Assembly: GCF_032191835.1 (NCBI RefSeq)
Contig: NW_026800309.1
Span: 62,001 to 126,000 of the forward strand
DNA: 64,000 nucleotides
Reading direction: 5' to 3'
Source of the DNA: Heteronotia binoei
Taxonomy: Eukaryota
Shown: in pieces, positions 1 to 64,000 of the stretch
Numbering within the stretch: the first letter of the stretch is position 1
Layout: each line of letters opens with the position of its first letter
Translations under genes and position numbers: made by a program
The notes under the pieces: model-generated
What the model was told of the DNA's origin: nothing
Database searches by the model: none
The model's input: only the letters and a program-made list of their open reading frames with translations

Positions 1-1670
1 AAGGTCCCAGGTTCAATCTCCGGCATCTCCAACTAAAAAGGGTCCAGGCAAAGAGGCGTGAAAAACCTCAGCTGGAGAGCCATGAATGGGGCTGTGGCTC
101 AGTGGTAGAGCATCTGCTTGGTAAGCAGAAAGTCCCAGATTCAATCTCCGGCATCTCCAACTAAAAAGGGTCCAGGCAAAGAGGCATGAAAAACCTCAGC
201 TGGAGACCCTGGAGAGCCATGAATGGGGCTGTGGCTCAGTGGTAGAGCATCTGCTTGGTAAGCAGAAGGTCCCAGGTTCAATCTCCGGCATCTCCAACTA
301 AAAAGGGTCCAGGCAAAGAGGCGTGAAAAACCTCAGCTGGAGACCCTGGAGAGCCATGAATGGGGCTGTGGCTCAGTGGTAGAGCATCTGCTTGGTAAGC
401 AGAAGGTCCCAGGTTCAATCTCCGGCATCTCCAACTAAAAAGGGTCCAGGCAAAGAGGCGTGAAAAACCTCAGCTGGAGACCCTGGAGAGCCATGAATGG
501 GGCTGTGGCTCAGTGGTAGAGCATCTGCTTGGTAAGCAGAAGGTCCCAGGTTCAATCTCCGGCATCTCCAACTAAAAAGGGTCCAGGCAAAGAGGCGTGA
601 AAAACCTCAGCTGGAGACCCTGGAGAGCCATGAATGGGGCTGTGGCTCAGTGGCAGAGCATCTGCTTGGTAAGCAGAAGGTCCCAGGTTCAATCTCCGGC
701 ATCTCCAACTAAAAAGGGTCCAGGCAAAGAGGCGTGAAAAACCTCAGCTTGAGACCCTGGAGAGCTGCTGCCAGTCAGGGTAGACAATACTGACTTTAGG
801 GAGGATCGTGGCTCAGTGGTAGAGCATCTGCTTGGTAAGCAAAAGGTCCCAGGTTCAATCCCTGACATCTCCAGTTAAAAGAACAAGGTAGAAGGCGATG
901 TAAAATATTTTTGAGGAACTGTGGCTCAGTGGCAGAGCATCTGCTTGGGGAAGCAGAAGGTCCCAGGTTCAATCCCCAGCATCTCCAACTAAAAAGGGTC
1001 CAGGCAAAGAGGCGTGAAAAACCTCAGCTGGAGACCCTGGAGAGCCATGAATGGGGCTGTGGCTCAGTGGTAGAGCATCTGCTTGGTAAGCAGAAGGTCC
1101 CAGGTTCAATCTCCGGCATCTCCAACTAAAAAGGGTCCAGGCAAAGAGGCGTGAAAAACCTCAGCTTGAGACCCTGGAGAGCTGCTGCCAGTCAGGGTAG
1201 ACAATACTGACTTTAGGGAGGGATCGTGGCTCAGTGGTAGAGCATCTGCTTGGTAAGCAAAAGGTCCCAGGTTCAATCCCTGACATCTCCAGTTAAAAGA
1301 ACCAGGTAGAAGGCGATGTAAAATATTTTTGAGGAACTGTGGCTCAGTGGCAGAGCATCTGCTTGGTAAGCAGAAGGTCCCAGGTTCAATCCCCAGCATC
1401 TCCAACTAAAAAGGGTCCAGGCATGAAAAACCTCAGCTGGAGACCCTGGAGAGCCATGAATGGGGCTGTGGCTCAGTGGTAGAGCATCTGCTTGGTAAGC
1501 AGAAGGTCCCAGGTTCAATCCCCGGCATCTCCAACTAAAAAGGGTCCAGGCAAGGAGGCGTGAAGAACCTCAGCTGGAGACCCTGCAGAGCCAGTCTGAG
1601 TAGACAAGACTGACTTGGTTGGACCCAGGGGGGTGATTCAGTAGAAGGCAGCTTCATAGATATGTTCATA
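1..1670 (+). repeat. Tandem array of ~12 tRNA-derived SINE heads (135-bp unit, with a ~420-bp higher-order duplication); the last copy carries a CR1-like tail
   Basis: Repeated GGGGCTGTGGCTCAGTGGTAGAGC...GGTTCAATC(T/C)CCGGCATCTCCA (Pol III A/B boxes, tRNA-Ala-like) at 135-bp spacing (e.g. ~225, 360, 495, 630). Confidence 0.9.
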
Positions 1671-1919
1671 TATCTGCTTTCTTCCACATGATGAGCCAGA
1701 ATGCCAGATGTGTGCCGAGCCCCATAAGAAGCATTTGGATGCAGACCCCAGAGGAGGAAAGACAACTTGGGGATAATCTGAAACTGAACAACGTTGGGTA
1801 CATAAAGGGTTAAGCACGCCCCTCCCCCCAAAGGCTCTCCAGCCCCCCCCCCCCAAAGCTTATTTTCTAAATGAAAGAAGTCTGTCTTAGATGACTTGGG
1901 GGGGCATGGAAGAGGTTTA

Positions 1920-2170
1920 TCAAATCATGCCTGGAATGGAGAGAGCTGACAAAGGGACCCCCCCCCCCTTTCAAAAGGCTAGAACTTGGGGGCATCCGAT
2001 GAAGCTGATGGGCAGGAGGTTCAGGACAGACAGAAGGAAATACTAATTTAGATGGCAAGTGATTGAAATGTGGAATTCACTGCCACGGGAGGTGGTGGCG
2101 GCTACAAGCGTAGCCAGCTTTAAGAGGGGGTTAGATAAAAATATGGAGCAGAGATCCATCAGTGGCTATT
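1920..2170 (+). mobile_element. CR1 LINE 3' fragment
   Basis: Matches other CR1 copies in the window (ATGTGGAATTCACTGCCAC...GGGTTAGATAAAAATATGGAGCAGAG). Confidence 0.8.
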
Positions 2171-2199
2171 AGCCACAGTGTGTATATATATGTGTGTTG

Positions 2200-2580
2200 T
2201 TGGCTCTCCAGAGGAACTGGCTGGCCACTGGGTGAGACAGGAGGCTGGACTAGATGGACCCTCACTGGTCTGACCCAGCAGGGCTCTTCTGGTGTTCTTC
2301 TCAGGGGAAGGCCTTGGCCTCTCTGCCCTGTTGCTGGCCCTCAAGAGGAAGTGATTGGCCACTGTGTGAGACAGGAGGCTGGACTAGATGGACCCTCCCT
2401 GGTCTGATCCAGCAGGGCTCTTCTGATGTTCTTCTCAGGGGAAGGCCTCAGCCTCTCTGCCCTGCTGTTGGCCCTCCAGAGGAACTGGTTGGCCACTGTG
2501 TGAGACAGGAGGCTGGACTAGTTGGACTCTCCCTGGTCTGATTCAGCAGGGCTCTTCTGATGTTCTTCTCAGGGGCCGCT
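2200..2580 (+). repeat. ~3 tandem 134-bp CR1-subfamily 3'-end units
   Basis: Repeated ...GGAGGCTGGACTAGATGGACCCTC...CAGCAGGGCTCTTCTGATGTTCTTC; same unit is inverted at 26210-26810. Confidence 0.8.
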
Positions 2581-2659
2581 TTGAGTCTCTGGTTCAGGGA
2601 GAAGGGCGGGGTATAAATCTGAAATTCTTCTTCTCTCTGACCTGTTGTTGGACCTCCAG

Positions 2660-2860
2660 AGGAAGCAGATATTGGATTTGTATCCCACACTCCATTGTGA
2701 GCCTCAGAGCGGCTCACAATCTTCTTTATCTTCCACCCCCACAACAGACACCCTGTGAGGTGGGTGGGGCTGAGAGAGCTCTCCCAGAAGCTGCCCTTTC
2801 AAGGACAACCTCTGCCAGAGCTATGGCTGACCCAAGGCCATGCCAGCAGGTACAAGTGGA
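2660..2860 (-). mobile_element. Squam3-like tRNA SINE, truncated
   Basis: ATATTGGATTT..TCCC...GAGCGGCTCACAATC...CTGACCCAAGGCCA body shared with copies at 27.3k, 37.8k, 50.9k and 54.2k. Confidence 0.7.
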
Positions 2861-3112
2861 GGAACTGGCTGGCCCCTGGGTGAGACAGGAACCTGGACTA
2901 GATGGACCCTCCCTGGGCTGATACAACAGGGCTCTTCTGAGGTTCTCATGTTCTTCCAGGTATTGTTTCCACATCATGCCTAAAGCAACTGCTGCTAGAC
3001 TCTGATCAGATGGAAAGCCGCTACAACAGAAGCACTGGATCATTCACACTGTCTTGTTTTGTGACTCCTCCCTCAGCTCCGTGTTCCTGCACTATGCCTC
3101 CAGTAAGGGACA

Positions 3113-4063
3113 ATGCTCACCTTTAATGAAAGCCATGGAGCCCCTTCCTCTTTCACCCTCCTGGGTATCCCTGGCCTGGAAGCAGTCTACCACTGGCTCT
3201 CCATCCCTCTTTCCTCCATGTACGTGGTGACACTGCTGGGAAACTGCACCATCTTATACACCATCAAAACCGAGCCGAGCCTCCACAGGCCCATGTACAT
3301 CTTCCTCTGCATGCTGGCCCTCATCGATCTGGTGCTGTCCACCTCCACCCTGCCGAAGACGCTCTGCATTCTCTGGTTCCGAGCCGGGGAAATAGATTTC
3401 AACTCCTGCCTGGTCCAGATGTTCTTCATCCACTCCTTCTCCATCATGGAGTCGACGGTGCTGGTGGCCATGGCCTTCGACCGCTACGTGGCCATTTGCA
3501 ACCCTCTGAGGTACGACTCCATCCTAACCAACCCGTTGTTGGCCAAAATTGGGGCAGCGGTGGTCCTGAGGGGCTCGGTCTTCATCACCCCGATTAGCAT
3601 CTTGGTGTCCCGCCTGCCGTACTGCAGGACCCATGTCATCGGCCACACCTACTGCGAGCACATGGCCGTGGTGAAGCTGGCGTGCTCCAGCATAATCGCC
3701 AATGTTGTATATGGACTGGTTGTGGCTCTCCTCGTGGTGGGGGTGGACTTGGTGTTCATCACCATGTCCTACTGCATGATCGCCAGGGCGGTCTTGGCCT
3801 TGCCATCCAAAGACGCCCGCCACAAAGCCTTCAGCACCTGCGCAGCCCATGTCGTGGTCATCTTGGTGTCCTACACCCCGGCGCTTTTTACCATTCTGAC
3901 ACACCGATTTGGACACCACGTGATGCCTCATGTTCACATCCTCCTGGCAAACTTCTACCTCCTCTTCCCCCCTATGCTGAACCCCATTGTGTATGGGGTG
4001 AAGACCAAGGAGATCCGTGACCGAGTGATCCACATGCTTCTGAAGATAAAGCATCTTTCTTGA
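3113..4063 (+). CDS. Class I olfactory receptor, family 52-like, intact (316 aa)
   Basis: LHRPMYIFL, MAFDRYVAICNPLRY, TYCEHMAVVKLAC, KAFSTC and PPMLNPIVYGVKTKEIR motifs; likely splice acceptor before 3077. Confidence 0.97.
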   Translation: MLTFNESHGAPSSFTLLGIPGLEAVYHWLSIPLSSMYVVTLLGNCTILYTIKTEPSLHRPMYIFLCMLALIDLVLSTSTLPKTLCILWFRAGEIDFNSCLVQMFFIHSFSIMESTVLVAMAFDRYVAICNPLRYDSILTNPLLAKIGAAVVLRGSVFITPISILVSRLPYCRTHVIGHTYCEHMAVVKLACSSIIANVVYGLVVALLVVGVDLVFITMSYCMIARAVLALPSKDARHKAFSTCAAHVVVILVSYTPALFTILTHRFGHHVMPHVHILLANFYLLFPPMLNPIVYGVKTKEIRDRVIHMLLKIKHLS

Positions 4064-4119
4064 AGGACTGCAGAAGTTCTGAAGGGACGTGCTGCCTTTT
4101 TCCTGGTCAATAAGCTCAG

Positions 4120-4338
4120 CAGCTATGAGAACGCACGCATAGCTGGTCTTGAGGACAAAAGGAGATTGAGGAAGAATCGCATTGCTACAGCACCAACCCC
4201 AAATCAGACTTTTCCCTGCAGCCACTGTGGCCGGATCTGCCTGTCCCGCATTGGTCTTGTCAGCCACCAGCGAGCCTGCAGCAGACGTGGACTACTGCAC
4301 CTTTCTTAAATCTTCGTTCGCGAAGTCAAGCCGAGAGA
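4120..4338 (+). mobile_element. RTE LINE 3' end fragment
   Basis: Encodes ...QTFPCSHCGRICLSRIGLVSHQRAC (RTE C-terminal zinc-finger-like motif), then TTCGCGAAGTCAAGCCGAGAG tail; near-identical to the 3' part of the element at 34870-35030. Confidence 0.85.
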
Positions 4339-4370
4339 AGCTCAGCAAATCTTATTGCTGAATAATATTG

Positions 4371-4633
4371 TGTAGGTAGATCCAAGCGGGCAGCCGTGTT
4401 GGTCTGAAGCAGTTGAACAAAGCAGGAGCCAAGTGGCACCTTGAAGACCAACCCATTTTTATTTAGAACGTAAGCTTTCGTATGCTCTTAAGCACACTTC
4501 ATCAGACGAGGCATCCAGCTCACTGTGCTGGATTCCTCGTCTGATGAAGTGTGCTTAAGAGCACACGAAAGCTTACGTTCTAAATAAAAACGGGTTGGTC
4601 TTCAAGGTGCCACTTGGCTCCTGCTTTGTTCAA
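4371..4633. mobile_element. Palindromic (fold-back) Penelope/Neptune-like pseudo-LTR element
   Basis: 107-bp inverted arms 4413-4519 / 4527-4633 with a 7-nt loop; AATATTG duplicated at both flanks; terminus typical of Neptune PLEs. Confidence 0.85.
4538..4577 (+). ncRNA. Minimal type I hammerhead ribozyme motif (mirror copy on - strand at 4469-4508)
   Basis: cgt-CTGATGA-a-GTGTGC(ttaaga)GCACAC-GAAA-gct-T-acg; palindromic stem III (AAGCTT) as in dimeric PLE hammerheads. Confidence 0.8.
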
Positions 4634-4684
4634 ATATTGAGTAGGGTTTTTGTCTTTTGATTGCAGAACTTCTAGATGGTATGC

Positions 4685-5090
4685 AGGGGTCATTTTGTAG
4701 AAAAAGAGGTGCCAGCGCTCATTTGCATAACTCATTTGCATATGCCACACAGCCCTGATATCTCCAGAAGTGGACTAAATTATATCCGCTCAGCATCTAC
4801 CTTAAAACGCTTCTTGAATTATAACTGTCATCATAAAACCTTACTCCCACCATACTTTTAAAATTACTTTCTCCGATGTGGCCACATTGGCATGATGAAG
4901 CTTTCCATCTGTCTGCTTTATATCTTTTGGTTATTTCCCCATTTTTGAGGGTAAAAAAATATTAGAAAGTTTTGTCAGATCTTAAGAGTTCAGCAAAATT
5001 CTCACTGGAGGTTTGAACACGGGAGGTCAGCAGCAAGGTGCTTTCTTATTTTTTGGGTGGGATGCGGGGGGGGGGGAGGTGGTAAGAAAA
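4685..5090. mobile_element. Non-autonomous DNA transposon (MITE) fragment, end CAGGGGTCATTTTGTAGAAA
   Basis: Complementary end ...TTTTTCTACAAAGCGACCCCTG at ~61265-61288; related internal sequence at 38100-38245. Confidence 0.6.
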
Positions 5091-5589
5091 AGGAAAGGTC
5101 CCCTGTGCAAGCACCAGTCGTTTCCACACAATAAAATTGAGAGGTTTCAAAGCTCTGAGGCCTGGTTGTATGCCAGGGTTGGCCAACGGCTGGGGCTGAT
5201 GGGAGTTGTAGGCAAAAAACATCTGGAGAGCTACTGTCGGCCACCCCTGCACTATACCTATTTTTGTGTGCAAGCTCTTTCCTTGGTTCAGGGTTGTTTT
5301 TGCATTGAAGGTCAGTGCTTCAGGAAGCACCAGTGACGGAGTCCAGAATTTGTGTGGAGTCCAGAATTTGCAGAAATGATGTATGATTTTTGGCCTGCTG
5401 TTTGGGCTCCTTGAGTCCCTCCCTCTTATTATATTCACACTGCTAGATTAATTCTGCCTTCCGTCCTCCCTCAACCAGCTCCCCCTCCCTCCAAACACAC
5501 AATCTGCCAGAAGCTGGTTCCCCATTCGCAGATCCTTATTCATTCCTCATTCGTGAATACAGCCAAAAACACTGAAGAGAGTTTGAAAG

Positions 5590-6330
5590 CTCTCAACCCC
5601 AAAATAAGGTCCAGACCCCCGTATATCATACACCCCCACATTCAGGGGACTCTGTCCTTCGAGAAGACATGTGCTGCTTCACGGTCCAATGAGCAGCTCT
5701 CATGCCAGCTGCTCCAGAGCAAGGTGCCCCCAGGACACTCAAAGAGGCAGGCACTGGGGCCAGGCTGTACCCCAAAACAATGTTTGGACCACCCCAAGTG
5801 ACACATCCCCACGCTCAGGACACTGTCCTCTGCAAGAAGACATGCCGTGCTGCCCGGTCCAAACACTGCTTCTGGAGCCACAAGCTTCCAATTGGAGTGC
5901 CACTGAGAAGCCTGTATTTCAAAGGAGATTTGAATAAGGAACTTTTTTGATTGCTTGCCCTCTGCACCCCAAAATAAAGTGTGGACCACCACATGCCATA
6001 CACTCCCACGTTCAGGGAACTCTCCCCTTCGAGAGGGCATGTGCTGCTTCACGGTCCAATGAGCGGTTCTCATACCAGTTGCTCCAAAGCAAGGTGCCCC
6101 CAGGACACTCAAAGAGGCAGGCACTGGGGCCAGGCTGTACGCCAAAACAATGTTTGGACCACCCCAAGTGACACATCCCCACGCTCGGGACACTGTCCCC
6201 TTCAAGAAGACAGGCTGAGGTGCCTGGTGCAAACATTTGTTCCGGAGCCAAAAGCTTCCAATCTGTATTTCAAAGGAGATTTGAATAAGGAACTCTTTTG
6301 ATTGCTTGCCCTCTGCCCCCCAAAATAACA
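5590..6330. repeat. Tandem ~370-bp duplication built of ~185-bp subunits
   Basis: CCCCAAAATAA...GGACCACC...CCCACGYTCAGG blocks at ~5596, 5771, 5966 and 6142. Confidence 0.75.
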
Positions 6331-6559
6331 AAACCGCCTCAGTGCTGTCTTTCCTGTGCCACATTAAATGGAGATGGTTGCCCTCTGCTTGTTCCAGGGC
6401 AAGAGCTGATGCAGGCAGAACTCAGTTGAAAGGGCTGTTGTTAAATCTTTACTATACAAGCGGCCTGAAAGGGGTGCAACGCTGTTTTGGTAGGATCGCT
6501 GCCCGCTTGGTAGGGTTAACCCAACAAAAAATGCAAGCGAGTGACCAATTTACTAAGTA

Positions 6560-7640
6560 GTATGTAGAAACCAGTCCAAATGTCCAAAAGGTGGACATTC
6601 AAGTCCCAAAGTAGTGTGGTGACCAGCCGATCGATTAAGTACCTGTTTCTTTCCAGTCTTCATCAGACCTGGGACCACTAACAAAAAGAAAATATTACAC
6701 AAAAATATCAGAAGGACATTCAGACACCACCATCCCTCTTCCAGTGAAAAAGTATTGATTCAATTACCGTATATGGATTTTTTACACAATTTTCAAAAAA
6801 GAGGGACGCGGAGTGTAGACCCCCATAGCTGAAATGGTGTCTGGTTGTTAGTATAACCTTATGACCCCTAAAGGCATCGGAGGATCACGCATTCAGTTAT
6901 CCAGGCCCTGCTATGTCTGGATCTCCAGACACTTTCACATCCCTCATACTGTAGCAAGTAGTATTTTTGAAATGCTAGTTTCCTTTCTGTTGTTGAACAC
7001 CTTGCATACTTCCTGTATTAGCTTTCGTTCTTGCTGATGAGCTAAGATGCTTCTGGAATTCTAAACCCCTATAAATAAAGAGGCATTGCTTAGCAAAGGA
7101 GGCATGTTCTTCCTCTTCAACACGTGGGTTGTGTGAATTGTTCCAACAGCGGAGCGTCTCCAGCATCAATTTCACCTCGGCTACAGCTCAGTATGTGGCT
7201 TCTTGTGCACCCTAATGGTGCAACTAACATGTTTAAAAAGGCAAACATCTCATTTACAGCTGCCATTACACAAACCTCTTAAAGGTAAAGTAACATATTT
7301 CTAATGCAACATGCTAAAAGACACACCACAAACTATATCACAGCAGATACAACATACAAAATATTCCATACAAAGAATGTCAAATCCCATAATTTATGTT
7401 ATTACACAGCCAAATTATGCACAGCACTCATAAAATTATAAAGAAGACCATTCATAAAAAACATGTCAAATCATTGGTCATATTCAGTCCATATGGAGAA
7501 ATGCAATTCAACTGGTGTATCCAGTATGCCTCTTTTTGCAGCAGAATCTTGTGCACGTCTTCATTTCTGTCTGTTTGTTCATATTTGTATAAGGTGAAAA
7601 AACAAAAATCTTCACAGTCGTGATTCTTTTGCATAAAATG
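6560..7640 (-). mobile_element. Neptune-type Penelope-like element 3' part (GIY-YIG C-terminus plus long 3' region)
   Basis: Minus ORF ends ...ILLQKEAYWIHQLNCISPYGLNMTNDLTCFL (7452), a typical PLE endonuclease C-terminus; degenerate hammerhead at 6603-6675. Confidence 0.75.
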
Positions 7641-7669
7641 GCTGACCCCTGGTAGAGTTGCCAGTTCTT

Positions 7670-10480
7670 TGTCACATAACAGAAGCCCTGTTGGATCAGG
7701 CCAATAGCCCATCCAGTCCAACACTCTGTGTCACATAAGAACATAAGAGAAGCCCTGTTGGATCAGGCCAATAGCCCATCCAGTCCAACACTCTGTGTCA
7801 CATAAGAACATAAGAGAAGCCCTGTTGGATCAGGCCAGTGGCCCCTCCAGTCCAGCACTCTGTGTCACATAAAAACATAAGAGAAGCCCTGTTGGATCAG
7901 GCCAGTGGCCCCTCCAGTCCAACACTCTGTGTCACATAAGAACATAAGAGAAGCCATGTTGGATCAGGCCAGTGGCCCCTCCTGTCCAACACTCTGTGTC
8001 ACATAAGAACATAAGAGAAGCCCTGTTGGATCAGGCCAATGGCCCCTCCAGTCCAACACTCTGTGTCACATAAGAACATAAGAGAAGCCATGTTGGATCA
8101 GGCCAGGGGCCCCTCCTGTCCAACACTCTGTGTCACAGAAGAACATAAGAGAAGCCCTGTTGGATCAGGCCAGTGGCCCCTCCAGTCCAACACTCTGTGT
8201 CACATAAGAACATAAGAGAAGCCCTGTTGGATCAGGCCAGTGGCCCCTCCAGTCCAACACTCTGTGTCACATAAGAACATAAGAGAAGCCCTGTTGGATC
8301 AGGCCAATGGCCCCTCCAGTCCAACACTCTGTGTCACATAAGAACATAAGAGAAGCCCTGTTGGATCAGGCCAGTGGCCCCTCCAGTCCAACACTCTGTG
8401 TCACATAAGAACATAAGAGAAGCCATGTTGGATCAGGCCAATGGCCCCTCCAGTCCAACACTCTGTGTCACATAAAAACATAAGAGAGGCCCTGTTGGAT
8501 CAGGCCAGTGGCCCCTCCAGTCCAGCACTCTGTGTCACATAAAAACATAAGAGAAGCCCTGTTGGATCAGGCCAGTGGCCCCTCCAGTCCAACACTCTGT
8601 GTCACATAAGAACATAAGAGAAGCCATGTTGGATCAGGCCAGTGGCCCCTCCTGTCCAACACTCTGTGTCACGTAAGAACATAAGAGAAGCCATGTTGGA
8701 TCAGGCCAGTGGCCCCTCCAGTCCAACACTCTGTGTCACATAAGAACATAAGAGAAGCCCTGTTGGATCAGGCCAATGGCCCCTCCAGTCCAACACTCTG
8801 TGTCACATAAGAACATAAGAGAAGCCCTGTTGGATCAGGCCAGTGGCCCCTCCAGTCCAACACTCTGTGTCACATAAGAACATAAGAGAAGCCCTGTTGG
8901 ATCAGGCCAGTGGCCCCTCCAGTCCAACACTCTGTGTCACATAAAAACATAAGAGAGGCCCTGTTGGATCAGGCCAGTGGCCCCTCCAGTCCAGCACTCT
9001 GTGTCACATAAAAACATAAGAGAAGCCCTGTTGGATCAGGCCAGTGGCCCCTCCAGTCCAACACTCTGTGTCACATAAGAACATAAGAGAAGCCATGTTG
9101 GATCAGGCCAGTGGCCCCTCCTGTCCAACACTCTGTGTCACATAAGAACATAAGAGAAGCCATGTTGGATCAGGCCAATGGCCCCTCCAGTCCAACACTC
9201 TGTGTCACATAAGAACATAAGAGAAGCCCTGTTGGATCAGGCCAATGGCCCCTCCAGTCCAACACTCTGTGTCACATAAGAACATAAGAGAAGCCATGTT
9301 GGATCAGGCCAGGGGCCCCTCCTGTCCAACACTCTGTGTCACAGAAGAACATAAGAGAAGCCCTGTTGGATCAGGCCAGTGGCCCCTCCAGTCCAACACT
9401 CTGTGTCACATAAGAACATAAGAGAAGCCCTGTTAGATCAGGCCAATGGCCCCTCCAGTCCAACACTCTGTGTCACATAAGAACATAAGAGAAGCCCTGT
9501 TGGATCAGGCCAGTGGCCCCTCCAGTCCAACACTCTGTGTCACATAAGAACATAAGAGAAGCCCTGTTGGATCAGGCCAGTGGCCCATCCAGTCCAACAC
9601 TCTGTGTTACAGAAGAACATAAGAGAAGCCCTGTTGGATCAGGCCAGTGGCCCCTCCAGTCCAACACTCTGTGTCACATAAGAACATAAGAGAAGCCCTG
9701 TTGAATCAGACCAATGGCCCATCCAGTCCAACACTCTGTGTCACAGAAGAACATAAGAGAAGCCCTGTTGGATCAGACCAATGGCCCATCCAGTCCAACA
9801 CTCTGTGTCACAGAAGAACATAAGAGAAGCCCTGTTGGATCAGGCCAATGGCCCATCCAGTCCAACACTCTGTGTCACATAAGAACCTAAGAGAAGCCAT
9901 GTTGGATCAGGCCAGTGGCCCATCCAGTCCAACACTCTGTGTCACAGAAGAACATAAGAGAAGCCCTGTTGGATCATGCCAGTGGCCCATCCAGTCCAAC
10001 ACTCTGTGTCACATAAGAACATAAGAGAAGCCCTGTTGGATCAGGCCAGTGGCCCATCCAGTCCAACACTCTGTGTCACATAAGAACCTAAGAGAAGCCA
10101 TGTTGGATCAGGCCAGTGGCCCATCCAGTCCAACACTCTGTGTCACATAAGAACATAAGAGAAGCCCTGTTGGATCAGGCCAGTGGCCCCTCCAGTCCAA
10201 CACTCTGTGTCACATAAGAACATAAGAGAAGCCATGTTGGATCAGGCCAGTGGCCCCTCCAGTCCAACACTCTGTCACATAAGAACATAAGAGAAGCCCT
10301 GTTGGATCAGGCCAATGGCCCCTCCAGTCCAACACTCTGTGTCACATAAGAGAAGCCCTGTTGGATCATGCCAGTGGCCCATCCAGTCCAACACTCTGTG
10401 TCACATAAGAACATTAGAGAAGCCATGTCGGATCAGGCCAAAGGCCCATCCAGTCCAACAGGGCTTCTCTTATGTTCTTA
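7670..10480 (-). repeat. 67-bp tandem array (~41 units) of the CR1 3' terminus
   Basis: Unit CATAAGAACATAAGAGAAGCCCTGTTGGATCAGGCCAGTGGCCCCTCCAGTCCAACACTCTGTGTCA is the reverse complement of the CR1 end seen at 20360-20424. Confidence 0.95.
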
Positions 10481-10807
10481 GCAGACAAGAGCCAGTTGCT
10501 CAGGGGCCTGATAGGAGCCCTCTAGGGGCCAAATTTGGCACATAGGCCGCATGTTTGACACCCCTGCCTTAGAGCTTAGGCCCAAGTCAGTGGGGAATGC
10601 CAAATAAAGTATTTGCAATTAAATTAAACCAAAGAACTGGAGCATTACATCTCCTTGTGGGAACACCAGAAACACTTGAGGGAGCAGGAGTCATTGCTTA
10701 TTATTAACCAATTTATAGAGACTTTCCTGCTGGAAGAGTAGGGATTTGAGGAAGGCGTTGAAGAGAAGGCCCAGAGGTCCCTCAAGCAAGTCAAAAGGGG
10801 CAATTGC

Positions 10808-11283
10808 TAGGGTTGCCAAGTCCAGTTCAAGAAATATCTGGGGACTTTGGGGGTGGAGCCAGGAGACTTTGGGGGTGGAGCCAGGAGCAAGGTTGTGACA
10901 AGCATCATTGAACTCCGAAGAAGGGAGTTCTGGCCATCACATTTAAATGGATCTTTTCAATGCCTTCCCTCCATTGGAAATGAGGGGTGGGGCACCTTCT
11001 TTGGGAGGTCATAGAATTGGACGCCCTAGTCCAATCCTTTTGAAACTTGGAGGATATTTAGGAGAGAGACACTGAACGCTATTCTGAAAATCTGGTGCCT
11101 CTACCTCAGAAAACAACCTCCCCAGAGCCCCAGATACCCATAGATCAATTCTCCATTACATGCTATGGAAATCGATCTACGTATGGAATAATGGAGTGCC
11201 CAGCAGACATTTCCCCCCCACTACTTTCTGATGACACTGAAGCGGGGGGGTCCCCTGTCCCCACCTGGGGACTGGGAACCCTA
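10808..11283. mobile_element. hAT-type MITE (TIR TAGGGTTGCCAA)
   Basis: TAGGGTTGCCAAG...GGGAACCCTA; same family shows an 8-bp TSD at 47962-48470. Confidence 0.85.
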
Positions 11284-11398
11284 TCTTTGGGGCAGCCTTT
11301 CATTGCTGGCCCTTTGGTCGTGCCCAAGTTGGCCTGCTTCTAGAGAACAGTGTCGTATTCAGAATCCTAAAGGCGTGGCTTCTTTCCTGCCGGCCCAG

Positions 11399-11563
11399 TT
11401 TGTGGCCCACCCCATCTGCCAGCAAGTCCTGTCCTCCATCTGGTGCGGGAGCCTGCAGAGCTGGCGGGGCAGCAACAGTGCCTGGAAGGTCTTCATCTCC
11501 TGCGCCATCTTCCTCCTGATGCCCCTCTTGTGCCTGGTCTACTGGGTGGCCCCCAAGTCCAAG
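11399..11563 (+). pseudogene. TRPC2: Isolated TRPC2-like coding exon (55 codons, phase 0 both ends)
   Basis: cag|FVAHPICQQVLSSIWCGSLQSWRGSNSAWKVFISCAIFLLMPLLCLVYWVAPKSK|gtgagt; closely resembles recalled mammalian TRPC2 FVAHPICQQVLSSIWCGNLAGWRGS...YWLAPKS; no other TRPC2 exon recognised in the window. Confidence 0.8.
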
Positions 11564-11724
11564 GTGAGTGGATCCCGCGCAGGTGTGCAGTTAGGCGGAA
11601 GCGAATCCCCAGCGTGTCCAAAGTCCCTCTTGCCAGGATATTTGAAGCTGTGCAGGGCCCAGGCTTTGCGTGTCATTGTGCACTGGACTCAAGTGAAGTA
11701 GGGTGGCCAAGTCCAACTCAAAAA

Positions 11725-12310
11725 ATATCTGGGGACTTTGGGGGTGGAGCCGGGAGGCCTTGGGAGTGGAGCCAGGAGACTTTGGGGGTAGAGCCAGGAG
11801 ACTTTTGGGGGTGGAGCCAGGAGACTTTGGGGGTAGAGCCGGGAGACTTTGGGGGTGGAGCCAGGAGACTTTGGGGGGTAGAGCCGGGAGACTTTGGGGG
11901 TGGAGCCAGGAGACTTTGGGGGTAGAGCCGGGAGACTTTGGGGGTGGGGCCAGGAGACTTTGGGGGTAGAGCCGGGAGACTTTGGGGGTGGAGCCAGGAG
12001 ACTTTGGGGGTAGAGCCGGGAGACTTTGGGGGTGGAGCCAGGAGACTTTGGGGGTGGCGCCGGGAGACTTTGGGGGTGGAGCCGGGAGACTTTGGGGGTG
12101 GAGCCGGGAGACTGTGGGGGTGGAGCTGGGAGGCTTTGGGGGTGGAGCCGGGAGACTGTGGGGGGTGGAGCCGGGAGACTTTGGGGGTGGAGCCGGGAGA
12201 CTGTGGGGGTGGAGCTGGGAGACTTTGGGGGTGGAGCTGGGATACTTTGGGGGTAGAGCCAGGAGACTTTGGGGGTGGAGCCGGGAAACTTTGGGGGTGG
12301 AGCCAGGAGC
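11725..12310 (+). repeat. G-rich ~21-bp minisatellite (GGAGCCRGGAGACTTTGGGGGT)n, ~28 units
   Basis: Direct inspection; other copies of this MITE carry only ~2 units. Confidence 0.95.
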
Positions 12311-12372
12311 AAGGGTGTGACAAGCATTATTGAACTCCAAAGGGAATTCTGGCCATCACATTTAAAGGGACG

Positions 12373-12563
12373 AAGTTGCACCTTTAAGACCAACCCATTT
12401 TTATTTAGAAGGTCAGCTTCTGTGTGCTCTTAAGCACACTTCATCAAACGAAAGCGCTAACGAAAGCTGACGTTCTAAATAAAAATCGGTTGGTCTTAAA
12501 GGTACACTTGACTCCTGCTTTGTTCAACTGCTTCAGCCCAAGACGGCTGCCCGCCTGGATCTA
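12373..12563. mobile_element. Second, internally deleted fold-back Penelope element with degenerate hammerhead
   Basis: Inverted arms ~12373-12509; same terminus as 4371-4633; TTTAAAGGGACG/TTTAAAGTGAACG flanking duplication. Confidence 0.75.
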
Positions 12564-13019
12564 TTTAAAGTGAACGCACACCTTTTAAATGCTTTCCCTG
12601 CATTGGAAAGAATGAAGGACAGGGGCACCTTCTTTGGGGGCTCGTAGAATTGGACCCCGTGGTCCAATCCTTTCGAAACTTGGGGGGCATTCTGGGGAGA
12701 GGCACTGGATGCTATGCTGAAAATTTGGTGCCTCTACCTCAGAAAACAATCTCCCAGAGCCCTACAGATCAATTGTCCATTATTTCAAATTTCTTTAATC
12801 GATCCACATATGGAATCAAGGAGCGCCCAGCAGACATTTCCCCCCCTCCCTCCCGCCTTCTGATGACCCTGAAGCGGGGGGAGGCCTCCGATCCGGGGGA
12901 TCCCCTGCCCCCACCTGGGGATTGGCAACCCTAGGGAGCAACAGCAAACAGCCAGCCTTTATTGGCAAAAAGCGCTGAGGGCAGCAGGGCAACGTCTGTG
13001 GAAGAGCAGCAAGCCGAAG

Positions 13020-13273
13020 GAGGGTGCCTGGCCCAGGGCCCACGTGTGGCGGCGGGGACTCGAACTCGCGAGGCGCTTGGGGCTTCCTTCGCCGAGGAGG
13101 AGGGGCAGGGGGCGGGGCCCCTCTAGGACTCCAGCTGCCCGCGCGGCTTCCGCCCCCCTCTATGGCCGGCGTGGGGGCGGGCGGGGCCTCGGCGGAGACG
13201 TCACTTCCGGGCGGCAGGCACGAGGTGTCCCGGCGTCCCCCGCGCGGCCTCTTTCCGACTCGGGCGGCCCAAG
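13020..13273 (+). promoter_or_regulatory. RPS11: RPS11 CpG-island promoter with GC boxes, ETS/CRE site, TCT/5'TOP initiator and YY1 site
   Basis: GACGTCACTTCCGG 13197-13210; CTCTTTCC from 13249; AAGATGGCGG over the start codon. Confidence 0.85.
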
Positions 13274-13288
13274 ATGGCGGACACGCAG
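13274..13288 (+). CDS. RPS11: 40S ribosomal protein S11 (uS17) exon 1 (MADTQ)
   Basis: ATGGCGGACACGCAG|GT; in frame with exons 2-5, total 477 nt = 158 aa + stop. Confidence 0.95.
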
Positions 13289-13454
13289 GTGGGAGCTGCG
13301 GCGGCCCTGCAGGGAGTCAGGGGATGGCTGGGCCGCCTCCGGGCTCCTCCCGCCTTGGCTGCGCGTGGCTGGGCCGGGGAGCTGGGGGGCAGGGCGCCTC
13401 TGCCGCACGCCTTGGCCTGGCCCGCGTGGGGGGGGGGGGCTCCTGCTGCTGCTG

Positions 13455-13700
13455 GGGTTGCCAATCCCCAGGAGGGGGCAGGGGATCCCCCGGTTTGGAG
13501 CCGCCCCCCCCCCACTGCAGGGTCATCAGAGGGAGGGGCACGCCATTATAGCCTATGGAGACCGATTCCCGTAGGGTGGAATGGGGGATTGATCTGCATG
13601 TATCTGGGGAGGCTGGCTTTGAGGTAGAGGCACCGAGTTTTCAGCATAGCACCCAGCGCCTCTCTTCGAAGCACCCTCCAAGTTTCAAAGACGGGTCCGG
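13455..13700 (-). mobile_element. Partial hAT MITE, inverted relative to 11699-12933
   Basis: GGGGTTGCCAATCCCCAGG... is the reverse complement of the MITE right end. Confidence 0.75.
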
Positions 13701-13719
13701 TTCTATGAGTCTGGTGTTC

Positions 13720-14585
13720 AGTTTTGGGCACCACAATCTAGACAAGCTGGAACGGGTCCAGAGGAGGGCGACGAAGATGGTGAGGGCTCTGGAGACCAAG
13801 TCCTATGAGGAAAGGCTGAAGGAGCTGGGGATGTTTAGCCTGGAGAGGAGGCAGCTGAGAGGTGATAGGATCACCATCTTCAAGTCCTTGAAGGGCTGTC
13901 CTAGAGGGGATGAGGGGTCTGGAGACCAAGTCCTGTGAGGAAAGGTTGACTGAGCTAGAGGACGGGAACAAAGATGGTGAGGGGTCTGGAGACCAAGTCC
14001 TATGAGAAAAGGTTGACGGAGCTGGGCCTGCTTAGCCTGGAGAGGAGGTGGCTGAGAGGTGATCGGATCACCATCTTCAAGGACTTGGAATCATAGCGTT
14101 GGGACCTCTAGGGTCATCTAGTCCAACCCGCTGCACAATGCAGGAAACTCACAAATACTTGAAGGGCTGTCATCTAGAGGATGGTGTGGGATTGTTTTCT
14201 GTGGCCCCAGAAGGTAGGACCAAAACCAGTGGGTTGAAATTAAATCCAAAGAGTTTCCGGGGTAGATAAAAGAAGTTTTTAAAGATGTAAGAAATAGATT
14301 TATTACCATATGTTACCAATAAAATTGTTTTAAACATCTAAAAGAGTTTCCGGCTCAACATTAGGAAGAACTTCCTGACTGAGAGTGATTCCTCAGTGGG
14401 ACAGGCTTCCTCGGGAGGTGGTGGGCTCTCCTTCCTTGGAGGTTTTTCAACAGAGGCTGGATGGCCATCTGACAGCAATGAAGATCCTGTGAATTTAGGG
14501 GGAGGCGTTTGTGAGTTTCCTCCATTGTGCACGGGGTTGGATTAGATGACCCTAGAGGTCCCTTCCAACTCTAGGATTCTATGAG
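13720..14585 (+). mobile_element. Fragmented CR1 3' region with internal duplications
   Basis: Encodes [43 protein letters not shown] (CR1 RT C-terminus). Confidence 0.9.
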
Positions 14586-14680
14586 TCCCCAAAGAAGGAC
14601 TCCTTCATTATTTCCAGTGGAGGGGAGGCATTTAAAAGGTGTGTGGTCTCTTTAAATTTGATGGCCACAATTCCCTTTAG

Positions 14681-14992
<312 letters not shown>

Positions 14993-15084
14993 TAAAAGTG
15001 TATGACATTCATTTGTTTTCATTAGTTGCTTCATTCTGGACTCTGTTTTTCTCCCTAAGGGAGACCAAAAGCAGTTTTGGACAT

Positions 15085-15295
15085 ATGGACATCTGAAGTG
15101 GCCTTATACTGAATCAGACCCTTGGTCCATCAAAGTCAGTATTGTCTACTCAGACTGGCAGTGGCTCTCCAGGGTCTCAAGCTGAGGTTTTTCACGCCTA
15201 TTTGCCTGGACCCTTTTTTGGAGATGCCAGGGATTGAGCCTGGGACCTTCTGCTTACCAAGCAGATGCTCTGCCACTGAGCCACCGTCCCTCCCC
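15085..15295 (-). mobile_element. Single tRNA-derived SINE (same family as the 1-1670 array); another copy at ~30800-31005
   Basis: Reverse complement of GGCTCAGTGGCAGAGCATCTGCTTGGTAAGCAGAAGGTCCCAGG. Confidence 0.85.
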
Positions 15296-15674
15296 TAAAG
15301 TTTTTGTTGTTCCCCAATACTCCCACCTTTATCTTCACAGCAACAAGCCCATGAAGCAGGTTAGGCTGAGAGACTGTAAGTGGCCCAAGGCCACCCAACA
15401 GACTTCCATGACAGATTGAGAATTCAAACCTTGGGCTCCCAGATCCACTCCAGGATGCGGTCTCATAAATGGGCAGCAGAACTAAAAGGGAGAGAAAGGT
15501 TGCCTTTTTTCCTTTTCTTTTTTGCTGAGTGAGTAGCTCAGGTTCTCTCTGTCAGGACTTCTTTGTATCTCTGCAACAAAAACGGCTGCTTGTTTGGCAA
15601 CGTATGTGGGAAGGTTTAGTAGCTGAAGAAGGAAAACCTTTGCGTGCTCCAGCCACTTGAAAGCATTTCTTTGT

Positions 15675-15770
15675 GCTGACTCATGATGTACAATCTCACG
15701 ATGGTCTTCCAAGCCCCACTGATGAAGGGGTTTTGACGAGAGCGGCCAAAAGGCCTTGACTGAAGTCAGC
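15675..15770 (+). ncRNA. SNORD35: C/D box snoRNA, U35/SNORD35 family (RPS11 intron 2)
   Basis: Box C ATGATGT 15683, guide ATCTCACGATGGTCT (complementary to 28S AGACCGUCGUGAGA), box D CTGA 15760, 7-bp terminal stem GCTGACT/AGTCAGC. Confidence 0.85.
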
Positions 15771-16472
15771 TCATTTGGACTGATGCAAAAGAATGAAGTG
15801 GCTCTTGATGTCAAATGCATTAGGTAGGCCCCAGAACTAGCAGCCTTGCGCCTGGGCTTGACTACTCAGACTGCTGGTGAGGGCTGACCTGGTTAAACAA
15901 GATATCACTTATATTTATTTACATTATGTTTAAGTTTCTGACACAAGCAGACACAGTGAATCAATACAGTCAACAGATGGGAGAATCATTAAACAGGCAA
16001 ATAGAATTAAGAGTGTAGAAACATCTAGAAGTCTAAAAACAGGATTGAAAAAAAAGTATAAGTATTAATATGAGGTGCTAAGCAATGCAAAATTCCATAG
16101 CAGCATCCTAGTTTAAGCAAGCTATGAACAGGAGTACAGACCGCAGTCTGATAATTTTTCCAGGTAACTTTGTGAATAATTTAGCACAGTGCAGTTCTAT
16201 AAATGCAAGTGCAGGCAGTATTTTAGCTGTATGGAGATTGATTCTGTCTTTATTGTTAGCAGTTTGAAGCAATAACTGTGCAGCCTTAGATTTGCTTCCT
16301 CTGTGTGAAGCTAGGCCTCTTTTCTGTATGTCTGCTTAGAAAGGGATTTGTTGAGAAGCTGTTTCTAGGAAGCTGAAGTGTTGTGCTGCAGGGAGGTTGG
16401 GAATAGTGCTTCTTCCCCACCCCCCAAATCTTGGGACTTTGCTGATAAAACTATCTCTGGTTTTTCTCCTAG

Positions 16473-16766
<294 letters not shown>

Positions 16767-17224
16767 TAATTTTTGTACAATTTTATTCGATATTTATATC
16801 CTGCTTTTCTTTTCAGCGGGGACTAAAATGATCTTGCATCATTATTTTCCCTTCTATCCTATCTGGGTTCTTAATTCTTGGAGATATTAGCAGGATGCTC
16901 TTGCAGCCAGTTCTGGCGCATCTTCCTGGTATCACAGGACTAGATGAAACACTAGGCTTCCGTTTTTGGTTATCGGTTTCTTCTTTTGGGTGTTGCACAT
17001 CTTAGCAGGAGTGAAACAGAGGGGGCCACGAGGGATAAGTTAACTGCTGCAGTAAGCTGCTGCGTCTGCGTATCAACCACCACCACCGCCTTTATTGGCA
17101 TTGTACACGAAGAAGTGTCTGCATATCAAGGTGGTGAGTTGGGTCACTTCGCAACTGTAGGCAGTGCTGCACCGCCCCCACCTTGTGCCATGATGGCCAC
17201 ATCCGCCCCCCCAGTCCTTGAGCT

Positions 17225-17309
17225 GCAAGTGATGTTTCTTCTCACGATGGTCTGCTGAACCCCCGTGGTGAGGGGCTCTGATGAAATTGCCCAGTGGCTT
17301 AACTGATGC
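17225..17309 (+). ncRNA. SNORD35: C/D box snoRNA, U35/SNORD35 family (RPS11 intron 3)
   Basis: Box C GTGATGT 17229, guide CTCACGATGGTCT, D' CTGA 17255, C' CTGATGA 17278, box D CTGA 17303. Confidence 0.9.
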
Positions 17310-17549
17310 TGTTTGAAGGACATGAAGGGCGTGTGAGCGGGTGCAGTTAGCCAAACCACAAGGGGGTGGCACTGTTGGAAAGGGTAGCATGCGCAGACTG
17401 TAGTGGAACGAAAGAGTAACCATTCCTGTGATCCACATTAAAAACGTGGGAAGTTTTAATGTTTTGCTGCGTGGCTTTAAATTATGACTGTTATTTTGCA
17501 TTTAAATCATGTTTCCACACTGGTGACTTTGTCCTTTAGACCTTTATTG

Positions 17550-18000
17550 GCATTAATGTAAGGATACAGTATAGTTTAAAACCAACAGTAACACTATAGA
17601 ATATAATAAAACCTTAAAAACCAGCAAAAGTGAAATGACAAAAAATAGCTGCGGGCTATGCATGAGTAAAAGCCTCTCTGATTTGGATCGCAGCCTGTAA
17701 AAAGCAAGCAACGTGAGTAGTGACAAAGTTGTGTTTCCCGTGGAGTAAAAAGCGGACCTTGGCATTGTCAGAAAGGCCTTGATGGTCAGAGAGCAGAGCA
17801 TCTAGGTATCTTGCTTGTGGACTGCTATAGAAAGGGCAGTCCAGAAGAACATGAGGGACCGTTTCGATGACTCCTTGGCTACAAGGGCATCGTCTAAGAT
17901 TGTGGGGGATTCTGTGGTATCTTCCGAAGAGGATGGCCGATGGTAATGCATTGAATGTAGCCAGCATGAGTGGCCCTCAGTCTTTTGGATAAGATCAAGT
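17550..18000 (-). mobile_element. LINE 3' fragment with C-terminal zinc knuckle (clade uncertain)
   Basis: RRCPCSQGVIETVPHVLLDCPFY motif, followed by a GCCAATAAAGG-type end. Confidence 0.7.
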
Positions 18001-18202
18001 GCGATGTGGGGCTTTGTGCCTTTGCAAAAGGGTGACGGGCTGTCTGTCGCTAGGGATGACCCTGCCAACAGAAGCTGGGTGGCCATGGAATGCTGGGGCG
18101 TTGGCTTTCCTGTACTGCTTGGTGGGAGGGGGGTTGGACTAGACGGCCTTGCCACAGCCCCTTTGGGCTCTGACTCTCACATCCCTGGAGATGGGCGGGT
18201 GA

Positions 18203-18388
<186 letters not shown>

Positions 18389-18579
18389 TAAGGGCGTGCC
18401 AGCTTGGCCTTTGAGTGGACTGGCTCTTGAGGGCAGCTTGAAGATGCGATTGGTGCCCTTTGGGTGGTGTCTGTACCAGGGCTGCCTTCTCTCTGAGATC
18501 CCATAGAGCAGGAGTGGCCAGTGGTAGCTGTACAGATGTTTTTTGCCTACAACTCCCATCAGCCCCAGCCAGCATCTGC

Positions 18580-21153
18580 TTATCCGTAGACCATTTTAAA
18601 AGTAATTTATATAATTTTGAAATTAATTTTTCATTGTCTCCAAGCAGAACTTTTTCCATTTCTGTTTGCTCTTTTCTTATTCCTTCAGTTTTAATGTCAT
18701 TCTCCACCAAGCTCACTATTTGTTGCATTTGAAACCAATCATTTATTATTCAGTTCTTCAGCAGTTTTCAATTCTATTTTGCCACTTTGTATTTTTAATA
18801 GTTGATTATATGACAACCACTTTTCTTCACCCATCTCAGCTGTTATTTTTATCACTTCGGCTGGCACTATCCATAACGGTTTTCTCTCATCATATTTCTT
18901 ATATTTTATCCATGTATTTAGCAAGCTGTTTCTTATATAATGGTGAGAGAAAAAGCCGTCTATCTTTTTTCCCCCATAATACTTATAAGATGCCAGCCAA
19001 ATTTATTTCCATGACCTTCCAACGCTAAGAGTTTTTTGTTTAACAACATTATACATTCTTTTCTCCATATTAAGCAAACTGCTTCATGATATAATTTTAA
19101 GTCTGGTAATTGAAATCCACCTCTCTCTTTTGCATCTGTTAAAATTTTCATTTTAATTCTTGGTTTCTTCCCTGCCCACATAGACTCTGAAATTTTTCTT
19201 TGCCATCTATTAAATTGTTTACTGTCTTTCACAATCAGAATAGTTTGAAACAAATACATTATTCTTGGTAGAATATTCATTTTAATTGTGGCTATTCTAC
19301 CCAACAGTGAAAAATTGTTTATTCCACGTTAACATATCTTCATCCATTTTACGCCATAGCTTCTCATAATTATTTTTGAACAAATCAATATTCTTCATTG
19401 TTATCGCCACACCCAAATATTTTACCTTGGAGGTAACTTCACAGCCCGTTAGTCTCTGCAATTCTTGTTGCTTATTTATTTGCATATTTTTACATAGAAG
19501 TTTTGATTTTTCTTTATTAATACAAAGTCCCGCCAACTCCCCATATTCTTGTATTTTGGCTAACAACAAAGGTGTGACTTGTATGGGGTTTTCATTTATA
19601 AACATTATATCATCTGCAAATGCTCTGTATTTGTAAGTAAATCCTTTTACTTTTAATCCTTCTATTTCTTTATCTTCTTGAACTGGCAGAGACTGACCAA
19701 GAGAGAGATCTTGGGGTACTGGTAGATAACTCACTGAAAATGTCAAGACAGTGTGCGATTGCAATAAAAAAGGCCAACACCATGCTGGGAATTATTAGGA
19801 AGGGAATTGAAAACAAATCAGCCAGTATCATAATGCCCCTGTATAAATCGATGGTGAGGTCTCATTTGGAGTACTGTGTGCAGTTCTGGTCGCCGCACCT
19901 CAAAAAGGTTATTATAGCATTGGAGAAAGTCCAGAAAAGGGCAACTAGAATGATTAAAGGGCTGGAACACTTTCCTATGAAGAAAGGTTGAAACGCTTGG
20001 GACTTTTTAGCTTGGAGAAACGTCGACTGCGGGGGTGACATGATAGAGGTTTACAAGATAATGCATGGGATGGAGAAAGTAGAGAAAGAGGTACTTTTCT
20101 CCCTTTCTCACAATACAAGAACTTGTGGGCATTCAATGAAATTGCTGAGCAGACAGGTTAAAACGGATAAAAGGAAGTACTTCTTCACCCAAAGGGTGAT
20201 TAACATGTGGAATTCACTGCCACAGGAGGTGGTGGCGGCCACAAGCATGGCCACCTTCAAGAGGGGTTTAGATAAAAATATGGAGCAGAGGTCCATCAGT
20301 GGCTATTAGCCACAATGTGTGTGTGTGTATATATATATAAAAAAATTTTGGCCAGTGTGTGACACAGAGTGTTGGACTGGATGGGCCATTGGCCTGATCC
20401 AACATGGCTTCTCTTATGTTCTTATGAATTTGCATCAGTAATATTTCAAGAGTCATTATAAACAACAGTGGAGAAAGTGGACAACCTTGTCTTGTACCTT
20501 TACTAATTATCATGTCTTCTGTAAGATCAGCATTTATACATAACCTTGCATGTTGTTCAGTATATATTGCTTTTATCATTCTTATAAAGCTTTCTCCCAG
20601 CTCCCATTTTCTCCATTACTGCAAACATAAATTTAAATTGTCAAATGCTTTCTCTGCGCCCGCAAAGAATAATGCTACTTCCTTTTCTGGATGTCTTTCA
20701 TAATATTCTACAACATTTACAACAGTTCTGATATTGTCTCTTATTTGCCTTTTGGGAAGAAACCCCGCTTGGTCTTTCTTTATAAAAGTTATCAAATGTT
20801 GTTTAAACCGTTCTGCCAAGATTCTTGTATATATTTTATAGTCATTATTTAATAATTAAATTGGTCTATAATTTTTTACGTTCGTAACATCTCTATCTTC
20901 CTTTGGAATCAACGAAATAACAGCTTCCTTCCACGTATTTGGTATTTTCCCTTTTGTTCTTATCATATTCAGCAGTTTCTGAAGTTTCGGGATTAACTCC
21001 CCTTTGAGGGTTTTAAAAAATTTAGCTGTATATCCATCTGGCCCAGCTGCTTTTCCATTTTTCATTGCATTAATTGCTGCTTCAATTTCTATTTTTTCAA
21101 TGGGATCGTTCAAAACTTTTCGCATATTTTCTGCTACGGGTGCTGTTTTTAGA
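18580..21153 (-). mobile_element. L1-clade LINE ORF2 fragment in RPS11 intron 4, split by a CR1
   Basis: KAAGPDGY, KNYRPI, QAGFLPKRQIRDN, GTRQGCPLSPLLF, YRAFADD, KYLG and MNILPRIMYLFQ motifs in order on the - strand. Confidence 0.92.
19681..20424 (+). mobile_element. 5'-truncated CR1 inserted in the L1
   Basis: CR1 RT C-terminus plus TTATGTTCTTATG tail; the L1 frame (ILLMQI/QEDKEIEG) rejoins across it; TGAA shared at both junctions. Confidence 0.92.
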
Positions 21154-21184
21154 ATAAATGCTGACCTTACAGAAGACATGATAA

Positions 21185-21361
<177 letters not shown>

Positions 21362-21589
21362 AGTCTATTCTGGTTTGTTGGGATGTGCAAATAAACTTTT
21401 TGTAAAGACTCATCAGGCTGCTGAGTGATGTGATTGCTAAGGGGTGGGTGAAAGTACAATGCTTGTGGGCTTGCCCGTGGGAGGAGGTTTTGCTCAGCCC
21501 TGTTTAGAAGACTGGCCATGGCAGGTGTGTGTACACGCAACCTTAGGGAAGGGACGTAGCTCAGTGGGAGGGCTTGGGGGGGCCACAGT

Positions 21590-22221
21590 AGAGCTTCTAG
21601 TGTCCTGGCCCCACTGGTGGACCTCCTGATGGCGCCTGGGTTTTTTGACCACTGTGTGACACAGAGTGTTGGACTGGATGAGCCATTGGCCTGATCCAAC
21701 AGGGCTTCTCTTATGTGACACAGAGTGTTGGACTGGAGGGGCCACTGGCCTGATCCAACAGGGCTTCTCTTATGTTCTTATGTGACACGGAGTGTTGGAC
21801 TGGATGGGCCATTGGCCTGATCCAACAGGGCTTCTCTTATGTTCTTATGTGACACAGAGTGCTGGACTGGAGGGGCCATTGGCCTGATCCAACATGGCTT
21901 CTCTTATGTTCTTATGTGACACAGAGTATTGGACAGGATGGGCCATTGGCCTGATCCAACATGGCTTCTCTTATGTTCTTATGTGACACAGAGTATTGGA
22001 CAGGATGGGCCATTGGCCTGATCCAACATGGCTTCTCTTATGTTCTTATGAGACACAGAGTGTTGGACTGGAGGGGCCATTGGCCTGATCCAACAGAGCT
22101 TCTCTTATGTTCTTATATGACACCGAGTGCTGGACTGGAGGAGCCACTGGCCTGATCCAACATGGCTTCTCTTATGTTCTTATGAGACACAGAGTGTTGG
22201 ACTGGAGGGGCCATTGGCCTG
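21590..22221 (+). repeat. CR1 3' end followed by ~8 tandem 67-bp terminal units (continues at 23821-23960)
   Basis: TGACACAGAGTGTTGGACTGGA...CTTCTCTTATGTTCTTATG repeats. Confidence 0.9.
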
Positions 22222-23820
22222 TGTGGCGGAACCGGCCCGATTCTGCCTTCAGACCCGGTCCCGTCAGCTCCCTATGGAGTCGCCAACTCCTGGAGGGAGC
22301 TATGTCTCCTCCTGCCCCTTGGGCTCGCTGCCACCACCTGCTCAGTCCCGGGGTTCAGATTGAGAGGAACAGGACTCCCAATCCCCCTCTCCTGCTATGA
22401 GGCTAGGCCTCAAGGTCCTCTGCCACCCTGCACTTGGGTTTCACAGAGACCTCAGCGCTTCTTTGGGGCACCCCTGGAGGATTGGCACCTTATCCAACTG
22501 CATGCCTTCCCCCTTCCCCGGGGCCCCCTTCTCAAAACAGCGTGGTCTAAAGCGGTCTGGGGATCTAGGTGGTACAGAGATTGATTGCCAGCATTTAAAC
22601 AGTAAAAATATTTATTTAAAAAGAGAAAAAGATAGGAAAAGGAAAACAAACCAAAAACAGTTGCCTTTAAAAAGTTAACACAGCCTAGTACAGCACAACA
22701 CAGCTCCCAGAGGTGGTCCTGGGAGACGGAGGAGTACATCTTAAAGACTAGACATTCCTTCTGAATGCAGCATGCAACGTTTTGTCCAGAAAGGACATGG
22801 GCACCTAGGGTGCTGGACTTTGTGTATTATTGGAGAAATACCTGAATGTTTGTGTAATATTTTGGTTAATGGGTTTCTCCTTGTTTGTTTGGATTCTGCT
22901 ACGGGGTCACCTCTGTAGGAGGCAACCCCTCCGGCTCAGAATTTAAGGAGGGGGACGTGTGGAGAAACGCCATCTGAGAGTGTTGGTGCTTCATCCAAAA
23001 AGGCAGGGATCAGTAAATCCATTCAGCAGGCTTTGTAGCCTTCCCCTCACTCCCCCCCTCCCTTCCAGAGCCAAACCAACAACGCTAGGGGGAAAGTCTC
23101 CTAGAGAGGCAGGAAGGGCTGTTGTTCTTGCCATGTGCTAGGCAGGAAGAGTTGCTCAGTTGGAAGCCAGCGCTCGAGCGAGCATGTGGTGAGCAATGGA
23201 GGCTCCTGCCGGGGAGGCCCCCCAGGCAGGCAGACTAAGTAAGTAATTCAAAAAGGGCAGAGTATGTTTAGATCAGGGCCAACCGGATGCGTTTATAATC
23301 AACTTTTCTTTGTTATGCTGTTTGCTGTGCTGGGCTTTGCTGTGCTGGGCTGTGCTGTGCTAATTTTGTAGATGCAACTGCTTTTGTTTTGGTGTTTTTC
23401 TTTTCCTATATTTTTCTCTTTTAAATAAATGTTTTTACTGTTTAAATGCTGGCAAATCAATCTCTGTACCACCTAGATCCCCAGACCGCTTTAGACCACG
23501 CTGTTTTTGAGAAGGGGGCCCCGGGGAAGGGGGAAGGCATGCAGTTGGATAAGGTGCCAATCCTCCAGGGGTGCCCCAAAGAAGCGCTGAGGTCTCTGTG
23601 AAACCCAAGTGCAGGGTGGCAGAGGACCTTGAGGCCTGGCCTCATAGCTGGAGAGGGGGATTGGGAGTCCTGTTCCTCTCAATCTGAACCCTGGGACTGA
23701 GCAGGTGGTGGCAGCGAGCCCAAGGGGCAGGAGGAGAAATAGCTCCCTCCAGGAGTTGGCGACTCAATAGGGAGCTGACGGGACCGGGTCTGAAGGCAGA
23801 ATCGGGCCGGTTCCGTCACA
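22222..23820. mobile_element. Rearranged LTR element: inverted partial LTR (22222-~22706) + internal 3' segment with PPT + complete LTR (22958-23820)
   Basis: TGT...ACA ends; GCCTG 5-bp TSD on both sides; PPT AAGGAGGGGGACG before 22958; LTR homologous to 59747-60596. Confidence 0.85.
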
Positions 23821-24540
23821 GCCTGATCCAACAGAGCTTCTCTTATGTTCTTATGTGACACAGAGTGTTGGACTGGAGGAGCCATTGGCCTGATCCAACA
23901 GGGCTTCTCTTATGTTCTTATGTGACACAGAGTGTTGGACTGGAGGGGCCATTGGCCTGATAATAATAATAATAATAATTTATTCTTATATCCCGCCCTC
24001 CCCCGCCAAAGGCTACATGATCCTACAGGGCTTCTCTTACATTCTTATGTAACACATTGCATGTGTATGTATCAAATAGAAGATGATTGTGCACAAACTT
24101 GGGGGTCTGTTTTGGATCCTCTGTTCTTGATAGAACCCTGTTTTGAACTGAGCCAGTAGAACCAGACTCTTCAGAGTCTTCCAGGTCTGTGGGAGTGGGC
24201 AGGCACTTCCTGAGCCAGTTTTCTCTTAAAGGAAACCTGTTCCTCATTGGCTGCTTCGGCCTCAGGGTATAGGCAGGGTTTATCTGTGCAAGGGAAGCAA
24301 CGGATGTGCGGTTCTCAGGTTAGAATGGGTGCAGCAAGTGTTGCTCTTCCAGCCCTTCCTGTGGTTGAAAAAGAAGATGCTCCAGCAGCGATGATCCTAA
24401 AACATGAACATGTTCACATGTCATAAGGATGATCATGATTCACTGTGTGATCTGCCTACTGGTCCCTTTGAACTCAAAACAGTAGGCTGGACATAGAAGT
24501 TTCTTTTCCAGGATCCAGAGTTTGGGTGAGAGATTCAAGT

Positions 24541-25855
24541 AGAATCCTGGAGTTGGAAGGGACCTCCAGGCCATCTAGTTCAACCCCTTGCACAATACAG
24601 GAAACCCACAAACACCTCCCCCTAAATTCACAGGATCCTCATTGCTGTCAGATGGCCATCTAGCCTCTGTTGAAACACCTCCAAGGAAGGAGAGCCCACC
24701 ACCTCCCAAGGAAGCCTGTTCCACTGAGGAACCGCTCTAAACTCACAAACACCTCCCCCTAAATTCACAGGATCCTCATTGCTGTCAGATGGCCATCTAG
24801 CTTCTGTTGAAAAACCTCCAAGGAAGGAGAGCCCACCACCTCCTGAGGAAGCCTGTTCATAGAATCCTAGAGTTGGAAGGGACCTCCAGGGTCATCTAGT
24901 CCAACCCCCTGCACAATGCAGGAAACCCACAAACCCCTCCCCCTAAATTCACAGGATCCTCATTGCTGTCAGATGGCCATCTAGCCTCTGTTGATAACCT
25001 CCAAGGAAGGAGAGCCCACCACCACCTGAAGAAGCCTGTTCATATGATCCTAGAGTTGGAAGGGACCTCCAGGGTCATCTAGTCCAACCCCCTGCACCAT
25101 GCAGGAAACCCACAAATACCTCCCCCTAAATTCACAGGATCTTCATTGCTGTCAGATGGCCATCTAGCCTCTCTTTAGAAACCTCCAAGGAACGAGAGCC
25201 CACCACCTCCCGAGGAAGCCTGTTCCACTGAGGAACCCCTCTAAACACACAAACCCCTCCCCTTAAATTCACAGAATCTTCATTGCTGTCAGATGGCCAT
25301 CTAGCCTCTGCTTAAAAACCCTCAAGGAAGGAGAATCCTAGAGTTGGAAGGGACCTCCAGGCCATCTAGTCCAACCCCTTGCACAATGCAGGAAACCCAC
25401 AAACACCTCCCCCTAAATTCACAGGATCCTCATTGCTGTCAGATGGCCATCTAGCCTCTGTTGAAAAACCTCCAAGGAAGTAGAGCCCACCACCTCCTGA
25501 GGAAGCCTGTTCATAGAATCCTAGAGTTGGAAGGGACCTCCAGGGTCATCTAGTCCAACCCCTTGCACAATGCAGGAAACTCACAAACACCTCCCCCTAA
25601 ATTCACAGGATCCTCATTGCTGTCAGATGGCCATCTATCCTCTGTTGATAACCTCCAAGGAAGGAGAGCCCACCACCACCTGAAGAAGCCTGTTCATATG
25701 ATCCTAGAGTTGGAAGGGACCTCCAGGGTCATCTAGTCCAACTCCCCGCACCATGCAGGAAACCCACAAATCCCTCCCCCTAAATTCACAGGATTTGCAT
25801 TGCTTTCAGATGGTCATCCAGCCTCCTTGAAAAACCTTCAAGGAAGGAGAGCCCA
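24541..25855 (-). repeat. ~180-bp tandem array of another CR1 family 3' end
   Basis: Repeated AGAATCCTAGAGTTGGAAGGGACCTCCAGGGTCATCTAGTCCAACC... Confidence 0.9.
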
Positions 25856-26209
25856 TATTTTTCTCAAAACATTTTTTTGGGGGGGGGGGCGGAGGGAGAG
25901 GCAGTACAAAGCTTCCTAAAGGTTAGGGAACACTTTCTTAACCATTATGTCCAAATGGCAAACCTGGAGTGCGTGGGATGGCCTCACAAAGAAGTGAAGC
26001 TTAACTGAGGGCAGCTAGAGGTCCTCCATCCACCACAATACCTTTGAAGCCTGTGAGTTGTCTTCGCAGAGGCTGTTCTGCAGGCAGGATGGTGCTGTCC
26101 CAGCAGGGAGGCTCTTATGGTCTCAGATGGGGCATGAGAGAGGCTTTTGCCAGTTCCCCTCCCACGTGGTAAGAGGCTGCCAAGTTCCCCTTCCCAGCAG
26201 AATAAAAAC

Positions 26210-26810
26210 ATCAGCAGAACACTGCCAAGTCAGACCAGGGAGGGTCCATGTAGTCCAGCCTCCTGTCTCACACAGGGGCCAGCCAGTTCTTATAGAGGGC
26301 CAACAACAGGGCAGAGAGGCCGAGGCCCTCATAAGAACATCAGAAGAGCCCTGCTGGGTCAGACCAGGGAGGGTCCATGTAGTCCAGCCTCCTGTCTCAC
26401 ACAGCGGCCAGCCAGTTCCTCTGGAGGGCCAGCAACAGGGCAGAGAGGCCGAGGCCTTCCCCTGAGAAGAACATCAGAAGAGCCCTGCTGGGTCAGACCA
26501 GGGAGGGTCCATGTATTTCAGCCTCCTGTCCCACACAGTGGCCACCCAGTCCCTCTGGAGGGCCAACAACAGGGCAGAGAGGCTGAGGCCTTCCCCTGAG
26601 AAGAACCTCAGAAGAGCCCTGCTGGATCAGACCAGGGAGGGTCCATCTAGTCCAGCCTCCTGCCTCACACAGTGGCCAGCCAGTTCCTCTGGAGGGCCAA
26701 CAACAGGGCAGAGAGGCCGAGGCCTTCCCCTGAGAAGAACATCAGAAGAGCCCTGCTGGGTCAGACCAGGGAGGGTCCATGTAATCCAGCCTCCTGTCTC
26801 ACACAGAGGA
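26210..26810 (-). repeat. 134-bp tandem CR1 3'-end units (~4.5)
   Basis: Repeated GAAGAACATCAGAAGAGCCCTGCTGGGTCAGACCAGGGAGGGTCC... Confidence 0.85.
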
Positions 26811-27269
26811 ACTGGGTGGCCAACAACAGAAATTGCAAGGCTCTCATTTGTTGTCAATAGCATTTTGTTGATTTTTTGAAGGGGAAAAGGAAAATGAAGG
26901 GGAAAAATGATTTCAGTATACTATGATTTCTATTCTATCTTACACAATATTTTCACTTGAAATTCCACAAGTCATTATTAAATCACTTATTCTATTACTT
27001 CATCGTTATTAATCATCACTTATTCTATTACTTCATCGTTATTAATCATCAATATGCCAGTGTCTACACCACCATCTCCTCTCATTTTTTTCATATGAAT
27101 ATTACTCCCCAAAAGTTAGACACGTTTCAATGTATTAGCCTTTCAGATGCCATGAGACCTTTGCGCTTACTGCAGGAGACAAGGGCTTGCTATGAAGAGG
27201 CCAGTTTCAGACAGAAGCTGCGTTGGTCTGCAGTAGTGAGTCCAGCAGCAGACTCACAAAGCTGCCTTC

Positions 27270-27596
27270 TAGAGCCAATTTGGTGTAGGGAACCAGGTTT
27301 GATCCCCCACTCCTCCACTTGCACCTGCTGGCCTTGGGTCAGCCATAGCTTTCGTAGGAGTTGTCCTTGAAAGGGCAGCTTCTGTCAGAGCTCTCTCAAC
27401 CCCACCCACCTCACAGGGTGTCTGTTGTGGGGGAGGAAGGGAAAGGAGATTGTAAGCCGCTCTGAGATTCAGAGTGTAGGGTGGGGTATAAATCCAATAT
27501 CATCATCTTATCTGGGAGATTCCCCACTCCTCCACTTGCACCTGCTGGAATAGCCTTGGGTCAGCCATAGCTCTGGCAGAGGTTGTCCTTGAAAGA
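27270..27596 (+). mobile_element. Squam3-like SINE plus partial second copy
   Basis: AGAGCCAATTTGGTGTAG...GATCCCCCACTCCTCCACTTGCACCTGCTGG. Confidence 0.75.
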
Positions 27597-28603
27597 GTAT
27601 CCCTACAAGAAATTAGAAGAGCCCTCCATCCCAAGAGACCATCCACATCAAATCCCGCGCCACACACAAATGTGGGTACAGCCTTCCTGCCTTACATAAA
27701 ATCTCACCGACCGCATTGGCAAAATTCTCAAACGCCACAATGTGGACACAATCTTCAAGCCCACACAACAGATCTGCCACTTGCTGCGCTCGGCCAAAGG
27801 TATGAGAGATCCACTTTCAACCCCTGAAGTCTACAAAATACCCTGCTCCTGTGGTGCAGTCTATGTTGGCACTACCCAACACAGTATCAACACCCGCCTC
27901 ACCGAACACAAGAGACACTGTCGCTTGTTTCAGCCAGAAAAATCAGCTGTCGCTGAACATACACTTCAAGAAGGAGACCACGTCATCCACTTTGAAAGAA
28001 CTGAAGTCCTTTCTACGGTCTCACATTATCACACCCGCCTGAACAGAGAAGCTATTGAGATTTACAAACACCAGCACAACTTTAACAGAAAGGAAGAAGG
28101 CATTTCCATCCACCATTCTTGGTATCCAGCTCTGCAAAACACCCTACAGACTATAAATTGCAGAAATTCACAGAACAACCAGCACATTCAACAGAACAAT
28201 CAGCACAGTCAACAACCATCTTCCTTATCTTCACACCCCTTCCAACCCTCCCAGCAATTAACACAGAACAATGGTCACATTCAACAGCCAGTTTCCTTAT
28301 CACTACCCTTCCAGGAAGCCCCACCAAACAATGGGCACATCCACAAACCTATTTCCCTTTCATCACACCCCCTCCAGCCTAGAAATAGCAGCTCTCCAGC
28401 AGCCCTGGCCCCACTCAATGCACAGCAGCCAAGAAGGTCAGAGCGCCTGCTCCGGCTGCAACGCCACTGAGGATGTTCTCCGCAGCTGAGAACGAAATGT
28501 CTGGAAGAAAAACTTTCTCCAGTAGAACATGGCACTTGAGCCCGAAAGATTCTACAAACCCTAATGATGTTACCAGCCGTGAAAACCTGAAATCTTTGAA
28601 AAC
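27597..28603 (+). mobile_element. Penelope-like element (Poseidon-like), 5'-truncated; GIY-YIG endonuclease ORF 27742-28470
   Basis: VYKIPCSCGAVYVGTTQHSINTRLTEH...SAVAEH...REAIEIYKHQHNFNRKEEG. Confidence 0.92.
28464..28504 (+). ncRNA. Minimal type I hammerhead ribozyme motif in the PLE 3' region
   Basis: cca-CTGAGGA-t-GTTCTC(cgcagct)GAGAAC-GAAA-tgt-C-tgg. Confidence 0.75.
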
Positions 28604-29835
28604 ATAGCTACCTTCTGAAACTACTTTCTAGAACTCTCCTTCTGAAACGGATCAGAACCACTGCAAAGCTGTACTGTTGGCTCCTAATCCACATTAGACA
28701 ACTGGCGTGGAAACCCACACAGACAACGTGTTAATAAAGCTACTGGCAAATTTAGCTCTATTTTAATTGGACTGGAAGCGTCTACAGAAGAAACAAGGGC
28801 CAAGATCTAAGCTACGGTTCCTCAAAGAAGTACTTGTGTTGTAGGGATATTGCGCTTAACCATTCTTTGCTGCTTTAAGTTTTGATTGTTAAAAATGCTG
28901 TTTGCCGTTTCCTGCTCCCTCAGGGCTGGCATGTTCACTTTCTTTGATTTGAATTTAAAAATAAAAGCGGCAGAGGACCCTTCATTCAGCCACTTCCAAC
29001 CATCGCACACCGCTGAGAGGCTGTGCAACTCACATTATAACCTGAAGCAAATAATGCGCCGTGGGGGGAAACAATGCTCGCCTACTCTCCAAGGGCCCCA
29101 GGTGGCCTGACAGCTGCCTGCCTCAAAAGACTGCCTGGGGAAATGCCCCAGAGGGATTCCCAATAGAGCAGAGTTCCTTTTAGTACAGTACAAATACTTC
29201 TAGACTCATGGCTGCAACCTCCATGCCAAGGGAACCCCATAGAGACAGAGGGAGGGAGGGAGGGATTCTGCTGCGCCAATGAGCCTTGGCAAGCCCTGTG
29301 CTTTTCTCTCCTCCCTTGGAGCAGCCAGGTAGGTGAACACGCTGAAGATGCTCTGTTGAGGGTGTCTATGTGGGGTTGGCCAGCAATTCCTGCACTCCGT
29401 AGCCAACAGAACCAACGCAGCTCATCGCCCACTTCAGAGGCCTTCCAGAGATCTCAATGCCCCTCATCTGGAACTGACTGCTGGACAGGCAGATTCCAAC
29501 CAACTGCAGGGCCCCAAGTTGACCCTCTGAGACCTGAGGAAGACCAGAGCAGGAGAAGAAGACAGGGAGGCTGGAATTCAAGTGCCAAAAGCAGCACCTG
29601 CAGTTTTTCCTTGCAGGACCCAGGTAATTTCACAGCAAAGAAAGCTCTTTAGATCTGCTCCCTTTAACCGTCGTTGCTGAGCTGTACACTAAACGTTTCT
29701 TCAGATTCTTTCACACAGTAAGAGAATTTGTACATGGCACCAAAACAGGGCAAGAGGTGGGCAAGCTGAAGTTGGTTGCCTAGCTTGTTTTCAAGCATGA
29801 GACTTAGTATTAGAGTCAGATACAAGTGGAACACT

Positions 29836-30440
29836 TAAGGAAAGGAAAGGTCCCCTGTGCAAGCACCAGTCGTTTCCGACTCTGGGGTGACGTTGCTTCA
29901 CAATATTTTTACGGCAGACTTTTTACGGGGTGGTTTGCCATTGCCTTCCCCAGTCATCTACACTTTCCCCCCAGCAAGCTGGGGACTCATTTTACCCACC
30001 TTGGAAGGATGGAAGGCTGAGTCAACCCTGAGCCAGCTACCTGAACCAGCTTCTGCTGGGATCGAATGCCGGTTGTGAGCAGAGGGCTCCGACTGCAGTA
30101 CTGCAGCTTTACCACTCTGTGCCACAGGGCTCCTTCAGTGTAGATAGGAAAGGAAAGGTCCCCTGTGCAAGCACAGTCGTTTCTGACTCTGGGGTGACGT
30201 TGTTTTCACAACTTTTTAATGGCAGACTTTTTACGGGGTGGTTTGCCATTGCCTTCCCCAGTCATCTACGCTTCCCCCCCAGCAAGCTGGGGACTCATTT
30301 TACTGACCACGGAAGGCTGGAAGGCTGAGTCAGCCTTGGGCCGGCTACCTGAACCAGCTTTCTCTGGGATAGAACTCAGGTCGTGAGCAGAGAGTTCAGA
30401 CCACAGTACTGCTGCTTTACCTCTCTGTGCCACGGGGCCG
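29836..30440 (-). mobile_element. Two tandem Sauria-type SINEs
   Basis: tRNA-like head GGAGCCCTGTGGCACAGAGTGGTAAAGCTGCAGTACTGCAG, BovB-like GGCAATGGCAAACCACCCCG, and (ACCTTT)-like tail. Confidence 0.85.
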
Positions 30441-31304
30441 CTAACGGTCTAATGGTCAGGAACACTTAAACGTTGGCTCTGATGGTCATTTGAATACAAA
30501 TGCCTCCTCTCCGCTTTCAGCATCTGCCGTAACAACAATTGGAATGTAACTCAAAGTCAATTTCATATACGCACCTGGCCAAGGAGACCTGGGGTGGGAG
30601 GGTGGGGCAGTGTGCACACAGATTGCAACTCATGCACATAGAAGGGGAACGCAAAGCCCCCCAAAGATTTCCCAAAATAAGATTTGCCCTGGAGCAGTGG
30701 GACAGAGGCAGTTTTCCACACAGACATTGTGTTCCACTTTGCTTCCCAAATTATTTTTCACCAGAATGTCCAGAGTACACTAGTGTGCAGTTGTGAACAT
30801 ATGAAGCTGCCTTATACTGAATCAGACCTTTGGTCCATCTAAGTCAGTATTATCTTCTCAGACTGGCAGCTGCTCTCCAGGGTCCCAAGCTGAGGTTTTT
30901 CACACCTATTTGCCTGGACCCTTTTTTGGAGATGCCAGGGATTGAACCTGGGACCTTCTGCTTCCAAGAAGATGCTCTACCACTGAGCCCACCGTCCCTC
31001 CCCTTTTGTGCACCTTCTCGTTTTCGCCCTGCTCTGCTGTGATTTCTCCTAGGCTTGCTATGGTGTGATCTTTCCAGAAAAGACTGTCGTCAGAGTGGGT
31101 TTGCCCACTATGTGGGTGAGAAAGTGCAGATTTACTGCACAGTGATATGGCTAGAATGTTTTTTTCCCCCTTTAAGAAGCCAGCTAAAGGTCTTCTGACA
31201 GGACAGGGGTGGGGTGGGAGAGAAATGGCAAGCATCTAAATTGATTTATTTAAAATACTGATGCCATGCCTTATCTATCTATTGATGCCATCTCCTTACC
31301 TCAT

Positions 31305-31518
31305 ACATAAGAACATAAGAGAAGCCATGTTGGATCAGGCCAATGACCCATCCAGTCCAACACTCTGTGTCACATAAGAACATAAGAGAAGCCCTGCTGG
31401 ATCAGGCCAGTGGCCCCTCCAGTCCAACACTTTGTGTCACATAAGAGAAGCCCTCTTGGATCAGGCCAATGACCTATCCAGTCCAACACTCTGTGTCACA
31501 CAGTGGCCAATATATGTG

Positions 31519-31554
<36 letters not shown>

Positions 31555-32190
31555 CTGTGGCTAATAGCCACTGATGGACCTGTGCTCCATATTTTTATCT
31601 AAACCCTTCTTGAAGGTGGCTATACTTGTAGTTGCCACCACCTCCTGTGGCAGTGAATTCCACATGTTAATCACCCTTTGGGTGAAGAAGTACTTCCTTT
31701 TATCCGTTTTAACCTGTCTGCTCAGCAATTTCATCGAATGCCCACGCGTTCTTGTATTGTGAGAAAGGGAGAAAAGTACTTCTTTCTCTACTTTCTCCAT
31801 CCCATGCATTATCTTGTAAACCTCTATCATGTCACCCCGCAGCCGACGTTTCTTCAGCTAAAGAGCCCCGAGCGTTTCAACCTTTCTTCATAGGGAAAGT
31901 GTTCCAGCCCTTTAATCATTCTAGTTGCCCTTCTCTGGACTTTCTCCAATGCTATAATATCCTTTTTGAGGTGCGGCGACCAGAACTGCACACAGTACTC
32001 CAAATGAGACCGCACCATCGATTTATACAGGGGCATTATGATACTGGCTGATTTGTTTTCAATTCCCTTCCTAATAATTTCCAGCATGGCGTTGGCCTTT
32101 TTTATTGCAATCACACACTGTCTTGACATTTTCAGTGAATTATCTACCACGACCCCAAGATCTCTCTCTTGGTCAGCCTCTGCCAGTTCA
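31305..32190 (-). mobile_element. CR1, 5'-truncated, with ~3 duplicated 67-bp terminal units
   Basis: QERDLGVVVDNSLKMSRQC...LEYCVQFWSPHLKKDIIALEKVQRRATRM. Confidence 0.92.
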
Positions 32191-33296
32191 CAAATGAAAG
32201 GCAAAGACTCATGGCTGTGAATTACTGGTGAACGCAAAAAAAAAATTGTGCAGGTTCCAGCTTGTGGCCCATTAATCAGAATTTTGGGGCACAGCTTTTG
32301 CTTCCATCAACAGCCTCTGAAGAAGGACGCTGGCTTCCATTGTGAAAAATGAAATGGTTGTGGTGGAACGAACAGGACTTTGTTTGTCCCTGCTAACAGC
32401 GGGACTTTATCGGGTCAAAGATTTTATATACAAAGTTTGTGTGTTTGCAACGCGTGTAGAATTGCTGAGATATCACATTTATAAATGTTGTATATTTGCA
32501 CACAAAAAAATTGAGTTTGCCAGTAATTCACAGCTGTGAGTCTTTGCCTTTTGTTTGTATAATTTTCACACAACTTCCTCGAGTTTGTTGATCTCCTTAT
32601 CTCGTGGCAGCTGCTCGGGCAGGAAGGGATTCTGAGGGAAGCAGAAAAATACTCCTGTGTATGCTCCATCACCCCTGCAAATGCCTCTGGATTTGCAGTG
32701 CTAATAGGTACAAGCAGGGGATTGTCACCATGTGGCTGCAGCCACAGTTAGATCCAGAAGAACTCTAAGAGCCTAAGAGAAGCCACGTTGGATCAGGCCA
32801 TTGCCCCCTCCAGCCCAACAGTGCTGGCAGTGACACTCGCAGGCATGCGAAATAATGCCGTTTCGACTTCAGTGACTGTTTGCAAGTGGATTCAGGCAAC
32901 CGTGTTAGTCTGAAGAAGCAGAACAAAGCAGCAGTACATGGCCCCTTTAAGACTAACAAAAGTTGTATTCACTGTATGAGTTTTTGTGTGCATGTGTGTG
33001 TATCACACAAAGCGTGTGCGTGTACATGTATGCAAGTGGATTTTGCTATTTCACATGGTAAAATCCAGTTGCAAAGTTCATTAAAAGTGGATTGAAAGTG
33101 CATTATGTGGCCATTTCCCCACCAGCCTGCTGCCGCCCTCACACTCCTCTTCTCCGTGGGGCTTTGTCAGATTTCACATTATCTGCCCCGGGGCTGCCAC
33201 TCGCTCCGCCTCTTTCATGCGGCAAACAAGATCCTCTAAAACCAGTTTCTGTTTGCTGCGTGAAAAAGGCGAAGCGAGTTGCAGCCCCAGGGCAGA

Positions 33297-34212
33297 TAGA
33301 ATCATAGAGCTGGAAGGGACCTCCAGGGTCATCTAGTCCAACCCCTGCACAATGCAGGAAACTCACAAACACCTCCCCCTCAATTCACAGGATCCTCATT
33401 GCTCTCAGATGGCCCTCTAGCCTCTGTTGAAAAACCTCCAAGGAAGAAGAGCCCACCACCTCCCGAGGAGGAAGCCTGTTCCAACGAGGAATCACTCTAA
33501 CGGTCAGGAAGTTCTTCCTAATGTTGATCCGGAAACTCTTTTGATTTAATTTCAACCCATTGGTTCTAGTCCTACCTTCTGGGGCCACAGAAAAGAATTC
33601 CACACCATCCTCTATAGGACAGCCCTTCAAGGACTTGAAGATGGTAATCCTATCACCTCTCAGCTGCCTCGTCTCCAGGCTAAACATCCCCAGCTCCTTC
33701 AACCTTTCCTCATAGGATGGTCTCCAGACCCCTCACCGTCTTTGTCGCCCTCCTCTGGACCTGTTCCAGCTTGTCTAGATCCTTCTTAAAATGTGGTGCC
33801 CAAAACTGAACACAAGACTCCAGGTGAGGTCTTACCAGAGCAGAGTAAAGCGATACCATCACATCATGTGATCTGGACACTAGACTTTTGTTGATACAGC
33901 CCAAAATTGCATTTGCCTTTTTAGCCACCGCATCACACTGTTGACTCATGTTCAGCATATGATCCGCTAAGACCCCGAGATCCTTTTCGCACAGACTACT
34001 GCTAAGACAAGTCTCCCCCATTCTGTAACCGTGCATTGGATTTTTCCTACCTAAATGCAGAACTTTACATTTATCCCTGTTAAAATTCATTTTATTGGTT
34101 TTAGCCCAGTTTTCCAGCCTGTCAAGGTCATCCTGTATCCTTTCTGTCTTCTTCTGTGTTCGCAACCCCTCCCAATTTAGTATCATCTGCAAATGTAATA
34201 AGCATTCCCTCT
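33297..34212 (-). mobile_element. CR1 RT 3' fragment
   Basis: FADDTKLGG...IQDDLDRLENWAKTNKMNFNRDKCKVLHLG...LESCVQFWAPHFKKD. Confidence 0.92.
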
Positions 34213-34869
34213 AGTGAGAAATCTAGTGAGATAGTGAGAAATCCGACGGAAGCCCCGTGGAAAAGAGGAGCATGAGAGAGGCATAAGGCTAGTGGGGAAT
34301 CGGTCTGCATCACACAGTGGCCAGAACGCAGGTGCCACCAAAATGTCCACCAGTAAGGCCAGATGAGCTTACTTGCCTGTTGTGGAATTCTGTGGGCTGC
34401 AGCCATAGCAAAGTGGGTCCCACAGTGGGACTGGTCAGGCCTCTCTTGTCGCTCAAAACTGTGTTTTGCACAGCCCATTCAACTTGGAAATCTTCTACTT
34501 GTAATTTTTTTCCCTCTAACCCACTTTGAAATCTGGGCACTTGTTCCAGCAGGGGCTTGGTAAAGATACACAGGAGAAGGGGTGGGTGGAAGAACTGTGG
34601 GGAGTGAAGGCCCTAGGACTGAAGCTGAGGGTTCCGGCAAGATGCTGGCTGAGCCAGGGACACAACTGCTGCTCCTTTGGTTTATGAATTGCTGTGTGGT
34701 TCATGCCGGATGGAAAGGAGCTACAGCCTCCAGGAGCACAATTAAAAAGGTAAAGGGCAAGCACGAGTCACAATTACCTGACAGGAATCGCTACAAAAAG
34801 GAAAGGTGCTGACTTCTTTGTAAATATGCACAGCATTGAGAAGTGCCCCCCAAAAGAGCATCTGATTGT

Positions 34870-35814
34870 CTCTCTCTCTCTCTCTCTCTCTCTCGGCTTG
34901 ACTTCGCGAACGAAGATTTAAGAAGGGTGCAGTAGTCCACGTCTGCTGCAGGCTCGCTGGTGGCTGACAAGACCAATGCGGGACAGGCAGGTCCGGCCAC
35001 AGTGGCTGCAGGGAAAAGTCTGATTTGGGGTCGACTGCAAGTAAGGATGCCCGTTGACCGCGGCTAGCCAACTGGGGTGGGGGAGATGAGCTTTGTTTAG
35101 GCCACCTTTTCTAGGCCCCTCTCCGTGTGGAGCAAGCAGTGCTGTCCCTAGATAAGGCTGCTTGGTCGTTCAGGGTGCTGCCGAAAGATGCTTTCGTCTC
35201 CGGGTTAGCATCAGGCGACCAATATCCTGAACCGCCTACATGCAGGATCGGGACTGCGGCTTCCAGTGGCACCTTCTACCTGCTGTTTCGCCCCTTGCCC
35301 ATCGCTGCAGGACTTGATGCGTTGTGGGTTGTGTGTGTGGATATGCCCTTCAGGCCTGCGCAGAGGAATTTTTTAGGTGAAGCGCAGTGTGCGCGGTACT
35401 GGCTCCACCCTTTCACCTGGGGGTCATCTGCCATGGCCCAGTAAGCCGGGACGCCGGCAGCGAGTCCTCCAGGTGGTAGGTGTTACATTAACGAGCTCTA
35501 TCTGCCCGGGTTTGATGTTAGAGTTTTCCTTCTCTTAGGCTGACGAAGTTGGTGGGCCCAGCCTGCCCATCCGGTTATACCGCCGGACAATTCGGTCGCA
35601 CCATGACGTAGCAAACTCTGTGAAAACGGGGGGGACCAGCGAGAAGGTGTTGCTACGGATGCAGTAATGCAGGAGAGGCCATTGCAGTGACCATCTGCCA
35701 GGCATAGCCAGACAGTGACCACGCGGCGTTCACTACACCGGGAGAGGAGAGGCTATGTATTGCGCATGCACTTTCCCTGGGGGGGGTAGGATTCCCAGAG
35801 GGAGCCCCCCCCCC
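34870..35814 (-). mobile_element. Bipartite non-autonomous RTE derivative (5' UTR fused directly to the 3' end, (GA)n tail)
   Basis: 35030-35814 matches the RTE 5' end at 63073-63858; 34870-35030 matches the RTE 3' end at 4195-4335. Confidence 0.88.
35607..35811 (-). ncRNA. HDV-like ribozyme at the RTE 5' end
   Basis: P1 G7/C7; P2 CGTAGCAAC/GTTTGCTACG; P3 ACC/GGT; L3 TTCTCGCT; J4/2 CAGA; long J1/2. Confidence 0.72.
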
Positions 35815-37615
35815 AAAGGGTGATTAACACGTGGAATTCACTGCCACAGAAGGTGGTGGCGGCTACAAGCATAGACAGCTTCAAGGGGGGATTGGATCAA
35901 CATGGAGCAGAGGTCCATCAGTGGCTATTAGCCACAGTGTATTGTTAGAACACTGTCTGGGGTAGTGATGCTCTGTATTCTTGGTACTTGGGAGTAGGGC
36001 ACAGTGGGAGGGGAGGCTTCTAGTGTCCTGGCCCCCAGTGATGAACCTCCTGATGGCCCCTGGTTTCTTGGCCCCTGTGTGACAAAGAGTGTTGGACTGG
36101 AGGGGCCAATGGCCTGATCCAACAGGGCTTCTCTCATGTTCTTATGCGACCCAGAGTGTTGGACTGGAGGGGCCACTGGCCTGATCCAACAGGGCTTTCT
36201 CTTATGTTCTTATGTGACACAGAGTGTTGGACTGGATGTGCCATAGGCCTGATCCAACAGGGCTTCTCATATGTTCTTATGTGACACAGAGTGTTGGACT
36301 GGATGGGCCCACTGGCCTGATCTAACAGGGCTTCTCTTATGTTCTTATGTGACACAGAGTGTTGGACTGGATGTGCCATAGGCCTGATCCAACAGGGCTT
36401 CTCATATGTTCTTATGTGACACAGAGTGTTGACTGGATGGGCCACTGGCCTGATCCAACAGGGCTTCTCTTATGTTCTTATGTGACACAGAGTGTTGGAC
36501 TGGAGGGGCCATTGGCCTGATCCAACATGGCTTCTCTTATGTTCTAATGTGACAACGAGTGTTGGACTGGATGGGCCAGTGGCCTGATCCAACAGGGCTT
36601 CTCTTATGTTCTTATGTGACACAGAGTGTTGGACTGGAGGGGGCACTGGCCTGATCCAACAGGGCTTCTCTTATGTTCTAATGTGACGAGTGTTGGACTG
36701 GAGGGGCCAGTGGCCTGATCCAACAGGGCTTCTCTTATGTTCTTATGCGACACAGAGTGTTGGACTGGATGGGCCACTGGCCTGATCTAACAGGGCTTCT
36801 CTTATGTTCTTATGTGACACAGAGTGTTGGACTGGATGTGCCATAGGCCTGATCCAACAGGGCTTCTCTTATGTTCTTATGTGACACAGAGTGTTGGACT
36901 GGATGTGCCATAGGCCTGATCCAACAGGGCTTCTCTTATGTTCTTATGTGACACAGAGTGTTGGACTGGAGGGGCCATTGGCCTGATCCAACATGGGTTC
37001 TCTTATGTTCTATTGTGACAACGAATGTTGGACTGGATGGGCCAGTGGCCTGATCCAACAAGGCTTCTCTTATGTTCTTATGTGACACAGAGTGTTGGAC
37101 TGGAGGGGCCACTGGCCTGATCCAACAGGGCTTCTCTTATGTTCTACTGTGACAACGAGTGTTGGACTGGAGGGGCCAGTGGCCTGATCCAACAGGGCTT
37201 CTCATATGTTCGTATGTGACACAGAGTGTTGGACTGGATGTGCCATAGGCCTGGTCCAACAGGGCTTCTCTTATGTTCTTACGTGACACAGAGTGTTGGA
37301 TTGGAGGGGCCATTGGCCTGATCCAACATGGCTTCTCTTATGTTCTAATGTGACAACGAGAGTTGGACTGGAGGGGCCAGTGGCCTGATCCAACAGGGCT
37401 TCTCTTATGTTCTTATGTGACACAGAGTGTTGGACTGGAGGGGCCACTGGCCTGATCCAACAGGGCTTCTCTTATGTTCTTATGTGAAACAGAGTGTTGA
37501 CTGGAGGGGCCACTGGCCTGATCCAACAGGGCTTCTCTTATGTTCTTATGTGACACAGAGTGTTGGACTGGAGGGGCCACTGGCCTGATCCAACAGGCTT
37601 CTCTTATGTTCTTAT
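35812..37615 (+). repeat. CR1 3' end followed by ~23 tandem 67-bp terminal units
   Basis: Direct inspection; periodic TGACAACGAG variant units. Confidence 0.93.
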
Positions 37616-37649
37616 CAAATATAGCCAACTTATGTTGACCCTGTATAGT

Positions 37650-37805
37650 TGTCAAGACAAGAGACAAACAGAGGGGTTTGCCCTTGCCTGCCTCTGTGTA
37701 GCAACCCTGGATTTCCTTGGTGGTCTCCCATCCAATGTCTAACCAGGGTTACCTTTGCCTTTCTGAAATCTGATGGTATCAGGCTGGCCTGGGATATCCA
37801 GATCA
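37650..37805 (-). mobile_element. 5S rRNA-derived SINE with Sauria/BovB-like tail
   Basis: Reverse complement reads ...CCTGGTTAGACATTGGATGGGAGACCACC (5S internal promoter) then GGCAAGGGCAAACC. Confidence 0.65.
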
Positions 37806-37814
37806 GGATTGATA

Positions 37815-38090
37815 AAGGGCATTAATGATATTGAATTTATATCCCACCCTCCCCTCCGAATCTCGGAGGAGCTCACAATCTCCTATATCTTCTCTCCCCC
37901 ACAAAAGACACCCTGCGAGGTGAGTGGGGGTGAGAGGACTCTGACAGAAGCTGCCTTCTGTCAAGGACAACTCCTGCCAGAGCTATGGCTGACCTAAGCT
38001 GCAAGTGGAGGAGGGGAGAATCAAACCCGGTTCTCCCAGATAAGAGTTTCGCACAACTACACTAACCAACTACACCAAACTGGCTCTCAG
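37815..38090 (-). mobile_element. Squam3-like SINE
   Basis: Ends AACTACACCAAACTGGCTCT (tRNA head, reverse complement). Confidence 0.75.
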
Positions 38091-38310
38091 TTATCTTAGA
38101 GTTCAGCAAAATCCTCACAGGGGGGTTGAACAGTGAAGCCCAGAATCAAGTATTTTTTTTTTTAGCGGGGGGGGGGGGGGGAAGAAAGAAAAAGCACAAT
38201 AAAATCTAGCCGTTTCGGAGCTCCTGCCCGAAATGAGGCCTGCCCGTGATATTGTTTTGTGTTTGGACCTGTAGGAGGAAGATGACATTCTAGAAGACTG
38301 GTGTCACACC

Positions 38311-39300
38311 ATGCTAAGCCCCAATGGAACCGAGGGCAGGCCTTTCCTCTTCTTCCTCACGGGGTTCTCTGGACTCGGAGTTGGCCGTCAGCTCTGGCTC
38401 TGCATCCCCATCTGCTTCATGTATCTCGTTGCTCTTTCCGGCAACGGCCTGATCCTCGTAGTGGTCAAGCTGCACCCCTGCCTCCACGAGCCCATGTACC
38501 TTTTCCTCTCCATGCTGTCTCTCACCGACCTGGGCTTATCCGCTTCCACCCTGCCGACGGTCCTGCCGATCTACACCTTTGGCTCCAGGGAGATTTCTGC
38601 CGACGCCTGCCTGGCCCAGCTCTTCTTCATCCACACCTTCTCCATCATGGAGTCCTCCGTGCTGCTCGCCATGGCCTTCGACCGCTTTGTGGCCATACGG
38701 CACCCTCTGAGATACGTCTCGATGCTGACCCGCGTGAGGATTGGGGGCATCGGGCTGGCCGTCATCCTGAGAGGGGTTGGGCTTCACGTCCCGGCTCCCA
38801 TCATGCTGAAAAGGCTGCCCTACTGCAGGAGCCGCCAGCTGTCCCACTCCTACTGCCTCCACCCAGACGTGATGAAGCTGGCCTGTGCAGACACAACACC
38901 CAACAGCATGTACGGCCTCTTTGTCCTCCTCTCGACTCTGGGCTTGGACGCCCTGCTCATCGTCCTCTCTTACATCCTGATCCTCCAAACCGTGCTGAGC
39001 ATCGCCTCTCGTGAGGAACGCTCCAAAGCCCTGAGCACTTGCGTCTCCCACATCTGTGCCGTCCTCCTCTTCTACACGCCCCTCATCAGCTTGTCCATGA
39101 TCCATCGCTTCTGGAAGAAGAGCCCCCACCACACCCGCCTCCTCTTGTCCTACCTCCACTTCCTGCTCCCGCCAGTGCTGAATCCCGTCGTCTACAGCAT
39201 CAAAACCCAACAGGTCCGAAAGCAGATCATCCGGTTGTTCCACCAAAAGAATCCGACAAGGCGCAGGATGGAGCCTTTTGGGCTCCCTGCAGAGAAGTAG
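38311..39300 (+). CDS. Class I olfactory receptor, family 51-like, intact (329 aa)
   Basis: LHEPMYLFL, MAFDRFVAIRHPLRY, SHSYCLHPDVMKLAC, KALSTC, PPVLNPVVYSIKT; likely acceptor before 38275; AATAAA ~39417. Confidence 0.97.
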   Translation: MLSPNGTEGRPFLFFLTGFSGLGVGRQLWLCIPICFMYLVALSGNGLILVVVKLHPCLHEPMYLFLSMLSLTDLGLSASTLPTVLPIYTFGSREISADACLAQLFFIHTFSIMESSVLLAMAFDRFVAIRHPLRYVSMLTRVRIGGIGLAVILRGVGLHVPAPIMLKRLPYCRSRQLSHSYCLHPDVMKLACADTTPNSMYGLFVLLSTLGLDALLIVLSYILILQTVLSIASREERSKALSTCVSHICAVLLFYTPLISLSMIHRFWKKSPHHTRLLLSYLHFLLPPVLNPVVYSIKTQQVRKQIIRLFHQKNPTRRRMEPFGLPAEK

Positions 39301-39529
39301 CATAATGGAACCGGGTGCCTGGGAGCCCACCCGCTTTCCCGCTGAGCAGGACTAGAAAGAAGGGCTGGAAATCTGTCTCTGGCTGCTTCAGGAATAAGGC
39401 TTGTTGCTTAGAAAAGAAATAAAAGCTGTTTATTGTAAGGGAATTCCATACTAGATGGGCCAGGCAGCATAAAGGCTTGCAACTATCTAGCTATCTAAGC
39501 TGGGATGGCAGAAAGCATGTCCAGCCCCT

Positions 39530-40960
39530 CATAGAATCCTAGAGTTGGAAGGGACCTCCAGGGTCATCTAGTCCAACCCCCTGCACAAGGCAGGAAACTC
39601 ACAGACACCTCCCCCTAAATTCATAGGATCTTCATTGCTGTCAGATGGCCATCTAGCCTCTGTTGAAAAACCTCTAAGGAAGGAGAGCCCACCACCTCCT
39701 GAGTTGGAAGGGACCTCCATGGTCATCTAGTCCAACCCCCTGCACAATGCAAGAAACTCACAAACACCTCCCCCTAAATTCACAGGATCTTCATTGCTGT
39801 CAGATGGCCATCTAGCCTCTGTTGAAAAACCTCCAAGGAAGGAGAGCCCACCACCTCCTGAGTTGGAAGGGACCTCCAGGGTCGTCTAGTCCAACACCCT
39901 GCACAATGCAGGATACTCAGAAACATCTCCCCCTAAATTCACAGGATCTTCATTCTGTCAGAGGGCCATGGAGCCTCTGTTGAAAAACCTCCAAGGAAGG
40001 AGAGCTCACCACCTCCCGAGGAGGAAGCCTGTTCATAGAATCCTAGAGTTGGAAGGGACCTCCAGGGTCATGTAGTCCCACTTCCCTGCACAATGCAGGA
40101 GATTCACAAACACTTCCCCCTAAATTCACAGGATCTTCATTGCTGTCAGATGGCCATCCAGCCTCAGTTGAAAAACCTCCAAGGAAGGAGAGCCCACCAC
40201 CTCCCGAGGAAGCCTGTTCCACTGAGTAACTGCTCTAATGGTCAGAAACTTCTTCCTAATGTTGAGCTGGAAACTCTTTTGATTTAATTTCAACCGACTG
40301 GTTCTGGTCTTACCTTCTGGGGCCACAGAAAACAATTCCACCCCATCCTCTATAGGACAGCCCTTCAAGTACTTTTCACACATACTGCTGCGAAGACAAG
40401 TCTATAACCATGCATTGGATTTTTCCGACCTAAATGCAGAACTTTACATTTATCTTTGTTAAAATTCATTGCATTGATTTTAGCCCAGTTTTCCAGCCTG
40501 TCAAGGTCATCCTGTATCCTGTTTTTGTCTTCTTCTGTGTTTGCAACCCCTCCCAATTTAGTATCATCTGCATATTTAATAAGCATTCCCTCTATTCCTT
40601 CATCCAAATAATTGATAAAGATGTTGAATAAAAAAGGTCGCAGGACAGATCCTTGAGGCACTCCACTTGTCACTCCTCTCCAAGAGGATGAGGAACCATT
40701 CACAAGCACTCTTTGGGTGTGATCTGTCAACCAGTTACAGATCCACCTAACGGTAACAGGATTCAAACCACATTTTACCAACTTGACAACAACGATAGTG
40801 TGTGGAACATTATCAAAAGCCTTACTGAAATCAAGATAAACTATGTCTACTGCATTCCCCTGATCCAGCAAGGTAGTCACTTTCTCAAAAAAAGAGATCA
40901 GGTTAGTCTGACATGACTTGTTCTTGAGAAACCCATGCTGGCTCTTAGTAACCACAGCAT
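39530..40960 (-). mobile_element. CR1 RT region (40060-40960) with tandem-duplicated 3' ends (39530-40080)
   Basis: QHGFLKNKSCQTNL, YLDFSKAFD, GVPQGSVL, YADDTKL. Confidence 0.92.
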
Positions 40961-41679
40961 TCATGGTGGATGCAGGAAGAGAGAAGGGAAGTGAGCAGAA
41001 AGAAGAAACCCTTGAGACTACTACTTTGGGTAACACAAGGGCAGACAAAAGAGTGGACACAGGAAGGGTCAAAGAGCACCCCCTCTAGCCCTTTACTCTC
41101 TACTGCATTCAATGAAATTGCTGAGCAGTCGGGTTAGAACTGATTGAAGGAAGTCCTTCTTCACCCAAAGGGTGATTAACCCAAGGAATTCACCGCCACA
41201 GGAGGTGGTGCGGCTGCAAGCATAGACAGCTTCAAGAGGGAATTGGATAAGCATATGGAGCAGAGGTCCATCAGTGGCTATTAGCCAAAGTTTATCGTTG
41301 GAACTCTCTGTCTGGGGCAGTGATGCTCTGTATTCTTGGTGCTTGGGGGAGCACGGGGGGGGGGGCTTCTAGTGTCCTGGCCCCACTGATGGACCTCCTG
41401 ATGGCATCTCATTTTTTGGCTACTATGTGACACAGAGTGTTGGACTGGATGGGTCATTGGCCTGATCCAACATGGTTTCTCTTATGTTCTTATGTCTGGG
41501 GCAGTGATGCTCTGTATTCTTGGTGCTTGGAGGGGCACAGGGGGAGAGCTTCTAGTGTCCTGGCCCCACTGATGGACCTCCTGATGGCATCTCATTTTTT
41601 GGCCACTGTGTGACTGGACTGGATGGGCCATTGGCCTGATCCAACATGGCTTCTCTTATGTTCTTATTTATTTATTTAT

Positions 41680-42232
41680 TTATTACGTTCAACTTATATC
41701 CTGCCCTCTCCGCAAGTGGACTCAGGGCGGCTCACAACATCATGTCAATACAATTAAACCAATAAAACACATAAACCATAATTTACATATTTCAATTTTT
41801 AAAAATCATTCTGTGGTGCTGCATCAGTACAATATAGGCGGCTTTGAATTTTCGAACAGCGATCACCAGCATTCTATGTGATGTCCGGTGGCAGCCCTCT
41901 TTCAGTTAAACATCGAAGGCCTGCTTAAACAATTCGGTCTTACAAGCCCTGCGGAACGCAGAAAGATCCCGCAGGGCCCTTATGGCTTCTGGAAGAGTGT
42001 TCCAAAGTTCTGGTGCTGCCACCGAAAAAGCCCTAGATCTTGTCACGCATAACCTGGCTTCTTTTGGTCCGGGGGCGGAGAGTAAGTTTTTTGCCCCTGA
42101 ACGCAGTGCTCTCTGGGGAATATATGGAGAAAGGCGGTCGTGTAGATAGGCAGGTCCCTGACCATAAAGGGCTTTAAAGGTCAATACCAACACCTTGAAG
42201 CGAACTCGGAACACAACAGGTAGCCAGTGCAG
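41680..42232 (-). mobile_element. L2 LINE 3' fragment
   Basis: RVRFKVLVLTFKALYGQGPAYL...RAFSVAAPELWNTLP...FRRACKTELFKQAF. Confidence 0.9.
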
Positions 42233-43240
42233 CTCTTATGTGACACAGAGTGTTGGACTGGAGGGGCCACTGGCCTGATCCAACAGGGTTTCTCTTCTGT
42301 TCTTATGTGACACAGGGTGTTGGACTGGATGGACCACTGGTCTGATCCAACAAGGCTTCTCTTATGTTCTTATGCGACACAGAGTGTTGGACTGGAGGGG
42401 CCACTGGCCTGATCCAACAGGGCTTCTCTTATGTTCTTATGAGACACAGAGTGTTGGACTGGAGGGGCCATTGGCCTGATCCAACAGGGCTTCTCTTATG
42501 TTCTTATGTGACACAGAGTGTTGGACTGGAGGGGCCACTGGCCTGATCCAACAGGGCTTCTCTTATGTTCTTATGTGACACAGAGTGTTGGACTGGATGG
42601 GCCTTTGGCCTGATCCAACATGGCTTCTCTTATGTTCTTATGTGACACAGAGTGTTGGACTGGAGGGGCCACTGGCCTGATCCAACAGGGCTTCTCTTAT
42701 GTGACACAGAGTGTTGGACTGGAGGGGCCACTGGCGTGATCCAACAGGGCTTCTCTTATGTTCTTATATGACATAGAGTGTTGGACTGGAGGGGCCACTG
42801 GCCTGATCCAACAGGGCTTCTCTTATGTTCTTATATGACATAGAGTGTTGGACTGGAGGGGCCACTGGCCTGATCCAACAGGGCTTCTCTTATGTTCTTA
42901 TGTGACACAGAGTGTTGGACTGGAGGGGCCACTGGCCCAATCCAACATGGCTTCTCTTATGTTCTTATGTGACACAGAGTGTTGGACTGGAGGGGCCACT
43001 GGCCTGATCCAACAGGGCTTCTCTTATGTTCTTATGCGACACAGAGTGTTGGACTGGAGGGGCCACTGGCCTGATCCAACAGGTCTTCTCTTCTGTTCTT
43101 ATGTGACACAGAGTGTTGGACTGGAGGGGCCACTGGCCTGATCCAACAGGGCTTCTCTTATGTTCTTATATGACATAGAGTGTTGGACTGGAGGGGCCAC
43201 TGGCCTGATCCAACATGACTTCTCTTATGTTCTTATGTAA
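42233..43240 (+). repeat. ~15 tandem 67-bp CR1 terminal units
   Basis: Direct inspection. Confidence 0.93.
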
Positions 43241-43606
43241 TTGATCAGGGGTCCTGCCAGAAGACAAAGTCTAGTGTAACCTCTATGTTTAGACACAGCA
43301 GACCACAGACTGAGAGGAAATGGCCACTGCGGCATCCATTCACGCATGATCAGACTCTCAGTGACATTTTGCACCGAATTACAATGCCAACAATATATTC
43401 TTATCAAGAAAATACAGTATCACAATATAGTGTCTAAATTCATGTAGAAGTCCCAATTACAATAGCCAGACTTCCAGGACTCTGTGTCAATGTCTCTTTA
43501 GATACCTCTTCCTGTGCTGCAGAGCTCTTTCACTGTAAGCATCTGCAACTTCAATAAAAAATGGTTCCAAGTCCACCTCCTGTTCTAGAGCTGTGCACGG
43601 AGAAGC

Positions 43607-44272
43607 TAGGGTTGCCAAGTCCAACTCCAGAAATATCTGGGGACTTTGGGGGTGGAGCCAGGAGACTTTGGGGGTGGAGCCAGGAGACACTGGGGTGGAG
43701 CTAGGGGGAGGGGGGGAAACGGCACCGGGGAGCTTGGCGAGCTGCCCCGTCTTGGAGTGGGCGACGCCGTTGCGCAGCTGCCACCTCTTCTCCACTCACC
43801 GTGGCTGCTCCTCCGAGATGGGCTCAGGCTGGGCCCATCTTGGAGGAGCAGCTGCGGTGGAATCGGAGTGGGGGGGTGGAGGCGGGCCGGGGGCGTGGTG
43901 AGCCGCGAGTCCGGGTCCTAGAAGGGCCCGGATTTGCGGCTTGCCATGCTCCTGGCCTGCCTCCTCCCTCCCCTTCTCTGGTTTTGCCTCGGAGGCGGGG
44001 CGGGCGATGCTGCTGCGCCGCTGCCACCTCTTCTCCGCTCGCCTTGGCTGCTCCTCCGAGATGGGCTCAGCCTGGGCCCATCTCGGAGGAGCAGCTGCGG
44101 TGGGTGGGGAGGGGGTGGCAGCGGTGCGGCGGCGTCACCCGCTCTGGGATGGGGCGGCTCGCCATGCTCCTTGGCGCCGTTTCCCCCCTCCCCCGCTTTC
44201 GTTTTTTTGGGGAGCAGGGGAAGAGTCTGGAAATCCTGGGGTCCCCTGCCAGGGCGGGAGGGTTGAGAAGCC
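43607..44272. mobile_element. hAT-type MITE with GC-rich internal duplication
   Basis: TAGGGTTGCCAAG start, ...GGGTTGAGAAGCCTA end. Confidence 0.6.
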
Positions 44273-44839
44273 TAGGAGAAGCTTTTTCACAGAAGCCCAG
44301 GCCAAACTTGGGAGAGAAAGAGAACTTGTCCCTTCCAGAACTTCAGGACAGTTTCAGTGTTCTTTCTCTGCTCAGTCTCTCATACTAAACAACCTTTCCA
44401 GATGGAGCCACGGAGTACATGTTTTCTAGTACGAATCAACACATATCTTTCAAGGTCTCTGCAAACCGGATCAGAGACATTTGGCCGGCCACTGTGGTTA
44501 ACAGCAGGAGATGCAGGAATTCCCAGGCCCCTGGGTTTGTTTCTGTCCCACCCAGTGTTCCCTTTAAGCTGAGTTAGTGTGAGCAAGCTCACACATTCTT
44601 GTCTTAGCTCAGGAAGGAGGGCCCCAGAGCACACTAATTGATGCAGGAGCTCACAACATTAATGCCAGAAGCTCACAAAGCAGAATTTGTGCTCACAAGA
44701 CTCTGAAGTTTAGAGGGGACATTGGTCCCACCATGGGCCAAATATCCCACACCTGCCTTCCAATAAGTGTGTGTGGCCAAGAAGGAAGCCTGCATCTCAT
44801 TTGCTTCAGAATTACAGCAGTTCTCTCGTGACTGAAGCC

Positions 44840-45290
44840 TCTGCACCCAGGGAGGGGGCTGCCACCCGGAGGAACTGGGTGGACGCTTTCCTCCTCAGCC
44901 ACATACATCTGAGCTCAGGGCTCATCCCTTCCCAGGGAATGGAAGGACCTGCAGGACCAAGTTCCCTGGCTGGGAAGGGCCACAGAGCCAGCGCTGGCTC
45001 AGATGAGGCTCCCCTGGGAAGTTCTCGCAGCTGAATCAGGAGCTGTTCCCACCATTGTGGGTTTTCTGCCTCCCCAGCTGGCTGAGCCTCCCTCGACTGC
45101 AGCATCTCTCCAGGGTCCCCCCAGTCTATAAACCCTCCCAGCCATCTCCTCCAGAGTGTGCCTGCATCTTCAAGGGTCTCAGGTCCACAGACCACGGGCA
45201 GCACTGTCTTCTCTGAGCTGCCCGGAAGGGAGGGGGACGATGGGAGTCTTGTCCTGGACCATAAGATAATCTCTTCTTTCAGACCATGAA
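44840..45290 (+). promoter_or_regulatory. Putative OR promoter / non-coding first exon (for the 49959 OR)
   Basis: EBF(O/E)-type sites TCCCAGGGA 44930 and TCCCCTGGGA 45010; TATAAA 45127; homologous to 54670-54945. Confidence 0.5.
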
Positions 45291-45364
45291 TGAAGCCCCG
45301 GCGTTGTTTCAGAATGGGAACCTGCTCCAGGGTCCTCTGTCTCTCCAGGGGATTCAGGGAGTTT

Positions 45365-46690
45365 AAAACATGTGGACAAAGGAGACCCGATAGATGTTGT
45401 TTACCTTGACTTCCAGAAAGCTTTTGATAAAGTTCCTCATCAAAGGCTCCTTAGAAAGCTTGAGAGTCATGGAGTAAAAGGACAGGTCCTCTTGTGGATC
45501 AAAAACTGGCTGAGTAATAGGAAGCAGAGAGTGAGTATAAATGGGCAGTCTTCGCAGTGGAGGACGGTAAGCAGTGGGGTGCCGCAGGGCTCGGTACTGG
45601 GTCCCATGCTCTTTAACTTGTTCATAAATGATTTAGAGTTGGGAGTGAGCAGTGAAGTGGCCAAATTTGTGGATGACACTAAATTGTTCAGGGTGGTGAG
45701 AACCAGAGAGGATTGTGAGGAACTCCAAAGGAATCTGTTGAGGCTGGGTGAGTGGGCGTCAACGTGGCAGATGCGGTTCAATGTGGCCAAGTGCAAAGTA
45801 ATGCACATTGGGGCCAAGAATCCCAGCTACAAATACAAGTTGATGGGGTGTGAACTGGCAGAGACTGACCAAGAGAGAGATCTTGGGGTCGTGGTAGATA
45901 ATTCACTGAAAATGTCAAGACAGTGTGCGATTACAATAAAAAAGGCCAACGCCATGCTGGGAATTATTAGGAAGGGAACTGAAAACAAATCAGCCAGTAT
46001 CATAATGCCCCTGTATAAATTGATAGTGCGGTCTCATTTGGAATACTGTGTGCAATTCTGGTCACCACAACTCAAAAAGGATATTATAGCATTGGAAAAA
46101 GTCTAGAAAAGGGCAACTAGAATGATGAAAGGTCTGGAACACTTTCCCTAGGAAAAAAGGTTAAAACGCTTGGGGCTCTTTAGCTTGGAGAAAGGTTGAC
46201 TGTGGGGTGACACGATAGAGGTTTACAAGATTATGCCTGGGATGGAGAAAGTAGAGAAAGAAGTCCTTTTCTCCCTTTCTCACAATACAAGAACTCGTGG
46301 GCATTCCATGAAATTGCTGAGCAGTCAGGTTAGAACGGATAAAAGGAAGTCCTTCTTCACCCAAAGGGTGATTAACATGTGGAATTCACTGCCACAGGAG
46401 GTGGCGGCTACAAGCATAGCCAGCTTCAAGAGGAGGTTAGATAAAAATATGGAGCAGAGGTCCNNNNNNNNNNNNNNNNNNNNNNNNNNNNNNNNNNNNN
46501 NNNNNNNNNNNNNNNNNNNNNNNNNNNNNNNNNNNNNNNNNNNNNNNNNNNNNNNNNNNNNNNNNNNNNNNNNNNNNNNNNNNNNNNNNNNNNNNNNNNN
46601 NNNNNNNNNNNNNNNNNNNNNNNNNGTGACACAGAGTGTTGGGCTGGATGGACTATTGGCCTGATCCAACATGACTTCTTTTATGTTCTT
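45365..46690 (+). mobile_element. CR1 RT and 3' end spanning the assembly gap
   Basis: YLDFQKAFDKVPH, GVPQGSVLGP, FVDDTKL; Ns at 46464-46625. Confidence 0.93.
46464..46625. other. Assembly gap (162 N)
   Basis: Run of N. Confidence 1.
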
Positions 46691-47961
46691 AAAGTACCCA
46701 GGGTTCCATCTCATTTGTCTGTTAGCCTGCTAAAAGTCAAGGCATGCCCTTTCTGATGCCAGAACACCAGGCACTTCTTGCAAAAGACGTACCGAGAGCC
46801 TGTCATTATTGGGACGTGCAGAACCCAATAATGGGCTGGTTTGTTTTTTCTTCCCCTGGTGTTTTTGGAGCATCTCCTGCCCCTATAAGGCAAACACAGC
46901 AGCGTTTCCATTGAAACTCAGATGCAATCAAAAGCACAAGCAGAATCTCCATTGCCTTTGCTCAGGCAGTCGCCCTCTGCAGCCGGGGAAATCAAGTCAG
47001 CTATATGGTCAAGCGTGCTGCAAAGTCAGGAAAGACTGAGAAGCTGTTTGAGGTATCAAGGAGACGTATATTTTTGGCTTCTGGACTGACTTTGGGACCA
47101 AGCAAAACCCTGAAAAAGGCAGGACTCTTTATCAGCCAGAGTGCAATAAAGACAAAGTGTTGGTCATTTCGGTGTGAGGGATCTGCCACCCCCCATCTCC
47201 TACAGTGCCATTTCAGGGATTTTTCATGTTACATTCCCTTCCTGAATCGGCATTCCCTGTAAAAGCAGACCTCTTTTGCAACATGGCTGCCCTCTTCCAT
47301 ACTTTAGGTTCTAGTGGGCAACCAAAGGAAACAGGGTGGTACATTAGAGATACCCTTGGTGCAATCCAGCCGGGCTCTTCTTATCTCCTCAAGATATGCC
47401 GGCATCACTGTGTGTTCCCTCTAAGCTGAGTTAGTGTGAGCTAGCTCACAGATGTTTAGCTTCCAGTTCACACATTTTGTCTTAGCTCAGGAAAAACGGC
47501 CCCGGAGCAAACTAACGTATGCAGGAGCTCACAGCTTTAATGCCAGGAGCTCACAAAGCGAATTTTTTGCTCACAGCACTCCACAGCTTAAAGGGAGCAT
47601 TGGCCAGCATCACCAGAAGAATGTTTAAGGTGTATAAATTTGTGTGTTCCGGGCACAATCCTTCATCAGTCTTTTTCTTCATGCTTAGGGAGTTCTTTAA
47701 AGATTGCAGCTCTGGGTTACAGGAACATCTGTCCATTCATGGATCTGCCTCAGCATCACACGAGAGACTGAATCCTACCCACAACTGATTTATCCGGTTA
47801 GTTAATTATTCTATTTCTAAACTGGCTTTGCATTAAAATGCTTGTAGCCGGTTACAATAATAGCATAAAACAAAAGTCTAAACCTAATTGGAAGAAAATA
47901 ATTCAAAGCAATTTTAAATGAATTTACAGCACAATCCTAAATGGAGTTATACCCTTCTAAA

Positions 47962-48470
47962 TAAGGTTGCCAAGTCAAGTTTAAGAAATATCTGGGGACT
48001 TTGGGTGGAGCCAGGAGACATCGGGGCGGAGCCAAGATCAAGGCTGTGACAAGCATAATTGAACTCCAAGGGAGTTCTGGCCATCACATTTAAAGGGACG
48101 GCACACCTTTTCAATGCCTTCCTTCCATAGGAAATAATGAAGGATAGGGGCACCTTCTTTTGGGGCTCATAGAATTGGACCCCCTGGTCCAATCTTTTTG
48201 AAACTTGGGGGGGGGGTATTTTGGGGAGAGGCACTAGATGCTATACTGAAAATTTGGTGCCTCTACCTTAAGAAACAGTCCCCCTCAGAGCCCCAGATAA
48301 CCGCGGATCAATTCTGCATTTTTTTTAATGGGAATAAATCTCCATGGGGAATAACAGAGTTCCCAGCAGACATTTCCCTCCGCTCCCCCTGTTTTCTGAC
48401 GACCCTGAAGCGGGGGGAGGGCCTCCAAACCGGGGGATCCCCTGCCCCCACCTGGGGATTGGCAACCCTA
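47962..48470. mobile_element. Complete hAT MITE with 8-bp TSD
   Basis: CTTCTAAA duplicated at 47954-47961 and 48471-48478. Confidence 0.92.
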
Positions 48471-48554
48471 CTTCTAAATCCATTGAAATCAATGGGTTTA
48501 ACAGAGTATAACTTGGCTGCGGATCACACTGTTAAAGATTAAGTGTGTGGGGGG

Positions 48555-49073
48555 TAGGGTTGCCAAGTCCAATTCAAGAAATATCTGGGGACTTTGGGGG
48601 TGGAGCCAGGAGACTTTGGGGGTGGAGCCAGGAGACTTTGGGGCGGAGCCATGAGCAAGGGTGTGATAAGCAGAATTGAACTCCAAGGGAGTTCTGGCCA
48701 TCACATTTAAAGGGACAGCACACCTTTTAAAATGCCTTCCTTCCATAGAAAATAATGAAAGATAGGGGCACCTTCTTTTGGGGCTCGTAGAATTGGACCC
48801 CCTGATCCAATCCTTTTGAAACTTGGGGGGTATTTTGGGGAGAGGCATTAGATGCTATTCTGAAAATTTGGCGCCTCTACCTCAAAAAAACACCCCCTCC
48901 AGAGCCCCTGATACCCGCAGATCAATTCCCCATCATTCCCTATGGGAATTGTTCATTGAGGTGCATAATGGCTGTGGGGGAGGGGCTTCCCCCGCCGGCC
49001 AGCTGGCTGGGGGAGGGGGGAAGCCTGTAAAACCAGGGGATCCCCTGCTGGGACCTGGGGATTGGGAAGCCTA
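48555..49073. mobile_element. Complete hAT MITE, second adjacent copy
   Basis: TAGGGTTGCCAAG...GGGAAGCCTA; flanks GTGGGGGG/GTGGTGGG. Confidence 0.88.
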
Positions 49074-49958
49074 GTGGTGGGGGGAGTCTCCGTAAGGATA
49101 TTCTGGAAGAAGGAAACTGTTGGGGAAAACATGAAGGGGCTGGGAAGCCTGGAGTCCAAAGTCTTCTTTCACAATTGGGGCGGGGGGGTGGGGAGAGAAA
49201 GACCAAAGCTTCATTCTAAATTCAGTTTGTTATGTTCCATGTAGGAACCAAGTGGAATATAGAAACCCATTGTGTACACCCAGGCAAATAAGGAATATAT
49301 TTTGGCTACAGTATCAAGGCCCATTAGCATTGATAAGCAGTCCCAATCGCTAGTGAACCAGAGGTATAGATCTTTCTTGGACCTCTAGCTGCTGACATAC
49401 CTACCTACCTACCTCAGCAGGGTAGGCTCGATGTACTGACTCAAATCCTTCCCCTTCTTTCTATCTCTGGGGGGAGGAAACTCTCAGAAAGTCAAGGAAG
49501 GCCAGTTCTGCTACCCTCACTGTTTAAACGTTGAAAATGGCACCATTAAGAATTTCAGGGACTCAGAATTCAATGTCTATTCAAGGGACTCTTCTTGATA
49601 GACATGAGTCAAGACAGAGATCCCTGGGTCCTTCTCTCCCACTGCCCCATCATGTCTTCATGGCCTCTCTGGTTCTTCTAGACTTGAATCTAGTTTTCTA
49701 CTGAAGACCAACATGGCTGCCCTCTGAAGCCATCTTAATTGAAGGCGCCAAATTGTGTGACATTCATGCAAGAAGGTGCTAGGAGACTAGCAAAACTTGA
49801 CTATAATTCAAAGATGGTGAATGTGATGTCAGAAGGGAAGCGGCCTACAGACTGAATTGTAGAGAAGGGGGCTTAAGAACTGCTGAAACTTTTCCTGTGT
49901 GGCATTTTATGTTTGTTAAGATGGCCGTCGCTGTTTTCTAGAGGATCACTGCAGAAGG

Positions 49959-50900
49959 ATGATGTCAACCTTCAGCTTCAATGACAGCGCCGTGAATCAC
50001 CAAACCTTCATCCTCGTTGGCCTTCCTGGGATGCAGGAGCTCAACTCTTGGATGGCCTTCCCTCTCTGCCTGCTCTACCTCCTGACTCTCTTTGGGAACC
50101 TTGTGATCCTCTTTGTCATCAAGACAGAGGAAAGCCTCCACGAGCCCATGTACCTCTTCCTCTCCATCCTCGCCTGCTCAGACCTGGGCCTCTCGCTGTC
50201 CACGATGCCAACGATGCTGGGCGTTTACTGGTTCGATGCCAGGGAAATTTCTTTCACTGCCTGCCTCGCTCAGATGTTCTTCATCCATCTGTTTCAGTGG
50301 TTAGAGTCTGGCGTCCCTGTGGCCATGGCTTTTGACCGCTTCATTGCCATACATGACCCCCTGAGATACACCTCACTTCTCCCAAATACGGTAATTGCCA
50401 AAATAGGAATAGCTATCTTATCCAGAGCTTGCTGCCTCCTCCTCCCGATTCCTTTTCTCATTAAACGACTGCCTTTTTGCAGGTTTAATGTCCTCTCTCA
50501 CTCCTATTGCCTCCACCCGGATGTCATGCATTTGGCCTGTGCAGACATAACAGTCAACGTCCTGTATGGTCTGATTATAGTCATTAGCACACTGGGGCTG
50601 GATGTCGTGCTCATTCTCGTCTCGTATGTCCTGATTCTGCAGACGGTCCTGAGCATTGCGTCCCACGCAGAGCGCTTGAAGGCCCTGAACACCTGTGTCT
50701 CCCACGTGTGTGCCATCCTGATTTTCTAGATTCCAATGATAGGCATCACAGCAGTTCATCACTTTGGAAGACACCTCTCTCCCCTTGTCCACATGCTCAT
50801 GGCCAACATCTACATTGCGGTCCCGCCAGTTCTTAACCCCGTTGTGTACAGCGTGAAAACCAAGCAGATCCGGCAACGCATTTGCAAAATGTTCCAGTGA
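49959..50900 (+). pseudogene. Class I OR (family 51-like) with one in-frame TAG in TM6
   Basis: All OR motifs present; TAG at 50727-50729 where Tyr is expected (ILIF*IP); frame continues PPVLNPVVYSVKTKQIR to TGA at 50900. Confidence 0.93.
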
Positions 50901-50924
50901 GAGAAAAGGACATTTATTCTCCAT

Positions 50925-52238
50925 GAAGAAGAAGATGATATTGGATCTGAATCCTGCCCTATACTCTGAATCTTAGAGTCTCAGAGTTGTTACAATCTCC
51001 TTTACCTTCCCCCACCCCTGTCATGCACACAACAGACACCCTCTGAGGTAGGTGGGGCTGAGAGAGCTCTCCCAGAAGCTGCTCTTTCAAGGACAACCTC
51101 TGCAAGATCTATGGCTGACCCAAGGCCATTCCAGCAGCTGCAAGTGCAGGAGTGGGGAATCCAACTCGGTTCTCCCAGATAAGAGAGCTCTGGCTGACCC
51201 AAGGCCATTCCAGCAGGTGCAAGTGGAGGAGTGGGGAATCAAACCCAGTTCTCCCAGATAAGAGAGCTCTGGCTGACCCAGGGCCATTCCAGCAGGTGCA
51301 AGTGGAGGAGTGGGGGATCAAACCTGGTTCTCCCAGATAAGAGAGCTCTGGCTGATTCAATGCCATTCCAGCAGCTGCAAGTGGAGGAGTGGGGAATCAA
51401 ACCCGGTTCTCCCAGATAAGAGAGCTCTGGCTGACCCAAGGCTAGTCCAGCAGCTGCAAGTGGAGGAGTGGGGAATCAAACCCAGTTCTCCCAGATAAGA
51501 GAGCTCTGGCTGACCCAAGGCCATTCCAGCAGCTGCAAGTGGAGGAGTGGGGAATCAAACCCTGTTCGCCCAGATAAGAGAGCTCTGGCTGATTCAAGGC
51601 CATTCCGGCAGCTGCAAGTGGAGGAGTGGGGAATCAAACCCGGTTCGCCCAGATAAGAGAGCTCTGACTGACCCAAGGCCATTCCAGCAGCTGCAAGTGG
51701 AGGAGTGGGGAATCAAACCCGGTTCTCCCAGATAAGAGAACTTTGGCTGACCCAAGGTCATTCCAGCAGCTGCGAGTGGAGGAGTGGGGAATCAAAACTG
51801 GGTACTCCCAGATAAGAGAGCTATAGCTGACCCAAGGCCATTCCAGCAGCTGCAAGTGGAGGAGGGGGGAATCAAACCCAGTTTGCCCAGATAAGAGAGC
51901 TATGGCTGACCCAAGGCAATTCCAGCAGCTGCAAGTGGAGGAGTGGGGAATCAAACCCGGTTCTCCCAGATAAGAGAGCTCTGACTGACCCAAGGCCATT
52001 CCAGCAGGTGCAAGTGGAGGAGTGGGGAATCAAACCCGGTTCTACCAGATAAGAGAGCTCTGGCTGACCCATGGCCATTCCAGCAGCTGCAAGTGGAGGA
52101 GTGGGGAATCAGACCTGGTTCTCCCAGATAAGAGAGCTCTGGCTGACCCAAGGCCATTCCAGCAGGTGCAAGTGGAGGAGTGGGGAATGAAACCAGGTTC
52201 TCCCAGATAAGAGAGCTCTGGCTGACCCAAGGCCATTG
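50925..52238 (-). repeat. Squam3-like SINE with a 79-bp internal segment tandemly amplified (~14 units)
   Basis: Unit GAGAGCTCTGGCTGACCCAAGGCC...GGGGAATCAAACCCGGTTCTCCCAGATAA. Confidence 0.93.
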
Positions 52239-53249
52239 TTTCAAAACGATTGGACCATGGGGTCCAATTCTATGAGCCCCAAAAGAAGGTGCCCCTATCC
52301 TTCATTATTTCCTATGGAAGGAAGACATTTTAAAAGGTGTGCTGTCCCTTTAAATGTGATGGCCAGAACTCCCTTGGAGTTCAATTATGCTTGTCACACC
52401 CTTGTTCCTGGCTCCACCCCAATGTCTCCTTGCTCCACCCCCAAAGTCCTCAGATATTTCTTGAATTGGACTTGGCAAACTTAGCTGGACTGGAGGCTTG
52501 ACGCAACATGGCTTCTCTTATGTTCCATTAGTGGCGATTAGCCAGAACGTCTAGATGGAACATTCTGTCTGGGGCAGTGATGCTCTGTCTTCTTAGTGCT
52601 TGGGAGGGGCAACAGTGGGAGGGCTTCTAGTGTCCTGGCCCTGCTGGTGGTCCTCCTGATTACCTCCATATTTTTTGTCTACCTCCAGTAAAGCCATTTA
52701 GTCATTGCTTTCTGGCAAAAGCATCATCTCCACCTGAGGGTACATTTTGCCTTAAAACTAGAGCACTCTGTTGCCCCTGTGTGTGCACCTTGGATCTCTC
52801 CTCACACACACACACACACACACACACACGCCACTTTGTTTGTAGGTTCTCTCTAGCTTCCTGAAATGCTGGCCATTTTGTTGCTTCCATGAATCCCCCC
52901 ACCTCTGATCGGTAATTATCACCCTTCCCTAAAATCGCTTCCCCCTTTCCACCCTGCCTTTCTTAGTTAGCACTTGTATGAGTCTTGTGTGCGTTTATTG
53001 TGTGCATTTTTGCTTTTATTCTTCTTCTTTTAAAGAAAAAAAACCACCTTTCTTGTTGAACATCTGCCTGGTTTGTTTAAGAGTGTTTTGTTTAAGAAGT
53101 TCTCTAAAAAGGGGGAAATCCTGGAATACCTCGAAGGACAATTCCAGTTACCTGCATCTCACCCTGTCCCCTTTAGCTAATTCCCCCAACTGCAGTGGAG
53201 ACTCTGCCACTTTGAGTAACATCTACCACCCCCCAGAGAATATTATACT

Positions 53250-53445
53250 CATCCGAGCCACATCTTCTGGTTGCCCCCTGCCCAAAGGACGTCCGCCGAG
53301 CCTCAACTCGGGCCAGGCCTTTTCCGTATTGGCCCCTAGCTGGTGGAACCCGCTCCCATTGGAGATCCGGGCCCTGCAGAGCTCGCTGCAATTCCACAGG
53401 GCCTGTAAAACGGAGCTGTTCCACCAGGCCTTTAGTTGAGGCTGT
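53250..53445 (+). mobile_element. L2 3' fragment
   Basis: AFSVLAPSWWNPLPLEIR...FHRACKTELFHQAF. Confidence 0.8.
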
Positions 53446-54169
53446 GGACATCACTGACCACCAGTATGGCCTCCCTGCCACACCCAGGCGCATTTGTGAA
53501 CTCTACTTTGAGCAGGATCTGGTCTCGACTGCTGTCATCTGTTCTGTGTCAGTCATGGTTGCCAAGTCCATAGAGTTTTCCCTTCCCAAATAGCTAGAGC
53601 GTCCGGGAAAACCATAGAGTTTTCCCGGAAACACCTAGAGTGACTGCTGCGCGACGTCGCTGGCGTGATGACGTCACTTTGGGGTGATGTCATCGCACCG
53701 ACGACATGGGGGGAGGTTCCCCCCGCTGGCCCAATGTGGCCTGGCGGGTTGGGAACCTCCCGGGTGGGGGAACCCCCATCCAGACTGGGGGCTTGGCAGC
53801 CTTGATGTCAGCCAGGGTTTAAGTTTTGGACTTGGCCGTTATCGGAATTTGTTCAGTTCTAAATTGATTGTTTGGTTGTGTTAGCCGCTGTTTTAGAGGG
53901 GGCTACCAAGCTCCCGCCCGGAGAGCAATATTTCCAGCTGCTTGGCGTTTCCACTCAGGAAGAAGCAGGGTAGAATGATCTGGAAATCAAATGAAACCAG
54001 TGTGTTTCTTTCTGTCATGCCCTGATGTCTCTCTTCCAACGTGCGTGAGCTTGAGAAAGAGCCTCCCTCCTGTTTGCTACCAGAACTGCACCAGCTCTCC
54101 CCAGTGAAAACTTTACCTCCTGTGCCCACCATTCCCTCTTGCCTTGTGCGGTGGGGGGAGTACTGCAGA

Positions 54170-54510
54170 TTTGAGGGCCAGTTTGGCATAGCGGTGAAGT
54201 GCGCGGACTCTTATCTGGGAGAACCGGGTTTGATTCCCCACTCCTCCACTTGCAGCTGCCGGAATGGCCTTGGGTCAGCCTTAGCTCTTGCAGAGTTGTT
54301 CTTGAAAGGGCAGCTGCTGTCAGGGCTCTCTCAGCCCCACCCACCTCACAGGGTGTCCGTTGTGGGGGGAGAAGGTAAAGGAGATTGTGAGCCACTCTGA
54401 GTCTCTGAATCAGAGTATAGGGTGGAGTATAAATCTGCAGTCTTCTTCTTCCACTCTGAGATTCGGAGTAGAGGGCGGGATATAAATCCGATATCTTCTT
54501 CTTTTTGAAG
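54170..54510 (+). mobile_element. Squam3-like SINE with duplicated tail
   Basis: GGGCCAGTTTGGCATAGCGG head; ...ATATCTTCTTC tail. Confidence 0.8.
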
Positions 54511-54629
54511 CACGGGGCCACTGAGCATGTGGAGTTCATTCACCTCCCATCAGACACATCCATCTGAGCACAGGATCTGGGAGTGGGAAGTCCTCAAGTC
54601 AGCCTTGAGACCTCACACCGCCCTTGGCA

Positions 54630-55011
54630 TACAAATTAATCTCTGGTTACAAAAAGACAGTCGGCACTTGCTCAGATGAGGCTCCCTTGGGAGAGTCTGG
54701 TAGCTCACATGGTGAATCAGGAGTTGTTCTCACCCTTGTGGGTTTTCTGCCTCCCCAGCTGGCTGAGCCTCCTTCCACTGCAGCATCTGTCCAGGGTCCC
54801 CCCAATCTATAAATCCTCCCAGACAGCTCCGTCAGCCGAGCCAGCTCTCCGCTCCTTCCTCCGGAGCCTGCATGCATCTTCAAGGGTCTCAGGTCCACAG
54901 ACCACAGACAACACTGTCTTCTCTGAGCTGCCCAGAAGGCAGGGGGGCAAAGAAGTCTGACCAACAGCAGAGCTCCTTCCCTGAGGCATAAGAATCTCTC
55001 CACAGTTCCAG
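54630..55011 (+). promoter_or_regulatory. Putative OR promoter / non-coding first exon (for the 57264 OR)
   Basis: AAATTAAT ~54633, TCCCTTGGGA 54683, TATAAA 54808, donor CAG|GTAAG after 55011; acceptor before 57230. Confidence 0.55.
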
Positions 55012-56737
55012 GTAAGACAGCAGCCCTTCTGAATCAGACACAGGACCCCTTCAGCATCCTGCCTCCAGAAGGGCCCAGGAAAGATCCCTGAGCTTTTCCC
55101 TCCTCTTGAGGAAGCCGCCTTGGTTCCCCCAGTCTAGCCTTGTGTCTTGAAGGATGACACCATGAAATAGTTCCTAGTCCACAAGAGTGGGCAGATCAAA
55201 AGAAAGAAAGTGTAATTCCTTCGTTTTTAGAAGAAGTAGAAGACAATTGGCTTGGTTCTCCCAGCAGCCAACATCTGAGACCAGGACAGCCAAGAGCGAT
55301 TTGGATGTCTTCCAAGCAAATCAGCAGCTGCCCTCCGCTGCTCCGTGGCATTGGGGGGGGGGTCTTTCCTTCTTTCAGCTCTCCGATGGAGGCTTGGCCC
55401 TCTGGAAACAGCTTCAGGGTTGTGGGACTTGACAAGGAGAGGAGGCTCCTTCTGAAACAGAGGTATTTGGGAATAAAGAGGAGGAGGAGGAGCTGGATTT
55501 TATACCCAGCTTTTCTCTACCTTAAGGAGTCTTGGAGCAGCTTAAACCCTCCTTTCCCTTCCTCTTCCCCAACAGACACCCAGTGAGGCAGGTGGGGGGG
55601 GGGCTGAGTCATAGAATCCTAGAGTTGGAAGGGACTTCTGGGGTCATCTAGTCCAACCCCTGCAAAATGCAGGAAACTCACAAACACCTCCCCACCCCTA
55701 AATTCACAGGATCTCCGTCGCTGTCAGATGACCATCTAACCTCTGTTTAAAAACCTCCAAGGAAAGAGAGCCCACCACCTCCCAAGGAGGAAGCCTGTTC
55801 CACTGAGGAATCGCTCTAACGGTCAGGAAGTTCTTCCTCATGCGCAGCCGGAAACTCTTTTGATTTAATTTCAACCCACTGGTTCTGGTCCTACCTTCCG
55901 GGACCACAGAAAACAATTCCACCCCATCCTCTGTATGACAGCCCTTCAAGTCCTTGAAGATGGTGTAAGAGTATTGCTGAGAGAGTACTGGCAGGACTGG
56001 GGCTGGCCTGAGCTGACTGCATGTGGCGGAGGAGGAGTGGGGAATCAAACCCAGTTCTCCAGTTTAGAGTCCACCTCTCTGAGCCGCAGTGGCTCTCAGG
56101 CCTTTTGCTCCAGGTCAGCTGGCCAGTGGACCTTTCAGATACCTCAGTGGGTTTTCCAGAAGGCAGGCTTAGTTCCTTGGAGAGAGGACAAAACTGAATG
56201 CTACTTAAAGGTGATTTCCATCCGCAAAAAGAAACCCCCAGTGGCTGCGGTTGCCTGGGCCCTCGCTGCCTTTGAGTCACAATGCTTCAGATAGCCAAGA
56301 TGGGAGCCTGTTCTTGGGGGCTTTTTCAAGGTCTGTGAGGATTCTCTGCCCATCAGTGACCAGCCTCTCCTGAGGTCAGTCCTGCCACCTGAGCAGCACT
56401 TTTAGAGAACACTCAGGCAGGAGTTTGAAAATCTGGTTTGGGTTGCCTTGCTGGAGCCTGTTTTGCTGACAAAGAATGTATTAACTACGGCGTTCCAGCA
56501 ATTATGCGCGAAAATTAAGAGAAAGCTAGGAATTCTGGATTGACATGGATGATGACTATATAATTGACACTACTGGAAAACCGCACATAATATACAAGAT
56601 TGGTTCCCAGAAGAAGGACTAGAGATCCAAAACGGCTTGTTAAGCAGACAGTTTCTCCGTTGGACCTTTCTCAAATATAGCACTGGAATATAATGTAGTG
56701 GCTTTGTGCCATATAAAGACAGAAGTAGCATTGTAGA

Positions 56738-57035
56738 AAGAGCCCCGTGGCGCAGAGTGTTAAAGCTGCAGTACTGCAGTCCTAAGCTCTGCTCACGACC
56801 TGAGTTTGATCCCAGCAGAAGCTGGTTCAGGTAGGTGGCTGGAGGTTGACTCAGGCTTCCATCCTTCCGAGGTCGGTCAAAGGAGTCCCCAGCTTGAGTG
56901 GGGGAAGTGTAGACGACCGGGGAAGGCAATGGCAAACCACCCCGTGAAAAGTCTGCCGTGAAAACGTTGTGAAAGCAGCGTCACCCCAGAGTCGGAAACG
57001 ACTGGTGCTTGCGCAGGGAACTACCTACTACCTAG
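56738..57035 (+). mobile_element. Sauria-type SINE
   Basis: GAGCCCCGTGGCGCAGAGTGTTAAAGCTGCAGTACTGCAG...GGCAATGGCAAACCACCCCG. Confidence 0.85.
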
Positions 57036-57263
57036 CACTGTAGAACTAAGGAGGTTTTAACTTTCTGCATGACTGATATGTTTTGTATTGATGATACTCT
57101 TGTTGTATTTTGATACTATATATTCATTGCATAGTCAGAATTGTGTTTAAACAGAGTTTTATCTTTGCTGGAGCCTAAAGCAGTTGCTGAAGGTGGCGTT
57201 TCCCTGCATCCTTTTCTGGCTTTCCACAGAGGAATTTTTTTTTTGGGGGGGAAGTGAGCCGTC

Positions 57264-58229
57264 ATGGCCCCCTCCACCCCTGCCAACATCACCAATCCAG
57301 TGCTTGGCCTGAGCGGCTTCCCAGGGCTGGAGACGGCTCACCACTGGATCGGCATCCCCATCTTCTCCGCCTACCTGGTCGCCGTGCTGGGCAACTGCAC
57401 CATCCTGTACGTCATCTGGGCAGAGCCCAGCCTGCACCAGCCCATGTACTATTTCCTGGCCATGCTGGCCACCACCGACCTGGGGCTCTGCCTCACCACC
57501 GTGCCCACCGTCCTGGGAGTCCTCTGGTTCCAGCTGAGGAAGGTCAGCAAGAAGGCTTGCGTTGCTCAACTCTTTATCGTCCATTCCTTCTCCTTCATGG
57601 AGTCAGCCGTGCTCTTTGCCATGGCCGTAGATCGTTTCCTGGCCGTCTGCTTCCCTCTGAGGTACACGGCTCTTGTGACTCCTAGCAGGGTGGTTAGAAT
57701 GGGCTTCGGTCTCCTCCTGAGAAGCACCCTGTTCTTGCTACCCCCAGTGCCTTTTCTGCTGCAATTCCCCTATTGCCCAGGGGCTGCCCTTTCTCACTCC
57801 TACTGCCTGCATCAGGACCTGATCCACTTGGCATGTGCCAACACCGCCTTCAACAGCCTTTATGCTCTCACCCTCATCCTGCTCACCATGGGCTGTGACC
57901 TCCTCTTCATCCTCATCTCCTACAGCCTGATCCTGAAGACAGTCTTGGGCAGGACCTCGGGGGGTGAAGGCCACCACAAGGCCCTGGGCACCTGCGTCTC
58001 CCACCTCTGCGCCGTCCTGGTCGTCTACGTGCCAGTCCTGGGGCTCTCCGTGGTGCACCGCTTTGGCCAGCACGCCTCCCCCCTTCTCCACGTCGTCATG
58101 GGCAACATCTACATCCTCCTCCCGCCCCTGATGAACCCCATCATCTACAGCATCAAGACCAAGCAGATATACAGCAGGATCCTCCAAATAGCCTCCGCCT
58201 TGAATTTTTGGGGGAGAAAAAGGAGCTAA
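57264..58229 (+). CDS. Class I olfactory receptor, family 51-like, intact (321 aa)
   Basis: LHQPMYYFL, MAVDRFLAVCFPLRY, SHSYCLHQDLIHLAC, KALGTC, PPLMNPIIYSIKTKQI. Confidence 0.96.
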   Translation: MAPSTPANITNPVLGLSGFPGLETAHHWIGIPIFSAYLVAVLGNCTILYVIWAEPSLHQPMYYFLAMLATTDLGLCLTTVPTVLGVLWFQLRKVSKKACVAQLFIVHSFSFMESAVLFAMAVDRFLAVCFPLRYTALVTPSRVVRMGFGLLLRSTLFLLPPVPFLLQFPYCPGAALSHSYCLHQDLIHLACANTAFNSLYALTLILLTMGCDLLFILISYSLILKTVLGRTSGGEGHHKALGTCVSHLCAVLVVYVPVLGLSVVHRFGQHASPLLHVVMGNIYILLPPLMNPIIYSIKTKQIYSRILQIASALNFWGRKRS

Positions 58230-58990
58230 AATGGTCGTAAATAAAATTAATAAAATGAATTTTACTCAAGAGATCACAAAGAACCAACCAAAAGGGCAGG
58301 CTTCCGGAGAAACATCTCAGCCATTTTGCTGGCTTTTGTTTCAGAGTCATTTAGCATTGATTCTGTGCCATGAAGCTGGCATTGTCTACCTCCAGATCTA
58401 CCAGAATTGAATCTAATTTTGCATGGGACTTCTGTATTTGTTTGTTGTGCCTCTGATGTCATTGTTTTTCTTCTGCTTTCTCTGAAGAAACCTTCTTGTG
58501 GCACAGATATGGCCAGAAACGTAGGGGGGCTGCTGTTAGACTTGACCAGAAAGATCACGGAGGGTGTTTTCAGCTTGCAAGCATTCCTGCCCCGAAGGCT
58601 TTGCTTTCCATCATGGCTTAATGTCCAAATGACCAGGACAAAAGGTCTTGCTGAGCTTCGCATGTCTTTATTGGGAGACCCTCAAAACTGGAAAGAAATT
58701 CCGAACTGCCTGTACGGCACATTTGGCCATGATGATGTACGCTTATGGCATGAGAGGGAGAACACCCTGAAAAGGGTGTAAAAGTGGTAGCAGAGCTCTA
58801 AAAGGGAGGGCTGAGGCCTGTGACTTCAGTCTCTGAACTTTTCCCGGTTATTTTCTGCTTCCTCCGAGGGATTCCTGGTGATGTAAAATCTCTCAACCAG
58901 ACTGCTCCAATTAAGACCAACTCATGTCACTGTTGCTCTTGGTAACTGGTGAGATTAATCTGGCATTGTAAAGAATTAGTATTGGCCCAG

Positions 58991-59060
58991 CTCTCAGAAG
59001 CTAAGCAGAGTCGGCCCTGGTTAGTATTTGAATAGGAGACCTCCAAGAAGTCCAGAGTTA
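58991..59060 (+). mobile_element. 5S rRNA-derived SINE fragment
   Basis: CTCAGAAGCTAAGCAGAGTCGGCCCTGGTTAGTATTTGAATAGGAGACC resembles 5S boxes A/IE/C. Confidence 0.75.
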
Positions 59061-59611
59061 GCTGTTGCCGATTTCCCGGGCTGCGTGGCCGTGGTCTTGG
59101 TATTGTGAGACCGGACGTTTTGCCAGCAATTGTGACTGGCATCCCCAGAGGTATAACCCAGAAAACTGGAGTTCTTTCTGGGTCCCCCTTTTCTGTGACT
59201 GAGATGATGTTACTAAAGGAACAGAGGTCAGAAAAAGCAGATCCACAGTGGGTGGGTGGGTGGGTGGGGAGACTCAGACCGGAACACAACATTTCTAAAA
59301 ATTGGCAAGCCAACATAGGCTCATAATTATGAGACATATAACATTCCTTAACACCTTGTAATTCAAAATTAGCCTGGGAACCAACAGGTTAACAGGGAGA
59401 CATCTCCAGGTTAACAGATGGTATAGTTTTTTTTTTTAAATTTAGTTGATGCTAGGATTGCTGGGAAAGACAGAAGGCAAAAGAAGAAGGGGACGGCAAA
59501 AAAAATGTCTCTTTTTATATTATTTTAACTCGGTTGTTTTATGGTTTTAAGCCGCCCCGGGCCCGCTTGTGGGATAGGGCAGGATATAAATCTAAAAAAA
59601 AATTAAATTAA

Positions 59612-59746
59612 ATAACTTAATGATGACTGGACAGTGTTACTGGTGTAACTAACATGAATTTGAGTGGACTTCGGAGGAAGGGCCTGGTGTGACTTTGTCC
59701 ATGGGGTTGCAAAGAGTCAGACTCGAGTGTGCAACTGAACAACAAC
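59612..59746 (+). mobile_element. BovB/RTE 3' end fragment
   Basis: GTCCATGGGGTTGCAAAGAGTCAGAC...ACTGAACAACAAC tail. Confidence 0.75.
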
Positions 59747-60596
59747 TGTGGAGAAACGCCATTTTAGTCAGTGGTGGTGCTTCATTTGGCAGGGGTCAGT
59801 AAATCCCTCAGCAGGCTTTGTAGCCTTCCCCTCACTCCCCCCCTCCCTTCCAGAGCCAAACCAACAACGCTAGGGGGAAAATCTCCTAGAGAGGCAGGAA
59901 GTGCTTTTGTTCTTGGCATGTGTGTTAGCAGGAAGAGAACGGCAGTTGGAAGCCAGCGCTCGAGCGAGCATGTGGTGAGCAATGGAGGCTCCTGCCTGGG
60001 GGGCCCCAGGCAGTCAGACCAAGTAAGTCATTCTCATAGACAGGGCAAGTTTAGATCAGGGCCAGCAGGATGCGTTTATAATCAACTTTTCTTTGTATGC
60101 TGTGTGCTGTACGGGTGCTGAGCTGTGCTGTGCTGTGCTAACTCTTTAAATGCAACTGTTTTGGTTTTGTTTTTCTTTTCCTATCTTTTTCTCTTTTTAA
60201 ATAAATATATTTTTACTGTTTAAATGCTGGCAGTCAATCTCTGTACCACCTAGATCCCCAAACCGCTTTAGACCACGCTGTGTTGAGAAGGGGGCCCCGG
60301 GGAAGGAGGAAGGCATGCAGTTGGATAAGGTGCCAATCCTCCAGGGGTGCCCCAAAGACGTGCTGAGGTCTCTGTGAAACCCAAGTGCAGGGTGGCAGAG
60401 GACCTTGAGGCCGGGCCTCATAGCTGGAAAGGGGGATTGGGAGTCCTGTTCCTCTCAATCTGAACCCCGGGACTGAGCAGGTGGTGGCAGCGCGCCCAAG
60501 GGGCAGGAGGAGAAATAGCTCCCTCCAGGAGTTGGCGACTCAATAGGGAGCTGACGGGACCGGGTCTGAAGGCAGAATCGGGCCGGTTCCGTCACA
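59747..60596 (+). mobile_element. Solo LTR (850 bp) with 5-bp TSD ACAAC
   Basis: TGTGGAG...GTCACA; ACAAC on both flanks; homologous to 22958-23820. Confidence 0.92.
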
Positions 60597-61675
60597 ACAA
60601 CAAAAAATGCAATGCTTCACGAGGGGGTTAGATAAAAATATGGAGCAGAGGTCCATCAGTGGCTATTAGCCACAGTGTGTGTATGTGTGTGTGCATACAT
60701 ATATTTGGCCCCCGTGTGACACAGAGTGTTGGACTGGATGGGCCATTGGTCTGATCCAACATGGCTTATCTTAGGTTCTTCTGTCTGGGGCAGGGATGCT
60801 CTGTATTCTTGGTGCTTGGGGGGGCACAGTGTCTTGGCCCCACTGATGGACCTCCTGATGGCACCTCATTTTTTTGGCCCCTGTGTGACACAGAGTGTCG
60901 GACTGGAGGGGCCATTGGCCTGATCCAACATGGCTTCTCTTATGTTCTTCAATAAAATATCAAAATGAATCAGGCATTCTCTAACTGCATCACTTGTGTA
61001 CTATATCCATGTTGAACTCAAGACATTGTCGAGTTGTGCCTCTTGGAAGGCACAACTTGAAAGGAATTAAATGTTCTGTCCTAAGACAGCAAGCCAGAGG
61101 CCCAGAGTTTCAGAACTGCAAGCCCAGGCCTCGGATTCAGCGGGAGCTCCAAGGAGCACAGCTCCTGAACCTTTCTGAGGGTTCCCCCCCCCTCCTACCT
61201 ACCTTGTCCGTTGAATAGGAGTAGCAGCTGCAGAACAATCCCTGGATGAGCTCCACCACCTGTTTTTCTACAAAGCGACCCCTGTGCATACCTATATTTG
61301 AACCAGACTGGCCACAGTCCTCTGGGACACCTGTTCTAGGTGAAGAGGCTGGCCTTGGGCTCTTCTGAAATCCTGGCTCTCAGCTCCCAGGACCTCCAGC
61401 TTGCCGGCTTCCAGGGCTAGCTGAGCAGCATTAAGTGAACAACACAAATACCTCCTCCTCGGTGTGAAGCTTTCATTTTAAATATCTGTTATAAGTAGGA
61501 ACGGAGACCCTCCTGTCTCCTTGCTGAAGCTATTTTTCTGGCTGTGAGCATTCCCCCCCCCCCTCATTGTTCTTGGTGGTGCCCCAGACCAACTTTCTGA
61601 AACTGTCTTCATGATGAAGTGGTGTGTGTTGGCAACAGACCCCATTTGCCCCCTGGTGCCAACACCCATCTGAAG

Positions 61676-62180
61676 AATGGCTGACCCAAGGCCATTGCAG
61701 CAGCTGCAAGTGGAAGAGTGGGGAATCAAACCCGGTTCTCCCAGATAAGAGAGCTCTGGCTGACCCAAGGCCATCCCAGCAGCTGCAAGTGGAGGAGTGG
61801 GGAATAAACCCGGTTCTCCCAGATAAGAGAGCTCTGGCTGACCCAAGGCCATTCCAGCAGCTGCAAGTGGAGGAGTGGGGAATCAAACCCGGTTCTCCCA
61901 GATAAGAGAGCTCTGGCTGACCCAAGGCCATTCCAGCAGCTGCCAGTGGAGGAGTGGGGAATCAAACCCGGTTCTCCCAGATAAGAGAGCTCTGGCTGAC
62001 CCAAGGCCATTCCAGCAGGTGCAAGTGGAGGAGTGGGGAATCAAACCCGGTTCTCCCAGATAAGAGAGCTCTGGCTGACCCAAGGCCATTCCAGCAGCTG
62101 CCAGTGGAGGAGTGGGGAATCAAACCCAGTTCTCCCAGAAAAGAGTCCACACACTTAACCACCACACCAAACTGGCTCTC
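61676..62180 (-). repeat. Squam3-like SINE 5' part with 79-bp tandem units (~6)
   Basis: Same unit as 51.1-52.2 kb; ends ACCACACCAAACTGGCTCT. Confidence 0.9.
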
Positions 62181-62466
62181 AGTACAAACCAAAGGAAATA
62201 TTTATTCAGCATTTCAGGACAGACCAAAGGAAATCTTTATTCAACCCGTAATTAAGAAGTAGGTTTTTATACCCCACTTTTTTCTCCCCTAAGGAGTCTC
62301 AGAACAGCTTGTGATCACATTCCCTTCCGCACCCTGTAACAAAACTGCTTCTTTATGTTAAAAGTTCCATTCAAGGTTGACTCTAGCTCAGACCTCGGTG
62401 GGCTGTGCTCAGCTTGCAAGGGCCCCCCACCTCCCTGGAAGGGTTTTCATGTCCTTTTATTGTTAT

Positions 62467-62808
62467 TGTTAGCCCTGGTAGGTGAATCAGTATAGCAAGC
62501 AACAGTCCAACAACATTCTGCGCTTAACTATATACAATTTATTTACATCCACCGTCAAAGTGCAAACCATCTAGAGAAGGAGGATACAGTGAACAGCGCC
62601 CCACTGCTTATATACATATTTTACACAGGATATGCACCAATGGGTTACAAGTGCTGAGTCATTGCGCACTAGACACTCATCCTTTGCACTCGTTAGCAAA
62701 TACCAGTCAGAAGCGGTTTCACCTTGTTGAGACCTGATAAGCACTGAAGTCAAATTGACACCAACTGTCAGTGAGATCAGCCTGATCTCAGGAGTCCCTA
62801 GCCTAACG
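62467..62808 (-). mobile_element. Possible small solo LTR
   Basis: TGTTAG...CTAAC ends; on the - strand TATATAAG then AATAAA; TSD not clean. Confidence 0.45.
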
Positions 62809-63072
62809 CCTTATTGAGTTTTCCCTCCCAAATTGCTAGAGCATCTGGGAAGACTGTAGAGTTTTCCTGGAAATGCCTAGATCGGCCGGTGCACAACGTT
62901 TCCAGTGCGATGACATCATCGCACCAACGACACTGGTGGGTTGGGAACCTCCAGGGCGAGAGAATTCCCACCCAGTCTGGGGGCTTGGCAGCCTTACCAA
63001 AAGCTTATACCCAGAACAAAACTTTGTTGGTCTTAAAGGGCCCTTAGTAATGATGAAATGGGGTGGGGGGGT

Positions 63073-64000
63073 GGGGGGGGGGGTGGGCTCCCTCTGGGAA
63101 TCCTACCTCCCAGGGAAAGTGCATGCGCAATACATAGCCTCTCCTCTCCCGGTGTAGTGAACGCCGCGTGGTCACTGTCTGGCTATGCCTGGCAGATGGT
63201 CACTGCAATGGCCTCTCCTGCATTACTGCATCCGTAGCAACACCTTCTCGCTGGTCCCCCCCGTTTTCACAGAGTTTGCTACGTCATGGTGCGACCGAAT
63301 TGTCCGGCGGTATAACCGGATGGGCAGGCTGGGCCCACCAACTTCGTCAGCCTAAGAGAAGGAAAACTCTAACATCAAACCCGGGCAGATAGAGCTCGTT
63401 AATGTAACACCTACCACCTGGAGGACTCACTGCCGGCGTCCCGGCTTACTGGGCCATGGCAGATGACCCCCAGGTGAAAGGGTGGAGCCAGTACCGCGCA
63501 CACTGCGCTTCACCTAAAAAATTCCTCTGCGCAGGCCTGAAGGGCATATCCACACACACAACCCACAACGCATCAAGTCCTGCAGCGATAGGCAAGGGGC
63601 GAAACGGCAGGTGGAAGGTGCCACTGGAAGCCGCAGTCCCGATCCTGCATGTAGGCGGTTTAGGATATTGGTCGCCTGATGCTAACCCGGAGACGAAAGC
63701 ATCTTTCGGCAGCACCCTGAACGACCAAGCCGCCTTATCTAGGGACAGCACTGCTTGCTCCACACGGAGAGGGGCCTAGAAAAGGTGGCCTAAACAAAGC
63801 TCGTCTCCCCCACCCCAGTTGGCTAGCCGCGGTCAACGGGCATCCTTACTTGCGGTCGAAAAATAACAACAAAGAAAAGGCATGCACCTGCCTCACAAAG
63901 TGTGCAAAGACTAAAGCTTGCGTGTTGGAACATCAGAACCATGCTTGACACAGTAGGCAGTGGTCGCCCTGAATGACGCTCTGCTCTAGTTGCCCACGAA
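63073..64000 (+). mobile_element. 5' end of an RTE LINE (UTR plus start of AP endonuclease), continues past the window
   Basis: LKLACWNIRTMLDTVGSGRPE*RSALVAHE (RTE APE N-terminus; TGA at 63974 is probably CpG decay). Confidence 0.9.
63077..63283 (+). ncRNA. HDV-like ribozyme, second copy
   Basis: P2 63233-63241/63274-63283, P3 ACC/GGT, L3 TTCTCGCT 63245-63252, C7 63256-63262, J4/2 CAGA 63270-63273. Confidence 0.68.

Follow-up and report, generated by a model that had tools for sequence, protein, structure and literature searches.

Two RTE copies and their common 5′ head

The window analysed here, a stretch of 64,000 nucleotides from the gecko Heteronotia binoei, contains two copies of an RTE-type non-LTR element that begin with the same head. 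Copy A lies on the minus strand (34871..35814) and comprises a putative ribozyme head, a 5′ UTR, an ORF1 interrupted by a stop codon and the end of ORF2. At a junction near 35031/35030, the ORF1 region gives way to the final ~37 codons of ORF2, which are followed by a short 3′ UTR and a (GA)n tail, and the C-terminal sequence ...PCSHCGRTCLSRIGLVSHQRAC matches the ORF2 end of a related copy, L001. Judged by this layout, copy A is an internally deleted, non-autonomous RTE derivative. Copy B lies on the plus strand, with its head at 63060..63283 and a remainder extending to the end of the window (63284..64000) that holds the 5′ UTR, a 107-aa ORF1 (63456-63776) and the beginning of the endonuclease domain of ORF2. 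It leads into ...LKLACWNIRTMLD...RSALVAHE, with which an AP-endonuclease begins, and an in-frame TGA is located within this endonuclease start at 63974-63976.

The two copies are ~99% identical over ~800 nt, and their flanks differ. A 22-mer from the core of the head is found twice in the window, at 35627-35648 (minus strand) and 63242-63263 (plus strand), with none expected from 100 shuffles. The gecko family is young and multi-copy. Downstream of element position ~363, its DNA shares 79-80% identity with RTE copies from metagenomes and public assemblies (L001, L002, L006, L007 and L014), the ORFs of which carry Exo_endo_phos and RVT_1 domains. On the basis of this identity, the endonuclease start and the C-terminus of ORF2, the element carrying the head can be assigned to the RTEs. 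It combines kinship to ORF2 proteins with AP-endonuclease and reverse transcriptase, a short upstream ORF and a 3′ tail of short repeats. A target-site duplication of copy A was not found, an imperfect look-alike downstream being the only candidate, and a BLAST search of the element against a phage collection returned no match, as expected.

An original prediction had placed an HDV-like ribozyme in the head of copy A, and every one of its elements (P1, J1/2, P2, P3, L3, P1′, CAGA and P2′) is present on the minus strand between 35814 and 35607. The head opens with a run of ten G (35805..35814), any seven of which can pair with the CCCCCCC of P1′ (35628..35634). The resulting P1 is a G7/C7 helix, all Watson-Crick, the register of which is ambiguous within the G-run. 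A J1/2 insert of 147 nt (35658..35804) separates the G-run from P2. Folding of the copy A region predicts a long stem-loop within this insert, closed by GGUGUAGUGA/UUACUGCAUC and with its end adjoining P2, in addition to a small hairpin (CUGGGA/UCCCAG). The 5′ strand of P2, CGTAGCAAC, occupies 35649..35657, and P3, with the strands ACC (35646..35648) and GGT (35635..35637), encloses the loop UUCUCGCU. This L3 (TTCTCGCT, 35638..35645) carries U1, C3 and G6 at positions that are invariant in all listed relatives. The L3 of genomic HDV (UCCUCGCU) differs from it at one base. P1′ is followed by G 35627, which is able to form a single P1.1 pair with C 35643 of L3, by a 6-nt linker, TTTTCA (35621..35626), that occupies the place of P4 in the relatives L065, L032 and L079, and by J4/2, CAGA (35617..35620), a C-N-R-A motif with C 35620 as the predicted catalytic cytosine. 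The 3′ strand of P2 (P2′, GTTTGCTACG, 35607..35616) completes a helix of nine base pairs with one bulged T (35613) after the third pair. The corresponding segments of copy B, on the plus strand, are the G-rich head (63060-63087), P2 (63233-41), P3 (63242-44), L3 (63245-52), P3′ (63253-55), P1′ (63256-62), G 63263, J4/2 (63270-73) and P2′ (63274-83).

In both gecko copies, the strands follow one another in the order P1-J1/2-P2-P3-L3-P3′-P1′-(P1.1)-J4/2-P2′, which is that of a nested double pseudoknot. A P4 helix is absent from the head, as just GUUUUCA lies between P1′ and J4/2, and a single P1.1 pair is possible because L3 starts with UUC and one G follows P1′. The nested order of HDV with a CPEB3-like single P1.1 pair, the minimal P4, the long J1/2 and the one bulge in P2′ had all been foreseen, and all were borne out. 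A core with no P4 and one P1.1 pair is less stabilised, and a P1 built from a G-run and a C-run, of ambiguous register, arises easily by chance; both observations weigh against a functional ribozyme.

The homology between the two copies starts in the G-rich head, which reads G4 T G7 T G11 T G3 in copy B and G10 in copy A. Copy A is flanked by a CR1-like repeat that runs through ...CCCTTTGGG and may itself account for as many as three of the ten G. Removing these three leaves seven G, the length of P1, which is consistent with a ribozyme but does not prove one. The fold had been proposed to start exactly at the 5′ boundary of the element. As read from the sequence, this boundary does lie at the G-run; its exact base is not fixed, since the G-rich head varies in length and the flank may supply G. 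Cleavage is predicted on the 5′ side of the first G in the run 35814-35805 that takes part in P1.

Related RTE heads and covariation

A word search with ORF1 identified two related proteins, and a full HMMER search, for which the endonuclease start of L001 served as query, identified 2740, of which 24 were aligned to bring in 80 metagenome loci. Many of these relatives carry an HDV-like fold 690-830 nt upstream of the endonuclease start, and the gecko fold lies ~700 nt upstream of its own. The loci L001 and L002, to which the two proteins from the ORF1 search belong, and also L003, L004, L085 and L086 are either 5′-truncated or carry other heads. Neither a descriptor nor the covariance model R1 described below detected an HDV-like fold in the L001-type heads (GTCAGGT...), and Rfam returned no known ribozyme for them.

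Three groups of relatives could be distinguished by their P3 and P1′ sequences. The first (L032, L002, L024, L033, L069 and L021) has P3 GGC/GCC and a P1′ of the form A-Y-A-Y-CCC, and the second (L079-81, L061 and L020) has P3 GCC/GGC and the P1′ ACACCAT. In the third (L065 and L041), P3 is ACC/GGT or GCC/GGT, P1′ is C-rich and P4 comprises ~11 bp. In L065 and L041, 177-181 nt separate P1 from P1′, in agreement with the gecko, so the size of J1/2 matches, and a GCCTCTC block directly 5′ of P2 is common to all three. Where the gecko has its linker, L065, L032 and L079 carry a P4 of 5-11 bp. The P4-bearing relatives have GG after P1′ and two P1.1 pairs, as opposed to one in the gecko. J4/2 takes the C-N-R-A form directly 5′ of P2′ in every relative (CGGA, CAAA, CTAA or CTGA), and a bulge in the 3′ strand of P2 after the second or third pair recurs in the gecko, L032, L065, L024 and L033.

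A covariance model built from five P4-bearing relatives (R1) retrieved 13 further sites (E values between 1e-12 and 0.03), each of them at the same location upstream of the endonuclease. MAFFT did not align the cores across types, and the structure-aware alignment was produced with covariance models. In the R1-based alignment, which was fitted to the structure, compensatory changes occur in 17 of the 20 nested pairs, a count reached in none of 500 shuffles. Paired bases fill 84% of its cells compared with 62% in shuffles, and every measure collapses when the partners are slid by one to three columns. The pseudoknotted P1 covaries as well, across six P1/P1′ variants: the GGGGGGG/CCCCCCC of the gecko, GGGGTAT/ATACCCC, GGGGTGT/ACACCCC, GTGGTGT/ACACCAT, GGGGAG/CTCCCT and GGGGTGC/GCACCCT. 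P1, P2, P3 and P4 thus covary among the RTE relatives. The covariation anticipated for P1-P3 is found at this level; within the gecko lineage there is none, the two copies being ~99% identical.

The relatives also define where such elements start. The homology of independent insertions with unrelated flanks begins at G1 of P1 in L021, L024, L032, L033 and L069, in L041 compared with L065, and in L029 compared with L042, the pattern to be expected of an RNA template whose first base lies at the ribozyme cleavage site. These ends bear on the possibility that the G-run of the gecko head is not transcribed at all and consists of bases that were added at integration without a template or by slippage, in which case the RNA would have no P1. 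The difference between the G-rich heads of the two copies, and the G of copy A that are assignable to the flank, would fit such an origin. However, non-homopolymeric versions of P1 (GGGGTAT, GGGGTGT, GTGGTGT and GGGGTGC) are exactly complementary to their P1′, and the sequence shared among the relatives starts at that very P1, which argues that P1 is templated in the family. Moreover, at least seven G stand beside CTCCC in both gecko copies, if the one T of copy B is allowed. We therefore regard addition at integration as very improbable.

P4 is also absent from two further lineages, L029/L042/L077 and L060, in which P1′ is followed by G UUACUUA CGGA and G UUCUCG CAGA, respectively. In all three P4-less lineages a single G follows P1′ and position 2 of L3 is U or A, not C, so that one P1.1 pair is left. 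The P2 sequences of the other two lineages are wholly different from that of the gecko, yet they still pair, and P3 is GCC/GGC in both compared with ACC/GGT in the gecko. That these helices differ in sequence and nevertheless pair argues that the fold was kept after the loss of P4.

The prediction of an HDV-like fold at the 5′ end of an RTE hence finds its support in the relatives, whose HDV-like folds occupy the same relative position, whose helices show compensatory changes and whose 5′ ends lie at G1 of P1. Given these three lines of evidence, the gecko head very likely has a genuine ribozyme origin.

Motif searches, covariance models and fold energies

Could a G-run, a C-run and short complementary stretches have fallen into HDV order by chance within a GC-rich 5′ UTR? 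P1 is of low complexity, and loose descriptors match about once per 30 kb in the window, including a spurious alternative fold within the same element, so that helix order by itself carries little weight. Some of the first loose descriptors missed the gecko site owing to the bulge in P2, and many false matches resulted when long L3 inserts were admitted with no further restriction. A strict descriptor was defined by an L3 of 7-8 nt with the sequence U-Y-C-N-N-G, a Watson-Crick P3 of 3 bp, a P1 of 7 bp starting with G, a G after P1′, C-N-R-A, and a P2 of at least 8 bp adjoining P3. It has just two matches in the window, both of them RTE heads, and none in 60 dinucleotide shuffles of the window (~7.7 Mb, both strands). 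In 595 kb of related loci, it matches four times, always upstream of RTE ORFs. As the strict descriptor was partly shaped after the site had been seen, the comparative evidence outweighs it.

Searches with covariance models gave a graded picture. Rfam yielded no HDV-type match to the gecko site (RF00094, RF00622, RF02682, RF01787 and RF01788; 30-40 kb, and the 301-nt site alone with E up to 10); those models are poorly suited to a long J1/2 and a missing P4. The matches to the 301-nt site were spurious, miRNA-like ones on a hairpin formed by the G-run and a nearby C8 run. One compact relative from the same RTE family does align with RF00094 in the same register (L046:87-160, 36.4 bits, E 0.08 with the full model), below the gathering score of 50. 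Our own models cover the core from P2 through P3, L3, P1′, (P4) and J4/2 to P2′, and P1 contributes no score. R1 did not match the gecko site, with filters on or off. R2, built from 18 relatives without any gecko sequence, ranked the two gecko sites at the top (12.6 bits, E 0.43) ahead of a third match at 12.4 bits, and aligned them in the expected register from P2 through P2′. R3, built from 4 P4-less relatives and again free of gecko sequence, also placed them first, with 16.0 bits (E 0.056, a rough value) and the next match at 10.4 bits. In scoring by R1 and R2, the removal of P4 is costly. The R2 and R3 scores are suggestive and not significant alone. The search by Infernal-type models that had been envisaged for the site has thus given a divided answer, with R2 and R3 ranking the gecko copies first, if weakly, and Rfam and R1 finding no match.

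The fold energy of the whole region of copy A is not unusual (z = -0.7), and in its unconstrained minimum-energy fold the G-run pairs with the C8 run at 35783-35776 and not with P1′. This hairpin could act as a kinetic trap for copy A RNA; the corresponding C-run of copy B is interrupted. For an RNA starting at G1, the pseudoknotted fold amounts to about -75.7 kcal/mol, a rough sum in which P1 and P3 were forced, the P2 duplex was added and pseudoknot penalties were ignored, compared with -70.8 kcal/mol for the best nested fold. By this estimate the HDV fold is energetically competitive in the gecko RNA.

Low complexity, frequent loose matches and an ordinary nested-fold energy are what a coincidence would produce. 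Against it stand the strict descriptor, silent in shuffled sequence, and the rank of the gecko site as top match, in the right register, of two models derived from RTE heads of other organisms. The gecko fold is, in addition, as far from the endonuclease start as the folds of its relatives, and it has in common with them the position of the P2 bulge and the identities in L3 and J4/2. We consider a coincidental arrangement very unlikely.

Comparison with known ribozymes and proposed role

HDV-like ribozymes have been described at the 5′ ends of the non-LTR elements R2, RTE, baggins and L1Tc (Ruminski 2011, Eickbush & Eickbush 2010, as cited in PMC6765202), and the evolution of R2 has been treated as well (PMC3774820). 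The gecko head resembles these in placing a nested double pseudoknot at the extreme 5′ end of an RTE that has no obvious promoter of its own, in a predicted cut that coincides with the first base of the element, and in its presumed role, the release of the element from read-through transcripts. It differs in its squamate host, its missing P4 and its plain G7/C7 P1.

Minimal HDV-like ribozymes without P4 are represented by drz-Mtgn and by the theta ribozymes of gut phages (Riccitelli 2014, as cited in PMC10879173). Like them, the gecko head has no P4 and a short linker from P1.1 to J4/2. Unlike the gecko head with its 147-nt J1/2, however, they are compact with a short J1/2, and they come from metagenomes or from phages, where they lie beside tRNAs, rather than from the start of a eukaryotic LINE. 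Structured J1/2 (P1.2) domains, for their part, can speed cleavage of large HDV-like ribozymes, an example being drz-Agam-2 of Anopheles (PMC4908430). The gecko head shares with that family a long foldable insert between P1 and P2 and a helix end adjoining P2. It deviates in that ~65 nt, together with a small hairpin, separate the large stem from P1, so that the ‘pinch’ geometry is not evident, and in lacking P4.

The CPEB3 ribozyme of mammals has an L3 of the form UUC-N-CG-U and one possible P1.1 pair, two features that recur in the gecko. In contrast to the gecko head, it is single-copy and intronic, has a P4 and a short J1/2, and does not lie in a transposon. HDV-like ribozymes on RTEs, P4-less cores and long J1/2 inserts have thus each been described already. 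For HDV-like ribozymes in squamate RTEs, we found no description in the literature searched, the coverage of which was incomplete, in line with the original remark that no description for this reptile family was known. To our knowledge, few self-cleaving ribozymes are documented in vertebrate genomes, and the P4-less minimal HDV-like ribozymes have so far come from metagenomes and phages, their roles in eukaryotes being uncertain.

Is the gecko head still active? It might be a relic, descended from an ancestral RTE ribozyme that became inactive or very slow once P4 and a P1.1 pair had been lost, with the 5′ end of the element now set by an internal promoter or another processing step and the fold perhaps retained for a different role, such as protein binding or translation initiation. 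Both IRES-like function and protein binding have been discussed for the 5′ folds of R2 (PMC6765202), and the absence of P4, the single P1.1 pair, the weak scores with the models of relatives, the lack of an Rfam match and the hairpin that competes with P1 in copy A would all be in keeping with decay. Against decay speaks an intact core, with U1, C3 and G6 of L3, C-N-R-A, a P1 of 7 bp and a P2 of 9 bp all in place. At least three diverged lineages have P4-less forms, and P2 and P3 show compensatory changes between them, which suggests that the fold was kept after P4 had been lost, and the 5′ ends of the P4-less L029 and L042 lie at P1, too. HDV-like ribozymes without P4 have moreover been described, in the account given by PMC10879173. 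On balance, we hold loss of activity to be unlikely, though by a good way the most serious of the competing explanations.

We favour the view that the gecko head is probably a functional HDV-like ribozyme of the minimal type and cuts the RNA of the RTE at its first base. The first ~208 nt of the RNA would fold as a P4-less HDV-like double pseudoknot with the ~147-nt J1/2 as an insert. The element would be transcribed within a longer read-through RNA, which the fold would cut immediately before the first G that pairs in P1, with C 35620 of CAGA acting as the catalytic base. The released RNA would start at the first base of the element and retain the whole ribozyme, and full-length new copies would begin with the G-run and inherit it. 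In this proposal, we infer that the P4-less gecko version cleaves, and that cleavage and not a promoter sets the 5′ end.

Three different heads are found on RTE ORFs that are ~80% identical in DNA. It is possible, if somewhat doubtful, that the P4-less HDV-like head is an exchangeable module that has been swapped between RTE lineages, perhaps with horizontal transfer between aquatic invertebrates and a squamate, and that now drives a very young, active family. The gecko heads provide a test case for such exchange between RTE lineages. They also let one ask whether a P4-less core with one P1.1 pair cleaves in the presence of a large J1/2 domain, and annotators gain a way to spot 5′-complete copies of the family. 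As a young, multi-copy reptile LINE with a putative ribozyme head, the gecko RTE would offer a natural system in which to study how ribozyme processing sets the 5′ ends of LINEs.

The two gecko copies and their surroundings

Two RTE copies headed by a probable HDV-like ribozyme that lacks the P4 helix lie in the window. Copy A, at 34871-35814 (-), is a bipartite, internally deleted RTE, in which the head, 5' UTR and ORF1 are followed, across a junction at ~35031/35030, by the final ~37 codons of ORF2 and by a (GA)n tail. It may represent a one-off deletion or a member of a non-autonomous family. A comparison of positions 34825-34872 and 35815-35830 revealed no clean target-site duplication for this copy. 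On its downstream side, past the (GA)n tail, the sequence AATCAGATGCTCTTTTGGGGGG resembles the upstream flank AATCACCCTTTGGG imperfectly, and the CR1-like repeat interrupted by copy A resumes ~45 nt after AATCAGATGCTCTTTTGGGGGG. Copy B, at 63060-64000 (+), carries an in-frame TGA at 63974-63976 (+) within the start of the endonuclease, where relatives have an Arg codon, and is therefore not coding-intact.

Two further features were observed in the same window. A tRNA-like sequence at 30927-30997 (-) scored 35.6 bits, exceeding the Rfam gathering score of 29, and may be a tRNA gene or the head of a tRNA-derived SINE. The second is a near-perfect palindrome of ~130 nt at 33175-33303, probably a hairpin-forming repeat; unrelated miRNA precursor models match it on both strands, with scores below their thresholds.

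5' heads of RTEs with similar bodies

Heads were compared using positions 63060-63420 of the window and three RTE-relative loci from public assemblies and metagenomes (L001:9510-9780, L014:2190-2480 and L002:22-330). DNA identity in ORF1 and the start of ORF2 is ~80%, yet three unrelated 5' heads occur among the RTEs compared: the P4-less HDV-like head of the gecko RTE, a P4-bearing HDV-like head in L002, and a head beginning 'GTCAGGT...' in L001, L004, L006, L011 and L014. The last type contains CUGAUGAG, and neither an HDV-like motif nor an Rfam ribozyme was found in these heads. Because unrelated heads sit on such similar DNA, the sequences suggest that 5' heads may have been swapped among RTEs. 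Twister variants have also been mentioned at RTE 5' ends (PMC7761336).

A hairpin within L3

In one group of heads (L024:2230-2255, L033:2049-2077, L069:206-232 and L021:2308-2407), a ~20-nt hairpin lies within L3, the loop closed by P3, of an otherwise canonical HDV-like fold. The insertion point is bordered by a conserved G on one side and by the 3' strand of P3 on the other, and the stem covaries (GTTGT/ACAGC, CTGTT/AACAG, CTGT/ACAG). To our knowledge, no such L3-hairpin variant of the fold has been described.

Occurrence in other animals

A covariance model of HDV-like RTE heads from 18 relatives (model R2) identified a P4-bearing head at L088:8664-8742 (NCBI GCA_028583405.1, CM053252.1) with 56.8 bits. 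The assembly is chromosome-scale and has an annotated gene model whose range includes this head, so the family does occur in assembled animal genomes. The part of the lizard RTE at positions 63420-64000 of the window shares 79-80% DNA identity with copies of non-squamate origin, namely L001, L003 (NCBI GCA_947568905.1), L006, L007 and L014 (metagenomes), whose sources are apparently aquatic animals. Horizontal transfer is known for RTE/BovB elements, and this degree of identity hints that the lizard RTE, too, might have been acquired in this way.
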